From Vulcanimicrobiota bacterium (GTDB lineage: Bacteria; Vulcanimicrobiota; Vulcanimicrobiia; Vulcanimicrobiales; Vulcanimicrobiaceae): a stretch of 64,000 nucleotides of DNA. Each line of letters opens with the position of its first letter. Position 1 is the first letter of the stretch. A program made the translations under genes and the position numbers. The notes under the pieces are model-generated. The model was not told where the DNA came from and did not search any database. It worked only from the letters and a program-made list of their open reading frames with translations. This document shows positions 1-64,000 of the stretch, one piece after another. The stretch covers positions 672,001 through 736,000 of the forward strand of contig CAVZQC010000004.1 in assembly GCA_963777315.1 (NCBI GenBank), in the 5' to 3' direction.

Positions 1-1008
1 CGATATCTCGTAGCGGTATCCGACGTTTCGATGGTCGTCGTCGAACTCTTCGTGACGCACCTGCAACCCCATGTCGCGCATGCGGGCGGCTAGAACGCGA
101 GCGCCGACGTCGAGCGCATATTCGTCGCGTCTTCCGCAATCCAGATAACGCAACCGCAGGCGCGCCAGTTCCGCGCGCTTGCTCAGGCACATCTGCGCCG
201 GGTCGAACTCCAGCCAGCGCGCGAACACCTCCTCGCGCAGCGCGCCGGTCTCGCGGTCGAACGGCAGGTCGAGCTCGAAAGCCGCACGGCCCGCAGGCGA
301 ATAAGCCGCCGTGTATGCGAGCATCTCCATCGTCGTGTATTCGGAGGGTGAACGCTTGGGTTTGCCCTCGAATGCTTGGACGAAAGCCGCGATGTCGAAA
401 TCGTACTTTTCGAGCGTGCGATGGACCTCGGCAAAGCTGTGCGGGTGCGCGTACGGAAAATACGAGTCGCCGCTGTGCGAGGCAAACGCTGCAAAGATGC
501 CCGGGTACTGCATGCTCAAATACAGCGAACCAAAGCCCCCGGATGACTTTCCAAGCACTGCCCGGCCGCCTTCATCCGCGATGGTACGATACGCCGAATC
601 GACGTAGCCAACGACGTCCCGAACGGTATACGTGGCGTAGTCGCCGTTATGGATCGAATTGACGTACTGCGATCCGCCAAGGCGAGTAAAACCATCGACG
701 ACGATCAGCAGCGACGGCTGCATCCGTTCCTGGACGATGAGGCGATCGATCCATTGAACGACGTTCGTTTCCCACGGCCGCGCCGCTACCAGCGCGGCAG
801 CATCGCCCGTATATCCGTGAAGGCAGTAGAGCGCCGGATAGCGGGCCGAACCTTGAGGATCGTACTGCGGCGGAGTGTAGACGACGATCGGACGCTGCGC
901 CGGATCGCCCAGCGCATTGTCTTCCAGCGCCGGGCTAGTGATGAAATCGACGTGCACGTCTCCCTGCAATCGAAGCAGGCGCGCAAGGGGCGAATTCGCA
1001 GAATGCAT
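1..1008 (-). CDS. Alpha/beta-hydrolase, putative esterase (Fes-like); runs off the window edge
   Basis: Not in the ORF track (no stop in window). Manual translation from ATG 1008 gives MHSANSPLARLLRLQG...VYTPPQY...LYCLHGY...AVLGKSSGGFGS (GxSxGG nucleophile elbow)...YLDCGRRDEY...EEFDDDH. Confidence 0.85.
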   Translation of the reverse strand, partial: MHSANSPLARLLRLQGDVHVDFITSPALEDNALGDPAQRPIVVYTPPQYDPQGSARYPALYCLHGYTGDAAALVAARPWETNVVQWIDRLIVQERMQPSLLIVVDGFTRLGGSQYVNSIHNGDYATYTVRDVVGYVDSAYRTIADEGGRAVLGKSSGGFGSLYLSMQYPGIFAAFASHSGDSYFPYAHPHSFAEVHRTLEKYDFDIAAFVQAFEGKPKRSPSEYTTMEMLAYTAAYSPAGRAAFELDLPFDRETGALREEVFARWLEFDPAQMCLSKRAELARLRLRYLDCGRRDEYALDVGARVLAARMRDMGLQVRHEEFDDDHRNVGYRYEIS

Positions 1009-1062
1009 ACGGCGCCGTTCGCTGCCAGGGTCGCCCGTTACTACACCGAAACCACCGCGCGT

Positions 1063-3540
1063 ATGCGCACGGTCAAAGCCGCCATGGTTTTGCCGCTGAG
1101 CGCCGCCATAGCGATCGCGCTCTGCGCGTTTGCGCCGGCGAACGCGCACGCAGCGCAGTCGCCCGGCTTCTTGTACGGCGCCGCGTTTTTTTACGAACGT
1201 GTTCCGCGCTCGCAGTGGGCCGCGGCGCTGGCTCGATACCGCAGCATGGGCATCAACACGATCGACGTGTACGTGATGTGGAATTGGCACGAGCCCACAC
1301 CGGGCCGGTTCGACTTTACCGGCCGCACCAATTCGCGGCGCGATCTCGTCGGGTTGTTCAAACTGCTGCACGCCGACGGCATGCGCGTCGTGCTGCGCCC
1401 AGGGCCCGTCATTCGCAACGAATGGCGCAACGCAGGCTATCCGGCCTGGCTGCTGGAGCGCCCTGCGTATCGCATGCCCCTGCGCGACGTGCTCGAAGGG
1501 CGGTATCCCGCCGCTGCAACGTTACAAAACGAACATTCCGACGCCGCCGCCGCCGAATGGATGCGCAACCGCGTGCACATGCGCTATGCCACCCTGTGGC
1601 TGCAGACGGTTCTGCGCATCCTGACTCCATGGAGAGGCGACATCTTTGCCGTCGCCCTGGATGACGACCAGGGTGCGTACCTGGACAACGACACCTGGCC
1701 TGCGCCGCATTTTCACAAATACATTTCCTACTTGAAGTCGGTCGTGCACGGCGTCATGGGCAAGGCGATGCCCGTCTTCATCAACACGTACGAGATGAAA
1801 GTGACGGCATCCGCACCGGTCTGGGCGTGGGGTGACTGGTATCAGAGCGACGCATACAGCATCGGCGAGCACGACCGCGCGCAGTTGGAATTTTCAACGG
1901 GCCTGCTTGCGACGCAACCAGGGCGCCCAGTGATGATCGGCGAGTTTCAGGCCGGCTGGCTGCAGGGCGCGGATCAAGCCGCACCACGTGCCGCCGATCC
2001 GTCCAATACGACGCTCGCGCTGCATACGCTGCTGCAGCTGGGCGTACACGGCATCGTCGATTTTCCGCTGCAGGACACGCTCTCTCCGGCCGGCTGGGAA
2101 GCGCCCTGGACCAATGCGTTTTACTCTTGGGACGCCGCGCTCTCGGTGCAGTTGAGTCCGCAGGCGCGCTATGCGCCGACGCAGCGTTTCGGCGATCTCG
2201 TCGCGCGCTACGGCCGTTTCTTGGCGCGGACGCACCCTGCCGCGGATGCGGCACTGGCGTATCTGACCAGCGCGTACGATGCATCGAAGCTGCACAATGC
2301 GGACGTCGCGCGGATCGCACAAGCGACGATGGCCGCGCAACGCGGCTGCCGCGTAATGCACGTTACCTGCGCGATGGTCGATCTGCGGTACGCCGGCATG
2401 CGCGATCTTCAGCGGTACGACGTCCTCATCGCGCCGCCCAACGGCGTCAGATTGCCGTACATCAGCTCGGTGACGCGCAAGCTCGCGCGGTTCCGGGCCG
2501 CGGGCGGCCGCATTGTTCCGAGCGCGCGCGCAGCCCGCATCGAGTCGCCGGCGGCCGGCGGCATTCCGGACGCGGCGCTGCTCGTGGCCGACGACCGCCG
2601 ATACGCGTTCCTCGACGTAGTGAATTACGGATGGTCCGTCCTGCACACGCGCCCCGCTCGCGTGCACGGCGGCCGCTTTTCCGGCTTTGCTCCGGAGCTT
2701 TCCATTCCGCCGCGCGACGCGCTCCTGCTTCCGCTTGGCATTGACGCGACAAAACCGCCGCAACGACCCGCCGTTCGCGGGCTCGCCCACGGATTTGCGG
2801 TGCCGCTTCGCTCGGGCAGCTACGTGCGCTCGACGCTGCGCAGCAGAAACGGCGTATACTCGTTGGACGTTTACCAAGACGGCTATCCGGCCGTGATATT
2901 TGAGAATGCAGGGCTTCGACTCATCGTTTCACCCTGTGCCGGCGCGCGTTCGTTCGTTTTTGAAGACAAAAGGACCGGCGAAAACCTGTTCACGACGGTC
3001 GGCGGGCTGCGCGATGCGTGGACGCCGCAGCTCCCGCCGTCGCCGCGAGATTACATCGCAGCGTACACGCATCCCATTGCCGCCGGCACGTTCAACCGGT
3101 GTTACGCGACACGCATCCGAGCAGCAGGCGCCGATTTCGCGTATACCGCGCCGGACGCTCCACCGCACGGCGCATCGTATCACAAGCATATCGCGTTGAG
3201 CGCATCCGGCTCGTTCTTCGTAACGACCCTTGCAAGCTTCAATGGCGCCGGCAAAGAGCGCGCGCAGCAGCTCACCTCTTTTGCGCTCGGGCCGGACGCG
3301 CGGATATACGAATCGATCAACGGTCTGGCGATTTACGAACCATCGCGCGAACGCGCAACGCTCGCCGCATGGGCGCCGGCGGGCGTGCAAGCCCACTCGC
3401 TGGCGCGGCACGCGCAAGACGCGCTGCTGACTTTGACGTTCGCGCGGGGGCATGCGTGCGAAACCGCGTACGGCTTGGCACGCGTACGGTCGCCGCAGCA
3501 AGCGCAGGCGGCACTGCGCAAATTCGCGAAACGGCCGTAG
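1063..3540 (+). CDS. Secreted GH35-family glycosidase (beta-galactosidase / exo-beta-glucosaminidase-like)
   Basis: GINTIDVYVMWNWHEP..G.FDF, LRPGP.I.NEW..AGYPAWL and EFQAGW motifs; signal peptide ending AHA-A. ORF-track start 649 overlaps the esterase, so start moved to ATG 1063. Confidence 0.85.
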   Translation: MRTVKAAMVLPLSAAIAIALCAFAPANAHAAQSPGFLYGAAFFYERVPRSQWAAALARYRSMGINTIDVYVMWNWHEPTPGRFDFTGRTNSRRDLVGLFKLLHADGMRVVLRPGPVIRNEWRNAGYPAWLLERPAYRMPLRDVLEGRYPAAATLQNEHSDAAAAEWMRNRVHMRYATLWLQTVLRILTPWRGDIFAVALDDDQGAYLDNDTWPAPHFHKYISYLKSVVHGVMGKAMPVFINTYEMKVTASAPVWAWGDWYQSDAYSIGEHDRAQLEFSTGLLATQPGRPVMIGEFQAGWLQGADQAAPRAADPSNTTLALHTLLQLGVHGIVDFPLQDTLSPAGWEAPWTNAFYSWDAALSVQLSPQARYAPTQRFGDLVARYGRFLARTHPAADAALAYLTSAYDASKLHNADVARIAQATMAAQRGCRVMHVTCAMVDLRYAGMRDLQRYDVLIAPPNGVRLPYISSVTRKLARFRAAGGRIVPSARAARIESPAAGGIPDAALLVADDRRYAFLDVVNYGWSVLHTRPARVHGGRFSGFAPELSIPPRDALLLPLGIDATKPPQRPAVRGLAHGFAVPLRSGSYVRSTLRSRNGVYSLDVYQDGYPAVIFENAGLRLIVSPCAGARSFVFEDKRTGENLFTTVGGLRDAWTPQLPPSPRDYIAAYTHPIAAGTFNRCYATRIRAAGADFAYTAPDAPPHGASYHKHIALSASGSFFVTTLASFNGAGKERAQQLTSFALGPDARIYESINGLAIYEPSRERATLAAWAPAGVQAHSLARHAQDALLTLTFARGHACETAYGLARVRSPQQAQAALRKFAKRP

Positions 3541-3546
3541 TCCTGT

Positions 3547-3627
3547 GGGGAAGTGGCGGAATGGCAGACGCAGCCGCCTCAAAAGCGGCCGGGTAACACC
3601 GTGCGGGTTCGAGTCCCGCTTTCCCCA
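3547..3627 (+). tRNA. tRNA-Leu(CAA), no encoded CCA
   Basis: GGGGAAG/TTTCCCC acceptor stem, GCCGC-CT-CAA-AA-GCGGC anticodon arm, long variable arm, GGTTCGAGTCC T-arm. Confidence 0.95.
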
Positions 3628-3660
3628 GGAACCGGCTCACCATCATCCACGCCGAGCAGA

Positions 3661-4929
3661 TTGTTGATACAACCGGGACCGCTGCGCGGTATCATCCGCG
3701 TACCGGGCGACAAATCGATTTCGCATCGCGCGCTTATTGTGTCGGCCGCGAGTCGCCATCCGATAACGGTCACTAACGTGAATCCCGGCCGCGACGTGCT
3801 TGCGACCATGAATGCCTTGCGTGCCGTCGGAGCTCGCGTTGAACGCGCTCAGCCTGAGGGCGCCGTAACGGTTTGCGCGGGCGAGCTGCACGACCCGTAC
3901 ACGGCGATCGACTGCATGAACTCCGGCTCGACGGCCCGCATGATGATGGGCGTATTGAGCGGAGCGAACCTGCACGGCGAATTGATCGGCGACGAATCGC
4001 TGCGAGCGCGGCCGATGGAGCCGGTGAGCGCTCAACTTCGCGCATTCGGCGCCCGAATCCAAACCGCTGACGGCACGCTGCCGGCGACCGTTCGAGGAAC
4101 GGATAAGCCGCAGACTCGCAGGTTCATTCTGCTTGCGCCCTCGGCGCAAATCAAAACGGCGCTCCTCTTGGCCGGCCTATTCGCCGGCGTGGCCGTCGCG
4201 ACGTTCGGCGACAAAGGATCGCGCGACCATACCGAACGGCTTTTGCGCTGGCTGGACGCAGACATCGACTTCGACCGTTCCACAGTCGAAATGCGTTCGG
4301 GTCCGCGCCATTATCGCGACGTCGAAGTCGTCGGAGACTTTTCTGCAGCCGCTTTTTTTATTGCTGCCGCTACCGTCGCGCCGGGAAGCTCGATTAGGAT
4401 CCTCTCGGTAGGAGTAAACCAATCGCGTACCGGCTTGCTGGAAGCGCTGCAGCACATGGGTGCCCGCATCCGCTTGGAGAACCGGCACGAGATCTGCGGC
4501 GAGCCCGTGGCCGACATCGCCGTCGACTCCGCGGAATTGCGCGGTATCGCCGTCGGCGCCGACATCGCTTTGCGCGCCGTCGACGAAATCATGGTGCTGG
4601 CCGTCGCGGCCGCGTTCGCCCGGGGCGCAACGCGCATCACCGGCATCGCGGACTTGCGAAACAAGGAAACCGATCGTATCGCCGCCGTCGAAAGGCTGTT
4701 GGCGCCGGCAGGCATACGCGTCGAAACTTTGCCCAACGGGATCGCGGTTCACGGCGGCGCTCCGCGCTGCACGGGTGCGACAGCGGTGACCGAAGGCGAC
4801 CACCGAACCGCAATGGCGGCGGCGGCTTTGGCCGCCGGCGCCGGACCCGTGGTAATCGATGACGAATCTGCCATCGAAGTGAGTTTTCCGTTTTTTCTCC
4901 AGACCTTGCAGCGGTCCCAACAGCGGTGA
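3661..4929 (+). CDS. aroA: 3-phosphoshikimate 1-carboxyvinyltransferase (EPSP synthase)
   Basis: PGDKSISHRAL, NSGSTAR, SAQIKTA, SRDHTER, LRNKETDRI, GDHR motifs; start placed at TTG 3661 downstream of the tRNA. Confidence 0.93.
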   Translation: MLIQPGPLRGIIRVPGDKSISHRALIVSAASRHPITVTNVNPGRDVLATMNALRAVGARVERAQPEGAVTVCAGELHDPYTAIDCMNSGSTARMMMGVLSGANLHGELIGDESLRARPMEPVSAQLRAFGARIQTADGTLPATVRGTDKPQTRRFILLAPSAQIKTALLLAGLFAGVAVATFGDKGSRDHTERLLRWLDADIDFDRSTVEMRSGPRHYRDVEVVGDFSAAAFFIAAATVAPGSSIRILSVGVNQSRTGLLEALQHMGARIRLENRHEICGEPVADIAVDSAELRGIAVGADIALRAVDEIMVLAVAAAFARGATRITGIADLRNKETDRIAAVERLLAPAGIRVETLPNGIAVHGGAPRCTGATAVTEGDHRTAMAAAALAAGAGPVVIDDESAIEVSFPFFLQTLQRSQQR

Positions 4930-5984
4930 CCCAGCAAGCTCGGTACTCCGCGAACGAATTCGAGCGCGAATCGCGCTACATCGACAATCTCATTTGGGAC
5001 GCGCTGACGATCGAACGCGGCCAGCGCTTGCTGTTTTGTGGTTACGGCGAAGACGCCAAATGGCCAAAGCGCGCCATCGAAGCCGGCGCCGACGTAACCG
5101 TTATCGAACACCGCGAACAGGTCATTCGCGAATTCGAAAATATCGGCGCGCAGTCGTTGCGCGGAAGCACGTCGGTCATACCCGCAAAGGCCGATGCGTT
5201 CGATGTGGGGATCTCGTTTCATTATCTGCACGAAACCGATCCTTTTTTCCACGCGCAAATCGTTTCGGAGCTCGCTAGAGTATCCAAACGCGTCGCGATC
5301 GTCGAGCCTGGACCGCCTGCCGACGCGCTCGGAAAGAAAATCGTTCGCCTGTATTCGCAGGCAAAACGCGAGCTCGGCCAGTTCGAGTATTATCAGCCGC
5401 TCGAGTATTGGCGAAAACTGCTGCAATCGGTCAAGGCCGACGTTTCGCAACACGTGTTCGCGTTTGCAAAAATGCCGCCGCGCGAATATTTGCGCGACAC
5501 GATCGAACTGCTGCTCGACACGATGGCGGTCGAGGGCGCGCCGGGGCCGGATTTGGAGGAGCTGCGGGCCATAGCACGCCGTTCGGACGCTATGATGTTG
5601 CCGCCGCCGCGCTTTGTGATCGCGGGCGCAGCTGCCGGCGATCTTCCTGCGCCCATCTTCACTCCCCGCGAGGAACCTACGCCCACGCCGGCCATCGCCA
5701 AGGCTGCCCAGAGCCGGGAGCCGGTTCCGGAGTTCCCGCCGTCGATGCCGCGTCCCGCAGAGTCGCCCCGCACACCGGGCCTGCCCCAGCCGATGCCGCC
5801 CCCACCTGCTTGGGCGCCGCCGCCCGCCGGCATGCCGTTTGGTGCACCGTTCGCCGTCCCCGCAGACGCGCCGCCGAATTCTCCGGGCTTCGGCATCCCG
5901 CCGGTGCCTGGAGGACCGATGCCGCCGGGCGCGCCGCCTGGCTGGCAGTGGGAGCCGCCTGAGAACGAGGAATCCTCGAGCTAG
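4926..5984 (+). CDS. Class I SAM-methyltransferase-like protein with Pro-rich C-terminal tail
   Basis: Degenerate motif I (LLFCGYGED), VTVIE, 'IPAKADAFDV...HYLHE...ELARV'; GTG overlaps the aroA stop. Confidence 0.65.
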   Translation: MTQQARYSANEFERESRYIDNLIWDALTIERGQRLLFCGYGEDAKWPKRAIEAGADVTVIEHREQVIREFENIGAQSLRGSTSVIPAKADAFDVGISFHYLHETDPFFHAQIVSELARVSKRVAIVEPGPPADALGKKIVRLYSQAKRELGQFEYYQPLEYWRKLLQSVKADVSQHVFAFAKMPPREYLRDTIELLLDTMAVEGAPGPDLEELRAIARRSDAMMLPPPRFVIAGAAAGDLPAPIFTPREEPTPTPAIAKAAQSREPVPEFPPSMPRPAESPRTPGLPQPMPPPPAWAPPPAGMPFGAPFAVPADAPPNSPGFGIPPVPGGPMPPGAPPGWQWEPPENEESSS

Positions 5985-6316
5985 CGCAAGTCCTCGACCA
6001 GCGCGGTGACTTCATCAGCGGCCTGCTCCACCGCGAAGCGGGCTTGGCCCACGCCCGTGGCACCAACGCTGCCCGCAATCGACGAAACGGCCACCTGAGC
6101 GCGTGAGGCAAGCGGTTCGGCCTGCTTGGCCAGCCGCGAGAAGCGCTTAGCCTGCATCTGCATGGATTCCAGAGCTAGGAGCATCTCCGAGCTGCGAAGC
6201 CGGCGCAGCCGGCTGCTCAGGCGCAACGCTTGCAGCAGCGTGCGCAGCATCGAAACCACCGCAAGCAGAACGCCTGCAGCGCACAGGGCCACGAGTATCC
6301 ACGTCCAGGGACTCAT
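5981..6316 (-). CDS. Hypothetical protein, N-terminal TM helix plus coiled coil
   Basis: Hydrophobic N-terminus; starts 5 nt after the FmdB-like gene on the same strand. Confidence 0.7.
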   Translation of the reverse strand: MSPWTWILVALCAAGVLLAVVSMLRTLLQALRLSSRLRRLRSSEMLLALESMQMQAKRFSRLAKQAEPLASRAQVAVSSIAGSVGATGVGQARFAVEQAADEVTALVEDLR

Positions 6317-6321
6317 CCGCC

Positions 6322-6642
6322 CTACGCCGCGGATTCGTTGCTAGGCGGCTTCGGCGTCGTTGCCGGCGCGGTAGCGGCAGCCGGTGCGGCAGGCCCTGCG
6401 GGCGATTCGGATGCGGGGCCGGCCGGTTTGGATTCGCCGGTGGGCGCAGCGGCAGCCGATTCTTTCTTGCGCGAATCCGTGACGTAAAAGCCGGAGCCCT
6501 TGAAGATGATTGGCGCCGGACCGATGACCCGCTGCAGCTTGGCGCCGCAAGAATCGCACGGCTGTTCGTACGTTTCATCGAAGCCGTGGCGGACCTCGAT
6601 GACCTTATGGCAACCCGAACAACGGTAGTCGTATAACGGCAT
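6322..6642 (-). CDS. FmdB-family zinc-ribbon protein (CxxC_CxxC) with low-complexity tail
   Basis: MPLYDYRCSGC...CDSCG...IIFKGSGFYVTDSR followed by an Ala/Pro/Ser tail. Confidence 0.92.
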   Translation of the reverse strand: MPLYDYRCSGCHKVIEVRHGFDETYEQPCDSCGAKLQRVIGPAPIIFKGSGFYVTDSRKKESAAAAPTGESKPAGPASESPAGPAAPAAATAPATTPKPPSNESAA

Positions 6643-6652
6643 ATCGAAAGTA

Positions 6653-6682
6653 AGTATAGCGAGCCTTAGCAGTCTTAGTCAA
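6653..6682 (-). promoter_or_regulatory. Sigma70-type promoter of the FmdB-family gene
   Basis: TTGACT (6682-6677), 18-nt spacer, TATACT (6658-6653), 10 nt before the ATG. Confidence 0.75.
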
Positions 6683-6692
6683 TCACTGCTAA
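6666..6692. promoter_or_regulatory. CIRCE element (HrcA operator)
   Basis: TTAGCAGTC-N9-CACTGCTAA versus consensus TTAGCACTC-N9-GAGTGCTAA (8/9 and 7/9), centred on the -35 box. Confidence 0.8.
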
Positions 6693-7207
6693 AAATCGGC
6701 CAAGAGATCGTCTTTCGAGCTGCCGTTGTACTCGGCCAGATGCTTGAAATGGACGGCGGATTCTTCCAGATGCGTAGCCAGCTTTCGGGCAGATCCGACC
6801 GCGTCGTACAGCATCGCCAGTTTACCGCCGTACGCAGGATACTGCAGCCTAAGGTGCAGCTTGCAGCGCTTGGTCTTGCGCTCCAGCCGAAACTCCATTC
6901 GCCGGCGCACCGAATATGCGCCGACGAGCGAAAGCTGATGGTTGCTGATGAAGTGTTCCACTTCAAACAATTGTTCGGATTCGCCGGGGACTGCCGACCG
7001 CACCACAATCTCGCTTCCGGCACGCAACGGGACGTGCGGGTCTTTCAGCTCGGCGCTGCGCAAAAAAGAAAGCCATACGGGCCACTTTTCGACTGCGCAG
7101 AGCAGTGAGAACGCCTTTTCCGCGCCGGCCTCGACATCGGTGCTCGCGCTGAGCGAACGCGTACCGGGCGCGGCGTTCCTATCCGGTGCATCGCGTAACA
7201 TTGCCAT
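6689..7207 (-). CDS. SRPBCC / polyketide-cyclase-like ligand-binding protein
   Basis: 'ASTDVEAGAEKAFSLL..VEKWPVW' resembles the SRPBCC N-terminus; start uncertain (7207 or 7201). Confidence 0.7.
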   Translation of the reverse strand: MAMLRDAPDRNAAPGTRSLSASTDVEAGAEKAFSLLCAVEKWPVWLSFLRSAELKDPHVPLRAGSEIVVRSAVPGESEQLFEVEHFISNHQLSLVGAYSVRRRMEFRLERKTKRCKLHLRLQYPAYGGKLAMLYDAVGSARKLATHLEESAVHFKHLAEYNGSSKDDLLADF

Positions 7208-7296
7208 TCTCGCTGCATTCGGCGGCACTGCATCACGCGCCCTTTTCGCCGAATATGCACAAGAGCCGCGGCTATTATCCACAACGCACTCGCAGC

Positions 7297-8478
7297 TTAT
7301 TCAAAGCCGACTTCACCGCTTGCGACTGCAGTGGCGAACGCGACCAGCGTCTGAACGCCCACCGGCAACGCATCTTCGTCCAAGCGGAACTGCGCGCTGT
7401 GACCGGGGTGCACCGATCCGGCTTTTTCGCTGCGCACACCCAAACGAACGTGAATGCCCGGAACGCGCTGCGCAAAATATGCGAAGTCTTCCGCTCCCAT
7501 CGTCGGCGGCGGACTTACTACCTTCAGTTTGGAGTGCGCGGTCATGTACGCTTTGAAGTTTTGCGCCAGCAGAACGTGGTTGATGACCGGCGGATACCCA
7601 TATTCGATCTCCAACCGAACCTTTACGCCATAGGCTGCCGCGATACCGTCGAGTATCCGGCGCACGCGAGCCTCGAGCCCGTTACGTATTTCCGGATCGT
7701 GCGCGCGCAGCGTGCCGGTCATTTTCACTTCGTCGGCGATGACGTTGTTGCGATAGCCGCCGGCGATCGTGCCGATCGTCACCACGACGCTTTTGAGCGG
7801 ATCCGTTTCGCGCGCGGCAATGTTTTGCAGCGCGAGCACCATAGCCGCGCAGGCCGGAATCGCGTCGGCAGCCGTGTGCGGATATGCTCCGTGCCCGCCG
7901 CGCCCTTCGACGGTAATGCGCAATTCGTCGGCCGACGCATTCACCGGACCCGGCGTTATTCCGATTTGTCCCGGCTCTAGGCGCGGATCGACGTGCAGCA
8001 TGGCAATCGCTTCGACTTTCGGATCGTCCAGCGCACCCTCATCGATCATCGGTTCGGCTCCGCCCGGGCCCTCCTCGGCCGGTTGAAACACCAGGACGAC
8101 GGTGCCGTGCAAGTCCGCTCGTCCGGTTTGAAGCACCCGCGCAGCGCCCAGCAGCATTGCCGTGTGCGCGTCGTGTCCGCACGCGTGCATTTTGCCGGGC
8201 ACTTCGGATGAAAACGGCTCGCCGGATTTTTCGGTGATCGGCAAGGCGTCCATGTCGGCCCGCAACGCCGCCACGCGCCCCGGTTTTCGGCCGCGAATGA
8301 CGCCGACGACTCCGGTCTTGGCCGCTCGCCGGTGCTCGATTCCCAACTCGTCCAACTCGCGCTCGACCAACGCTTGCGTGCGGTTCTCTTCATAACCGAG
8401 CTCGGGATGGCGATGGATATCGCGGCGCAATTCGACCACGCGAGCCCGAACGTCGTCCTGCGGAATGATAACGCTCAT
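7297..8478 (-). CDS. M20D amidohydrolase
   Basis: RRDIHRHPELGYEE, LRADMDALP, MHACGHDAH, FQPAEE, MGAEDF motifs. Confidence 0.93.
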   Translation of the reverse strand: MSVIIPQDDVRARVVELRRDIHRHPELGYEENRTQALVERELDELGIEHRRAAKTGVVGVIRGRKPGRVAALRADMDALPITEKSGEPFSSEVPGKMHACGHDAHTAMLLGAARVLQTGRADLHGTVVLVFQPAEEGPGGAEPMIDEGALDDPKVEAIAMLHVDPRLEPGQIGITPGPVNASADELRITVEGRGGHGAYPHTAADAIPACAAMVLALQNIAARETDPLKSVVVTIGTIAGGYRNNVIADEVKMTGTLRAHDPEIRNGLEARVRRILDGIAAAYGVKVRLEIEYGYPPVINHVLLAQNFKAYMTAHSKLKVVSPPPTMGAEDFAYFAQRVPGIHVRLGVRSEKAGSVHPGHSAQFRLDEDALPVGVQTLVAFATAVASGEVGFE

Positions 8479-8531
8479 GCCGCGCAGTTGGCGCGGCGGT
8501 AAAGCGGGCCCTTCGCGCGAAAGAGAAACCG

Positions 8532-9266
8532 ATGCTTTCCCCGGACGTTGCGCTGGTCGGACTGATCAACCGTACGGCTACCGCCTACGTGCAAAACGCG
8601 CCCGCGTACATTTCGTTTCGCGAGCGCACGCATATCAGCGCGCCAAGCCTGGGCCGCAGCCAGGACATCAATCGGTTCGTGCGGGTCCGGCAGGCGGATG
8701 ATTACGCCGTCATGCAGGACTTACCCCAAGGAGCGCAGCGCGTTGGGCAAGCGTTCCCGATCATACCGTACTTCGATCCGTTCACCCAGTTCAGCTTCTC
8801 TTGGTATGCCAACCTCAAACGGGTCGATATCACGTTAAACCGCGGACAGGTGGGACTTTGGCCGTTTCCGCAGCCCGATCCGTCGGTCAACGCCGTAGTA
8901 CCCTACTTGAGTTTTTGGGCACCCGTTTACATGCAGGACTCCACGCAGTCGCAATTGCACGTGCGCATCACGCCCACGCCGTCGTACGGCCAAGGTTTCT
9001 ACCCGTACGATGTGCAGGAAGATGCGAAAACCGGCCTACCCTCGCACGTCGAGATGCGCACGACCGACGATACCCAAACGATCACCTTCGATTACCGCGT
9101 GCTGCAAGGGCATTGGGTCATCACGCATGGGACCTTTTCGTCGATGGAGCATTTCGGCCCGATGACGTTTGCGGTCATTGCCGACACCTCGTACGAAGAC
9201 ATCACGTTTCCTACTGCCGCGCCCGATCCGCGTTTGGCGGGCACGCCGGCTCCGACGCCGACGTAA
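8532..9266 (+). CDS. Hypothetical protein
   Basis: 244-aa ORF with protein-like composition filling the space between neighbours; no recognised motif. Confidence 0.7.
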   Translation: MLSPDVALVGLINRTATAYVQNAPAYISFRERTHISAPSLGRSQDINRFVRVRQADDYAVMQDLPQGAQRVGQAFPIIPYFDPFTQFSFSWYANLKRVDITLNRGQVGLWPFPQPDPSVNAVVPYLSFWAPVYMQDSTQSQLHVRITPTPSYGQGFYPYDVQEDAKTGLPSHVEMRTTDDTQTITFDYRVLQGHWVITHGTFSSMEHFGPMTFAVIADTSYEDITFPTAAPDPRLAGTPAPTPT

Positions 9267-9274
9267 AATCTGCG

Positions 9275-9952
9275 CTATTGCGTCATCGTCTGATACATGC
9301 GCGGGCAAAGCAGCGTGTCTTCGGGTTTGTCCGCCACGTAATCGATGATGTCTTCATTGACGTTCAACGACACGCTCGAAGGCCACGATCCCATACCGAC
9401 GTACCGCAGTACTTTGGCAGGTACGCGAATGTAATGATAACCCGCATGAGAGTCGGTCAACCGCACTGCGACCACGACGGGCTGGTGTTGTGCGAGCACC
9501 GGCGTATCGAACACGGACGCATAGTATGCGTCCTCGTCGTTTTCGGTGACTACGCCGGCATCGAGAGGATCGCCCACCGCTCCTTTGCATGCGACGGACT
9601 TGTCGAAAACGACTACGGTCGGTTGAACGTACGAGAACGAAAACGGCGCGGTGCCCATGACGAGCGCCGGTACGTCGTTTTGTACCGGCCCCATTTGCGG
9701 AGCGACGGCCAGCGTCCGGTTGTGGTCGGCCAGCACGCTGAAATACACTAGGGAACTGCAAGTTCCGTGCGGCACTTTCACGCTTACTCGTGCGCGGTAA
9801 ATGCCCCACGGAATATCGAATTCGACCGCCGACTCATTCCCGTTCTCGCGCACGAGCTGAAAGGTTTGGTTTACGGCATCGCGGTTGATGCGATCCGTTA
9901 CGGCGAGATGGAGGGGCAGACTGAGTTTGCTCTTTGAGTCGAAGAGCTGCAT
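9275..9952 (-). CDS. Hypothetical beta-rich, Cys-containing protein; true start may be ATG 9992 across a possible indel near 9960
   Basis: 225-aa ORF convergent with the previous gene; upstream ATG 9992 (MALSHVVMHVA) is one base out of frame. Confidence 0.65.
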   Translation of the reverse strand: MQLFDSKSKLSLPLHLAVTDRINRDAVNQTFQLVRENGNESAVEFDIPWGIYRARVSVKVPHGTCSSLVYFSVLADHNRTLAVAPQMGPVQNDVPALVMGTAPFSFSYVQPTVVVFDKSVACKGAVGDPLDAGVVTENDEDAYYASVFDTPVLAQHQPVVVAVRLTDSHAGYHYIRVPAKVLRYVGMGSWPSSVSLNVNEDIIDYVADKPEDTLLCPRMYQTMTQ

Positions 9953-10048
9953 TGCAGAGGGCTACGTGCATTACGACGTGCGAAAGCGCCATGGCGGCTA
10001 GCTTCCACCGGCGCGGGGAAGCCCCTTGGCCGTACGGAATCGTTCGGC

Positions 10049-10315
10049 ATGACCGACGCTCAACGCCTTGCCAAAGCGCTCAACACCATCGCAAACAATC
10101 CGCAATTTTCGTACACCAAAGCTCGGGCAGCCGCTCGAGGCGAGCCGGCCGTCGATTGGGATGCCACAAAACGGCTCAATGCGGACTTCAACGCAGAAGT
10201 CGACGGGTGCGAGTCGTTCGCCATGCGCGACGGGACCGTATGTGAATGGCAGCCCGGCAAGTACCGCTATGCAGCTGAAGTGACGGATACACCGACGTTC
10301 CGGCCGGCAAGATAG
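10049..10315 (+). CDS. Small hypothetical protein
   Basis: 88-aa ORF divergent from the previous gene; would end at ...RYAAE* if the extra base near 10278 is removed. Confidence 0.6.
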   Translation: MTDAQRLAKALNTIANNPQFSYTKARAAARGEPAVDWDATKRLNADFNAEVDGCESFAMRDGTVCEWQPGKYRYAAEVTDTPTFRPAR

Positions 10316-10863
10316 CCAACGTCGTCACGTGCTTGGAGATGCTCGCACGCCCTGCGGCACGCTCGGAGCCGGTTCGTCCCGGCTGCGAGCTGGTGCGCAT
10401 GGCCTCACCCGGCCTCGATTGGTATCGCAAGCTTTTCCGCCGCGTCGGCGAACCGTACTTGTGGTTTTCGCGTCTCACCGTATCCGACGAACAGTTGCAG
10501 CGTGCCATCTGTGACGCGCTTATCGAGATCTACGCCGTTCGCTGCAATAATGAGGACGTAGGCATGGTGGAATTCGACTTTCGAACCGGCGGACAATGCG
10601 AGTTGCTGTATTTCGGTTTGACGCAGCCGCACGTAGGCTGCGGTTTGGGCCGTTGGACGATGAATCGCGCCATCGACATTGCCTGGTCGCATCCGATCCG
10701 CCGCTTTTGGGTGCATACGTGCACGCTCGATCACCCCGGCGCGGTGAGCTTCTACATGCGATCCGGTTTTCGTCCCTTCAAACGCCAGATCGAAATTGCA
10801 GACGACCCGCGCTTAACCGGAGTGCTGCGGCGCGATGCCGTACCCGAGGTGCCCGTGCTCTAG
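10269..10863 (+). CDS. GNAT acetyltransferase, frameshifted near its 5' end
   Basis: ELLYFGL...GCGLGRW, FWVHTCTLDHPGAVSFYMRSGF; in-frame DGYTDVPAGKIANVVTCLEM extends upstream of 10333 and joins ATG 10269 if one A at 10278/9 is deleted. Confidence 0.8.
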
Positions 10864-10880
10864 CGTCCCGAACCATTCGG

Positions 10881-11804
10881 TTACGGAGCCCAAAAACGCG
10901 GCCACTCCAGGGAGATGGCCGCTTCGTAGAGTCGCGGCAAATCCTGGGCCCCGATCAAACTCGCTCCGCCGCCCATCTGCGCACGGAGCCTTGACCCATT
11001 TCGGTTGACCAAACGCTCCAAGAAAATTGCTTCGGGAAGCCAATCGGACTTTTCGTTGTTGCACCGAGCGCAAGCCAAGACGAGATCCCATAGCGGATCC
11101 TCGAGCAAGAACGATCTCGGAATGACGTGATCGACCGTCGGCAGTACCGAGGTTCCAAACGTCTTGCCGCAGTAAAAGCATTCTCCCCGTTCGTCTTGCA
11201 TGAGGATTTGCAGATATTTGGCAAGAGAGGGCCGACGGGGGCCGTCCCGTTCGACCTTTTGAATGATCCGCGGCGCCAGGCGATTGCGCGATTCCAAAAA
11301 ATCCGCCCAATGGTAATTTGCCAACGTTTCTAGTGCGCCGCCGTGCCGTTGCAGGAAGCTGCAAGCCGATGCCGTCATTCGTATTTCACGGTCGCCTTTT
11401 TGCCAATTGTAGAGAAGCGGCATAGACGGTGGACGGCTTTTGTGGAATGCATCGAGCACGTTTATCGTCAGGACCCTTGCCATTTTGGCCTTTACGAGCG
11501 CTTTGCCGGCATCGGGGAGGTCACTGTAGTAGCGAATGTGGTAGTGCTCGGACGTGTGCCGAATTGCTTTTATGACTTCAGCCTCTTTGGTTGTGGCTGA
11601 CGCTTGGCGCAGATGGTACACCGCCGTCTGGTTCCAGTACATCTTCGAGAACTCTTCGCCTATCGCCTCAAGCGATACGGCATGCGAATCGGTGCGCCGC
11701 ACGATGCGAATCAATGCCTTCAGCAGCGCCGGCTTGTAGGAAGCCGACATGGAAGCATGGCGCAGCAAGGATGCAACGTCATTCACGCAATATTCTTGCG
11801 GCAT
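10881..11804 (-). CDS. HNH endonuclease with N-terminal 'SYKxALL' domain
   Basis: CFYCG...TVDHVIPRS...DLVLACARCNNEKSD zinc-binding HNH module; visibly more AT-rich than flanking genes. Confidence 0.88.
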   Translation of the reverse strand: MPQEYCVNDVASLLRHASMSASYKPALLKALIRIVRRTDSHAVSLEAIGEEFSKMYWNQTAVYHLRQASATTKEAEVIKAIRHTSEHYHIRYYSDLPDAGKALVKAKMARVLTINVLDAFHKSRPPSMPLLYNWQKGDREIRMTASACSFLQRHGGALETLANYHWADFLESRNRLAPRIIQKVERDGPRRPSLAKYLQILMQDERGECFYCGKTFGTSVLPTVDHVIPRSFLLEDPLWDLVLACARCNNEKSDWLPEAIFLERLVNRNGSRLRAQMGGGASLIGAQDLPRLYEAAISLEWPRFWAP

Positions 11805-11879
11805 TGGATTGCTACGCCGGCCGTGGCGCGTCGGACGCGCGAACGTGCCCGGTTATCCGGGCGTGCTCTTCAACGAGCC

Positions 11880-12195
11880 GCACATCCGCGACGTTCAAAG
11901 CCTCGATGAGCGTCTCGAGAACGCCGAGGCTACATTCGGAGAGGGAGAGATTCGAACTCTCGAGACGCTGATGTCGGGCGCTTTGCGCCCGCACATCCGC
12001 GACGTTGAAAGCCTCGATGAGCGTCTCGAGAACGCCGAGGCTACATTCGGAGAGGGAGAGATTCGAACTCTCGAGACGCTCATGTCGGGCGCTTTGCGCC
12101 CGCAGCATCCGCGACGTTGAAAGCCTCGATGAGCGTCTCGAGAACGCCGAGGCTACATTCGGAGAGGGAGAGATTCGAACTCTCGAGACGCTCAT
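11880..12195. repeat. tRNA-linked tandem repeat, 111-bp unit, about 2.8 copies
   Basis: Units 11880-11990, 11991-12101 and 12102-12195 (the last runs into the tRNA); each contains the 3' 36 nt of tRNA-Ser(CGA). Confidence 0.95.
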
Positions 12196-12247
12196 CACGT
12201 CTGCCCGCTTTCGAGGCGGGTGCCTTCAACCACTCGACCACCTCTCC
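12160..12247 (-). tRNA. tRNA-Ser(CGA), no encoded CCA
   Basis: GGAGAGG acceptor strand, CCCGC-CT-CGA-AA-GCGGG anticodon arm, long variable arm, GTTCGAATC T-loop, G discriminator. Confidence 0.95.
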
Positions 12248-12307
12248 GTAGCGTACCGCCGACAAAGGACCGCTGATTCGAGGCCCCCTGTGAAATTCTT
12301 TTCGGCG

Positions 12308-12754
12308 TCACCGGCGCTTTCGAAAAAACCGCTGCAGCTGGGCCGCCGCTTCTTGCTCGAGCACGCCGCTCGTGACCTCGACGCGATGATTGAGCGACGG
12401 ATGGCGCACCAGGTCGACCACGCTGCCGCTCGCACCGCCCTTAGGATCGGCGCATCCGTACACCAAACGCTTAATGCGAGCTGCCACCATCGCGCCGGCG
12501 CACATCGCGCACGGTTCCTTGCTCACGTAGATCGTCGCTTCGGAAAGCCGCCACGCTCCCATCGCTTGCGCCGCCTTTTGCAGGGCTAGCATTTCTGCAT
12601 GCGCGGTTGCGTCGCGCCTTTGCTCTTTTTCGTTTTTTGCTTCGACGACGAGATCGCCGCTGACGAGCACGGCACCGATCGGTACGTCACCGCAAGCTTC
12701 TGCCTGCGCCGCCAGCTCCAGCGCGCGTCGGATGTAACGTTCGTCAGGTACCAT
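12308..12754 (-). CDS. tadA: tRNA adenosine(34) deaminase
   Basis: DVPIGAV, DATAHAE, EPCAMCAGAM, DPKGG, LNHR and C-terminal FFRKRR motifs. Confidence 0.93.
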   Translation of the reverse strand: MVPDERYIRRALELAAQAEACGDVPIGAVLVSGDLVVEAKNEKEQRRDATAHAEMLALQKAAQAMGAWRLSEATIYVSKEPCAMCAGAMVAARIKRLVYGCADPKGGASGSVVDLVRHPSLNHRVEVTSGVLEQEAAAQLQRFFRKRR

Positions 12755-12830
12755 GGCGCGGTCGAAGGGATTCGAACCCCCGGCCTCTTCCTTCGGAGGG
12801 AAGCGCTCTATCCAGTCGAGCTACGACCGC
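12754..12830 (-). tRNA. tRNA-Arg(CCG), encoded CCA
   Basis: GCGGTCG acceptor stem, CTTCC-CT-CCG-AA-GGAAG anticodon arm, ends GCCA. Confidence 0.95.
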
Positions 12831-12839
12831 ACGAGTACG

Positions 12840-13076
12840 TCAGCGCTGGTTCTCGGGAGAGTTTCCGGCGCTGGGAATGTGTTTGAACAGGTCGAGCTTA
12901 TGGTCGATCAGTCCTCTGTAAAATTTGCGAACGCAATCCGGATGCCCGAAAAAGTACGTGCGCGCGTAGGCCAAATCGTCGCCCGAACTGTCCGGAACGT
13001 AGTGCGATATTTCGATTTCCTCCATCTGATTGCGATCGACGGGATGAGGACAAAAATCGCACGGAATCGTTGACAT
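12840..13076 (-). CDS. Small putative metal-binding protein (CxxC...HxxC)
   Basis: 78 aa, CDFC and HPDC; AAGG upstream of the ATG; fits exactly between two tRNAs. Confidence 0.6.
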   Translation of the reverse strand: MSTIPCDFCPHPVDRNQMEEIEISHYVPDSSGDDLAYARTYFFGHPDCVRKFYRGLIDHKLDLFKHIPSAGNSPENQR

Positions 13077-13166
13077 CGTTGTTCTGCCTTATTAGTCTGA
13101 GCGTCGGTTAGTTGTGCAGGGGCATGGCGACCGCTCCGAATCACGCAACCCGGAGCGGGTGAATTC

Positions 13167-13239
13167 TGACTCGGGTAGGATTCGAACCTACGGCCTAGGG
13201 CTTATGAGTCCCCCGCTCTACCGCTGAGTCTACCGAGCC
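13167..13239 (-). tRNA. tRNA with CAT anticodon, probably Ile2 (lysidine type)
   Basis: GGCTCGG/CCGAGTC acceptor stem, GGGGA-CT-CAT-AA-GCCCT anticodon arm, GTAGGTTCGAATCCTAC T-arm; paired 1:72 so not initiator; one extra base in the D-stem. Confidence 0.8.
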
Positions 13240-13263
13240 GGACACGCTCTGGTTCGACGCTCT

Positions 13264-13292
13264 ACTCTAGCAAGTCCCGGGCGGGCTTTCAA
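13264..13292 (-). promoter_or_regulatory. Sigma70-type promoter for tRNA(CAT)-orf-tRNA-Arg-tadA
   Basis: TTGAAA, 17-nt spacer ending TGC (extended -10), TAGAGT. Confidence 0.7.
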
Positions 13293-13382
13293 GAAGTCGC
13301 GCATCACGAGCGTCATCGTACTCCGTCAATGCGCTGCTGCGTCCATGCGGCAACGTGCGAACCTTCTTGGCGTTCGGAGCTT

Positions 13383-13459
13383 TGGCGCGGTCGGAGGGAC
13401 TCGAACCCCCAACCTACAAGTTCGTAGCCTGTTGCTCTATCCAATTGAGCTACGACCGC
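13383..13459 (-). tRNA. tRNA-Arg(ACG), encoded CCA
   Basis: GCGGTCG acceptor stem, ACAGG-CT-ACG-AA-CTTGT anticodon arm. Confidence 0.95.
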
Positions 13460-13523
13460 ACAGCCGCGAACGTTTGGTCGCGGTTTCTTTTATTCCCTTC
13501 GCTGAGCCGCGTCGCGCACGCCG

Positions 13524-13615
<92 letters not shown>

Positions 13616-13628
13616 GCGACCGCCGACC

Positions 13629-13637
13629 ACTATACCA
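13629..13637 (-). promoter_or_regulatory. Extended -10 promoter of the tRNA cluster
   Basis: TG-G-TATAGT 13 nt upstream of tRNA-Ser(GCT). Confidence 0.6.
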
Positions 13638-13655
13638 CAGAGCGAGCGTGCAGCC

Positions 13656-14189
13656 CTAGCGTCGATCTGACGGAGGCGGCTCCTCGACCACCTCAGGGAC
13701 GATCACCGGTCCCCTGCGCGCCGGCGGCCGGTACAGCAGCGAATCCACGCCCGCGACGCGACCCGCCGGCACCGCAAGCATGAGAAACGAAAGCACGAAC
13801 GCAACCGCGTCCAGCGATCCGATCGTGGTCCAGGAAGCAAACTCGCCTTGGATCGCCATGTAGTTGAGCGCCAAAAAGCATCCGACAAGACCGCCGAAAC
13901 GCGTGAAGATGCCCAGCAGCAGCACGCAGCCCGTGCATACCTCGCCTAAGCGAACCAATTCGGCGAATATGGTAATGTTCGGCCCGACGACGTTTGCCAA
14001 AAAGTCGTGATAGAAGCCGGTTTGAGCCTGCGTGCCCTTGGCAACGATCATCGCCATGAAACCGTTGGGCGGCATGTACGCTGCGCTGTTGAGGAACTTC
14101 GGAATTCCATGCGCGAGCCAGAAGATGCCGGCGTAGATGCGCAGCGCCGTGAACCAGCCGGCGTACGTCCAATGCGATGCCATTCTCAT
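13656..14189 (-). CDS. DoxX/DoxD-family membrane protein
   Basis: LRIYAGIFWLAHGIPKF, GEVCTG.VLLLGIFTR, GVDS motifs; four hydrophobic segments. Confidence 0.85.
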   Translation of the reverse strand: MRMASHWTYAGWFTALRIYAGIFWLAHGIPKFLNSAAYMPPNGFMAMIVAKGTQAQTGFYHDFLANVVGPNITIFAELVRLGEVCTGCVLLLGIFTRFGGLVGCFLALNYMAIQGEFASWTTIGSLDAVAFVLSFLMLAVPAGRVAGVDSLLYRPPARRGPVIVPEVVEEPPPSDRR

Positions 14190-15328
14190 GCAATGTCTTC
14201 TCTCTGTGCGCGCTGGGTCTCCGCCGACCGGATCGCGCCGGCGATTTTTTCGGCTGCGTCCGGCTTGCCGAGCAAATGCATCGCAGCCCGCATTTGGCTC
14301 AATTTCTCCTCGCTGGCCAGGAGCGACTGCACCGCGCGCGTCAGATCGCGCCCGCTCTTTGCGCGCAGCGCCGCGCGCCGCTGCACCAAATACCTGGTAT
14401 TGCGTTCTTCTTGCCCCGGCAGCGGTTTGAACAGCACCATCGGCAGGCGCGCCGCCAGCGCTTCAGCCGAGGTCAAGCCTCCCGGCTTCGTCAGCAGCAC
14501 GTCGCTGGCGTGCATGTAGTCGTGCACGTTGTTCACGAACCGCACGACCCTGACGGGATAGCGAACGCGATTCGCATATTCCAAAACGCGCTGCTCGGAG
14601 CGCAGGCTTCTGCCGACTATTGCAACCGCGCACAACGGCACGGTCACGCGTTCGAGCGCCTGCATCATCGTTTCGAGCGGCGCGATGCCCAGGCCGCCCC
14701 CCATCAGCAGAGCGATGCGCCGGTCGCATGGCAAACCCAACCGCTCGCGCAAATCGTTCCGGGCGGATGCCGTACTGCCGAAAGCCGCTCTGACGGGAAT
14801 GCCGGAAACGACGATTCGCCCATACGGTATGCCGCGCGCCATCAGCGTGGCCCGCATTTCTTCGGTGGCGACTGCGTACGTTTCGATATTTGAGTGAATC
14901 CAGAACGCGTGCACGACGAAGTCCGTCACCACGCCCACGACGGGCGGCGCGTCCGCGAATTGTCTCTTGTACTCGGCCATGACCCCGCAGGGGAACGCGT
15001 GAGTGCACACGACCACGTCGGGTCGCCACTCCACCAGCAGCGAACGCAGATTGCCTGCCGTGAACTGGTGCGCCCACGCTCGAAACGGCCCCACTTCGGT
15101 CGCGCGTTCGGCGCGGTTGTAAAGAAAACGGTACATCTGCGGAATCGTCCGCACCATGCGCAGGTAGCCGCCCGAAACCACGCGCGAGACCACGAATGCC
15201 GCGTACGCATACGAATCGACGACCCGAGCTTCGAATGCCGGATCGGCTTGCGCAAGCGCAGCCTGAAGCGCGTTTGCCGCCGAGGTATGCCCGACGCCCA
15301 CGTTGGCCGACAGGAACAGCGCGCGAAT
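14186..15328 (-). CDS. MGDG-synthase/UgtP-like diacylglycerol glycosyltransferase (GT28)
   Basis: G.GHTSAA, PDVVVCTHAFP, VVTDF..H..W, GIPV, TKPGGLT..EA, PGQEERN; first strand IRALFLSA lies upstream of the ORF-track start, implying an ATT start at 15328. Confidence 0.88.
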   Translation of the reverse strand: MRALFLSANVGVGHTSAANALQAALAQADPAFEARVVDSYAYAAFVVSRVVSGGYLRMVRTIPQMYRFLYNRAERATEVGPFRAWAHQFTAGNLRSLLVEWRPDVVVCTHAFPCGVMAEYKRQFADAPPVVGVVTDFVVHAFWIHSNIETYAVATEEMRATLMARGIPYGRIVVSGIPVRAAFGSTASARNDLRERLGLPCDRRIALLMGGGLGIAPLETMMQALERVTVPLCAVAIVGRSLRSEQRVLEYANRVRYPVRVVRFVNNVHDYMHASDVLLTKPGGLTSAEALAARLPMVLFKPLPGQEERNTRYLVQRRAALRAKSGRDLTRAVQSLLASEEKLSQMRAAMHLLGKPDAAEKIAGAIRSAETQRAQREDIA

Positions 15329-15606
15329 TACTCCTCCCCCTCGGGGCCGGCCTCTTCGGCCAACACGAAAAAGTCGTCGAGTATCTCTTGAGCGAGATCG
15401 TCGTCGTCGAGCATCTCGCCCTTGACGTCGCTCACGACGAATTCGTCTTCCTGTTCGCAGTACAGGACTGCGTACTGGGTATTCTCCTCATCTTCAACCA
15501 AGCCCACGACTTCGAACTCGAGCTGTTTGTCGTCGGTGGTTTGAATGACCAGCACGTCGCGCAGCTCCAGGGCTTGCTGCTGGCCGGATTCGCCGTTGGT
15601 CGACAT
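15328..15606 (-). CDS. DUF1292 (YrzB-like) acidic protein
   Basis: Very acidic 92 aa, 'LEFEVVGLVE...YAVL'; GGGAG RBS; next to ruvX/mltG as in Firmicutes. Confidence 0.8.
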   Translation of the reverse strand: MSTNGESGQQQALELRDVLVIQTTDDKQLEFEVVGLVEDEENTQYAVLYCEQEDEFVVSDVKGEMLDDDDLAQEILDDFFVLAEEAGPEGEE

Positions 15607-15616
15607 CGTGGTCTCC

Positions 15617-16603
15617 CTACTTCAGATACTTGGCGATGTTGGCATTCTGCTCCGCCAGGGTCTTTGCGAAGGCGTGGTGCCCATTCCCCTTATAGACGTA
15701 ATAAAGATAGGGCGAAGGCTGTGGGTTGAACGCCGCCCACAGCGACGGCTTGCCCGGGTTGGCGATAGGCGTGGGAGGTAAACCCGCATGCCGGTACGTG
15801 TTGTAGGGCGAATCCAATTTCAAATCGTCGTAGGTGATGACGTTATGGTGCTCGGGAAGCGCATATTCGATCGTGGCATCGACTTCGAGCGGCATCCCGA
15901 TTCGCAACCGGTTATAGTACACGCCCGCCATGAGCGCGCGCTCGTCGTCAGCTTTTGCCTCGCGCTCGATGAGCGAGGCCAGAATGACGACTTGGGGAAC
16001 CGTAAGGCCATGCGCGCGCGCTTTCCGCACTGCGTCGCGCGGCAGCTCTTTATAGAATTGCGCGGTCATGATTCGCTCGACCATCTTGGGCGTGGCCCCT
16101 ATGGGAATGAGGTAGGTGCTGGGAAACAGATATCCTTCAAGGTTTTTGGTGCGCGTGCCGCCGACGACGATCGACGTGCGCATGAACGCCGAGTAATACG
16201 CTTGCTCCGATCCGAAGCCTTCGTCGGAAAGACGCTGCGCGATCTGCATGGCCGTAAAACCTTCGGGAATCGTCACCCATTGCGCCACCTGGGCGCCCCC
16301 GCTTTCGAGCCGGCGTAAGACTTCGTCGGCGCTTTGATGCGGCGAGAAGCGGAATTCGCCCGCGTGCGCTTGCGTGTCGGCATGGCGAAGCTTCGCGTAC
16401 AAGCGAAACGCCGTCGCATTTCCGATGATTCCGGCCTGCGCGAGCTGCGATGCGATATCGTGAAAGGTGGCGCCGCGCGGAACGACGATCGAGGTGCTGC
16501 GCGCGGGATGCGACCGATCGGAGAATATTTCGTATGCAAAGAGCGCCGCTATTACGGCGGCTGCAGCAAGGACGACCCCGAGCACCACGCTAGCGGCGCG
16601 CAA
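15617..16603 (-). CDS. mltG: Endolytic transglycosylase MltG
   Basis: VTIPEG, LEGYLFPSTY, LASLIEREA, SPYNTY...GLPPTPIANPG. Confidence 0.95.
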   Translation of the reverse strand: MRAASVVLGVVLAAAAVIAALFAYEIFSDRSHPARSTSIVVPRGATFHDIASQLAQAGIIGNATAFRLYAKLRHADTQAHAGEFRFSPHQSADEVLRRLESGGAQVAQWVTIPEGFTAMQIAQRLSDEGFGSEQAYYSAFMRTSIVVGGTRTKNLEGYLFPSTYLIPIGATPKMVERIMTAQFYKELPRDAVRKARAHGLTVPQVVILASLIEREAKADDERALMAGVYYNRLRIGMPLEVDATIEYALPEHHNVITYDDLKLDSPYNTYRHAGLPPTPIANPGKPSLWAAFNPQPSPYLYYVYKGNGHHAFAKTLAEQNANIAKYLK

Positions 16604-17009
16604 GGAAGCTCTCCAAAATCAATGCGGCGGCCATTTTGTCGATCACGGCTCTGCGTTTCGCGCGTCGTACGTCGGCGGCGATGAGGCTCTTGGTAGCCTG
16701 CGCGGTTGTCAGCCGTTCGTCCACGCGGTGAATCGCTCCGGAAAACACTCGCCGCAGTTGCTCGACGAATCGATCGATCTGCTGCGCCGCTAGACCGCGC
16801 TCTCCCGACAACGTCACGGGGTCGCCGACGACGATTTCACCGACGGCGTGCTCGCGCACCAGTTCCTGGATTCGCTGCAAATCGGCTTGCAGGTTCGTGC
16901 GATCGATCACGGTCAAAGGCAGCGCGAACGTGCCGCCCGGATCCGCAACGGCCACGCCGATTCGCTTACTGCCCACGTCGAGCGCCAGAACCGCGGGGCG
17001 CGAACCCAT
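16590..17009 (-). CDS. ruvX: Holliday-junction-resolvase-like RuvX/YqgF
   Basis: LALDVGSKRIGVA, VDERLTT, ID.MAAALILE; start trimmed to ATG 17009. Confidence 0.93.
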   Translation of the reverse strand: MGSRPAVLALDVGSKRIGVAVADPGGTFALPLTVIDRTNLQADLQRIQELVREHAVGEIVVGDPVTLSGERGLAAQQIDRFVEQLRRVFSGAIHRVDERLTTAQATKSLIAADVRRAKRRAVIDKMAAALILESFLARR

Positions 17010-17017
17010 CGAGGCCG

Positions 17018-17773
17018 TCAAGTGGGGTTCTTTACGAACTCCAGTGCGTGCAATCCCGCTTTCGGGCGGCGGCCTAAGTGGTGATTCACCAACGTCTCGA
17101 TTGCTTCGCGCACCACGGGCGTCGCGCGCATCGCCGGCGTCTTGGACGAACCGGGTGCGGCCGCGAGCGCCTGCAGGTTGGCTACGTCGGCGCAATCGAG
17201 CGCCAGAACAGCGCGCCACGATTCGCGGCACTCTTCGCCTGCGAATCCGCCTTGTTCTGCGTCCAGCCACGCGCAACGCTGCGTCAACGAAGCGCCGCAG
17301 CGCACGCAGGTTTCCACCGGGGGCGCCAAGCCCAGCGCCTCGAGCAGCCGCAGCGAGAAGCGCGGCAGCAATCCGAGCGGATCGCCGCTCTTGCCGACGG
17401 CGCGCAATGCGCCGGTGAGCAGCGCGTACACGTCGGGCAGCGGCAGATCCGGTTCGCAAAACGTAGCGATCTGTTCGGCGATCACGTTGGCGGCTGCAAA
17501 ACGTTCGGGCTGCACGACGTTCTGCCAATGCGCCTCACGGATGTCCGCGGAAACGACGACGTCCAACGTGCGCCCTGAATGCATGCATAGCTGCACTTCG
17601 TTGGCAAATTCCAGCCGTCCGGCCAAAGCGCTCCTGGTTCGGCGCACGCCTTTTGCGATTGCATCGATTTTTCCGCGTTCGGTCGTAAACAGCGTCAGGA
17701 TGCGATCCGCCTCGCCGTACGTGCGCCCGCGCAATACGACGGCATCGGTTTTATACGCGCGTGCCGAGGTCAC
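17018..17773 (-). CDS. recO: DNA repair protein RecO
   Basis: AVVLR...YGEADRILTLFT.ERGKI..IAKG; CVRCG zinc finger; GTG overlaps the cdd stop. Confidence 0.93.
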   Translation of the reverse strand: MTSARAYKTDAVVLRGRTYGEADRILTLFTTERGKIDAIAKGVRRTRSALAGRLEFANEVQLCMHSGRTLDVVVSADIREAHWQNVVQPERFAAANVIAEQIATFCEPDLPLPDVYALLTGALRAVGKSGDPLGLLPRFSLRLLEALGLAPPVETCVRCGASLTQRCAWLDAEQGGFAGEECRESWRAVLALDCADVANLQALAAAPGSSKTPAMRATPVVREAIETLVNHHLGRRPKAGLHALEFVKNPT

Positions 17774-18177
17774 GTAGCGTCTTGCAGCGAGTCCGGCCCG
17801 AACGAAGCGGGCAGCAGCGCATCGAGCGTGGTCACCTGCATCCCCTCCGCGGTAGTATACGCCACGACCATTCCCGCGCCGAACTCGGTGAGAAACTGGC
17901 GGCAAGCTCCGCACGGCGCGGTGAGCGCGTGGCTCGGGCCCGCCACGGCGATTGCGCGAAATTTGCGATGTCCGGCGACCACCGCGGCCGCCGCCGCATT
18001 TCGCTCGGCACAGATCGTCAAGCCGTAACTGGCGTTCTCCACGTTGGCTGCGCCGAAGGTTTCGCCCGATTCCGTGATGAGCGCGGCGCCGACACCGTAA
18101 CGCGAGTAGGGCGCGTACGCGTGCTCGCGGTAGCCGCGCGCCAGCGCCATCGCGCGCTCGATTTCCTCAGACGGCAT
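17770..18177 (-). CDS. cdd: Cytidine deaminase
   Basis: AYAPYS, NVENASYGLTICAER, PCGACRQ. Confidence 0.96.
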   Translation of the reverse strand: MPSEEIERAMALARGYREHAYAPYSRYGVGAALITESGETFGAANVENASYGLTICAERNAAAAAVVAGHRKFRAIAVAGPSHALTAPCGACRQFLTEFGAGMVVAYTTAEGMQVTTLDALLPASFGPDSLQDAT

Positions 18178-19495
18178 CTTCGTTTTCTTCCGGAGTGCCT
18201 TCGCCGATGCGGCCGTTGGTGAAAATGCGTACGGCCACGATGCGCCGCCCGCGCATGCGTTCGACCTTCAGGCGCGTGTGATCCGTCGCCTCGGCCTCTT
18301 CACCTTCGCTGGGAAGCCGTCCGAACAGCCCGAACGTAAAGCCCCCGATTGTTTCGAATTCTTCGTGCGGCAGGCGCGTACCGAGCTTGGAGTTCACGTC
18401 TTCGATGTTGACCCCCGCGTCGACGACCGCTTCATGCTGGTCCACGATGCGCAGCGGTTCTTCTTCGCCCTCGTCGTGCTCGTCGCGAATTTCGCCGACG
18501 ATCTCCTCGAGCAAATCCTCGGTCGTCACCAGGCCGGCAGTGCCGCCGTACTCATCGACGACGATCGCCATCGTGAATTTGTCACGCTGCATTTCGCGAA
18601 GCAATTCGGCAATCTTTTTGTTTTCTGGAACGTGCTCCACCGGACGCATGAGCGATCCCAGCGGAGTGGAGCTCAGCGTGCCGTTCGCCAGCGCGATAAG
18701 CAGCTCGCGATCGTGCACGGCTCCCACGATGTCGTCCTTGGATTCCTGGTAGACCGGCAGCTTCGAGTACCCTTCGGCGATGACCATGTCCAGCGCACGC
18801 CGAGGGGAGTCGTCGATCGATACCGCCACCATATTGGGACGCGGCGTCATGACCTCGCGAACGATCGTGTCGCCGAACTCGATGACGGAATGAATCATCT
18901 CGCGCTCTTGCTCTTCGAGCACTTTTTGTTCGGCCCCGACGTTGACCAGCGCGCGGATATCTTCTTCGGTGACGAAGATTTGATGCGCGCGGCTGATGCC
19001 CAAGGGCCGCAGCATCAGGTTGGTCAGCCATTGGAAAAAGTACACCAGCGGCGTGAGCAGCATGGCAACGCGGCGCATCGACGGCGCCAGGCGCAGCGCC
19101 CAGCGCTCGTTATCCGAAACGGCGACCGTTTTTGGGACGATTTCGCCGAAGAGCAGAAAGACGAACGCCATGAGCAGCGTTGAGATCACCGCGGCGTGCG
19201 GCACGCCCGCGTGAATGAGAAAGTAGGTGGCCAGCGAGTCCGCGATCAGCAGCACGATCGTATTGCCGATCAGTATCGAGGTGAGAAACCGGTTCCGATC
19301 CTCGGTCAAGCGCAAAACGGCGCGCGCGCGTTTGACGCCGCGCTCGACCATGGAAAGGGCGCGCAATCTGGACACGCCGACGAGCGCCGCCTCCGACGCA
19401 GCAAAGAAAGCCGCGAGCAGCAGGAGCACCACGATGGCGGCGATCTCGTACCACGGAATGGCGTGGATGCCCGGCTGACTACTTAGAGGTTCCAA
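18167..19495 (-). CDS. CNNM/HlyC-CorC family transporter (DUF21-CBS-CorC)
   Basis: AFFAASE, FGEIVPK, VREVMTPR, VVDEYGGTAGLVT.EDLLEEIVGEI.DE. Confidence 0.93.
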   Translation of the reverse strand: MEPLSSQPGIHAIPWYEIAAIVVLLLLAAFFAASEAALVGVSRLRALSMVERGVKRARAVLRLTEDRNRFLTSILIGNTIVLLIADSLATYFLIHAGVPHAAVISTLLMAFVFLLFGEIVPKTVAVSDNERWALRLAPSMRRVAMLLTPLVYFFQWLTNLMLRPLGISRAHQIFVTEEDIRALVNVGAEQKVLEEQEREMIHSVIEFGDTIVREVMTPRPNMVAVSIDDSPRRALDMVIAEGYSKLPVYQESKDDIVGAVHDRELLIALANGTLSSTPLGSLMRPVEHVPENKKIAELLREMQRDKFTMAIVVDEYGGTAGLVTTEDLLEEIVGEIRDEHDEGEEEPLRIVDQHEAVVDAGVNIEDVNSKLGTRLPHEEFETIGGFTFGLFGRLPSEGEEAEATDHTRLKVERMRGRRIVAVRIFTNGRIGEGTPEENEDAV

Positions 19496-19507
19496 TGACG
19501 CGAGCCA

Positions 19508-20287
19508 TTATAGCATAAGGTGCGGCCGGACCAGGGCAAAGACGGCAAGCGCCACCAAGGTACCCAAAATCGCCCCCCACAGCGCTTCGAACGTGCTGTG
19601 GATGCGGGCCTCCACCCGGCTCTGGGCGACCAAGAAAGCGACGAAGTAGGCCAGCACCGCTGCCAGCGGCTGCTGATAGACCAGCGCCAGGCCCGTCGCG
19701 GCGGCAAATGCGAGCGCCGAATGCCCCGATACGGCGCCCCCCTGCAGCGGAGAACCCCGGCCGGTCCAGGCTTTGGCAAAAAGCGTGCCGATGGCCGTAA
19801 TGGCCAACGCGATGAGCGCGACGTTGGCCGGCACCTGCGCCACTGCGTCGTAGACGCGGGCGCCGCCCTGCTGGATACCCTGATAAAAGGCCAGATAGCC
19901 GACGATGGCCGCCCCGATAGCCGCTACGAGCACCGCGCCCGCTGCCGCGTCCTTCGCCGTCTTGGCCAAAGGATGGTGCGCGACGGTGAGCAGGTCCACC
20001 ACCGCTTCGATCGCCGTGTTCATCAGTTCGAGCGCGAGCACGATGACGATTACGATGACGATCGCGATGACGTACACGCGGCTCAAGCGCAGGGGCAGCG
20101 TCATCGCCAGCACCAGCGCGGCGATAACCAAATGCACGCGCATATTGGGCTGGGTGCGAACGCAGTACATGATGCCCTGGAACGCGTAGTGAAACGCGCT
20201 CCAGAACTTCGTTTCGGTGATGCGGACGTACCGCGGGCGGACGCGCCGGATCAGGGGGCGGTTTTCGCGCGACCTGGGATCATGCAT
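19508..20287 (-). CDS. dgkA: Diacylglycerol/undecaprenol kinase fused to a PAP2-like domain
   Basis: AF.YAFQGI, ELMNTAIEAVVD, AKDAAAGAV; C-terminal SGHSALAF and QSRVE..IH. Confidence 0.9.
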   Translation of the reverse strand: MHDPRSRENRPLIRRVRPRYVRITETKFWSAFHYAFQGIMYCVRTQPNMRVHLVIAALVLAMTLPLRLSRVYVIAIVIVIVIVLALELMNTAIEAVVDLLTVAHHPLAKTAKDAAAGAVLVAAIGAAIVGYLAFYQGIQQGGARVYDAVAQVPANVALIALAITAIGTLFAKAWTGRGSPLQGGAVSGHSALAFAAATGLALVYQQPLAAVLAYFVAFLVAQSRVEARIHSTFEALWGAILGTLVALAVFALVRPHLML

Positions 20288-20741
20288 CGCGTTCGTACGG
20301 CCACGGCATACCCAGCGCCGCCGCCAGACGGCGTTCCTGCGTCTGCATTCTCGCACGCTCCCCGGTCCGCTGATGGTCGTGACCCAGCACGTGCAAAATA
20401 CCGTGAATCAGCAACCGGTTGACTTCGTTCTGCAGCGGCGCGTCATATTCCGCGGCCTGGCGTGCAGCGGTTTGCACGCTGATGACGACGTCGCCCAGCA
20501 TGCGTTCGGGCCCCGAGGGCTCCAGCCGTGCAGGCGGCGACATCGGAAAACTCAGCACGTCGGTGGCGGCGTTTTTTCCGCGATGCTCGCCGTTGAGTTC
20601 GCACATTCGCGCATCGCCGACCAGCAGCACCGACAGCGTGGCACCGTCCAGCTCGAGGACGCGCAGCAATTTGCGGGCGTCGCGTCTAAGCCGTCCCATG
20701 TCGACGCCCGTCCCGGCAATCTCGCTGCGCAGCTCGATCAC
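20280..20741 (-). CDS. ybeY: rRNA maturation endoribonuclease YbeY
   Basis: TDVLSFP, LGDVVIS, HGILHVLGHDH. Confidence 0.95.
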   Translation of the reverse strand: MIELRSEIAGTGVDMGRLRRDARKLLRVLELDGATLSVLLVGDARMCELNGEHRGKNAATDVLSFPMSPPARLEPSGPERMLGDVVISVQTAARQAAEYDAPLQNEVNRLLIHGILHVLGHDHQRTGERARMQTQERRLAAALGMPWPYERDA

Positions 20742-21694
20742 GGCATCGAAACGTCGGCTGCATATGCGCGAATGATCTTCGAGACTAGCGGATGACGGAC
20801 CACGTCGGTTTCATCCATCTCCACGATTCCGATGCCGGAAATACCGGCGAAGCGACGGGGGACTTCCAACAAACCGCTTCGCGCGCCTCCGAGCAGATCG
20901 ATCTGCGTTATATCGCCGTTGACGATCATCTTCGAACCCGCGCCCAAGCGCGTAAGAAACATCTTGAGTTGGTCGCGCGTCGCGTTCTGCGCTTCGTCCA
21001 GGATAACGAACGCCTCCGAGAGCGTGCGTCCGCGCATATACGCCAGCGGTGCCACCTCGATGATGCCGCGCTCCAGGTGCCGTTCGACGACCGAATCTTC
21101 GAGCAGTTCACCGAGCGAATCGTACAGCGGACGAAGATACGGATCGACCTTTTCGCGCAAATCGCCCGGAAGAAAGCCGAGCTTCTCGCCGGCTTCGACC
21201 GCCGGCCGGGACAGAATGACGCGAGCCACCTCGCGCGCACGCAGTGCGCGCACCGCCATGACGACCGCCAGAAACGTTTTGCCCGTTCCGGCCGGCCCGA
21301 TGCCGAACGTGAGCGTGTTGGTTCCGATCGATTCAACGAACGAACGCTGACCGGCTGTTTTGGGGCGGATCTCGCGTCCGCGCGACGATCGGTACAACGT
21401 TTCCGGCAGCGCGTCGTGTGAAAGGCCGCGCGCGACGTCGGAGGCGGCCAGCGCAACGTCGTCCGGCGTCACCTGGACGCCTTGAACCGCCGCGTGCAGT
21501 ATGCGGCCGACAACGTCGTATGCGCGATCCACTGCAGGCTTTTCACCGTGCACGAGCAGCCGGTTACCGTCCACCCGCAATGAAACCGAAAGTGCGTCTT
21601 CAAGCGCAGAGAGGTTCTGATCGAACTTTCCGAACAGCCGGAAGTGATCGTTCAGCGAGCTGAGGTCGACGGTTCGTTCGGTTGCTGAATCCAG
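20738..21694 (-). CDS. phoH: PhoH-family ATPase
   Basis: GPAGTGKT, RPAVEAGEKLGFLPG, AYMRGRT, DEAQN; conserved LFGKFDQNL lies upstream of 21580, with a GGAG RBS 8 nt before CTG at 21694. Confidence 0.93.
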   Translation of the reverse strand: MDSATERTVDLSSLNDHFRLFGKFDQNLSALEDALSVSLRVDGNRLLVHGEKPAVDRAYDVVGRILHAAVQGVQVTPDDVALAASDVARGLSHDALPETLYRSSRGREIRPKTAGQRSFVESIGTNTLTFGIGPAGTGKTFLAVVMAVRALRAREVARVILSRPAVEAGEKLGFLPGDLREKVDPYLRPLYDSLGELLEDSVVERHLERGIIEVAPLAYMRGRTLSEAFVILDEAQNATRDQLKMFLTRLGAGSKMIVNGDITQIDLLGGARSGLLEVPRRFAGISGIGIVEMDETDVVRHPLVSKIIRAYAADVSMP

Positions 21695-21828
21695 AAGTGG
21701 TTCTCCGCGCGCAGCTCGACCTCGGGGCGAAGCGCAATCGGCGGTGCTAAGACTTCAGCGGCGACGATCGCCCGCATCAGCGCATCGCCCTCTTGGAACA
21801 GCGTCTGCAGCGGCAAGCGCAGCGGCAT
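21652..21828 (-). CDS. 58-aa microprotein with YqfB-like C-terminal motif
   Basis: Below the ORF-track cut-off. ATG 3 nt after the floA stop: MPLRLPLQTLFQEGDALMRAIVAAEVLAPPIALRPEVELRAENHFWIQQPNEPSTSAR. Confidence 0.65.
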   Translation of the reverse strand: MPLRLPLQTLFQEGDALMRAIVAAEVLAPPIALRPEVELRAENHFWIQQPNEPSTSAR

Positions 21829-21831
21829 CGC

Positions 21832-22842
21832 TTACTTTGCGGCCGGCGGAGGCAATGGGCTCGCGCCGTTATCCGTGGCCGTGGCGACGCTGCTCGAGAT
21901 AGCGCCCCGCATGTCGGAATCCGCCTGGATGTTCTTCATCTTGTAGTAGTCCATGATGCCCAGATTTCCGCTGCGGAATGCTTGCGCGATGGCCTGCGGG
22001 ACCGAAGCCTCGGCTTCGACCACCTTGGCGCGCATGCGCTGCGTCTCGGCTTTCATTTCCTGCTCGGAAGCCATGGCCGCATACTGGCGCTCCGACGCCT
22101 TGGCCTGCGCGATGCGCCGGTCGGCTTCGGCTTGCGACATCTGCAGTTCTGCGCCGATATTCTTGCCCACGTCAACGTCGGCGATGTCGATCGAGACGAT
22201 TTCGAACGCCGTTCCGGCATCCAAACCTTTGGCCAGCACCGTCTTGCTGATCCGGTCGGGATACTCCAGCACCTCTTTGTGATCGATGGCCGCGCCCACC
22301 GCCGATACGACGCCCTCGCCGACTCGCGCAACGATCGTGGGTTCTCCTGCGCCGCCGACGTAACGATCCAGGTTGCTGCGCACGGTGATTCGGGCTTTGA
22401 CGTTGAGCTGAATGCCGTTTTGGGCAACGCCTTGGAAGATCGGCGTCTCGATCACCTTGGGATTCACCGACGTTTGCAGGGCTTCGAGCACGTTGCGCCC
22501 GGCGAGATCGATCGCCGATGCCCGCTGCCATTCCAACGGTATCTGGGCGCGTTGCGCGGCGATCATCGCCAGCACGACGTTTTCGACGTTGCCGCCCGCG
22601 AGATAATGCGATTGCATTTGGTCCACGGTCAGCTGAAGGCCGGCTTTGCGGGCGCGAACGAGATTGTTGACGATGATGCTGGGCGCGATGCGGATGATGC
22701 GCATGCGGATGAGCGAGCCGATGGAAAGCGGAACGCCCGCCGCGACGGTTTGCAGCCACAGTCCGATCGGAAAATAATACAGGAACGTAAAAAAGAGAAT
22801 GATTACGACAACGAAAAGGACCGACGCGCCGACTGTAACCAC
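21832..22842 (-). CDS. floA: Flotillin-like protein FloA (YqfA)
   Basis: [69 protein letters not shown] before GTG 22842. Confidence 0.95.
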
Positions 22843-22846
22843 GCTG

Positions 22847-23515
22847 TTACTCCTTGTAGCTCGGGAGCGCCACGGGCTCCACGAAGACTCGCGCGCCCTC
22901 AACGCGGGTGACGCGCACCGGGGTCCCCTCGGGAATGAACTCGCCTTGCGTAAGCACGTCGACGCGCATGCCGTCGATGAGCGCAACGCCGGCCGGGCGC
23001 AAGTACGTTCCGGCAACGCCGCTTTTGCCTCGCAACGCCGAATAGTCCGCGCTCGTTACGTAATCGGCACCTTGCGCGCCCGCGAACGTGAGCTTGGCGA
23101 TCCAGGCGTTTTCGGGCAGCATTCGCGTGGCCAGGTAGAACAGAATGACGGTCAGCACGATGGCGGTAGCAACGGTTTGCAGCGCGACGAAAAATGCAGC
23201 CGCGCCGGGCGGCCCGAACGCCAAAACCAGCGATGCGAGCAGCGCGACCGCACCCAAGACGCCGGGCACTCCGTGACCTGGAACCACGTGCAATTCGTAC
23301 AGGATGCCCGCCAGCCCGATCACCGCAAGCACGATCACCAAACCGCTCGTCGCGCCGACCATGATGTGCGCGCCGAAAAACAGCGCCAGCGCCGCTAGTG
23401 CAATCAGCCCGGCAACGCCGTGCAACGTCTGCATCTCCAACAGCAAACCCAGCAAGCCGACCGTAAGCAGTAGGCCGCTCGCGAGCGGGGTCGTGACCAG
23501 GTGCAGGAAATCCAT
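22847..23515 (-). CDS. nfeD: NfeD-family protein (membrane plus OB domain)
   Basis: Several TM helices then G.A.TYLRPAG...DG.RVDV...GEFI..G..V.V..VEG. Confidence 0.88.
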
Positions 23516-23555
23516 GAATCGAGCTACCGGCTCGCTTCGGTAAAGTTACGGCTGC

Positions 23556-23999
23556 TTACTGCAGCTCGTCCGATACGATTTGCCGGACCAGGTTGCCGTC
23601 GGCGAGCCCCTTGAGCTGCGGCATGACGACCTTCATGACGGCGCCTTGGTTGCGGGTTCCCTGGGGCAGCTCGGCGACGATCGCCTTGACCAGCGCGCGA
23701 ACTTCTTCGGGCGTTTTCTGCACGGGCAAATATGCGAGCAAAATGTCGCGCTCGCGGCCTTCTTTCTGCGCCAAATCTTGCCGGCCGGCTTTTTCGAACT
23801 CGGCGTGCGCATCGTTGCGCTGCTTGACTTGCTTGCGCACCACGTCGATCTCGTCCGCGTCGCTCAGCTCGGCCCCGGCCTCGGTTCGTTTGTAGGTGAA
23901 ACCGGAAAGCGCCGACCGCAGCGCGTCCAGGCGAATTTGATCGCGCGCGCGCATTGCGTCTTTGAGATCGGCGGCGACGCGGTCTTTGAGCGATCCCAC
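23556..23999 (-). CDS. yqeY: GatB/YqeY domain protein
   Basis: DLKDAMRARD, KQVKQR, GRQDLA.KE, YLP, G.ADG. Confidence 0.92.
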   Translation of the reverse strand: MGSLKDRVAADLKDAMRARDQIRLDALRSALSGFTYKRTEAGAELSDADEIDVVRKQVKQRNDAHAEFEKAGRQDLAQKEGRERDILLAYLPVQKTPEEVRALVKAIVAELPQGTRNQGAVMKVVMPQLKGLADGNLVRQIVSDELQ

Positions 24000-24011
24000 C
24001 AGCAGGCCCCT

Positions 24012-24182
24012 CTAGGCGCGGCGCTTGCGAGCCGCTGCCGATTTCTTCTTTCGGCGCACGCTGGGCTTTTCGTAGTGCTCGTGCTTGCGCGCCTCGGCCA
24101 AAACGCCCGCCTTCTGGGTGGCCTTCTTGAAACGACGCAGCGCGCTCTCGATGGACTCACCCGGAGCAACGCGAACTTCCAT
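24012..24182 (-). CDS. rpsU: 30S ribosomal protein S21
   Basis: [12 protein letters not shown]...[36 protein letters not shown]. Confidence 0.97.
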
Positions 24183-24253
24183 TCCTTTCAACCCTCCCTT
24201 CGTGCGTTCGGCGCACCAAAATTGCGGGGTTCTCAAGCGAACCTCGATTGCTG

Positions 24254-24282
24254 AAGATACCACACCGCGCGAGGCCGCGCAA
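24254..24282 (-). promoter_or_regulatory. Sigma70-type promoter of the rpsU operon
   Basis: TTGCGC, 17-nt spacer ending TGG, TATCTT. Confidence 0.55.
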
Positions 24283-24299
24283 GCAAGCACAACGGCTTC

Positions 24300-24653
24300 T
24301 CACCCCGGCGGCCAGTTCATGCGCCTTCCCCCCAAGACGTGCACGTGCAGATGGCCCACGGTCTGGCCGCCGTCCGCGCCTGTATTGATCACGGTTCGAA
24401 AACCGTCGGGCGCTCGCTGTGCACCCAGTCGCGCAGCCGCGGCGAACAGATTTGCGACGACGTGCGCAGGCTGCGATTGCACGAACTCGGTGAGATCGGC
24501 AACGTGTTCGACGGGCATTACGAGCGCGTGCTCAGGCGCCTGCGGGCTCACGTCGTCGACGATCGCAACGTCACCCTGCCGAAGTACCGTCGCCCCGGGA
24601 ACTTCACCGGCGATAATCTTGCAGAAAACGCAGTCCGACGAATTCACGCTCAC
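24300..24653 (-). CDS. HIT-family nucleotide hydrolase (HinT-like)
   Basis: DCVFCKII.GEVP, GGQTVGHLHVHVLGGR.M.WPPG. Confidence 0.93.
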   Translation of the reverse strand: MSVNSSDCVFCKIIAGEVPGATVLRQGDVAIVDDVSPQAPEHALVMPVEHVADLTEFVQSQPAHVVANLFAAAARLGAQRAPDGFRTVINTGADGGQTVGHLHVHVLGGRRMNWPPG

Positions 24654-26173
24654 CTCTTGATGAAGAACGTCCACGACCTGCTGGCGACGTTGCCGGCTGC
24701 GTCGGAAACGCTTACCGTAACGCGCATCGCTCCGTCGGGATAATCGATGCCGGGGGTATAGTGAATGAAGCGCGCAGTGCGCATCGAGCTCGACGTTACG
24801 TCGTGGCCGTTCACGACGAGCCGTTCGCTCGATGGGTTGACCGCGACGGTGGCGCTGGAAAACGTCGCGTAAATGCTCGGACGCGAATTGTTGACCGTTG
24901 CGCCGTTGTCCGGCGCAAAATCGATTACGCCGGGGGCCTCGGTGGCCGCCGAAACCGTCGTAGGCGCCTCCGCCGGCGGAGCGTCCGTGCCGCGAACGTT
25001 GAGCTTTCCAAAAACCGGCGCGTCGGCAAAATTGACCCCGCGCGGAATGACGTACGACCCGGTATACACCCCGGGCGCACTTTCCGTCAGGGGGAGGTTG
25101 CGCACGTAGGGGCCGATGTCGTACAGCGCTACGCCGCCGGGCGTTCCGCGCAAAGTAATTGCAAGGGTATCGCCCTGACGCAGCGGGCGCGACGGAGACG
25201 CCGAAAGCTCGGTTATGACCACGCCGGTTGCGGGCGCGGGCGAGCCCAGCGATTTGCGCGTGGCGATGATCTCGCGCGGTTCGGAGCTGTCGATGTTGTA
25301 GCGCACCATCACTTCATCGCCGACGGCAATGTCCGCAATACCTGCGGGCGCCCCGTTGAGCGTGATCGTCGTCGAGCGCGACGGCGCAATGACCTGACCG
25401 TCGCTAAGCACAAGCTGGCCGTCCCCTATGCCGGCAACGCTTCCGTTTCTCGAGCCGTAGGCGTCGACGATTTGCTTGATCTGGCCGCCCCGGTCCAAAT
25501 GCACCTGCGCGAAATCCCCAGCGTGCACGTCTTCCAAACTGCCCGCGTTGCTGGTGCCCGTGTTGACGTCTTGCACCATGACGCTCGCGTCCGTACGTAT
25601 CGGGATGGTGCGCACCGACCCGTCGTACGTCAGCGTCAGCGTCGTGGGGTCGGAGGCAAGGTCGACTGCCGTGACGGTTCCTCGTTCCTGCACGCCGCCG
25701 CCGGCGGTGACGATGCCGTTGCCCGTGCGTCCCATCAGCGTCGAAATGATTTCGACGCTGTTGGTCTGCCGGTTGTAGACCGCTTGCGCGTCGAGCGCCC
25801 GCGTAAAAAAGCGCAGCGGCGCGTACAGGACGTTCTTGATCTCGACCGGCGCAGCGTCCAGCTCGACCGGCTCGTTGTCGACCGTTGCGTGCGTGCTTCC
25901 GATCGCCAGTTCGATCGTTTTTGCGCCTGCGGAGGTTCGAACGTAGCGTCCTTCTTTGTCGAACGCCAGGCCCAGCGAACCGAGGATGCGGCGCACGGGA
26001 ACCAGCAAGTGATTTTTGTAAAAGACCGGCGCAGGATTTACCGCCAACTTCGTTCCGTTGAGCACCAGCGCGATCGGCAGCACGCGCTTGCCGACGGGCG
26101 GCTTTGCGGGCTTGTGCGCGACCCCCATGATCAGCGCAGCGCATGCAACTGCAGCACCGACTCTGCGGATCAC
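24650..26173 (-). CDS. Secreted protein with copper-amine-oxidase N-terminal (stalk) domain and beta-rich C-terminal domains
   Basis: Signal-like N-terminus; LLVPVR.I...LG and LDAAPV....LYAPLRF...AL.A. Confidence 0.8.
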   Translation of the reverse strand: MIRRVGAAVACAALIMGVAHKPAKPPVGKRVLPIALVLNGTKLAVNPAPVFYKNHLLVPVRRILGSLGLAFDKEGRYVRTSAGAKTIELAIGSTHATVDNEPVELDAAPVEIKNVLYAPLRFFTRALDAQAVYNRQTNSVEIISTLMGRTGNGIVTAGGGVQERGTVTAVDLASDPTTLTLTYDGSVRTIPIRTDASVMVQDVNTGTSNAGSLEDVHAGDFAQVHLDRGGQIKQIVDAYGSRNGSVAGIGDGQLVLSDGQVIAPSRSTTITLNGAPAGIADIAVGDEVMVRYNIDSSEPREIIATRKSLGSPAPATGVVITELSASPSRPLRQGDTLAITLRGTPGGVALYDIGPYVRNLPLTESAPGVYTGSYVIPRGVNFADAPVFGKLNVRGTDAPPAEAPTTVSAATEAPGVIDFAPDNGATVNNSRPSIYATFSSATVAVNPSSERLVVNGHDVTSSSMRTARFIHYTPGIDYPDGAMRVTVSVSDAAGNVASRSWTFFIKR

Positions 26174-27179
26174 TCTGCGGTTTCCTCCAATATTTCACGG
26201 TAGACGGCGGCAGTTTGCGCGGCGCACCGGTCCCAAGTGAAGGCCCGCGCCCGCGCTTGCCCCTCATTGACGAGCGCGCGGCGAAGCCCTTCGTCGCCCA
26301 ACAGCCGCTCCAACGCTGCTTTCGCGTCGCGCGCGCTTCGCGCGGGAAACGTCAGCGCCGCACCGCGCAACACCTGCGGGATCGCATCCTCGCAAGCAAT
26401 CACCGGACAGCCCGATGCCATCGCCTCGAGCATGGGCAGTCCGAAGCCTTCGCAGAGCGCGGGATGAACGAGAGCGCGCGCGCCGGCGTAGTACGAGGGC
26501 ATGCGGGTTTGCGGCACGGCCCCCAATGCGACGATTCGTCCTACCGGGCGCACGTAGCGCGCGAGCAAGTCGCCGAAGTCGTCCACTCCGGTAACGTACA
26601 GATCGAGGGCAATGTCGCTGCTCACCGCCGCCCAAGCTTGGAACAGCGTCGGCAAGTCTTTGTGCGGCCGGTGATTGCCCGCATACAGAATGTACGGGCG
26701 GGCCGCTGCGTACGCCTGAACGCGGTGAAAGTATTCGTCGTCCGCCCCCAACGCGATCACCCGCACGCGCGCCGGATCGACTCCCAAGTAATAGCGAAGA
26801 TCTTTGACGGTCCGTTCGTCGTCGGTGATGACGCGCGCCGCCCGCCTGCATGCGAAGCGCACGGCCGTGCGGTAATAGGGGCCGACTTTGGTCTTGAAGT
26901 ACTGCGGGAATCGCAAGTGGATGAGATCGTGGATCGTGACCGCGTACGGGCGGGGCGCGGCAAGGGGCATGTACACGGACATGAAATGCGCGAGCGCGCA
27001 TTTGCGCATCGCCAGAGGAAGAGCGAACTGCTCGCTCCACCCGAAGTTTCCGCCGGCGCGGAACACGGCGAACTGCAAGTCCGGCGCGACTAGCGGCAGA
27101 CGGCGCGACAGTTCGCGAGCGTAGGCTTTCATTCCGACCGACATCTGCCTGGTCTCGCGCGCGTCCAGCGCGACCGTGT

Positions 27180-27183
<4 letters not shown>
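26170..27183 (-). CDS. GT4-family glycosyltransferase
   Basis: VTIHDLI, EGFGLPMLEAMASGCPVI, FTWD; GTG 27183 overlaps the upstream stop. Confidence 0.92.
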
Positions 27184-29613
<2,430 letters not shown>

Positions 29614-30498
29614 TCATCGCGAGCCTGTCGCCCGCACGTAAAGGTACCGCTCCAGCCCGGCGTAGTCGCGGCGGACTTCGACGTCCGCGCCGGGCAGAGC
29701 GCTGCGCGTCATGGCGCTTAGAGTCTGCATCGTCGGGGGAGCGGCTTCCATGAGCAGCAGCGCCCCGGGCCGCAGCATCGTCGAAACGTCCGTGAGCAGG
29801 CTGCGGTACTGCGCGAGCCCGTCCGGACCGCCGTCGAGCGCCGCGACCGGTTCGAATCCCACGGGATCGGGCCGCTGCGGGATCTCACTTGTCGGAATGT
29901 ACGGCAGGTTCGCAACGATTAGATCGTACGCGCTTTGCTCGTGCGGCTTGACGACGTTGCCCAGATGGAAATCGCAGCGCGCGTCGACGCTCAGCCGGCG
30001 AGCGTTGTCCCGCGCCGTTCTTACGGCTCGCGCGCTGATGTCGGTACCTTCGACCGCGGCTTGCGCAACTTCGGCCGCAATCGTGCACGCGACCGCGCCG
30101 CTTCCGATTCCGGCTTCAAACACGCGCAGGGTTGGAGACGGACCGCGCCGAGTATTCTGCGCGTTCAAAAAAGCGATGGCGTCTTCCACCAGATGTTCGG
30201 TTTCCGCGCGCGGGACCAGGACGTGTTCGTTGACCGCAAACTCGCGCCCGTAAAATCCCGCACGTCCCGTGATATAGGCGATCGGCATTCCGGCAGCACG
30301 TCGTTCGCACAGCGTGAAGTACCGGCGCGCTTCGTCTCGCGTAAGACACGTTCGATCGTCAGCCAGCAGCCACTCGCGAGATCGCCCCAGCGCCTCGCCC
30401 AGCAATATGCGCGCGTCGGCATCCGGAGTTGGGCTGCGGTCTTTGAGCGCGCGCATTCCCAGCGCCAGCGTTGCGGCAACCGTAGCGTCGCCCTGCAC
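29614..30498 (-). CDS. prmC: Release-factor glutamine methyltransferase
   Basis: PIAYITG...FYG, VLVPR.ETE, ANLPYI, ALDGG.DGL; directly after prfA. Confidence 0.93.
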   Translation of the reverse strand: MQGDATVAATLALGMRALKDRSPTPDADARILLGEALGRSREWLLADDRTCLTRDEARRYFTLCERRAAGMPIAYITGRAGFYGREFAVNEHVLVPRAETEHLVEDAIAFLNAQNTRRGPSPTLRVFEAGIGSGAVACTIAAEVAQAAVEGTDISARAVRTARDNARRLSVDARCDFHLGNVVKPHEQSAYDLIVANLPYIPTSEIPQRPDPVGFEPVAALDGGPDGLAQYRSLLTDVSTMLRPGALLLMEAAPPTMQTLSAMTRSALPGADVEVRRDYAGLERYLYVRATGSR

Positions 30499-30505
30499 GA
30501 CGGGA

Positions 30506-31621
30506 TTATGCAGCCGAGTCGTCCCCGGCCAAGAGGCGCGCGCGCTCGTCTTTGAGGAGCTCCTCGACGATGTGCCCCAAGTCGCCGTCCATAACGGCGC
30601 GTATGTTGCCGAAACTCTGATTGATGCGGTGGTCGGTGATGCGGTCCTGCGGATAGTTGTACGTGCGAATCTTTTCCGAGCGGTCTCCAGTCCCGACCTG
30701 ACTGCGCCGCATGCTTCCCACGGCCTCCTGAGCTTCGCGGCGTTTGCGATCGTACAGCATGGCGCGCAGCATCTCCATGGCCTTGGCGCGGTTTTGGATT
30801 TGCGAGCGCTCCTGCTGGGAGGCCACGACGATGCCGGTCGGAACGTGCGTGATGCGAATCGCGGACTCGGTCTTGTTCACGTACTGGCCGCCGGCGCCGC
30901 TCGATTTGTAGGTGTCGATCTGCAGATCGCTCGGATTGACTTCGACGTCGATATCCTCGTCGACTTGCGGCAGCACTGCGACCGTCGCGGTGCTGGTATG
31001 CACGCGTCCTTGCGATTCCGTCAGCGGCACGCGCTGCACGCGATGCACGCCGGACTCGTGTTTGAATTGACGGAACGGCGCGCTTGCGGTCCTCCCGCCC
31101 GTCGACCAACCTTTCACCGCAAAAACGATCTCCTTGTAGCCGCCCGCATCGCTTTCGCTTTGCGACACCAGCTCCACTCGCATGCGCTGCGACTCGGCGT
31201 ACCGCATGTACATTCGCGCCAGGTCGCCGGCAAAAATCGCTGCTTCATCGCCGCCGGCCCCGCCCCGAATCTCGATGAATACGTCCTTCTCGTCGTCGGG
31301 GTCCTTGGGAATCATCAGCAGCTGCAGATGCTGTTCGAGAGCCTGACGCTGCTCGCGCAGGACCTTGGCTTCTTCTTGCGCCAGCTCGTGCATTTCCGGA
31401 TCGCTGCGATCCGCCAGCAGCGCTTCGTTGGCAGCGATCTGCGCGAGTAGCGTTTTGTAGCGGCGGTACGCTGCGACCGTTTCTTCGATCGCCGCGCGCT
31501 CTTTGAGCAGCGCGGTATACCGTGCTTGGTCGAACCCGCCTGCGGGATGCGCCAAATCCGCGTCGATTTCGTCGAAGCGGTTGGCGATGGTTTCAAGGCG
31601 GCCGTAAAATGCTGCGCTCAT
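30506..31621 (-). CDS. prfA: Peptide chain release factor 1
   Basis: [12 protein letters not shown] (PxT motif), [16 protein letters not shown]. Confidence 0.97.
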
Positions 31622-31627
31622 CGATAC

Positions 31628-31659
31628 ATACAAAAGCGAGCCCCGGCGGAGCTCGCTTT
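31628..31659 (-). terminator. Intrinsic terminator between rpmE and prfA
   Basis: AAAGCGAGCTCC-GCC-GGGGCTCGCTTT followed by TGTAT. Confidence 0.75.
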
Positions 31660-31675
31660 ACGAAAACCTGCGAAG

Positions 31676-31942
31676 TTACGCTTCGGCTTTGGCGGCGTCG
31701 CGTTTGGCTTTGCGGACGGCGGCTTCTTGCTGTTTCTTTTTGGCGATCTCTTCGCGCTGGCGGAACTTATCGACTCGTCCGGCGGTATCGACGAACTTCT
31801 GCTGGCCCGTGAACAACGGGTGGCATGCCGAACAGATCTCGACGGCGATTTCCGGCATCGTCGAACCGGTCGTAAAGGTGCTCCCGCAGGCGCAATGCAC
31901 TTTGGCCTGGGGGTACCACTTGGGATGGATCTTCTCTTTCAC
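31676..31942 (-). CDS. rpmE: 50S ribosomal protein L31 (zinc-binding type)
   Basis: [29 protein letters not shown]. Confidence 0.97.
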
Positions 31943-31951
31943 AGCCCCATC

Positions 31952-31960
31952 ATTATAACA
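31952..31960 (-). promoter_or_regulatory. Extended -10 promoter of rpmE
   Basis: TG-T-TATAAT 9 nt before the GTG, implying a very short leader. Confidence 0.7.
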
Positions 31961-31979
31961 ACGGCGGCAAGGGGGACCC

Positions 31980-34031
31980 CTACGGCACCTGCTTGCCCGC
32001 TATAATCGCGTTGATGAGGTGCCCGACGAACGGCACGCCTACGCCCGTTACGAGATCGTAGCCCTTGCCCGCGCTGTATCCGGTATAGAAGTTCGGCGTC
32101 GCCGCGGGCGCCGGATAATACGATTGATCGCCGTTGTTGCCTGCCACCACGTCGTAAAACGTGGTAGCGTATGCGGCGGACCCTTCAATCTGATATATCA
32201 GCCCTTTCGGATCCCCCAGCCGCCATGGATGCGCGCCGGTCGCCGTAGCGCACGAAGCAGTCGCTTTACACGCCTGAAGAACCACGGCCCATACCGCCGC
32301 CATCTCAGGCGCGGAAACGCTGGTTCCACCGACGGACCCTCCAAATGGACCCGCGCCGGGAAAATTCGCATACTGCACGATGAACGGGCCGGTCAAGGGA
32401 TCGCCGTTCATCGAAACGTCGGGTACGGCACGCGCCGAACTGGTGCCCACGCCGAAGATGCTCAAATTCGTCTGGCCCGCCGACGCTGCGGAGAAATACT
32501 TCGAAAGACCTCCGCCGGTGCCGGGGGAGTTGTCGCCAAACCCGTCGCCTCCCAACGTGACGTTGTCGGCCCAAGCGGTGATCTGTGCGGACGCCGGAAG
32601 ATTGCCCATGCTGTCCATCGGATAATTCACCGCCCCGACCGCAACCACCGACGGATCGCTGGCGGGATAAGCGACGCAGAAGTCCGTGGTTGGACTGCCC
32701 GTGCCGGAATTGATACACGCGTGCGCTCCATTGTCGCCCGACGAAACGAAGACCGCGATCCCTTCGGCTTTCAGAGCCGCCAATTCCGCCGGACCCGGGC
32801 CATTGCCCGATGCATCGAAATATCCCGAAGCTTCCGCGCTCGGCTCGTCCTGACCGAAGCTTATCGAGATCGCATCGGCGTTGTTGTCGGCTATTGCCTG
32901 CTGGATCTCGTCATCCGTAAGAAAAATGCCTAAGACGCCCAGTCCGCCGGACGGACAACCGTACGGATTGTTCTGCAGACCGCAGTCGGCTTTGTTGTAG
33001 CCCAAATACGCCAGCACGCTCGACCCCGGAGCGAGCTCGGCGATTTGCTCGGTATCGAGCTGCGCTTCGCCGTCCTCGACGTTGCATTTGGCCGTAACGT
33101 AACCGGGCACGCACGAGGAGTCCGGCGCGGTCACCGCCGGGGGGGTCGCCAATCCGGCGGGATCGCCGTCGAACGGTGCGGTGCCGGTTTGATTGTTTTG
33201 CGGGCTCGGCGTGTGCGCGACGACGGGCACGACCGTAACCGTCGCAACCGACGTTTTGTACAGTGAACCGATGAACGGCGCGTCGCCCTTCCAGATTGGA
33301 CCGGTCGCAATGACGCCGACGTTGATTCCGGCGCCGTTGAATCCGGCATTGGCAGCTCCGGTGAAATCGAAGGCTCTGCGCAACTGCTGCGGCGACATGC
33401 CCAAAACTTGGCCGTTGCTGGCCCGAATGAGATACGTACGGCGCAAGTTGACGTGAACCAAATCGGCTACCGCGCTGACCGGTACGACCCGGCTGAAATG
33501 CGGCTGCGACGACGGCGCGAGGAACGTGCGTCCATACGCTCGATATACGGCGAACTTCGTGCCGAACGCGGTCTCCAGATCGCTCAGCTTGCCGCTGACC
33601 ACCATGGAAAGGCGTTGAGGCCACGACGCTGCGCTCAGATGGTACTGTTCGAAATACGATGCGGCCGACCGGTAGTCGCTTTGCGATGCGCCGAACTGGT
33701 CGGCGATCTGCTGCGGGGTCAAAAAGTGACGGTACAGCGCCGAACCCGGCGTGCTGGCCTGGCGCGCGTAGCCCAGCAGTCCGGGAAGATTGCGCATGCG
33801 CAGCTGCACGTCGACCGCCATACTGCCGCCGTGCGCCTCACCCACGTACTGCGCGGTGCGCATCACGCCCGCGCCCCAAGCAAAATTCGCCAGTTGCTGC
33901 GGACCGGTGTACGGCGTGAGCTGCGATTTTGGAACGCCGGCGCTGGGATTGACCGAACCTGCGCCGCCGCACGCGGCAAGCGCAGCGGCTGCGATCGCGC
34001 CCGCGCATACGACTTTCAACTGCAGGTTCAT
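31980..34031 (-). CDS. S53 (sedolisin/kumamolisin) peptidase lipoprotein
   Basis: Lipobox LAAC; prodomain (FLTP.Q..FG); [39 protein letters not shown]. Confidence 0.92.
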
Positions 34032-35398
34032 GAGCGGTCACCCCGATGGCCCAAAGAGCGAAGGAATTTCAACGCATGCAGTTCGCGGGCATGGCGATCC
34101 AGCGCCGTGCGGCGTGCGAATTGCGCTTGCGCCGCGGCGATGTACCCCGCGGAAAGCGTGCGGCTCTGCACCGTGGAACTGCTCGTGCGTCGCCCATTTG
34201 CGGACGCTGCGGACGGATGTCCCCCCGTCAGCGTAAGCGTTTCCGAAACCGTCGCGGTCGAGAGGGGCGTGCCGGGAAAATGCAGATGGAAGCTGTTCGC
34301 CGCCGCGAAGTCGTCCTGGTAGTCGTAATACGAATTTTGCACGTCTTGAAGGATCAGGCACACCACGCCGGCGTTTGCGCCGGTGTACGTCGTTTGCGTC
34401 TGCACGTCGGTGTATCCCAGAATCGTGTCGACGCGGGACGTCGTCTGCACGAGCTCGTTGCCTGAGGTTCCCTCGGCACTGGGAACGCTGCACGATGCGG
34501 GGTATGCGACGTTCGCCGTCACGCTGGTAGACGACTTATAGAGCGCCAGCGGCGTGGGCCACCACACCGGAGCGGTGTACACGCGCGGAGTGCTCGTCGG
34601 TACTGGCACGGGGCTCGGATGGCCCGAGGGAGCCGGCGTGGGAGTGGGCGGGTTCACGAACGTCACGGTGATGTTCACTTGATTGTTGGCCGGAGCGCTA
34701 AAGGCGAACCCTTCGACCGCGCCGTTGAGGAACGCCCCGTTGGACGTGTACGAACCGCTGCCGTCGGCGTTCTGCGAAAGCTGCAGCTGCGCAAGACTGC
34801 TGGTCGTGGTTTCGGTATACGTTCCGTTCGCGTTGTAGGTGCGAACGCTGCTCGTGCCGTCGGCGTCGTTTTCCTTATAAGTAACGGCTCCGCCATTCTG
34901 CCACGTCGCACCGCCGGTTTCGGGAAGTTCGTCCAAAATGAACGGCGTCGGGTACTGCGCCGAAAGCGCGTTGCCGCTGTCGTCGGCATTTTTGTATCCG
35001 TATTCAACGACGTGACCGGATGCGTCGGTTCCAATCCACGCATCGGTGGTGAGCGTATGCGTGGTCAATGCGGCGGCATCGGTTTCGACGGTGTGAAAAT
35101 CCCCCGCGCTCGGGGCGCCGAAAGGATTCGCCGAACTCGTAACGTTGACGGCTTGCGTCACGCTCGTTGTTACGTTGGTCGACGGATACGGCGAGGGCGA
35201 AGGATATTGGAACGATGCTTGGCTCGTCTGCGAACCGGTATAGGCAAACGTCGCTCCGTTTTGGTACGGCGTTGGAGTGGGCTTGGGGGTGCTCGACGGC
35301 GGCGGGTTGGGCGGTCCGACGCCGCCTCCTCCCCCTCCGCATGCGGCCAAAGCGGCGCACGCGATCGCTGCGGCGACTGCAACAGCTCGAATTTTCAC
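34028..35398 (-). CDS. Hypothetical Thr/Pro-rich lipoprotein
   Basis: GGAGG RBS, GTG 35398, lipobox LAAC-GGGGGG; stop overlaps the S53 start. Confidence 0.8.
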   Translation of the reverse strand: MKIRAVAVAAAIACAALAACGGGGGGVGPPNPPPSSTPKPTPTPYQNGATFAYTGSQTSQASFQYPSPSPYPSTNVTTSVTQAVNVTSSANPFGAPSAGDFHTVETDAAALTTHTLTTDAWIGTDASGHVVEYGYKNADDSGNALSAQYPTPFILDELPETGGATWQNGGAVTYKENDADGTSSVRTYNANGTYTETTTSSLAQLQLSQNADGSGSYTSNGAFLNGAVEGFAFSAPANNQVNITVTFVNPPTPTPAPSGHPSPVPVPTSTPRVYTAPVWWPTPLALYKSSTSVTANVAYPASCSVPSAEGTSGNELVQTTSRVDTILGYTDVQTQTTYTGANAGVVCLILQDVQNSYYDYQDDFAAANSFHLHFPGTPLSTATVSETLTLTGGHPSAASANGRRTSSSTVQSRTLSAGYIAAAQAQFARRTALDRHARELHALKFLRSLGHRGDRS

Positions 35399-35622
35399 GA
35401 GCCCTCCGAGTACAGCAAAGTGTAGGTTCGCGCCAAACTCGAACAGCAAAAGACGCCGCCGCTAGCAGCAGTCGACATGCGAAACGCGTTTGCCACTCCC
35501 GATGAACGAACGTTCTACGGCGCCGGGCTTCCATCTTCGTGCTGCCCAGCCAGTCTTTGGACCTAACGTGCAAGGCCACGCCCGCGCAGGAACCAACGCG
35601 TTGGCGGGTACGTTGAGCGCAC

Positions 35623-36174
35623 ATGAAGCTCTTCGGCGCACTGCTCGTTTTGGCCGCGCTTTCTGCCGCCGGAATCGCGTTGGCCGCCGCCGCTCGCGAC
35701 GGCGCTGTCATCCGCAATACGGGCTCGACGAACTTCTCGGGTTACACGATCAAGCTGTGGTCCGATGGTTCGGCCGCCGTCGTGCGCTCCAACCGCGCCG
35801 GCGACGCCATGGCGCCCCCTCGCGCCGGAAGCGTTCCCATGGACACCGTTAGAAAGTTTTTCGGCGATCTGAAAGCCGCTAAAGACAGCGGCAAAGTAAT
35901 CGGACGTACCTGCATGAAAAGCGCTTCCTTCGGTTCGGCGACTGTCGTGCAGTATCACGGCTGGACGTCGCCCGATCTCGAATGTCCCGGGGACGGCTTC
36001 GTTGTGGCGCTCGCGGCGGAAGCGCACGAGATCGCCGCCGCACTCCAAGTGCGCCGCGTGCCGATGCATCCGGTTATCCGCCGGGCGCTCATGCCCAACG
36101 AGCCCCGCCGCGTTCCGCAGGGACCGCCGGTTCAAGCAAGCCCTTCGCCGGAATCCACGCCGCGTACGCCGTAA
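35623..36174 (+). CDS. Hypothetical secreted protein
   Basis: Signal peptide, two Cys (CMKSASFG...PDLECP), Pro-rich tail. Confidence 0.75.
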   Translation: MKLFGALLVLAALSAAGIALAAAARDGAVIRNTGSTNFSGYTIKLWSDGSAAVVRSNRAGDAMAPPRAGSVPMDTVRKFFGDLKAAKDSGKVIGRTCMKSASFGSATVVQYHGWTSPDLECPGDGFVVALAAEAHEIAAALQVRRVPMHPVIRRALMPNEPRRVPQGPPVQASPSPESTPRTP

Positions 36175-36203
36175 AGGGTGGCTGTCCAAAGGAGTATCGC
36201 CCC

Positions 36204-36761
36204 GTGAAGCGCCTCTCGCTCGCCTTTATCGCTGCGGCATGCATCGCCGTTCCGGCGAATGCCCAAACCACCCCGCTGCCCACGCCGCCTCCCGCGCCGC
36301 CGTTACCGAACGCAACCGTCACTCCCGTTGTCCCGATCGCGCGGCCGTCGGCTGCTGCGCACGCAAAAGCAACGCCCGCGCCGCCCAAGGACGTCGATGA
36401 AAATCGCGCCGGCATTTCAGGCGTATGGGAAGTTGCGATTCAGAACGACCACGGCGTGGTGTATACGCATTTCAAACTGAGCCAGCGCGGAAGCACGCTC
36501 ACCGGCCAATACTTGGACGCCGACGGCAAACGGTTTCCTCTCGCCGGCAGCGTCGACGGCAAGAACGTTCGCGTCGTGGTTTCCCTTCCCAACGGCGGAG
36601 CGCTGATCTTCAACGGGTCGCAAGACGGCGGGACCGACATGGTCGGCACGCTCGACACGGCCAAGGATTTGGTCGGATTCACCGCCGCGTACCGCCCGAA
36701 ATACAAATGGATCGACAATCTCACGCCGGGCACCGGCGGGATGACGCCCGGGATTCCCTAG
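36204..36761 (+). CDS. Hypothetical secreted beta-barrel-like protein
   Basis: AAGGAG RBS, GTG 36204, signal ending ANA-Q, Pro linker, ISGVW...L.Q.G..LTG. Confidence 0.75.
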   Translation: MKRLSLAFIAAACIAVPANAQTTPLPTPPPAPPLPNATVTPVVPIARPSAAAHAKATPAPPKDVDENRAGISGVWEVAIQNDHGVVYTHFKLSQRGSTLTGQYLDADGKRFPLAGSVDGKNVRVVVSLPNGGALIFNGSQDGGTDMVGTLDTAKDLVGFTAAYRPKYKWIDNLTPGTGGMTPGIP

Positions 36762-36763
36762 AA

Positions 36764-37270
36764 CTAGCGGCGCTCGGCCAGCCGCCGTTCGACGTACGGC
36801 TGCAGCCCGCCGGCTTCGATGAGCGATTGCATGAACGGCGGGAACGCCGCCGCTCGGTACGCCGCGTTTTTCGTAACGTTTCGAATGACGCCGGTTGCGG
36901 GCTCGACTTCGATCTCGTCGCCGCTTTCGATGCCGTCAACCGCGTCGGGTGATTCGAAGATCGGTAGGCCGATATTGAGCGCGTTGCGGTAGAAAATGCG
37001 GGCGAAACTCTTGGCAATGACCGCTGCCGTGCCCGAACCTTTGATCGCAATCGGTGCGACTTCGCGGCTGGAGCCGCAGCCGAAGTTGCGATCCGCGACG
37101 ATGATGTCGCCCGCGCGCATGTTCGCGGTATAGTCCGGATCGATTCCCTCGAGTGCGTGCTTGCCCAACTCGACGGGATCGATAATGTTGCAGTACTTGC
37201 CCGGGATGATGACGTCGGTATCGACGTTCTTTCCGTATTTGTGCGCGCGTCCGCGCAGCGATTTTTCCAT
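36764..37270 (-). CDS. leuD: 3-isopropylmalate dehydratase small subunit (type 2)
   Basis: [32 protein letters not shown]; own ATG overlapping the corrected leuC TGA. Confidence 0.9.
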
Positions 37271-38560
37271 CAGCGGGCCGCAGCCTCGCCGGCGATGACG
37301 CGCGGATCGGTGATGCGCCCCGTGAGCGCCGATGCCGCGCACGTCGCGGGCGAAGCTGAAATACACTTCGGCTTTGGGCGAACCCATGCGGCCGACGTAA
37401 TTGCGGTTGGTCGTCGATATGCACCGCTCGCCGTCGCCCAGCGTGCCCATATGGCCTCCGAAACAGGCTCCGCAGCCCGGCGTATTCACCGCGCATCCCG
37501 CTGCCGCAAGCGTGCCGAGGATGCCTTCCTGCGCTGCCTGCATCCACACTTTTTGCGACCCCGGGTTGACGATCACGCGCAGCGTCGGCGCGATTTTCTT
37601 TCCATCAAGGATCCGTGCGACCACCCGCAGGTCTTCGATGTAGCCGTTGGTGCACGAGCCGATGAAAACCTGATCCACCGGTATCGTTTCGTTGGTGACT
37701 TCGGAGATATCGTGCACGTTGTCGGGCGTGTGCGGGCAGGCGACTTGCGGCTCCAGACTTCCGGCGTCGATTTCCACCACGCGCTCGTACCGCGCATCCT
37801 CGTCGGCTTTTTCCACGAGGAAGTCCCGGTCGGTGCGCTCACGCACGTACGCCAGCGTCTTTGCGTCGGCGTGAAAGATGCCGTTTTTGGCGCCGGCCTC
37901 GATCGCCATGTTCGCCATCGTAATGCGGCCCGTGATCGACAGCTCGTCAACGGTGCTGCCGTGATATTCCATCGCGCGGTACGTTGCGCCGTCGATGCCC
38001 AGCACGGACACGGTCTTGAGCATTAAATCTTTGGCAACGACCATTTCGCCCAGCGTGCCGTCGTACACCAATTTGATCGTGGGCGGCACCTTGAGCCACA
38101 CTTCGCCCAATACGAAGGCGGCCGCAATGTCCGTCGATCCCATGCCGGTGGCAAAAGCGCCGAAGGCTCCGTACGTGCAGGTGTGCGAGTCGCCGCCGAC
38201 GATCAGCTCGCCCGGCGCGACCAGCCCTTCTTCGGGCAGCACGACGTGCTCGATGCCGCCGCGGCCGACGTCGAAAAAGTGCTTGATGTTTTGCTCGCGC
38301 GCAAAATCTTTCATCAATTTTGCGACTTTGGCGGACTGCGCGTCTTTGGCGGGCACGAAATGATCTTCGACCAGCGCGATCTTGTCGGTGTCGAAAACGC
38401 GATCGGCGCCCTTTATCCCGCGCATCACGCCGATTGCGACTGCCGCCGAAAGCTCGTTCGCGAGCACCAAATCGACCTTCGCATTGATGATTGCGCCGGG
38501 CTCGACCGAATCCAGCCCCGCGTGTCGCGCGAGGATCTTTTCGGTCAGCGTCATGCCCAT
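37270..38560 (-). CDS. leuC: 3-isopropylmalate dehydratase large subunit (type 2), +1 frameshift near 37358
   Basis: TLTEKI, DSHTCTYGA, FIGSCTNG, PGCGACFG, STTNRN..GRMG; deleting one base restores VYLASPATCAASALTGRITDPR...*. Confidence 0.9.
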
Positions 38561-38621
38561 AAACTCGTCTCCTACTTCCAACCTGGGGTATGCACCGTTT
38601 CGAGTCGAAGAACGCGCGACC

Positions 38622-39899
38622 ATGCCGGACCGCCGATTCGGACTTTCCACGCGCGCCATTCACGCCGGCACGCCGCCGGATCCCGTTACGGGCTCGCGCG
38701 CCATGCCCATCCATCAAACCGCGGCCTTCGTGTTCGGTTCCACCGAGCAGGCGGCCGAACTCTTTGCTCTACGCAGTTACGGACATATTTACAGCCGGAT
38801 CAGCAATCCCACCGTGGCGGCGTTCGAAGAACGCATGGCCAGTCTGGAAGAGGGCCTGGGTGCGATCGCGTTTTCCAGCGGTTTGGCCGCGCAGCTCGCC
38901 GTGGTGCTCACGTTAGCCCAAGCCGGCGATCATATCGTCAGCTCGCAAAGCGTATACGGCGGCACGGTAACGCAGTTCAGCGTGACGCTGCGCCGCATGG
39001 GCATCGACACGGCCTTTGCCGGCGCGCGCGACTACGATGCAATCCGCGCGGCCATTGCGCCCAATACGAAACTGCTGTTTGCCGAAACGATCGGCAACCC
39101 GTCGGGCGAAATCGCCGACGTGCGAGCGCTCGCGCAGATCGCGCACGAGGCCGGCATTCCGCTTATCGTCGACAACACGTTCGCCTCGCCTGCGCTCTAT
39201 AGGCCGATAACGCACGGAGCGGACGTCGTCGTCCATTCGGCGACCAAATTCATTTGCGGACACGGCACCGTCATCGGCGGCGTGGCCATCGAGTCGGGAA
39301 AATTCGACTGGGGCAGCGGCAAGTTTCCATTGCTCTCTGAGCCCAGTCCCGGATACCACGACAAAATCTTCGTTGAAACGTTCGGCGAGTACGCCTTTCT
39401 CATGCGCGCGCGCGCAGAAGTGCTGCGCGACGTCGGCTCCCAACTGTCGCCCATGGATGCGTGGCTCTTGCTGCTCGGACTTGAAACCTTGCCGCTGCGC
39501 ATGAAGGCGCACGTCGAGAACGCGCGCCGGGTCGCGCAATTTTTGCAGGATCGCGCGGAAGTGGAATGGGTCAAGGCGCCGCAGATGGGATCGATCTTCA
39601 CGTTCGGCATTCGGGGTGGGCGCGAGGCGGGGCGGCGCTTCATCGACGCGCTCGAGTTATGGAGCCATCTGGCCAACGTAGGCGATGCAAAGAGCCTGGT
39701 AATACACCCTGCATCGACGACGCATTCACAGCTCGGCGACGAAGAACTGCGCAAAGCCGGCGTCGCTCCCGAAGCGGTACGTTTGTCGGTCGGACTGGAA
39801 GACGTCGACGATTTGCTGTGGGATCTCGATAACGCGCTGCGTGCGGCTGCACGTCAGTCCGAGCCGCGAACGGTTGTGAGGCAGCGGCAAACGGTATGA
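38622..39899 (+). CDS. metY: O-acetylhomoserine aminocarboxypropyltransferase (MetY-like)
   Basis: TRAIHAG, IYSRISNPT, VDNTF, HSATKF..GHG, ANVGDAKSLVIHPASTTH.QL. Confidence 0.9.
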   Translation: MPDRRFGLSTRAIHAGTPPDPVTGSRAMPIHQTAAFVFGSTEQAAELFALRSYGHIYSRISNPTVAAFEERMASLEEGLGAIAFSSGLAAQLAVVLTLAQAGDHIVSSQSVYGGTVTQFSVTLRRMGIDTAFAGARDYDAIRAAIAPNTKLLFAETIGNPSGEIADVRALAQIAHEAGIPLIVDNTFASPALYRPITHGADVVVHSATKFICGHGTVIGGVAIESGKFDWGSGKFPLLSEPSPGYHDKIFVETFGEYAFLMRARAEVLRDVGSQLSPMDAWLLLLGLETLPLRMKAHVENARRVAQFLQDRAEVEWVKAPQMGSIFTFGIRGGREAGRRFIDALELWSHLANVGDAKSLVIHPASTTHSQLGDEELRKAGVAPEAVRLSVGLEDVDDLLWDLDNALRAAARQSEPRTVVRQRQTV

Positions 39900-40372
39900 T
39901 CCTCGACACGATCGCAGCGCGGCGCGATCTCCTGGCCGCGAGCAAGACCGTCGCTATGGTCGGCGCGTCGGCGAATCCGCTGCGTCCCAGCTACACCGTC
40001 TTCAGTTACCTGCGCACCCAAACGCCGCTTTCGGTAACGCCGATCAACCCCACCATCGATCAGATCGACGGTATCAAAGCATATCCGTCGCTCCACGCGT
40101 ATGCTGCCGAATGCGGCGCTCCGGACGTCGTCGACGTTTTTCGCAAACCCAGCGAGGTGCTCGCAGTCGCCCGAGAGGCGGTCGACGCCGGCGCCAAGGC
40201 GATCTGGTTTCAATACGGCGTGGTCAATCAAGAGGCGATCGAACTGGCCGACGGCGCGGGACTCGCCATCGTCGTCGACCGGTGCATCAAGGTCGAATGG
40301 GCGCGTCAGAGCGGCGGTCTTTCGACCGGCGGCCTCAACAGTGGAATCATTACGAGCCGCCGGCGCGCGTGA
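39896..40372 (+). CDS. CoA-binding protein (YccU-like)
   Basis: VAMVGAS.NP.RPS, VDVFR, IWFQ.G, VVDRCIKVE. Confidence 0.92.
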   Translation: MILDTIAARRDLLAASKTVAMVGASANPLRPSYTVFSYLRTQTPLSVTPINPTIDQIDGIKAYPSLHAYAAECGAPDVVDVFRKPSEVLAVAREAVDAGAKAIWFQYGVVNQEAIELADGAGLAIVVDRCIKVEWARQSGGLSTGGLNSGIITSRRRA

Positions 40373-41460
40373 ACGACTCCGGCTATCTGCGCGAAGCGGC
40401 AGCGTTGGATCGGGAGATACTGCGCTGCATCCAGCGGCGCACCGTTCCGGATTTTGACGACCTCGCGCTGCGCGTCTTCGCTCATCAGCTGCGGTACAAC
40501 GTTCCGTACGCGCGGTACTGCGCTGCGCTGGGCGTAACGCTGGAATCGATGCCGGCCGGCTGGGAAGCGATTCCTCCGGCTCCAGCGGACGCGTATAAAG
40601 AGCAGGCGTTATGCACGTTCGATGCGGCGCGCGCCGAGCTGATTTTTCAGACCAGCGGCACGACGGGCGGCACGGGCGGCATGCATTACATGGAGAACGC
40701 CGCACTCTACGACGCGGCGCTGCTGGCCGGATTCGCCGACGCGATGCTGGCAGACCGGGCGGAGCCGCTTACCTATCTGCTGCTGCTTGCAAGTCCGCAG
40801 GAGCGGCCGCGTTCGAGCCTAGGCTATATGATGGCGCGCGTTGCGGACCGGTACGGGGATGGCGGCGAGGGATGGTACGTGCGCGGCGACGTGCTGGACG
40901 TCGATCACTTCATCGCCGATGCGCAGCGCGCGGCAACGTCGGCTGCCGGCGTATGCATCGCGGGTACGGCGTTCGCGTTCGTGCAGCTGCTGGACGCTCT
41001 AGCCGAGCGCGACATTCGCCTGCCGCTGCCCGCGCAATCGCGCATCATGGAGACGGGCGGATTCAAAGGACGCACTCGGGTGGTCGAGCGGGACGAGCTG
41101 TACGCGAATCTGTGCGCCGCGTTCGCTTTGCCTGCCGAACGGATCGTCGCAGAGTACGGCATGACGGAACTGACCAGCCAGTATTACGATCGCATTTCGG
41201 CCACCGGGCGAATCAAAAAAGCGCCGCCGTGGCTGCGCGCGCGTGTGGTCGACGCGTCGGGTGCGACGGTGCCGCCCGGCACGGCCGGCACGCTCGTGCA
41301 TGTCGATCTCGCCAACCGCTCCTCGTGCGTAGCGGTGCAGACGCAGGACGTCGGCGTTGCGGCAGGCGGCGGTTTCGTGCTGATCGGACGCGAACGCAGC
41401 GCGCAGCTGCGCGGGTGTTCGCTCGACGCAGAGCAATTGCGCGCCCTCGAGCGCGCGTGA
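40369..41460 (+). CDS. LuxE-like acyl-protein synthetase
   Basis: FAHQ...N.PY, FQTSGTT, GTAF, METGGFKGR, EYGMTELTSQ.Y, DLAN, TQD.G, C-terminal GR...LRGCS. Confidence 0.85.
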   Translation: MNDSGYLREAAALDREILRCIQRRTVPDFDDLALRVFAHQLRYNVPYARYCAALGVTLESMPAGWEAIPPAPADAYKEQALCTFDAARAELIFQTSGTTGGTGGMHYMENAALYDAALLAGFADAMLADRAEPLTYLLLLASPQERPRSSLGYMMARVADRYGDGGEGWYVRGDVLDVDHFIADAQRAATSAAGVCIAGTAFAFVQLLDALAERDIRLPLPAQSRIMETGGFKGRTRVVERDELYANLCAAFALPAERIVAEYGMTELTSQYYDRISATGRIKKAPPWLRARVVDASGATVPPGTAGTLVHVDLANRSSCVAVQTQDVGVAAGGGFVLIGRERSAQLRGCSLDAEQLRALERA

Positions 41461-42683
41461 CGCATCTGGCGCGCGTTCCGGTGCGCACAATCATTCGGGC
41501 GATTGCAGCCGCAGCCGAACGTTGGAGCGACGCGGATTTTCCCGCACGCGTTCGAATTCTCGATCGCATTTGCGAGCGAACCGGCTATTCGATTCCGGTC
41601 GTCGAGTATGCGCTGGATCGGCTGTTTTTTGCCGTTTCGGAGTCGGCCCTGGAGGCAACTATTTGCAGCGAGCTTGGCTCGCTGCAAACGCTGGACGGGT
41701 TCGCGAAGCGCGCCGGGCGCCCGGCGGCATGGGCGGTCCCAATCGGCCGCGTCTGCATCGTTTCGAGCCGAACGACCATCGGCGTCGCCTTGGTTCCGGC
41801 TTTTTTCGCGTTGTGCGCCAAGTGCGACGTGGTCGTCAAGGATCGCGAGGACGCGCTGATCGCCGCCTTTTTCGACACGCTGAGCGAAGAACTCGACGAG
41901 TTCGCCGGGGCGGCGTGCGCGCGCAGCTGGAGTTCGGCCGAGCCCGGCGCACCTGCGCTGGAATCTTTTGCAGGCGTGGTCGCCTTCGGGCACGACGATA
42001 CGCTGGCGGACATTCGGCGCATGCTGCGGCCCGACGCGCGCTTTATCGGCTACGGCTCGCGCGCGAGCGCCGGGTACGTGACGCGCGAGTCGCTGCAGGC
42101 TGAATCGGACGTTCGCGACATCGCGCGCGGAGCGGCGCGCGACCTTGTGTTGTACGAAAGCCAGGGATGCTTATCGCTTCACGTGCTGTTTCTCGAGCGC
42201 GGCGGCGCAACGAGCCCCCGGCGCTTTTGCGACGCCCTCGCATCCGCCGTCGAGCACACGAACGTAGAATTTCCGGTGGGCGAACGGGATGCGTCCGTCG
42301 CTGCGCGGCTGTCGCAGCAACGCAGCTTGGGCGTCTTTCGCGCCTCCGCCGGCCGGGGCGCCGTCTACGCAAACGCTTCCGCCGATTACCTCGTCCTTTT
42401 CGATCCGCCCGTCGAGCAGACTCCGTTGTTCTTGCCGCGCGCCTTGGGGATCGTGCCGGTCGACGAACCGGATCAGGCGCTGGAATATCTGCAGCGCCAC
42501 CGCCTGCCGCTCGAAGGGTTTGCGCTGTCGGCAGCTCGCGAGGACGTTGTGGCGATGGCACTCCAAGCCGCGGCAGTGCGCTTCACCCGCTTTGGGGAGC
42601 TGCAGGATCCGCCGCTCGGGGCCGATCACGGCGGAAGGCCGCGCATCGCCGAATTCGTACGTTGGGTCGATACGTCGCTTTGA
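41457..42683 (+). CDS. LuxC-like acyl-CoA/acyl-protein reductase
   Basis: VVAFG.D.T, FIGYGSR.S, DLVLYESQGCLS (catalytic Cys), GELQ.P....HGG. Confidence 0.82.
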   Translation: MTHLARVPVRTIIRAIAAAAERWSDADFPARVRILDRICERTGYSIPVVEYALDRLFFAVSESALEATICSELGSLQTLDGFAKRAGRPAAWAVPIGRVCIVSSRTTIGVALVPAFFALCAKCDVVVKDREDALIAAFFDTLSEELDEFAGAACARSWSSAEPGAPALESFAGVVAFGHDDTLADIRRMLRPDARFIGYGSRASAGYVTRESLQAESDVRDIARGAARDLVLYESQGCLSLHVLFLERGGATSPRRFCDALASAVEHTNVEFPVGERDASVAARLSQQRSLGVFRASAGRGAVYANASADYLVLFDPPVEQTPLFLPRALGIVPVDEPDQALEYLQRHRLPLEGFALSAAREDVVAMALQAAAVRFTRFGELQDPPLGADHGGRPRIAEFVRWVDTSL

Positions 42684-43981
42684 ACGAGGACGTGCTGGAG
42701 GAGCTGCGCACGCCGGTGCCCGGACCGCGCACGCGCGATCTGGCCCGAGGGCTGCAAACGTTCGAATCGCGCAACGTCACGTTCGTCGACGAACGCTTTC
42801 CGGTGTTTTGGGAATCTGCCGCCGGCGCCACGGTGCAAGACGTGGACGCAAACCGCTATATCGATCTCACCGCGGCGTTCGGCGTGGCAAACACCGGCCA
42901 CAGCAATCCGCGCGTCGCCGCTGCGCTCGCCGCGCAAGCCGCGGATCTGATGCACTCAATGGGCGACGTGCATCCCACCCACGCCAAAGTGCGGCTGCTC
43001 GACAAGCTCGCCGCGATCGCGCCCGGCGCCCTGTCAAGAACGTTCTTGGCCTCCACGGGAGCCGAAGCCGTAGAAGCGGCCCTCAAGACCGCGATGGTCG
43101 CGACCGGAAAATCGGCCTTTGCCGCCTATCGCGGCGCATATCACGGTCTTTCGCTCGGCGCTCTCCAAGTGTCCGGCATCGACAAATTCCGCGCGCCGTT
43201 CGCCGGATTTTTACAGCACCGCACGCTATTTTTGGACTATCCCGATGCGCAACGCTGCGGGACGTCGCAGGACGTCGATGCGGCGCTCGCCCGGGTAGGC
43301 ACCGCGTTGGACGCTCGCACCGACGTCGCGGCGCTGATCGTGGAACCGGTGCAGGGACGCGCCGGCTGCATCGTTCCGCCCGACGGGTATCTCACCGGAC
43401 TGCGCGAGATCTGCACCGCGCGCGGCGTGCTGCTCATTTTCGACGAGATCTATACCGGATTTGGGCGGACCGGCACGCTCTTTGCGTGCGAGCACGAACG
43501 CGTCGTGCCCGATATCCTGTGCATCGGAAAAGCGATGGCCAACGGTTTTCCGATTTCCGCGACCGTCGCGCTGCCGCAAATCATGGACGCATGGCCGCTA
43601 TCCTCCGGTGAAGCGCTGCATACCTCGACGTATCTAGGTAACCCGATGGGCTGTGCGGCCGCATTGGCAAACATTGCGGAGATCGAACGTTTGGGTTTGG
43701 TCGAGCGCGCCGCCGAGATGGGCGTGCTGCTGGGCGAGCGGCTGCGCGGGCTGCGTTCTCGGCCGAGCGTTCGGAGCGTGCGCGGCCGAGGACTGATGTG
43801 GGGCGTCGAACTGTTCGACGGCGGATACGCTCAAAGCGTCGTCATCGGTGCCTTGAAGAAAGGCATCATACTGCTGCAAGCGGGAGTACGGGGTAACGTG
43901 CTGTCCATAACCCCGCCGCTGGTCATATCGCAGCGGCAGCTCGACCGCGCCATCGACATCGTTGAGGAGTGTTTGACGTGA
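42680..43981 (+). CDS. Class III PLP aminotransferase
   Basis: DVD.NRYID, TGAEAVEAALK, YHG, EPVQG, LIFDEIYTGFGRTG, PDILCIGK. Confidence 0.93.
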   Translation: MNEDVLEELRTPVPGPRTRDLARGLQTFESRNVTFVDERFPVFWESAAGATVQDVDANRYIDLTAAFGVANTGHSNPRVAAALAAQAADLMHSMGDVHPTHAKVRLLDKLAAIAPGALSRTFLASTGAEAVEAALKTAMVATGKSAFAAYRGAYHGLSLGALQVSGIDKFRAPFAGFLQHRTLFLDYPDAQRCGTSQDVDAALARVGTALDARTDVAALIVEPVQGRAGCIVPPDGYLTGLREICTARGVLLIFDEIYTGFGRTGTLFACEHERVVPDILCIGKAMANGFPISATVALPQIMDAWPLSSGEALHTSTYLGNPMGCAAALANIAEIERLGLVERAAEMGVLLGERLRGLRSRPSVRSVRGRGLMWGVELFDGGYAQSVVIGALKKGIILLQAGVRGNVLSITPPLVISQRQLDRAIDIVEECLT

Positions 43982-45018
43982 TCCAGGCGGCACCGCGGTA
44001 CAAAGTCGGCATCGTCGGCGCCGGTTTCGGCGTTCGCGCGCATTTGCCGGCGTTCGCTGCGCATCCGAGCTTCGAAGTGGTCGCGCTGGCTTCGCCGCAT
44101 AACGCACTGCGCATCGCGCAGGAGCGTGGAATACCGCACGCCTTTACCGGTATCTCCGAGCTGCTTGCGGGCTGCGCGGTCGACGTGGTCTCGATCGCTT
44201 CGCCGCCCTTTGCGCACCATGGCGGCGTCCTCGCAGCGCTGCGCGCCCGCAAACACGTGATCTGCGACAAGCCGTTTGCGCTCGACGTGGGCCAGGCGCA
44301 AGAGATGCTCGCAGCCGCCGAACAAGCGGGTACCGCGACGGCCGTCATGCACGAATTTCGCTGGGTGCCGCAGCGCCTGGCCGTCAAAGAGCTGGTGAGC
44401 AACGGTCATGTGGCGCCGCTGCGCCAGCTCGAAATTACGCAGCTCTCGGGACGCCTTCGTCAAAGCGTCGAGCGTTCCGATTCGTGGTGGTTCGATCGCG
44501 CCCGCGGCGGCGGGATGGCGGGCGCGTTGCTGTCGCATCTGATCGATGCGTCGAATTGGATAGCGGGCCGCTCACCGCTGCGCACCACGGGGTACCTGCG
44601 AACGGCAAACCCCGTGCGCCACGACGAAACGGGCGCATTCACCAGCAGCGTCGACGACGGCTGTTTTGCGCTGCTCGATTACGGCGACGGACTAGTCGCG
44701 CGCCTTGCCGTCGACGCAACCTTAGCGGTGGATTCGTTCACCTTGGCGGCACATGGCGAAAACCGTACCGCGGTTGCGAGCGGCACGGACCCGCACGATA
44801 CGCGACTGTTCACCGTCGACGGCGAAGAAACCGCCGAACTGGAGTGCAAGCCGTCGCCGTATCGTCAGCTGCAGGCCATCGATCCGCACGTGCCCCTCAT
44901 CGTGGAGTTGCTCGACGAGTTCGTCAAGCAAATCGAAAGCGGCAGCAGCGCGGTGCCTACGTTCGAGCAGGCAGTTGCAACGCAGCGCGTGCTCGAGTCG
45001 ATCGGGTACGGCGTTTAG
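43978..45018 (+). CDS. Gfo/Idh/MocA-family oxidoreductase
   Basis: VGIVGAGFG, KHVICDKP, GGG.....SHLID. Confidence 0.9.
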   Translation: MIQAAPRYKVGIVGAGFGVRAHLPAFAAHPSFEVVALASPHNALRIAQERGIPHAFTGISELLAGCAVDVVSIASPPFAHHGGVLAALRARKHVICDKPFALDVGQAQEMLAAAEQAGTATAVMHEFRWVPQRLAVKELVSNGHVAPLRQLEITQLSGRLRQSVERSDSWWFDRARGGGMAGALLSHLIDASNWIAGRSPLRTTGYLRTANPVRHDETGAFTSSVDDGCFALLDYGDGLVARLAVDATLAVDSFTLAAHGENRTAVASGTDPHDTRLFTVDGEETAELECKPSPYRQLQAIDPHVPLIVELLDEFVKQIESGSSAVPTFEQAVATQRVLESIGYGV

Positions 45019-45028
45019 CCGCGTAACG

Positions 45029-46636
45029 TCAATGCGATTGCGCGTACGAAACCGCTGCGCCCGCGTCGAGCCGCCCGCAGCCTTGCTCGGAATCGCTGAT
45101 GTCGGCGGCGCTTTGGCAGAGCGCTTTGGCGACCTGCGCCGGCGTGTAGCTCGGCTTGACTGCCAGAATCAACGCTGCGGCACCCGCAACGTGGGGCGTG
45201 GCTTGCGACGTGCCGGCGATGTCGATGCGGCAGTCGGGCGTAGAGGAACTGGAATCGTAATCCGGAGTGCAGCTGCCGGGCTCGATCGCGGTACTGGAGT
45301 AGATGTGTTCGATCCAGTGCAGTTCGTCAAGGTCGTTGCTGCCGTCCGGGTCGCCGCCGGGCGCAACCAAGAAATCGCCGTTTCCGCCGTTCGGCAAATA
45401 ATTCGAATAACTGGCGACTTGCTCGGTCACGAAGTTGGAAACGCTGTCGTTGATGGCTGAAGCGCCTACCGCAATCACGCCGGGATCGGCTGCCGGGCAA
45501 TCCAGCTGCGCAAGACCCATACCCGTGTTCTCATCGCCGTTTCCGGCTGCCGCAACCACCACTACGTTGTGCGCGATCGCGTTCTCTACGGCGATGTACT
45601 CGGGATCGGCTGTCGAGCACGGCGGCGACCCGCCCAAGCTCAAGCTGATCACTTTCGCGCCGTTCGCGACCGCATCGTCGATAGCCGACGCTTCGTCGGC
45701 CGAGTCCGAGAAGCACTGATCCGGAGGATTTTTCAGGTCGCATCCCCCCGCAGGATCGGCCGGAAAAATCCGGTACGCCATGAGCTTTGCATCAAAGCTC
45801 GCCGCAGCGAATCCAAGCCCGTTGTCCGTATCGCCGGCCGCAATGCCCGCCACGTTGGTGCCATGGCCGTCCGTATCCGTGACATACTGACCGGACGTCT
45901 GCGCCGAGTCGGACGGGTAGGTGACGAAGCAACGCGTGCGCACGATCGATCCGCCGCTCAGTTCGGGATGCGTGACGTCTACGCCGGTGTCGACGATCGC
46001 GATGGGTGCAGCAGAACCCACGACCGGCGCCGATGAAGCAACTTCATTCCACGCCGCTTGCGCATTGATGACGTGCATGTCCCACTGCCCCGGCGTCGTT
46101 GCGGTTTCAAAGTATGGCGCCGGCGCACCGAAACCGCCGTAGTACGGATCGTTCGAAACGATCGTCATGCGCTGCCGATACGTCACCCGCCCGACGTTCT
46201 GTACGCCCGGCAACGCCTTTATTGCCGCGATGGCTTGCGCGGTCCGCTGCGGATCGACGCGCAGAATGCGACCGCGCACGTGCAGCGCATCGAAATCCAG
46301 GTCGGTAACGTGAGAAACGCGCAGTGAAGCGGCAAGCGAATCGATGCGGCCGGCGGATGCGTCGTCCTTGAACGAAACGGCAATCGCTCCGGGAACGTAG
46401 CGCACGTCTCGCGTTGCCGCTACGGGCACGCGCCGGCGTACCTGCATGCCGTACGCGACGCTCGAAGGCAACGACCCGCTTTGAGGGCACGTCACGCCCG
46501 ATTCAGGAACCGGGGACGAAGTCGAGGACGGAGTCACTCCGCCGTTGCCGCCGCTTCCGCCACCGCAGCCGGCCAGCAGCAATGCGGTGATAAGCGCCGC
46601 TGCGGCATTCCGGGAACCCGATCGCATTCTCAACAC
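45029..46636 (-). CDS. S8 subtilase lipoprotein
   Basis: Lipobox LAGC; IAIVDTG, DGHGTNVAG, AAAGN, AGTSQATPHVAG. Confidence 0.93.
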   Translation of the reverse strand: MLRMRSGSRNAAAALITALLLAGCGGGSGGNGGVTPSSTSSPVPESGVTCPQSGSLPSSVAYGMQVRRRVPVAATRDVRYVPGAIAVSFKDDASAGRIDSLAASLRVSHVTDLDFDALHVRGRILRVDPQRTAQAIAAIKALPGVQNVGRVTYRQRMTIVSNDPYYGGFGAPAPYFETATTPGQWDMHVINAQAAWNEVASSAPVVGSAAPIAIVDTGVDVTHPELSGGSIVRTRCFVTYPSDSAQTSGQYVTDTDGHGTNVAGIAAGDTDNGLGFAAASFDAKLMAYRIFPADPAGGCDLKNPPDQCFSDSADEASAIDDAVANGAKVISLSLGGSPPCSTADPEYIAVENAIAHNVVVVAAAGNGDENTGMGLAQLDCPAADPGVIAVGASAINDSVSNFVTEQVASYSNYLPNGGNGDFLVAPGGDPDGSNDLDELHWIEHIYSSTAIEPGSCTPDYDSSSSTPDCRIDIAGTSQATPHVAGAAALILAVKPSYTPAQVAKALCQSAADISDSEQGCGRLDAGAAVSYAQSH

Positions 46637-46644
46637 TCCCTGAC

Positions 46645-46677
46645 AAAACGTAAGAGCCGATCATACTATCGGCCCCT
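46645..46677 (-). terminator. Hairpin/terminator between the two S8 genes
   Basis: GGGGCCGAT-AGTATG-ATCGGCTCT followed by TACGTTTT. Confidence 0.45.
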
Positions 46678-46700
46678 ACGATTGGCGCCCTTAACGCCCC

Positions 46701-48329
46701 CTATTGCGTGAGTGCTTTGGCCACGGCGGCACCCGCGTCCACGCGCCCGCACCCCTGTCTCGTATCGCCGATGTCGTGCGCGGTGGAGCAGAGATCGGAA
46801 GCAATGCGAGCGGGCGTAAGCGAGGGACGCAGGCCAAGCATCAGCGAGACGACGCCGGCGACGTGCGGGGTGGCCTGCGAGGTCCCGGAAAAGCCGCCGC
46901 GGCAGTCGCCGCCTTCTCCGGCGTAGTCCGTACGGCAGTACGCCGATGCACCCGCCATCTGGCTGGACGTGATGTTTTCAACGAAATGCAGATCGTCGCT
47001 GTCATTGCCGGAGTTTGCCGTGCCGCCCGGCGCGACGAGGTACGCTCCGCCGCTGCCGGGTCCCGCAGAAGACGTCCAGTTCGAATATCCCGCTACGGCG
47101 TCGGCCTGCGAAGAACCGGACGGGCCGTCTGCGCCGACGGCGATGACGCCCGGATATGCCGCAGGACAGTCGAGATAGTTCTGACCGACGCCGACCCCGT
47201 TGACCTGCTTGCCGTTGCCGGCAGCCGCGACTACCGCCACCCCGCGAGCGATGGCGGCTTCAACCGCGTTCTCCTCAACGCTGTCGCTGCATTCCGAGAG
47301 CGGACCGCCGGATCCTAAACTCAAGTTGATCACCTTGGCGCCGTGAGCTACCGCATCGTTGATCGCGCTGGCCTCGTCGACGTCCGTGGTGGAACACTGC
47401 GCGCTTTTCGAATTCTCACAGCCGCCGCTGGGCGTACTGGGAAAAATGCGGTACGCCAGCAGCGGCGCATCGAACGCCACGCCGGCAAAACCGAACGAAT
47501 TGTTCGTATCGGCATCGGTTATGCCGGCAACGTTGGTTCCGTGCCCGTCGGTGTCGACGGCATACGGGCCGGAAGATTGCGCGGCGCTGCTCGGATACGT
47601 CACATAGCAGTACTGCCGAGTGATTTTTCCGCCGCGCAGTTCGGGATGCGTGACGTCGACGCCGGTATCGATCACCGCGATGGGAGCGCCGACCGCCGGA
47701 ATCTGCGAATAGTATCCCCACGCCGTCGAAACATGGATCAGGTGCATGTCCCACTGTCCGGGGATCGAAGAGCTTTCATAGTACGGAGCTTGCGGACCGA
47801 AGCCGTTGTAGTACGGATCGTTTACATGCACGATGGAGAGCAAATGGCGGTATTGCGCCCGCTCGACGCTGCGCACGCCGGGCGTGGCCCGCAACTGCGC
47901 GATCGCAGCACTCACTCGTGCGGGCTCCACCGAAAGCGAGCGGACCCGCAGGCCGATCGACTGCAGCTCCAGATCGGCGCTGCGCCGCGCATCGATCGAC
48001 GCCGCCACGCCGGCAATGCGGCGTCCCGCGTCATCGCCGGTGTAGGTTACGCTGATAAGGCCGGGGACGTATTTCTCCCAAGCGTCGTCCGAATTCGCCG
48101 CGCGCCGAGTGCTCAGCGTGCCCGCGCCCGAAGCTGCGCTCTGCGCAGCGGGACCGCTGGCCGGACAATCGGCGGACGATTGCGTTACCGGCGGGGGAGC
48201 GGGAGGGTTGGTCTGGGTTACCGGCGGCACCGGCCCGGACGGTCCCGAAGAACCGCCGCCTCCGCCGCAGGCCGTAAATGAAAGCGTGACGCCGGCGAGT
48301 GCCGCCGCGGTCAAAAGAATGCGTTTCAC
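46701..48329 (-). CDS. S8 subtilase lipoprotein (paralog)
   Basis: Lipobox FTAC; IAVIDTG, DGHGTNVAG, SGTSQATPHVAG; start set at GTG 48329. Confidence 0.93.
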   Translation of the reverse strand: MKRILLTAAALAGVTLSFTACGGGGGSSGPSGPVPPVTQTNPPAPPPVTQSSADCPASGPAAQSAASGAGTLSTRRAANSDDAWEKYVPGLISVTYTGDDAGRRIAGVAASIDARRSADLELQSIGLRVRSLSVEPARVSAAIAQLRATPGVRSVERAQYRHLLSIVHVNDPYYNGFGPQAPYYESSSIPGQWDMHLIHVSTAWGYYSQIPAVGAPIAVIDTGVDVTHPELRGGKITRQYCYVTYPSSAAQSSGPYAVDTDGHGTNVAGITDADTNNSFGFAGVAFDAPLLAYRIFPSTPSGGCENSKSAQCSTTDVDEASAINDAVAHGAKVINLSLGSGGPLSECSDSVEENAVEAAIARGVAVVAAAGNGKQVNGVGVGQNYLDCPAAYPGVIAVGADGPSGSSQADAVAGYSNWTSSAGPGSGGAYLVAPGGTANSGNDSDDLHFVENITSSQMAGASAYCRTDYAGEGGDCRGGFSGTSQATPHVAGVVSLMLGLRPSLTPARIASDLCSTAHDIGDTRQGCGRVDAGAAVAKALTQ

Positions 48330-48371
48330 AGTTCTGCCTTTTACCCGCCTCTTGTGCAAGCGTGTAGCTGA

Positions 48372-49643
48372 TTACGAGTTGCCCGCCGCGTTTGGTTCCC
48401 ATGCCGACAGCCGCTTCCACAGCATGGCCAGCGCAGAGGCCGTCGCCCGAGCCTGGACGGCGGTCCGGCCGCCGGGCAATTGCAGTCGAACCGCAAGCGT
48501 GGACGCCGAATCCGCCAATCCGATCCAAACCAAGCCGACCGGCTTTTCGGTGCTTCCGCCGTCCGGGCCGGCGATCCCGGTGGTCGACAAGCCGACGTCC
48601 GCATTCAGCCGCGCGCGAATGCCTTGCGCCATGGCCAGCGCGGTTTCTTCGCTCACCGCTCCCGCCCGCTGCAGCATCTGGGCCGAAACATCGAGCATGT
48701 CGCGTTTGACGGCATTGTCGTAGGCAACGACGCCGCCCTTGAAACTCTTGGACGATCCCGCCACGCTCGTGAGCGCGGCGCACACCGATCCGCCGGTACA
48801 CGATTCCGCCGCGGCCAGCGTAAGGCCCACCCGCTGCAGCAGGGCGTGGATCGATTCCGGCAAGGTTCGATCGTCCGCGCCGAACACGTGACCGCGCAGG
48901 CGGCGCGCGATCTCCGTTTCGACCGGTACGATGAGCTGTTCGGCTCCTTCCGCGGACGCCGCTTTGGCCATGATCTTCACGTCGCACCGGAAGTCGTGCG
49001 CGAGCACCGCAATTTTCGGGTTGTCGAGCGTGCGGAAGAGATCGTCGATGCGGTGGTCGACTTCCGATTCTGCGAGGTCGATCGTGTGCAGCACGCGGGT
49101 GCGCACCGTCTGCTGCAGATCGAACCGCTCGCGCAGCCACGGGAGCACCTGCCGTGCGAGCATCGGCTTCATCTCGTGCGGAACTCCGGGCAGCGACGCG
49201 ACGAACTTGGCGTCGGCGCGCACTGCGATGAAACCGGGCGCCGAGCCGTTGTCGTTCAACAGTACGACGCAGCCGCGCGGTACCTGCGCCTGCTTGCGGT
49301 TGTTGTCGCGCATCCGGCGGCCGGAGCGCGCGAAGATCGCCTCGATGTTTTCAAACGCGGCCTGACTCCACTGCGTATCTACGCCCATCACGTCGCACAC
49401 CGCTTCCGTGGTGAGGTCGTCCACCGTGGGTCCAAGACCGCCCGAAGTGATTACGCCGTCGGCGCGATCGAGCGCTGCTCGGATCCCCTGCGCAATGCGC
49501 GCGCGGTTGTCGCCCAGCGCGTGCGTGGCATAGACGTCGACCCCGTTCTCCGCCATTGCAGCGGCGATATGCGCGGTGTTGGTATCGAGCAGTTGGCCCA
49601 GGAGCAACTCGGTTCCGATCGCGAGGATTTCGACGCTGGCCAT
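48372..49643 (-). CDS. cinA: CinA (MoCF-biosynth domain plus PncC NMN deamidase)
   Basis: IGTELLLG...DTN, GGLGPT.DDLT, LPGVP.EM, AESCTGG, TGIAGP.GG...KPVGLV. Confidence 0.95.
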   Translation of the reverse strand: MASVEILAIGTELLLGQLLDTNTAHIAAAMAENGVDVYATHALGDNRARIAQGIRAALDRADGVITSGGLGPTVDDLTTEAVCDVMGVDTQWSQAAFENIEAIFARSGRRMRDNNRKQAQVPRGCVVLLNDNGSAPGFIAVRADAKFVASLPGVPHEMKPMLARQVLPWLRERFDLQQTVRTRVLHTIDLAESEVDHRIDDLFRTLDNPKIAVLAHDFRCDVKIMAKAASAEGAEQLIVPVETEIARRLRGHVFGADDRTLPESIHALLQRVGLTLAAAESCTGGSVCAALTSVAGSSKSFKGGVVAYDNAVKRDMLDVSAQMLQRAGAVSEETALAMAQGIRARLNADVGLSTTGIAGPDGGSTEKPVGLVWIGLADSASTLAVRLQLPGGRTAVQARATASALAMLWKRLSAWEPNAAGNS

Positions 49644-49649
49644 GTTCGG

Positions 49650-50505
49650 CTAAAAATCGACCGGCCGCAGGTAGAACTCGTTGATCGCCGTGTTGGTGAG
49701 CATTGCGGTCGTCGGTAAGTGACGCTTCCAGTGCGTTCCGTCCAAACGGCGCCGCACGAGTGTCACGTCGCTGCCTGCGAAACCGCGTTCGACGAGCTGC
49801 GCGTTGGAATAGCCTTCGAGCATGCGCGCTAAGATCGCGTCCGCTTTTACGTAGGCTATTCCCAAGTCCGCTTCGTCGGTTTGATCGGCCTCCAAATCGG
49901 CACTGGGAGCTTTTTCAATCAGTTCGCGCGGAACGCCCAGATGTCGCGCCAGCTCCCAGACCTGCGACTTGTAGAGGTCTCCAATCGGATTGACGGGCGG
50001 CGTGTCGTCGGCGTGCCAAGTGAAATACCCCAGCAGACGTTCGGTCTTGTTTCCGGTGCCGATCGGCAGCGCGCCGTATTTCGCCGACTGATCGAACAGC
50101 ACCAGCATGCGCACACGGGCCATCACGTTGCCGCGCCGCCGCGCGTCGGCGTCGGGCTGGCATTTCAGATAGCCGTCGACCGCGTCGCTGATGTCGATCG
50201 TGTGTTCCACGATGCCCAGCGCGTCGACGACCAGACGCGCGTCGCTCAAACTCGACGCACTCGACGTACGGTACGGCATTCGGATCGCGTGCACGTTGCC
50301 GGGCCCTAGCGCCCGCGCACACAAAAACGCGGTGACCGCCGAATCGACGCCGCCGGAAAGCCCGACGACCGCACAGGCTCGTGTCGCGCCGCACCGTGAG
50401 TTCGTCCTGCAGAAAGGCCACGAGCCATTGCTCGGTGACTTTCGGGTTGATTCCCGGCGCCGCAGTGAACGAGGACCGGTTTTCTTCGATGACCGGCAGC
50501 GTCAT
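49650..50505 (-). CDS. nadE: NAD+ synthetase, synthetase subunit; +1 frameshift near 50375
   Basis: Deleting one base restores AVVGLSGGVDSAV; GNVMARVRM, GTGNKTE, PIGDLYKSQV, KAPSADL...QTDE. Confidence 0.9.
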
Positions 50506-51449
50506 GAATCGCCGTCCTCGCTTCGCGCGCCGCGAAAATGGGCCGGCAGCGGCAACTCTTCGTCGAGCAGCAGATCGGGAAGCACCGCGTTCAAATCCCC
50601 CAGCAGCGGCAGCGTCGCGCGCGCCAGATCCACTTCACGCATATCGACCGTCGCTCGAATGACGTGCGCGCCCAGCGCAGGCGCCTGCACGAGCGTGCGG
50701 CCGTGCGGATCGACGACTCGCGAGCTTCCCGTCATTCCTTTGCCGCCCTCGAACCCGGCCAGTCCGGCATACAGCAGATAGACTCCGTGTTCGGTTGCCG
50801 TGGCGTGCAGAATCTCGCGCCAGCGCGCAATGCTTCCCAGTTCGTCGTCTTCTTCGATCCCCCGGCCGGGAGCGGCGCTGGGCACGAGCAATATCCGCGC
50901 GCCTTTGACGGCGGCAATCGTGGGCATGATGGCGTGCCATACGTCTTCGCAAATAAGCATCGCGGCTATCCCGAAGCGCGTGTGGAACACCTGCAGCCGG
51001 CGCCCGCGCGAAAGAAAGCGCTCTTCGTCGAAAACGCCGTACGTCGGAAGAAACATCTTGCGGTGCACGTGGCGGATTCGAACCGACGATCCGGCGATCT
51101 CCACGTACACCGCGCTGTTGTAATACGTGCCGCCGGCATTTTCATAAAAACCGCAGCACACGTCCACGCGCTTATCGCCGTTCGCGCTGCGCCACACGCC
51201 GGCGAGATCGTCTGCAAATTTTCGCGCGTCCACGGCGAGTTCGTACACCGCGCCTTCCAGGAAATATCCGGTGAGCGCGGCTTCGGGCAAAACGATCAGA
51301 TCCGCCGGCGAAGCGCCGGTGCCGATTTGCGCGAATATATCGCCCAATGCGTGCAGGTTGCGCTCGTACCGCCCCTTGTGCGGTTTGACTTGCACGATCG
51401 CCGCACGAAACTGGGCGGTATCGTGCGGCAAGTTATCCGGCGGTTCCAC
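50502..51449 (-). CDS. Nitrilase-fold glutaminase, probable partner subunit of NadE
   Basis: Triad LPE..LTGY / RKMFLPTYGVFDEERF / LICED.W; stop overlaps the nadE ATG; start 51449 or 51431. Confidence 0.85.
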   Translation of the reverse strand: MEPPDNLPHDTAQFRAAIVQVKPHKGRYERNLHALGDIFAQIGTGASPADLIVLPEAALTGYFLEGAVYELAVDARKFADDLAGVWRSANGDKRVDVCCGFYENAGGTYYNSAVYVEIAGSSVRIRHVHRKMFLPTYGVFDEERFLSRGRRLQVFHTRFGIAAMLICEDVWHAIMPTIAAVKGARILLVPSAAPGRGIEEDDELGSIARWREILHATATEHGVYLLYAGLAGFEGGKGMTGSSRVVDPHGRTLVQAPALGAHVIRATVDMREVDLARATLPLLGDLNAVLPDLLLDEELPLPAHFRGARSEDGDS

Positions 51450-52869
51450 CAAGCGCGATTTCCGGCTCGATCTCCCCGGGGCCCGCCACTTGAATTTTGG
51501 CCGCGCACTCCTCGGCCGGATACGTCCAGATCTCCGCAAGCGTCGGATGCAGATGCGGAATGGCCATGAACTCCTTGACGGAGGCGCCGTAATGCAGGGC
51601 GACGATCATTTCGTGAATGAGGTCGGAACCGTGAGGACCCAGGATCGCCGCGCCCAAAATCTTTCCGTCGCCGGCAGCGGCCATGATCTTGACGAATCCC
51701 TTGGTTTTGTTCAAGCACTGGGCTTTACCGTGCTCGGCGAAGTCGTACGCGCCTTTCACGTACGCGACGCCCTGAGTTTGGAGCTCGCGTTCGGTCTTGC
51801 CCGCAACGGCGACCTGCGGATCGCTAAAGATCGTGTGCGTCTTCTGCAGCGAGTAGTCGGCTTTCTCGCTGCCGCCGGTAACGGCATTGCGCGCGGCTAT
51901 TTCTCCCTCGTAAATCGCCACGTGGACGAGCATATGCTTGCCGGCGACGTCGCCGATAGCGTAAAAATCCGGATTGCACGTTCGCAGAGTCTCGTCGGTC
52001 TCGATGCCCGTGATCGCATGGCATTTGACGTCGGCTCTGTCCAAGTCCAAGCCGTCGATGTTCGGAATGCGCCCTAGACAGTAGAGCAGCTCTTCAGCCT
52101 CAATCTGACCCTCGACGCCTTCCCGCACCACGTGTACGGCCTTTTTCGAACCATTCTTACTCACGCCGACGATCTGCGTCTGCGTGTGAACCGTGATGCC
52201 TTCTTCGCGAAAATACTGGGTGAGCGCATCGCCGATGTCGTGATCTTCCCCCGAAAGCAAATGGCGGCTTCGCAAAACCATCGACGTCTGCACGCCCATG
52301 CGGGCGAAAAACTGACCCAGTTCGCAGCCGATGTACCCGCCGCCGAGCACGACCAGCGATTTCGGCAGGCGCTGCAGCTCCAGCGCACCGTCGCTGTCGA
52401 TATAGCCCACGTCGCGCAGGCCGTGCACCGCGCTTGCCGGTGCAACGACGCTGCCCGTTGCGATGATGAATCGCTCTCCCTCCAGGATCAGGTCTTCGCC
52501 GACCTGCACCTCGTGCGGGGAGAGAAAACGCGCCGGACCCATGTACAGCGGGAACTCGTCGATGCCCTCGATCCGGTAGTCGGCAAAGTCTTTGATCAGT
52601 TCCCGCTTACGCCGCATGATGTGCGGGAAGTCGATCGAGATCGCGCCGGCATGTATGCCCAGCTCGGACGCGTCCCGCATGTCCTGCGCCGCGTCGCTGG
52701 AAGCAATGAGCGTTTTGCTGGGCATGCAGCCGCGCAAGATGCACAGCCCTCCCAGCGGTCCGTGATCGATCAGCGCGACGTCGGCGCCGAGATCTCGCGC
52801 CGTGCGGGCGGCGGCAAAACCGCCCGATCCTGCACCGACGACGATCAGGCGATGCTGCTTGCGCTGCAC
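51433..52869 (-). CDS. Pyridine nucleotide-disulfide oxidoreductase, dihydrolipoamide-dehydrogenase-like
   Basis: VVGAGSGG, GGLCILRGCMPSK, GGGYIGCE, HPTLAE; no C-terminal Cys-Cys pair. Confidence 0.85.
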   Translation of the reverse strand: MQRKQHRLIVVGAGSGGFAAARTARDLGADVALIDHGPLGGLCILRGCMPSKTLIASSDAAQDMRDASELGIHAGAISIDFPHIMRRKRELIKDFADYRIEGIDEFPLYMGPARFLSPHEVQVGEDLILEGERFIIATGSVVAPASAVHGLRDVGYIDSDGALELQRLPKSLVVLGGGYIGCELGQFFARMGVQTSMVLRSRHLLSGEDHDIGDALTQYFREEGITVHTQTQIVGVSKNGSKKAVHVVREGVEGQIEAEELLYCLGRIPNIDGLDLDRADVKCHAITGIETDETLRTCNPDFYAIGDVAGKHMLVHVAIYEGEIAARNAVTGGSEKADYSLQKTHTIFSDPQVAVAGKTERELQTQGVAYVKGAYDFAEHGKAQCLNKTKGFVKIMAAAGDGKILGAAILGPHGSDLIHEMIVALHYGASVKEFMAIPHLHPTLAEIWTYPAEECAAKIQVAGPGEIEPEIALGGTAG

Positions 52870-53850
52870 TTACACGGCCGCCGGGCGCGCGCCCAGCCGA
52901 TGCACGGATTCGATGAAACGCACGGTGCCGTCCGAATGCATGACGATGGAGTGCGTGCGCGCATTGTTGCCGAAGAACCGCACGCCCCGCGTGAGATCGC
53001 CGTCGGTAATGCCGGTCGCGCAAAACACCAAATGCTCGCCTTTGACGAGATCGCCGATGGTCAGAATCCGATCCTCTTGCCCGAAGCCCATCGTTTGCGC
53101 GCGCTGCCGTTCGTCGTCATTGCGAAATTCCAGCCTGCCCATGAAGTTGCCGCCAAGGCATTTGAGCGCCGCAGCGGCGAGCACGCCTTCGGGCGCGCCG
53201 CCCGTTCCCATCGCTACGTGTATGCCCGTACCGTCTACGGCCGTCGCGATGCAGGCATCGACGTCGCCGTCCGAGATGAGTTTGATGCGTGCCCCCGCAT
53301 GGCGGACCTCATCTATCAGATCGGCGTGACGCGGCCGGTCGAGAATCACGACCGTGACGTCGTTGATCGGTTTTTCCAACGCGTTGGCAACGGCTTCCAG
53401 ATTTTCACTGACGGGCGCATCGATGTGAACGTACGGTGCTGCTTTGGCGCCGACCGCCAGTTTTTTCATGTACGTATCCGGAGCGTTGAGCAGTCCGCCG
53501 CGTTCGGCAATGGCCATGACGGCGATCGAGTTGGGCAGTCCGTTTGCGACCAAGTTCGTCCCTTCCACGGGATCGACCGCGATATCCACTTCGAATCCGC
53601 CGCTCCCGAGCTGTTCGCCGATGTAGAGCATGGGCGCTTCGTCGCGTTCGCCTTCACCGATGACGATGCGCGCGGAAATAGCCATGGCGCCCAGCGTTTC
53701 ACGCATCCGCTCGACTGCGGCGTTGTCGGCGACGTCGCGCTCGCCGCGGCCCATCCACCGCGATGCCGCAAGCGCCGCACTCTCGGTCACTTTCACGAAA
53801 TCCAGCGTGTATACCGGGCTGGTCGCCGTGCGCGCAATCATGGTCGCCAT
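52870..53850 (-). CDS. glpX: Class II fructose-1,6-bisphosphatase
   Basis: VIGEGERDEAPMLYIGE, AVDPVEGT, LDRPRH, GGAPEGV, ATGITDG. Confidence 0.96.
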   Translation of the reverse strand: MATMIARTATSPVYTLDFVKVTESAALAASRWMGRGERDVADNAAVERMRETLGAMAISARIVIGEGERDEAPMLYIGEQLGSGGFEVDIAVDPVEGTNLVANGLPNSIAVMAIAERGGLLNAPDTYMKKLAVGAKAAPYVHIDAPVSENLEAVANALEKPINDVTVVILDRPRHADLIDEVRHAGARIKLISDGDVDACIATAVDGTGIHVAMGTGGAPEGVLAAAALKCLGGNFMGRLEFRNDDERQRAQTMGFGQEDRILTIGDLVKGEHLVFCATGITDGDLTRGVRFFGNNARTHSIVMHSDGTVRFIESVHRLGARPAAV

Positions 53851-53901
53851 GCCGGTTTGGCTACAAGGGAAGCGGGGCGATTCCTTTAACACCAATTCCT
53901 C

Positions 53902-55425
53902 GTGTCAGCCCACGTCGAACGTTCCCGTATCGCGCGCGGACAGCTCGCCGTTTCCGAGCATTTACTACGCGCCGGTTGGGGACCGCTGCTCACGGTGGTC
54001 GCCGCCGGGTTAACGCTCGGCTTCTTTGCATGGTACGGTTTGATCGCGCCGGCGCGCCATCCGGCGTTGGTTCAAATCGCGCTGCTCATTGCGCTAGCCG
54101 TCGGACCCGCGGTCGCGATCGCGATCTGGCTGCGCTACAGCGCGTATTTTTCCGCGCGCACGAACGTTGCCTATCAGCGATCGCTGCAGTTCGACGCGTT
54201 TTCCTGGCTGCCGTTCGTCCTGCTGTGGCTCGCGTTCGCTCTGCCGGTTTCGATTACCCACGGCGGCGCGCGCTTGTTCCTGTACTGCTTTGCGCTGTTT
54301 TGTTTGACGAAACTCGCCCTGGCCGTGCGCTTCAACACCACGGTGCGCGACGTCACCGTGGATTTCGTCGTGACGCGGTTTGCGATCATCGTCATCGCCG
54401 AGCTGGCAGCGGTGATCATCGGACAGCGCTCGGGCGTGCACGTGCAGGAATCCCGCAACCTGCTGCTGGCCGTCTGGGGACGCTGGGACGCGGTCCACTA
54501 CATCGACATCGCCACGCTGGGCTACCACGGCACCGACATGGCGTTCTTCCCGCTCTACCCGCTGCTCATCGCCGGACTGGGGTTTTTGATCGGCAACCAT
54601 TTGGTGGCCGGCCTGGTGATTTCGAACGTGGCGCTGTTCTTCGGCTTGCTGTATCTGTATAAACTGCTCGAGCACGAGTTCGACCGCGACGTGGCGCGCC
54701 GGGCAATGTTTTACTGTTCGATTTTTCCGACCTCGCTGTACTTCTCGGCCGTCTACACCGAGGCGCTTTTTCTCATGCTCACGGTGGCGTCGTTCTACTA
54801 CATGCGCGAACGCCGCTGGTGGCTGGCGGGCGTCATCGGCGTGTTTGCCGCGACGACGCGGGTCGAAGGGATCCTCCTGATCGTGCCGTTTTCCATCGAG
54901 TGGTTCAGCGCGCATCGCGCCGGCGGCCGCGCGGCGTGGCGCGATTTTCCCGCTATCGCGCTCATTCCGCTAGGGCTGCTGCTGTATATGGGATACTTGT
55001 GGGTGCTCGGCGGCGATCCGCTGTACTTCTCGCACGTGCAGGTGCATTGGGACCGGCATCTGGCCGCACCTTGGACGTCGGTGATCAACGCGTTTCACAA
55101 GATCGCGCATTCCCCGTTGCCGCAAACGGTCGCCAATCAAACGCTCGAGCTCGTGTTTACCGCGCTGATGATCGGCGTGTTGGTCGCGGGCTGGCGGCGC
55201 CTGAAGCCTTCCTATATCGCTTACATGGCGTTGTCGATATTGGTGCCTCTGTGTACCTCGAGCTTGATGAGCATGCCGCGTTTCGCCCTGGTGCTTTTTC
55301 CGATGTTCGCCATACTCGCCCTTTGGGGAAGACGCCCGTCGGTCAACAATGCGATTCTGGCGTTTTCGCTTCCGCTTCTCGGGCTGTTTACGGTGCTGTT
55401 TGCCGACTGGTATTGGGTTGCCTAA
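53902..55425 (+). CDS. GT-C mannosyltransferase family (PIG-V-like)
   Basis: RWDA.HY..IA..GY, AFFPLYP, FPTS.YFSAVYTEALF; many TM helices. Confidence 0.88.
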   Translation: MSAHVERSRIARGQLAVSEHLLRAGWGPLLTVVAAGLTLGFFAWYGLIAPARHPALVQIALLIALAVGPAVAIAIWLRYSAYFSARTNVAYQRSLQFDAFSWLPFVLLWLAFALPVSITHGGARLFLYCFALFCLTKLALAVRFNTTVRDVTVDFVVTRFAIIVIAELAAVIIGQRSGVHVQESRNLLLAVWGRWDAVHYIDIATLGYHGTDMAFFPLYPLLIAGLGFLIGNHLVAGLVISNVALFFGLLYLYKLLEHEFDRDVARRAMFYCSIFPTSLYFSAVYTEALFLMLTVASFYYMRERRWWLAGVIGVFAATTRVEGILLIVPFSIEWFSAHRAGGRAAWRDFPAIALIPLGLLLYMGYLWVLGGDPLYFSHVQVHWDRHLAAPWTSVINAFHKIAHSPLPQTVANQTLELVFTALMIGVLVAGWRRLKPSYIAYMALSILVPLCTSSLMSMPRFALVLFPMFAILALWGRRPSVNNAILAFSLPLLGLFTVLFADWYWVA

Positions 55426-55819
55426 CATCATCGGGCGCCGCGGGGTCCGGCAGTTCGTCAAATTCGGCACGGTCGGATCGACCGGCCTGGTCATCAATTT
55501 CGTCATCGCGCACGCGCTGCAGAAATCGACGACCATTCCCAACGCGGCGGATTTTGCCATCGGCTTCATGGCCGGCGGTATTTCCAACTGGTATCTCAAC
55601 CGCGTTTGGACGTTCCGGTCAGGGGCGCATCCGGTACTCGAGAGCGCCCAGTTCCTGACCGTTTCGGCAATTTCGCTGGGTTTCGGCGAGGTGGTATGGT
55701 GGATTGCCGGCCCGTTCGGACACGCGCATTTTTCGACGACGTGGCTCATCGCCACGCTGGTCGGCACCTTTACCAATTTTTTCATCAATAAATATTGGAC
55801 GTTCAAACACGTCTTGTAG
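55418..55819 (+). CDS. GtrA-family flippase
   Basis: QFVKFGTVG, NWYLNRVWTF, NFFINKYWTF; TTG start overlapping the upstream stop. Confidence 0.88.
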   Translation: MPNIIGRRGVRQFVKFGTVGSTGLVINFVIAHALQKSTTIPNAADFAIGFMAGGISNWYLNRVWTFRSGAHPVLESAQFLTVSAISLGFGEVVWWIAGPFGHAHFSTTWLIATLVGTFTNFFINKYWTFKHVL

Positions 55820-57417
55820 CCCTCGCGCGGGGACGGCAAGGCCTTTGGCGCCTGGCTTTAGGCGCGATTCTGCTGCTCGCGCTGGCGCTGCGACTGCAGG
55901 GGCTGCACAATCCGATTCTCGATCATCCCGGCTGGCGGCAAGGCGATACCGCCTCGATCGCGCGCAACTTCGCAACGCTGCAATACGACATCTTCTTCCC
56001 GCAGACCGACTACAACGGTCCGCCGCCGAATTACGTCGAACTCGAACTGCAGATCGTTCCGATCGTTGCAGCCACCGTGTACAAAGCCGTCGGCGTGCAC
56101 GAGGTCATCGGGCGGCTGACCAGCATCGCGTTCAGCCTGGCGACCGTTGCAGCGCTCGCGCTATTCGGGCGCTGGCTGTTCGCGAGCGAGCTTGCCGGCG
56201 CATTGGCGGCGCTGCTTTTCGCGATGATGCCGGGGAGCTTCTACTACGGGCGCACCTTCACGCCCGACACCGCCATGGTGTTTTTCCTGAGCGCAGCGCT
56301 GTACGCCATCGCGCGCATGCTGGTGGACGACGAAACGTGGACGCCGCGGCAGCTCGCCGGCGCCACGGCGCTGCTGGCACTCGCGTTTTTGGCCAAGCCC
56401 GTTTCGCTCGTCGCGCTCGTACCGATCGGCGCACTGATCGCGCAACGCGCTCTTTCGGCTAGAACGCTGCGATGGCCGCCCATTGCGCTGATGCTTGCGT
56501 TGCCGTTGGGTTTGCTGTACGGATACGATGCGGTCGTCGCATCGCACGCGGAATGGCACTGGGCATCCGGCATTGCCAAACTGCACGTGCTTCCTTCACT
56601 GCTGACTTCGCTGCACGGCGGCCGGGCGCTGCACGGCAAACTCCTTGCATTGCGACAAGTGCTCGGCATGCTCGGGCATACGATGATCGGTCCGGCGATA
56701 AGCGCGCTCGGCATCCTCGGATTCGTTCTGCCGCCGCACGTCGTGCGCACGCGCACGCTGCTGTGGTCGTGGCTCGCCGGCGGGCTGATGTACACGTACG
56801 TCGTCGTAACGGTCGAGCGCGTCGATTACTACATGTATCTTCTACTGCCCCTCGCTGCGCTCGCCGGCGCAGGTTTCCTCGCGCGGGTGTGCCATGCCGT
56901 TCGAGCGAGCGGCATCCGCACGCCGCTCAAACTCGCTGCTGCAGCGGCAGCTTTGGCCGCATTGGCTGCCGTCACTTGGCAAAATGCACGGATCGTCAAA
57001 CCGTATTACCGCTACGGCAAAGACGTCTACCGCAACGCCGTCCGATTGGATGAAACCCTTGCGCCCGGCGCGCTGGTCGTCATGGGACACTACGATCCGT
57101 CGATACTGTACTACATCGGGCGGTATGGCTGGGAAGAGGACCCGTATCTGTGGACGCCGTTCGACGAGCAAAGCGCAATCCGTAAAGGCGCCCGCTATTT
57201 CATCAACGTCGAGAAGAACCGCTTCAACCGCAACTTGGAGCTGTGCGCGTGGATGCAGCGCTTTCCCGTCATCGACGCCCGGGCGCAGTGGCCCGTGTAC
57301 CTGACCGACCCGTTGAAGATCAAACCGGGCGCCGAGCAGCAGTGGCGGCTTTTCCGAAGAGCCGAGAAACGAGGCGGCGGCCGCCGTTGGCTGGACGCAC
57401 GCGGGCTGTGCCGCTGA
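55795..57417 (+). CDS. GT39/ArnT-like (PMT_2) glycosyltransferase
   Basis: WRQGDTASIARNF, GRL.SI.FS, RTFTPD, LAKP; multi-TM. Confidence 0.82.
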   Translation: MDVQTRLVALARGRQGLWRLALGAILLLALALRLQGLHNPILDHPGWRQGDTASIARNFATLQYDIFFPQTDYNGPPPNYVELELQIVPIVAATVYKAVGVHEVIGRLTSIAFSLATVAALALFGRWLFASELAGALAALLFAMMPGSFYYGRTFTPDTAMVFFLSAALYAIARMLVDDETWTPRQLAGATALLALAFLAKPVSLVALVPIGALIAQRALSARTLRWPPIALMLALPLGLLYGYDAVVASHAEWHWASGIAKLHVLPSLLTSLHGGRALHGKLLALRQVLGMLGHTMIGPAISALGILGFVLPPHVVRTRTLLWSWLAGGLMYTYVVVTVERVDYYMYLLLPLAALAGAGFLARVCHAVRASGIRTPLKLAAAAAALAALAAVTWQNARIVKPYYRYGKDVYRNAVRLDETLAPGALVVMGHYDPSILYYIGRYGWEEDPYLWTPFDEQSAIRKGARYFINVEKNRFNRNLELCAWMQRFPVIDARAQWPVYLTDPLKIKPGAEQQWRLFRRAEKRGGGRRWLDARGLCR

Positions 57418-57485
57418 GGCAAATGGGCCGCGCTCAGGTCCTACGGCCGTTTGCCGACATGTAATGAGAGTTTAACAACGCTGAC

Positions 57486-58784
57486 GTGACTTCACGCGCA
57501 CTGGTCCCCCTATCGCAATCATCGAGCTTGCCGGCTACGCGCAGCGCCGTGCAGGGTTCCGTTTGCGTGCGCGCCGCACGCCGGGGCCTGGTTACGGCAG
57601 AGATGCACGTCGAAGTGGAAAACCACTCCGAAACGCCGATGATGTGCGCTTTTTCCAGCGTTCGCGGCGGCCGGGAAACCCCGTTCGGCCCGCAGTACGT
57701 GTGGATCGATCCGCTCACCACCGGCGTCATTCCGCTGCGCGTACCGTGGAAAGCCGGAGCGCTGGCCGTGCGTCTGCGCGGCGCGAACGCCGATTACCGC
57801 GCTCAGGCAGACGTTCCCCGCCCGCACATCTTCAGAATCGCGGGAGGTCTGGCAATTGCGGCCGTCATCGCGCTCGCGGTTGTCGCGCTGCTTCGCCCGG
57901 GCATTCGTTCGCTCTCCGTTCCGGACCGGGTGCTGGCCGGCGACATGGTTCACGCAACCTTTGCACTTCGCGGCGCCGGGCGCGCGCAATACGTGGTCAG
58001 CGATGGCCGATCGATCGTCGCGCGCGGCACGCTGTCCGATGCGTCCGGCTCGTTCTCGTTTCCGACTTCGGCAGGCGCGGCCACGTATACCGTCGCGCTG
58101 CTGATGCACGGAATGGCCGGAACTGCACAGGCACGCGCCAGCGTGCGCGCGCAGGCCCTTCCGCAGCCGCTCATGCCCGCCTCGATCGGAAGTTTGGCCG
58201 TAACGCCGGCAGTGGCGGTCTCCGGAAAACCGTTCCAGGCGCGTTATGCGTCCAACGCCCAAGCCGGCATGGTCAAACTGTTCGACGATTCGGGCGTGGA
58301 GTGGGACGTGCAGCCCTATCGTGCAGGCGGCGTGACGGCGTTCGTCGCGCCTCACGTCGACCGTCCAAGGCATTTCGCGATTCATTTGCAAGTGCGTCGC
58401 GGCGCTTTTTACGCCGACGCGACGACCGGCCTTGTCGTCGTGCCCGCTACGCCGTCGCCTTCACCTTCACCGCGTCCCGCGGATCTGGCCATCGCACCAC
58501 CGCCGAACGAGGCTTCGATCGCATTGACGCCTCGATATATCGTTTCGGGTTCGTCGTTCAGCGTTCGGCCGCAATCCGCTCGAGCCGGCACGCTCACCGG
58601 CATGGTGACGCTGCAGGACGACAAAGGCGCATCGATCGCGTCGACGCCTGCAAACGGTTCGAAAACCGTAGCGTTTTCCGCGCCCGTCGTCACGCGGACG
58701 ACGCGCTACTTCATCGTAGCAACGGTCGAACGTGCCAAGACGAGCCAGCTGGTCGTCACGCCGCTCGACGTGCACGCTCAATAA
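57486..58784 (+). CDS. Hypothetical single-pass membrane protein with repeated beta-sandwich-like domains
   Basis: One TM helix, then about three beta-rich units ending F.AP.V.....; PSPSPSP linker. Confidence 0.65.
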   Translation: MTSRALVPLSQSSSLPATRSAVQGSVCVRAARRGLVTAEMHVEVENHSETPMMCAFSSVRGGRETPFGPQYVWIDPLTTGVIPLRVPWKAGALAVRLRGANADYRAQADVPRPHIFRIAGGLAIAAVIALAVVALLRPGIRSLSVPDRVLAGDMVHATFALRGAGRAQYVVSDGRSIVARGTLSDASGSFSFPTSAGAATYTVALLMHGMAGTAQARASVRAQALPQPLMPASIGSLAVTPAVAVSGKPFQARYASNAQAGMVKLFDDSGVEWDVQPYRAGGVTAFVAPHVDRPRHFAIHLQVRRGAFYADATTGLVVVPATPSPSPSPRPADLAIAPPPNEASIALTPRYIVSGSSFSVRPQSARAGTLTGMVTLQDDKGASIASTPANGSKTVAFSAPVVTRTTRYFIVATVERAKTSQLVVTPLDVHAQ

Positions 58785-58795
58785 AGCAGCGCCGT

Positions 58796-59485
58796 CTAAC
58801 AACTCGGGCTGAGCGGCAGCGGCGTCGTGGGGATTGCGCCCATAATCGGCATGGTCCACGCGCCGCCTTGCGGAGCTTGTTCGCCCACGAGCGACCCTGA
58901 AACTCCGGCCTGCAAGTCGGGATAGCAGCGGAAAATCGTCGCGATGTCGGGCGTGTTCACGAAATTTTGATTTGCGCCCAGCATGCTGAATGGACCGGTG
59001 GCGCCCTGAATATAGAGCGGAATCGCCTTGGTCGCTCCAATGGTCGCCGCGCTGTGGATGAGCAGAAGCGGAGTAGTAAGCGCACCGCCTCGTATTGCGG
59101 CCGTTCCGGCAACGCAGGTGCCGTTCGACGTCGAGCCGTCCGGCCACCAAAACGGCGCCGCTTTGGGACCCGGAAACGCTCCGTTCGCATTGTCGTTCAT
59201 CAGTCCATCGGTGGCCGGCGTTGCGCAGGCGCTCGGCGAAGGCTGCGCGAGCGCTCCGACGTTGTTGTAGACCGCGTACACGCTGTATTGCGTGTACGGA
59301 CTGCTCTCGTTCGAAATAAGTCCGCTGTACCGCACGGCGATTTGCGCGCGTTCGTTGAGAACGCTCACTTGAACGATCCAAATAATTCCGAACAGCACCA
59401 GCAGAAACAAGGGTAGAAACACGACCGATTCGATGAGCGCCTGACCGCGTTCGCCGTGGCGCGCAGTCGCCCGGGCTAGTTGCAC
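58796..59485 (-). CDS. TadE-like pseudopilin
   Basis: ERGQALIESVVFLPLFLLVLFGII; GTG 59485. Confidence 0.85.
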   Translation of the reverse strand: MQLARATARHGERGQALIESVVFLPLFLLVLFGIIWIVQVSVLNERAQIAVRYSGLISNESSPYTQYSVYAVYNNVGALAQPSPSACATPATDGLMNDNANGAFPGPKAAPFWWPDGSTSNGTCVAGTAAIRGGALTTPLLLIHSAATIGATKAIPLYIQGATGPFSMLGANQNFVNTPDIATIFRCYPDLQAGVSGSLVGEQAPQGGAWTMPIMGAIPTTPLPLSPSC

Positions 59486-60543
59486 GCAATCGCTCCCATG
59501 TTCAGCGTGCCCGAGAACGGCTTGATCGGCATCGCGGACCACCATCCCGTGGCGATCAGCAAACCTTGATCGCTCGGCACGTACGTGAATCCGTATTTGC
59601 CGTTGGACTGCGCCGGATTACCTTGGTTGTACGGATTATCGGGGTTGCCGCCGTAGTCGATTCGATAATTAGGATCGTTGTTGGGAAACGCCGGCGTGCC
59701 CGTGGTCGTTTCGGGGAATTCGCTCGGCTGGAATACCGCGCCGGTCGTCGGGTTGAGAATGGATCCGGTGTATTCGAACTCTTGCGTGCTCTGGATGCTG
59801 GTCGCGGCGGCGCGTCCGATCGCCTTGAACGTGGGCGCCTTGAAGGTAAAGAAGCTGGGAATCATCGACGTTACCGTCGAGCAAGCGACGATCTCGACTT
59901 GCAGCGGCTGAAGATCGGTTTTGGGATTCCCGTTCGTGCCGCCGCCCACGACGAACGCGCAGCAGTCCGCATACACGTCCTCCAAGTAGTTGTTGTTGCG
60001 CGGCACGGCTGCGACCAACGTGTATTTAAAGGCGCAATCGCCGCCATTGGCCGCGCCGCAGTTGGCTTGATACTGCGCGAGCGCGTTCTTGATCTCGGTG
60101 ATCTGGTCCGATTGCGTGGGAGTACTGACCCGGTTGAGCAGCAGCACGTCGGCCGTGTATCGTTGAACCGCGTCCAGATACTGGCCCCGCAGATTGACGT
60201 ACATCTGGTCGCAGCTCTGAGGATCGGGCGTGGTGTCCGGCTCGGGCAGACAGCCGCCCTGGTCGTATACCACCTCGTCGATGTCACGAATGAGATAGCG
60301 AATCCGGTACTCTTCGACCGCTGCCGCGTGAAGAATCGACGTCGTCTGGTTCCACTGCACGGTTTGCGCCGCCAGCAAGCCTCGTGCCGCGGCGTCGGCC
60401 GCGTTCTGGGCGCGGATTTGCCAACGCAGCGCGCTGCCGTAATCGAGCACCATGACGAGCATGACCAGAACCGAAAGCGAGCCGAACGCCCACACCGGCA
60501 GCGTTTGGCCGCGTTGTCCGTGCAGGCGCGGATGCGGATGCAT
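59476..60543 (-). CDS. TadG-like pilus assembly protein
   Basis: QRGQ.L..., VLDYG.......AQNAADAAA; TGATG overlap with the upstream gene. Confidence 0.85.
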   Translation of the reverse strand: MHPHPRLHGQRGQTLPVWAFGSLSVLVMLVMVLDYGSALRWQIRAQNAADAAARGLLAAQTVQWNQTTSILHAAAVEEYRIRYLIRDIDEVVYDQGGCLPEPDTTPDPQSCDQMYVNLRGQYLDAVQRYTADVLLLNRVSTPTQSDQITEIKNALAQYQANCGAANGGDCAFKYTLVAAVPRNNNYLEDVYADCCAFVVGGGTNGNPKTDLQPLQVEIVACSTVTSMIPSFFTFKAPTFKAIGRAAATSIQSTQEFEYTGSILNPTTGAVFQPSEFPETTTGTPAFPNNDPNYRIDYGGNPDNPYNQGNPAQSNGKYGFTYVPSDQGLLIATGWWSAMPIKPFSGTLNMGAIACN

Positions 60544-61451
60544 CAGCATCCCCTGTCGGGGCGCAGAGGATATTCGTGCCCGAGTTGCGCGTCGTTTCCG
60601 CCCTCGCCTTGGATCGGCATAACGTCCCATTTGTAAATGCTGTCCAGAGTCTGATGCAAGGCCTGATCGTAGCTCTTTTGGCCCGGCCGCGTCGGCATGA
60701 ACAGGCCCAGCTCCCCGGAGATGGTCGCGTAATACTGCTGGTGGCAGGTCATGTACTGGAAGGTGCCGTTTTTATCGTCGCCGTTTTGCGGCGTGTTGTA
60801 ATTGGCATCCTGAAGATATTCCGCCAGCCCCAGCGAGCGAAGCTCCAGCGAATCGCAGTGCGCCCACACGATGGGATCATTGCACCATAAAAACGCGAGG
60901 GTGATGTAATACGGGGGCACGTTTTGGTCGTCCGCCGTAAGCGGATCTTCGACCGTTTTGTTGGCCGTGGGCGAATTGTAGTCGACGCCTTGAGCATCGT
61001 CGTCGTGGTTGCCGATCACGGGACGCCCGTCCACGCTGCCCGCGGTAAGCGAGACGTTTCCGCCCAGAACCGAAGCGTTGAGCGACGCCGAGGCTTGCGC
61101 TTGCAGACGCTGCGGACGCAGCACCGATGCGCCTCCATAGCGGTTGTTCAGCGAACCCCACTGCGTGAAATTTACCGGCACGCTCGTGTCCGGAGGATAT
61201 TGCGCGATCGGCGAAACGTTCATCGGCACGCTGGGAAACAACGGGCCGAGCGCCGTGTTGAGGGTTGCGACGTTGGTGGAACCCGAGGCGTAGCCGTGCG
61301 CGAAAAAGAACGTCTTTCCGTCGAGCTGCAGCTGGTAGTATCCCATCAAACCCAGCTGCAGCGCGCCGAAGACCAGCATCAGGGTAAAGCTCAGCGTGAT
61401 TGCCGTTTCGGTCAGCGCGGTCGCCCGGGAGCCGGATGGCGCTGCTCTCAC
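60543..61451 (-). CDS. TadE-like pseudopilin with long C-terminal extension
   Basis: SRATALTETAITL...LVFGALQLG; operon position. Confidence 0.7.
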   Translation of the reverse strand: MRAAPSGSRATALTETAITLSFTLMLVFGALQLGLMGYYQLQLDGKTFFFAHGYASGSTNVATLNTALGPLFPSVPMNVSPIAQYPPDTSVPVNFTQWGSLNNRYGGASVLRPQRLQAQASASLNASVLGGNVSLTAGSVDGRPVIGNHDDDAQGVDYNSPTANKTVEDPLTADDQNVPPYYITLAFLWCNDPIVWAHCDSLELRSLGLAEYLQDANYNTPQNGDDKNGTFQYMTCHQQYYATISGELGLFMPTRPGQKSYDQALHQTLDSIYKWDVMPIQGEGGNDAQLGHEYPLRPDRGC

Positions 61452-61633
61452 GGCGGCGGTCCGATTTGGTAGGTCTGCATCTGACCGGTCGTGTTGGTGA
61501 GCGACGCGCTCGCCGATTTGGATATGGCGATCAGCATCGCCATCGCCGCCGCGCTGAGCAACGAGAGAATGAGGGCGTATTCCGTCATGGACGCACCGCC
61601 CTCGTCCCGCAGCAGAGCCAGAATCCGCGTCAC
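61448..61633 (-). CDS. flp: Flp-family type IVb pilin
   Basis: RDEGGASMTEYALIL. Confidence 0.88.
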   Translation of the reverse strand: MTRILALLRDEGGASMTEYALILSLLSAAAMAMLIAISKSASASLTNTTGQMQTYQIGPPP

Positions 61634-63063
61634 TGGTTGATCAGCACCGGGGTCATCACGAACACCACGTCGGATTGATCGTTCTGATAGTTGGTGGACT
61701 GAAATAACTTGCCCAGGATCGGAATGTCGCCGAGCAGCGGAATCTTCTGGATCGTGCGCTGCTCCACGCGCCGCAGCATTCCCCCCATGACGATTGACTG
61801 CCCCGGCTTGGTGACGACCTTGGTCGAAAGACGGCTTTCCTTGAGCGCGGGAATCAGAAACCCGTTCTGATTTACGCCGTCTTGAAAGTCGAGATCCGAG
61901 ATGTCCGGCTGAATCTGCGCGGCGATCGTACCGTTGGCTTGCAGCGTGGGCGTCACGTTGAGCTGCACGCCGAAGTCCTTGTACAAAATGCTGACCTGTC
62001 CCAGGCCCGTGGAGAACGGAATCGGAATCTGGCCGCCGACCAGGAACGTCGCCTGCGAGCCCGGGGTCGTGACCAGATCGGGCGACGACAGCACGCGCGC
62101 GTGCCCCTCTTGAATGAGCAGATTGAGCGTGGGCGCGAGTGTGATCGTGCGAAAGAACGCCCCCGCTTTGAGCGCCGCGCCGGCCGGTTCGCTATTTTCG
62201 ACCGCGGGAAACGACGGCGGCCCCAACGTGTACGTTCCGTCCGGATGGAACGTGGCGGATTGCAGCTGTACGCCCAGGTTCTTCATTGCCGTATGATCGA
62301 CTTCGAGCACGTAGACTTTGATGTCGATCTGCGACGAATGGGCGACCTCCAAACGATTGAGGACTTTACCTTCGGCGGCAAGATACGGGCCGGCGAGCGT
62401 CTGCGCGCGCGTGACGACGCGCTCGGCGACCTGCTCGTCGGGCACGTGTCCGCTTACGATGATGTTGCCTTTGCCGTCGGGTTCGATCTGCAGCCCCGAC
62501 ACGCCGGGAATGCCCGTAAAATCGCCCTGAATAGAGCCCAAGGAATGTGAGATCCGCACCGCGTTGACGATCGAGTATTTGTTCTCGTGCGCGTACTCGT
62601 TGAAATGACCCAGAACGTCGCCCAGTTCGACGTATCCGGCCATGTCTTGCACGCTCCCCCGCACGATAACCGCTCGTCCGAAGCTCATCACCTGTACGTT
62701 GGGCTCGGATATGGCCGCGCGCAGCATGTCTGCAACGCCGTCGACCATCTGACTGGACACGACGACTTCGTACGTCGAGCGCTGGTCACCCGACCACACA
62801 AAGACCGAGGTGTGTCCCGCGGCCTTTCCGTTGAGCACCAGCTGCGAGCGGCCTATGGCCACCACGCCCAAGCAGTCCGCATCCCCCACCGCAACGCGGC
62901 GCAGATTTTTTACGGGAAGAACCATCGAATGGCCCGTTTGTAGCGCGAGATAATGGACTTCTTCGGCGCTGGACTTCCCAGGCAGCGCCGCGAGCGCGCA
63001 GACGAAGGTCCCCGCACACACCAGCCGCATCCACTGCAATAGGCCAAAAGGCCTTCCTATCAT
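61630..63063 (-). CDS. cpaC: Tad secretin CpaC/RcpA with BON-like domains
   Basis: RVAVGD, G.T...VW, ARVLSSPDL, FLVGGQIPIP, FGVQL.VTP, KIPLLGDIPILGKLF. Confidence 0.92.
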   Translation of the reverse strand: MIGRPFGLLQWMRLVCAGTFVCALAALPGKSSAEEVHYLALQTGHSMVLPVKNLRRVAVGDADCLGVVAIGRSQLVLNGKAAGHTSVFVWSGDQRSTYEVVVSSQMVDGVADMLRAAISEPNVQVMSFGRAVIVRGSVQDMAGYVELGDVLGHFNEYAHENKYSIVNAVRISHSLGSIQGDFTGIPGVSGLQIEPDGKGNIIVSGHVPDEQVAERVVTRAQTLAGPYLAAEGKVLNRLEVAHSSQIDIKVYVLEVDHTAMKNLGVQLQSATFHPDGTYTLGPPSFPAVENSEPAGAALKAGAFFRTITLAPTLNLLIQEGHARVLSSPDLVTTPGSQATFLVGGQIPIPFSTGLGQVSILYKDFGVQLNVTPTLQANGTIAAQIQPDISDLDFQDGVNQNGFLIPALKESRLSTKVVTKPGQSIVMGGMLRRVEQRTIQKIPLLGDIPILGKLFQSTNYQNDQSDVVFVMTPVLINQ

Positions 63064-63130
63064 ACCGATTCTCCATAACCGGAAGGAAAACTGCGCATAT
63101 TGCGCGGTCCGATTATGCCACGAAATACCG

Positions 63131-63148
63131 GCGTTTACGCGTAAACGC
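63131..63148. promoter_or_regulatory. Perfect 18-bp palindrome in the divergent Tad promoter region
   Basis: GCGTTTACGCGTAAACGC is its own reverse complement. Confidence 0.55.
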
Positions 63149-63237
63149 GTTCTAAGCGGTTGGTAAAACTTGCGACAGTGCCATTCACGAAAGTGCCCCG
63201 CCCAGGTATCATGGTGCCACGCAAGGAGGGGTTGTGC

Positions 63238-63648
63238 GTGTCGATACTTCGACGGATCGCCGTATTAGCGGTTGCACTGAGCACATGCGCGGTACCTTTG
63301 GATCGTGCCGCAGCGGCATCGCCATTGACGATCCAAGTTCGGCATCACGATGGAATGGAGGCGCTTGATGTCTCCGGCGCGGGCTTGTCCCGATCGCCGG
63401 TGAGCATCACGATGTACGCAGCCATCTCCAGAGATGTGCCGGTTACATTCCTCAATACCTGGACCGTTCAAACCGGTTCCGACGGGCGCTTTTCGATTGT
63501 CGCGCCAATCGCAAGCGATTACTTCAGAGGAACCATCATCACCGTGCGCGCTGATTCAGCCGACGGATCTTCGGCAACCGCTTCGTGGGTCGTCGATCGT
63601 CCGGGTGTGCAGCAGATTCCTGCCGCAGACGACATTTCGGACCATTAG
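63238..63648 (+). CDS. Hypothetical secreted Ig-like protein
   Basis: AAGGAGG RBS, GTG 63238, signal peptide, 'DGRFS' beta motif. Confidence 0.7.
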   Translation: MSILRRIAVLAVALSTCAVPLDRAAAASPLTIQVRHHDGMEALDVSGAGLSRSPVSITMYAAISRDVPVTFLNTWTVQTGSDGRFSIVAPIASDYFRGTIITVRADSADGSSATASWVVDRPGVQQIPAADDISDH

Positions 63649-63676
63649 CCGCAAGCACATCGTAGGGAGAGACACA

Positions 63677-63832
63677 ATGAAACTCGTGAACATACTCAAA
63701 GACGATTCCGGCGCCACGATGGTGGAATACGGAATCATGGTCGCGCTGATTGCGGCCGTTTGCATCGTGCTCGTTACTGCCCTGGGCAAAAACGTCAGCA
63801 CGGCGTTCTCGACCGTCAACAGCGCCATCTAA
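63677..63832 (+). CDS. flp: Flp-family type IVb pilin (probable major pilin)
   Basis: GGGAG RBS; KDDSGATMVEYGIMVALIA. Confidence 0.93.
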   Translation: MKLVNILKDDSGATMVEYGIMVALIAAVCIVLVTALGKNVSTAFSTVNSAI

Positions 63833-63913
63833 GGAACGCGAAGAATCGCCGGGCGGCCGCGCCGCTTTGAAAGCGGCTCGGCTGCTCGTCGTTCGCGCGA
63901 CACACTGTTTGCC

Positions 63914-64000
63914 GTGACGATATTCTTGCCGGCTTGGATCATCGCGGGTGCAGCCTGCGCAGTCGCCGTCATAACCGACGTGCGCGCGCGGCGCATACCG
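63914..64000 (+). CDS. A24 prepilin peptidase (CpaA/TadV), truncated by window end
   Basis: GTG start; ...AVITDVRARRIP matches the A24 N-terminal motif; follows flp. Confidence 0.75.
   Translation, partial: MTIFLPAWIIAGAACAVAVITDVRARRIP

Follow-up and report, generated by a model that had tools for sequence, protein, structure and literature searches.

What would a LuxE-like and a LuxC-like protein do in a genome without luciferase, when the gene that follows theirs encodes a class III aminotransferase? The question is raised by six reading frames, all open and all on the + strand, at 38622..45018 of a 64,000-nucleotide stretch of DNA (the window) from a Vulcanimicrobiia/Eremiobacterota bacterium:

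38622..39899, + strand: MetY, O-acetylhomoserine aminocarboxypropyltransferase, 425 aa (PF01053; TIGR01326 at 556 bits, cut-off 495)
39896..40372, + strand: CoA-binding protein, 158 aa (CoA_binding_2, PF13380)
40369..41460, + strand: predicted LuxE-like acid-activating enzyme, 363 aa, GTG start, core gene (LuxE, PF04443, E 7e-15)
41457..42683, + strand: predicted LuxC-like thioester reductase, 408 aa, core gene (LuxC, PF05893, E 2e-36)
42680..43981, + strand: class III PLP aminotransferase, 433 aa, TTG start, core gene (Aminotran_3, PF00202)
43978..45018, + strand: Gfo/Idh/MocA oxidoreductase, 346 aa (GFO_IDH_MocA, PF01408)

A sequence-only reading of the window had assigned the genes to these six families and described all five junctions as four-nucleotide NTGA overlaps, and both statements were confirmed (ATGA at 39896, GTGA at 40369, GTGA at 41457, TTGA at 42680 and GTGA at 43978; for the Gfo gene, an in-frame GTG at 43969 could serve as the start instead). 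Overlaps of this length are common in the genome: by rough gene calls they join 17% of neighbours on the same strand (304 of 1799), and runs of four occur five times. They suggest coupled translation, from which a single shared pathway does not follow. A scan of the locus for promoters and terminators returned nothing exceeding chance, and no viral or phage copies were found. The reported lack of luciferase holds for the genome as well, as PF00296 (luxAB) had no match anywhere in this 89.9% complete assembly; among the six genes there was no match to the LuxD acyl transferase.

The catalytic cysteines and the PLP lysine, predicted from the letters to be intact, proved invariant in aligned homologues. 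Cys350 of the LuxE-like protein (RGCS) is conserved in 40/40 sequences and aligned with the GCS cysteine of Photobacterium phosphoreum LuxE, Cys238 of the LuxC-like protein (QGCLS) is conserved in 13/13 and aligned with the catalytic cysteine of 7XC6 LuxC, and Lys284 of the aminotransferase is conserved in 73/73. A profile of the LuxE-like protein retrieved 7XC6_E (E 7e-42), with Lys233, Arg341 and Cys350 aligned to Lys238, Arg355 and Cys364. The LuxC-like protein alone gave no PDB match with phmmer, but its profile retrieved 7XC6_A (E 1e-39), and 7xc6_A was also the best structural match of its model (TM 0.87, identity 17%). The model of the LuxE-like protein (pLDDT 91.8) had its best fold matches among PaaK-type aryl-acid ligases. 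The locus therefore has in common with the LuxC-LuxE fatty acid reductase of P. phosphoreum (PDB 7XC6; PMC9157457) the two folds, the aligned catalytic residues and the predicted chemistry, in which an adenylate is formed, the acyl group is relayed as a thioester and NADPH reduces it to an aldehyde. It differs from that enzyme by the low LuxC identity, by the lack of luciferase, by an aminotransferase partner, by a substrate predicted to be a heteroaromatic acid, and by scores far under the NCBIfam equivalog cut-offs, both for LuxE (NF052244; 51 bits, cut-off 550) and for LuxC (NF052251; 24.8 bits, cut-off 750).

The LuxE-like gene was present in 41/41 genomes. With a single query the LuxC-like protein was detected in 81/81 cases in family f1, 2/2 in f2 and 5/10 in f3, the most distant family, and by profile in 7/7 f3 loci. 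Of the 55 GTDB loci with enough downstream DNA, 42 have the aminotransferase gene after luxC, as do all seven f3 loci, so the expectation that LuxE/LuxC homologues would keep an aminotransferase partner was borne out. The same expectation for the oxidoreductase was not: the Gfo gene follows the aminotransferase in f1, its counterpart in f2 is merely 25% alike, and it is absent in 7/7 f3 loci. Neither metY nor the CoA-binding gene stands beside luxE in those seven loci; both are also absent in f2, metY is not upstream in eight of 42 intact GTDB loci, and where the block is inverted, the CoA-binding gene (presumably YccU-type) remains beside metY. In the aminotransferase tree, every metagenome locus that bears gfo belongs to the same clade as the window. 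The conserved core is thus formed by the luxE-like, luxC-like and aminotransferase genes, with three lineage-specific neighbours. MetY is an ordinary methionine enzyme and an incidental neighbour, as the sequence-only reading had allowed; metY and the CoA-binding gene are probably co-transcribed passengers, and so, probably, is the Gfo gene, whose enzyme, though a conserved family neighbour, probably lies outside the proposed route. The roles once suggested for Gfo (further reduction or condensation) and MetY (addition of an aminocarboxypropyl group) are not supported by this distribution.

These results bear on the reading of the locus as a dark lux module, in which a fatty or omega-amine would be made as by the tambjamine tail enzymes and perhaps modified by Gfo and MetY. 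Part of that reading stands, since a LuxE-LuxC pair that has no luciferase but keeps its aminotransferase partner likely converts a carboxylate into a primary amine, and the nearest solved relatives of the pair are indeed a fatty acid reductase; moreover, a LuxC-like reductase and a transaminase yield dodecylamine in Streptomyces. The tambjamine enzymes TabE/TabA and TamA/TamH likewise proceed from thioester to aldehyde to transamination, and TabE clusters with LuxC, but they belong to secondary metabolism and depend on an acyl carrier protein and C12 chains, whereas the present genes occur in single copy as part of the core of a class (bioRxiv 10.1101/2025.08.11.669332). Neither the operon nor the conserved neighbours of 80 loci included a gene for an acyl carrier protein or a thioesterase. 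Together with the equivalog scores and the non-conserved Gfo and MetY, this makes a fatty or omega-amine product quite unlikely; it would also leave unexplained the adjacency to queE and the exclusion of QueC described below, and gene context and presence/absence point instead to 7-carboxy-7-deazaguanine (CDG) as the substrate.

One line of evidence comes from 65 metagenome loci of other lineages, in which relatives of the aminotransferase were examined for neighbours. In 25 of them queE lies upstream of the aminotransferase gene on the same strand; among the 24 queE-linked loci with called genes, 12 have the two genes no more than 12 bases apart. Most queE-linked loci form one clade, in which the aminotransferase gene is followed by rsmA. 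The luxE/luxC genes are carried in 13/65 loci, and 29/65 have neither these nor queE. In two loci (L228 and L233) queE, luxE/luxC and the aminotransferase gene occur together, and the QueE proteins of both exceed the TIGR04349 cut-off.

Within the phylum, the aminotransferase orthologue and QueC exclude each other: the former was found in 91/93 genomes of the class and 0/57 genomes of other classes, while canonical QueC was found in 0/93 (nor in the own genome; two weak matches lacked the YxQxHxxE and YPDC motifs) and 25/57, respectively. As this split follows one class boundary, it counts as one evolutionary event. QueF was likewise found in 0/93 and 0/41 genomes in two counts, nor was it found in the own genome. 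On the other hand, QueE was found in 93/93 genomes of the class, and QueD, QueA, Tgt and QueG each in 5/5. The queD and queE genes are adjacent to each other and have QueD and QueE as their best-scoring models, with the class's own proteins scoring below all equivalog cut-offs; they lie far from the operon, on another contig in the own genome and about 18 kb away in f3. In the own Tgt, Cys158 and Val233, which are diagnostic of the type that inserts preQ1, are both conserved, and the salvage transporter family YhhQ exceeded its cut-off in only 1/41 genomes. The preQ1 base is the one put into tRNA en route to queuosine. Since queE, tgt, queA and queG are kept but QueC and QueF were not found, the pathway has a hole that the chemistry of the LuxE-like, LuxC-like and aminotransferase proteins would fit.

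We therefore propose, with a probability of roughly 0.78, that these three proteins form a QueC/QueF-free route, predicted from sequence, from CDG through 7-formyl-7-deazaguanine to preQ1, bypassing the nitrile preQ0. The LuxE-like enzyme would convert CDG with ATP into CDG-AMP, the acyl group then being held on Cys350 as a thioester. It would next move to Cys238 of the LuxC-like enzyme, from which NADPH would free 7-formyl-7-deazaguanine, a compound known to be real and releasable. Transamination of this aldehyde by the PLP enzyme would give 7-aminomethyl-7-deazaguanine (preQ1), and Tgt, QueA and QueG would complete queuosine. By this scheme the conversion would consume one ATP, one NADPH and one amino donor; the nitrile route takes two ATP steps and ammonia. 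The nitrile route also uses two NADPH. Compared with QueC and QueF (PMC5699537, PMC13740343), the substrate, the product and the place between QueE and Tgt are predicted to be the same, but the proteins are unrelated, and an aldehyde would take the place of the amide and nitrile intermediates, with no preQ0 being made. Queuosine synthesis has been described as a single route via QueC and QueF, and no description of a route from CDG through an aldehyde to preQ1 was found in the literature searched.

Some of these findings weigh against the route: the single class boundary, the one clade behind most queE links, the 29 loci with neither partner, the distance of queD-queE from the operon and the low scores of the class's own QueE and QueD. 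Two others do so as well. Only 1/5 genomes yielded a GTP cyclohydrolase I (FolE), and FolE2, sought by sequence motifs alone (a weak test), turned up neither in the own genome nor in the 320 kb covered from four relatives, which leaves the first step of the pathway unaccounted for. Neither a preQ1 riboswitch nor any other riboswitch was found in the window or in the 12 loci scanned.

The link with CDG could also have another meaning. The three enzymes might act on CDG or a relative to make some other 7-deazapurine amine, or the aminotransferase alone might serve queuosine while LuxE/LuxC act on another acid. In 23 of the 25 queE-linked loci luxE/luxC are not adjacent (counted by locus), so that the aminotransferase gene alone adjoins queE; luxE can also move away from luxC, the two being parted by an inversion in 18/80 GTDB loci, and CDG has other known uses, protein deazaguanylation by QatC/Cap9 being an example. 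However, the aminotransferase needs an aldehyde, for which LuxE/LuxC are the adjacent source, all four genes stand together in L228 and L233, and Tgt, QueA and QueG require preQ1, whose usual sources were not found. We consider this alternative unlikely, and the route to preQ1 remains our preferred reading.

Of the 25 NCBIfam models shown, the aminotransferase itself reached the cut-off of none. Its motifs YHGLS, EPVQGRAG, DEIYTG and VLSITPPL differ from those of the GABA enzyme 3oks, and it is without GABA/ornithine-type motif residues. This matters for the proposal that the three proteins replace ProB/ProA or ArgB/ArgC, converting glutamate through its semialdehyde to ornithine, or cyclising it towards proline. 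ProA exceeded its cut-off in 0/5 genomes and ArgC in only 18/41 (none in f3), while an ornithine cyclodeaminase family gene occurs in 26/41. The three genes are nevertheless retained with or without ArgC, and YHGLS stands where GABA-type enzymes carry the arginine of YHGRT, which binds a carboxylate. As the linkage with queE would also go without explanation, a role in proline or arginine synthesis appears very improbable.

Other luciferase-free LuxE/LuxC pairs offer a last comparison. Homologues from Pantoea, Azospirillum, Lactiplantibacillus and Priestia (31-38% identity) lie behind TPP riboswitches together with an SDR, and for these nearest plasmid homologues a salvage of thiamine fragments has been suggested, with a pyrimidine or thiazole acid being reduced and, if extended to the window, aminated. 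This luxE-luxC-SDR module, linked to OarX (PMC11223231 for OarX), is a related branch with predicted heterocyclic-acid reduction, but its final enzyme is an SDR (alcohol) where the window has an aminotransferase, and it is under riboswitch control; at the window's locus there is neither an SDR in the operon nor a TPP riboswitch upstream. Its LuxE proteins form a separate clade (support 98/98), whereas the window's LuxE groups with those of the luxE/luxC-bearing metagenome loci (95/97); for LuxC only a quick tree was made. The class has at most one TPP riboswitch per genome, preceding thiC in the five genomes checked, and thiamine salvage is accordingly hard to credit here. Two protein-database searches gave only close relatives among the matches listed.

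It is fairly likely that the nitrile-free route is standard in class Vulcanimicrobiia and several other lineages, and that the fatty acid reductase of luminous bacteria is a single branch of a family whose luciferase-free members are mainly heterocyclic-acid reductases for cofactor and tRNA-base metabolism. If true, a second route would overturn calls of queuosine auxotrophy for lineages in which queE and tgt occur but queC/queF do not, and many proteins now labelled acyl-protein synthetase or acyl-CoA reductase would gain a function. Biocatalysis, for which QueF is known to be too narrow, would gain a set of enzymes that turn heteroaromatic acids into amines with no need of a carrier protein.

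Lysine synthesis via alpha-aminoadipate was considered because of divergent leuCD-type genes, and was rejected: lysA exceeded its cut-off in 33/41 genomes and dapB in 5/5, and LeuC/LeuD are the best-scoring assignments for the adjacent genes.

The operon at 38622..45018 (+) was recovered with all six open reading frames at the positions proposed in the sequence-only reading, and the family assignments made there (metY, CoA-binding protein, LuxE-like, LuxC-like, class III aminotransferase and Gfo/Idh/MocA) were upheld, an alternative start being possible for the gfo gene at 43969. Three of the genes form the core discussed here:

40369..41460 (+), LuxE-like gene
41457..42683 (+), LuxC-like gene
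42680..43981 (+), class III aminotransferase gene

The 4-nt NTGA overlaps reported for this operon are present at 5/5 junctions; since 304 of 1799 same-strand junctions in the same genome have 4-nt overlaps (rough gene calls), they are read as coupling and not as evidence of a shared pathway. The absence of luciferase genes, noted for the window, holds for the genome as far as assembled: a search for the luciferase family gave no match in the assembly, which is 89.9% complete.

The loci closest to the operon belong to Vulcanimicrobiota (Eremiobacterota). Within the class Vulcanimicrobiia, luxE was found in 41/41 genomes, and luxC in 81/81, 2/2 and 5/10 genomes of the three families with a single query; a profile search of the third family recovered it in 7/7 loci. 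In 55 of 80 GTDB loci the sequence extends 4.5 kb or more past luxE on its downstream side; of these 55, 42 have the order luxC-aminotransferase-gfo and 13 have luxE cut off by an inversion, which affects 18 of the full 80. The third-family unit consists of luxE, luxC and the aminotransferase only, and metY, the CoA-binding gene and gfo were found in none of its seven loci, so the core is taken to be three genes. The proposed carboxylate-to-amine pathway is supported in part: the aminotransferase is conserved beside luxE and luxC; the suggested participation of MetY and the oxidoreductase is not supported by the third family. A single-copy, class-wide core suggests housekeeping rather than secondary metabolism.

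Both catalytic cysteines that had been predicted as intact are kept (LuxE-like Cys350, LuxC-like Cys238). In alignments, LuxE-like Lys233, Arg341 and Cys350 correspond to Lys238, Arg355 and Cys364 of Photobacterium phosphoreum LuxE, whose roles have been described (PMC9157457), and Cys238 aligns with the catalytic cysteine of LuxC. The predicted LuxC-like model matched 7xc6_A best (TM 0.87), the top fold matches of the LuxE-like model were PaaK-type aryl-acid ligases, and both proteins scored far under the equivalog cut-offs of true LuxE and LuxC. Natural LuxE-LuxC fusions were seen in 7 of 17 long representatives scanned; in one further protein (P0321) a LuxE domain is fused to the end of a zinc alcohol dehydrogenase. 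In other classes of the phylum there is a distinct lux-like unit (L146-L150), in which LuxE accompanies a protein of about 880 aa joining LuxC to a PaaK-like ligase, often preceded by a 400-aa gene without assigned family; at L149 a divergent queE adjoins it.

The phylum sample comprised 150 genomes, 93 of the class and 57 of other classes. QueE was present in 93/93 class genomes and 20/57 others, and in the window's own genome queD and queE are adjacent on another contig. QueC exceeded its cut-off in 0/93 class genomes versus 25/57 others, and the aminotransferase orthologue occurred in 91/93 versus 0/57, a split that counts as one event because the genomes are kin. QueF had no match in 93/93 class genomes, nor in 41 of a further class search, and exceeded its cut-off in 10/57 others. 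These class tallies take in one to three genomes marked as unpublished (G019, G021, G036), and the conclusions are independent of them. Two sub-cut-off QueC-like matches are without YxQxHxxE and YPDC, the signatures of true QueC (PMC13329287). Two orphan proteins (L298:6455-7456 and L299:7119-7745) have the QueC fold but lack its canonical motifs; one carries about 100 additional N-terminal residues, and the other lies in an island of lower GC. All three of Tgt, QueA and QueG were found in 5/5 genomes, the own Tgt retaining Cys158 and Val233 (PMC3660597), and the YhhQ transporter family exceeded its cut-off in 1/41. Gene content suggests that the class produces 7-carboxy-7-deazaguanine (CDG) and uses preQ1 but lacks any known step from one to the other. 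The trio fits this gap because conversion of CDG to preQ1 turns a carboxylate into an aminomethyl group, the chemistry expected of these enzymes.

We consider it likely (probability about 0.78) that the trio supplies preQ1 without QueC or QueF, in a variation on the established pathway that draws on enzyme folds already described. LuxE would turn CDG into CDG-AMP and then into a Cys350 thioester; the acyl group would move to Cys238 of LuxC, with NADPH-dependent release of 7-formyl-7-deazaguanine, which the aminotransferase would convert to preQ1. This aldehyde has been described before, as a product that mutants of QueF release (PMC13740343). The nearest chemical parallel is the pathway to the tambjamine tail (bioRxiv 10.1101/2025.08.11.669332). 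The open-access literature, with most subscription papers outside its scope, yielded no paper joining LuxE/LuxC or an aminotransferase to preQ1 synthesis. The phylum has a cultured member (PMC9758169).

Compared with the GABA enzyme 3oks, the aminotransferase has YHGLS for YHGRT, EPVQGRAG for EPIQGEGG, DEIYTG for DEVQTG and VLSITPPL for VVRFLPPL. The arginine of the first motif binds the substrate carboxylate in GABA-type enzymes, and its loss argues against an omega-amino acid substrate. Arg227 is kept in 72/73 relatives, and Asp96, Trp305, Glu311 and His314 show little or no variation; that Asp96 or Glu311 reads a guanine-like edge is a guess. Reduction of glutamate by the trio, to which we give low odds, is sustained by the lack of ProA (over cut-off in 0/5 genomes). 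In the own assembly lysA, argC and proA were all unmatched; lysA exceeded its cut-off in 33/41 genomes, and a lead towards lysine synthesis was dropped, lysine being made via the DAP route.

Linkage to queE was also seen elsewhere. Metagenomes were scanned with five aligned aminotransferases, none of them from the family of the window; of the 577 relatives recovered, the best 80 loci were retained (15 in the window's clade and 65 outside). Outside that clade, queE lies upstream on the same strand in 25/65 loci, most of them from one clade with rsmA downstream, at gaps of -1 to 1624 bases (at most 12 in 12 of the 24 loci with called genes). At locus level, luxE/luxC are non-adjacent in 23 of these 25. 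They are carried by 13/65 loci, 29/65 have neither queE nor luxE/luxC, and two (L228 and L233) hold queE, aminotransferase, luxE and luxC together, their QueE being over a QueE equivalog cut-off. No queC or queF was found in any of the best 80 loci. In the LuxE tree, a LuxE with a Verrucomicrobiota record in its cluster groups with L228 and L233; related aminotransferase clusters in the Atlas are mostly from Gemmatimonadota and Acidobacteriota.

The nearest plasmid homologues comprised 27 records. In the four examined, a TPP riboswitch precedes a luxE-luxC-(ABC)-SDR operon; three of the riboswitches exceed the gathering score and one falls just short of it:

L134:8794-12339, TPP riboswitch-luxE-luxC-SDR locus
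L135:8674-14800, TPP riboswitch-luxE-luxC-SDR locus
L136:8830-14837, TPP riboswitch-luxE-luxC-SDR locus
L137:1390-6321, TPP riboswitch-luxE-luxC-SDR locus

Their hosts are plasmids of Pantoea, Azospirillum, Priestia and Lactiplantibacillus, with an importer in 3/4. The plasmid luxE-luxC may provide the carboxylate-activating step that would accompany oarX, an orphan thiamine gene (PMC11223231); the word "lux" is absent from the text of that paper, whose supplementary table may list these genes. A thiamine reading of the window's trio fails on three points: the window has no riboswitch; TPP riboswitches in the class number at most one per genome, preceding thiC in 5/5 genomes checked; and in the tree (47 chosen rows, including 17 of 150 representatives) the TPP-linked proteins group by themselves with 98/98 support and do not fall in the 95/97 clade holding the window's LuxE-like protein. 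Riboswitch support for the queuosine link was likewise not found in the window or in the 12 further loci scanned.

FolE was found in 1/5 genomes tested, as a 341-aa ORF fused to a QueD/PTPS domain (L191:1489-2514, contig C3 of the own genome), although the own genome does carry folate genes. FolE2, which substitutes for FolE in many bacteria (PMC5699537), was looked for by sequence motifs only, a weak test, and did not turn up in the own genome or in 320 kb of four relatives. The queD-queE pair (L196, contig C1:252790-255205) is directly followed by futalosine hydrolase and a probable mqnD, of menaquinone synthesis, an order shared by two other genomes of the family. In another family (f12) of the QueC survey, five genomes have QueE and QueC with QueF unmatched, another gap in the queuosine route. 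Finally, in the window leuC and leuD form a single 598-aa ORF at 36764-38560 (-), mostly two ORFs in relatives, reflecting either a fusion or an assembly frameshift, and an NAD synthetase-like gene at 49650-50505 (-), one 283-aa ORF in relatives, is apparently split across two frames, probably by an assembly error.
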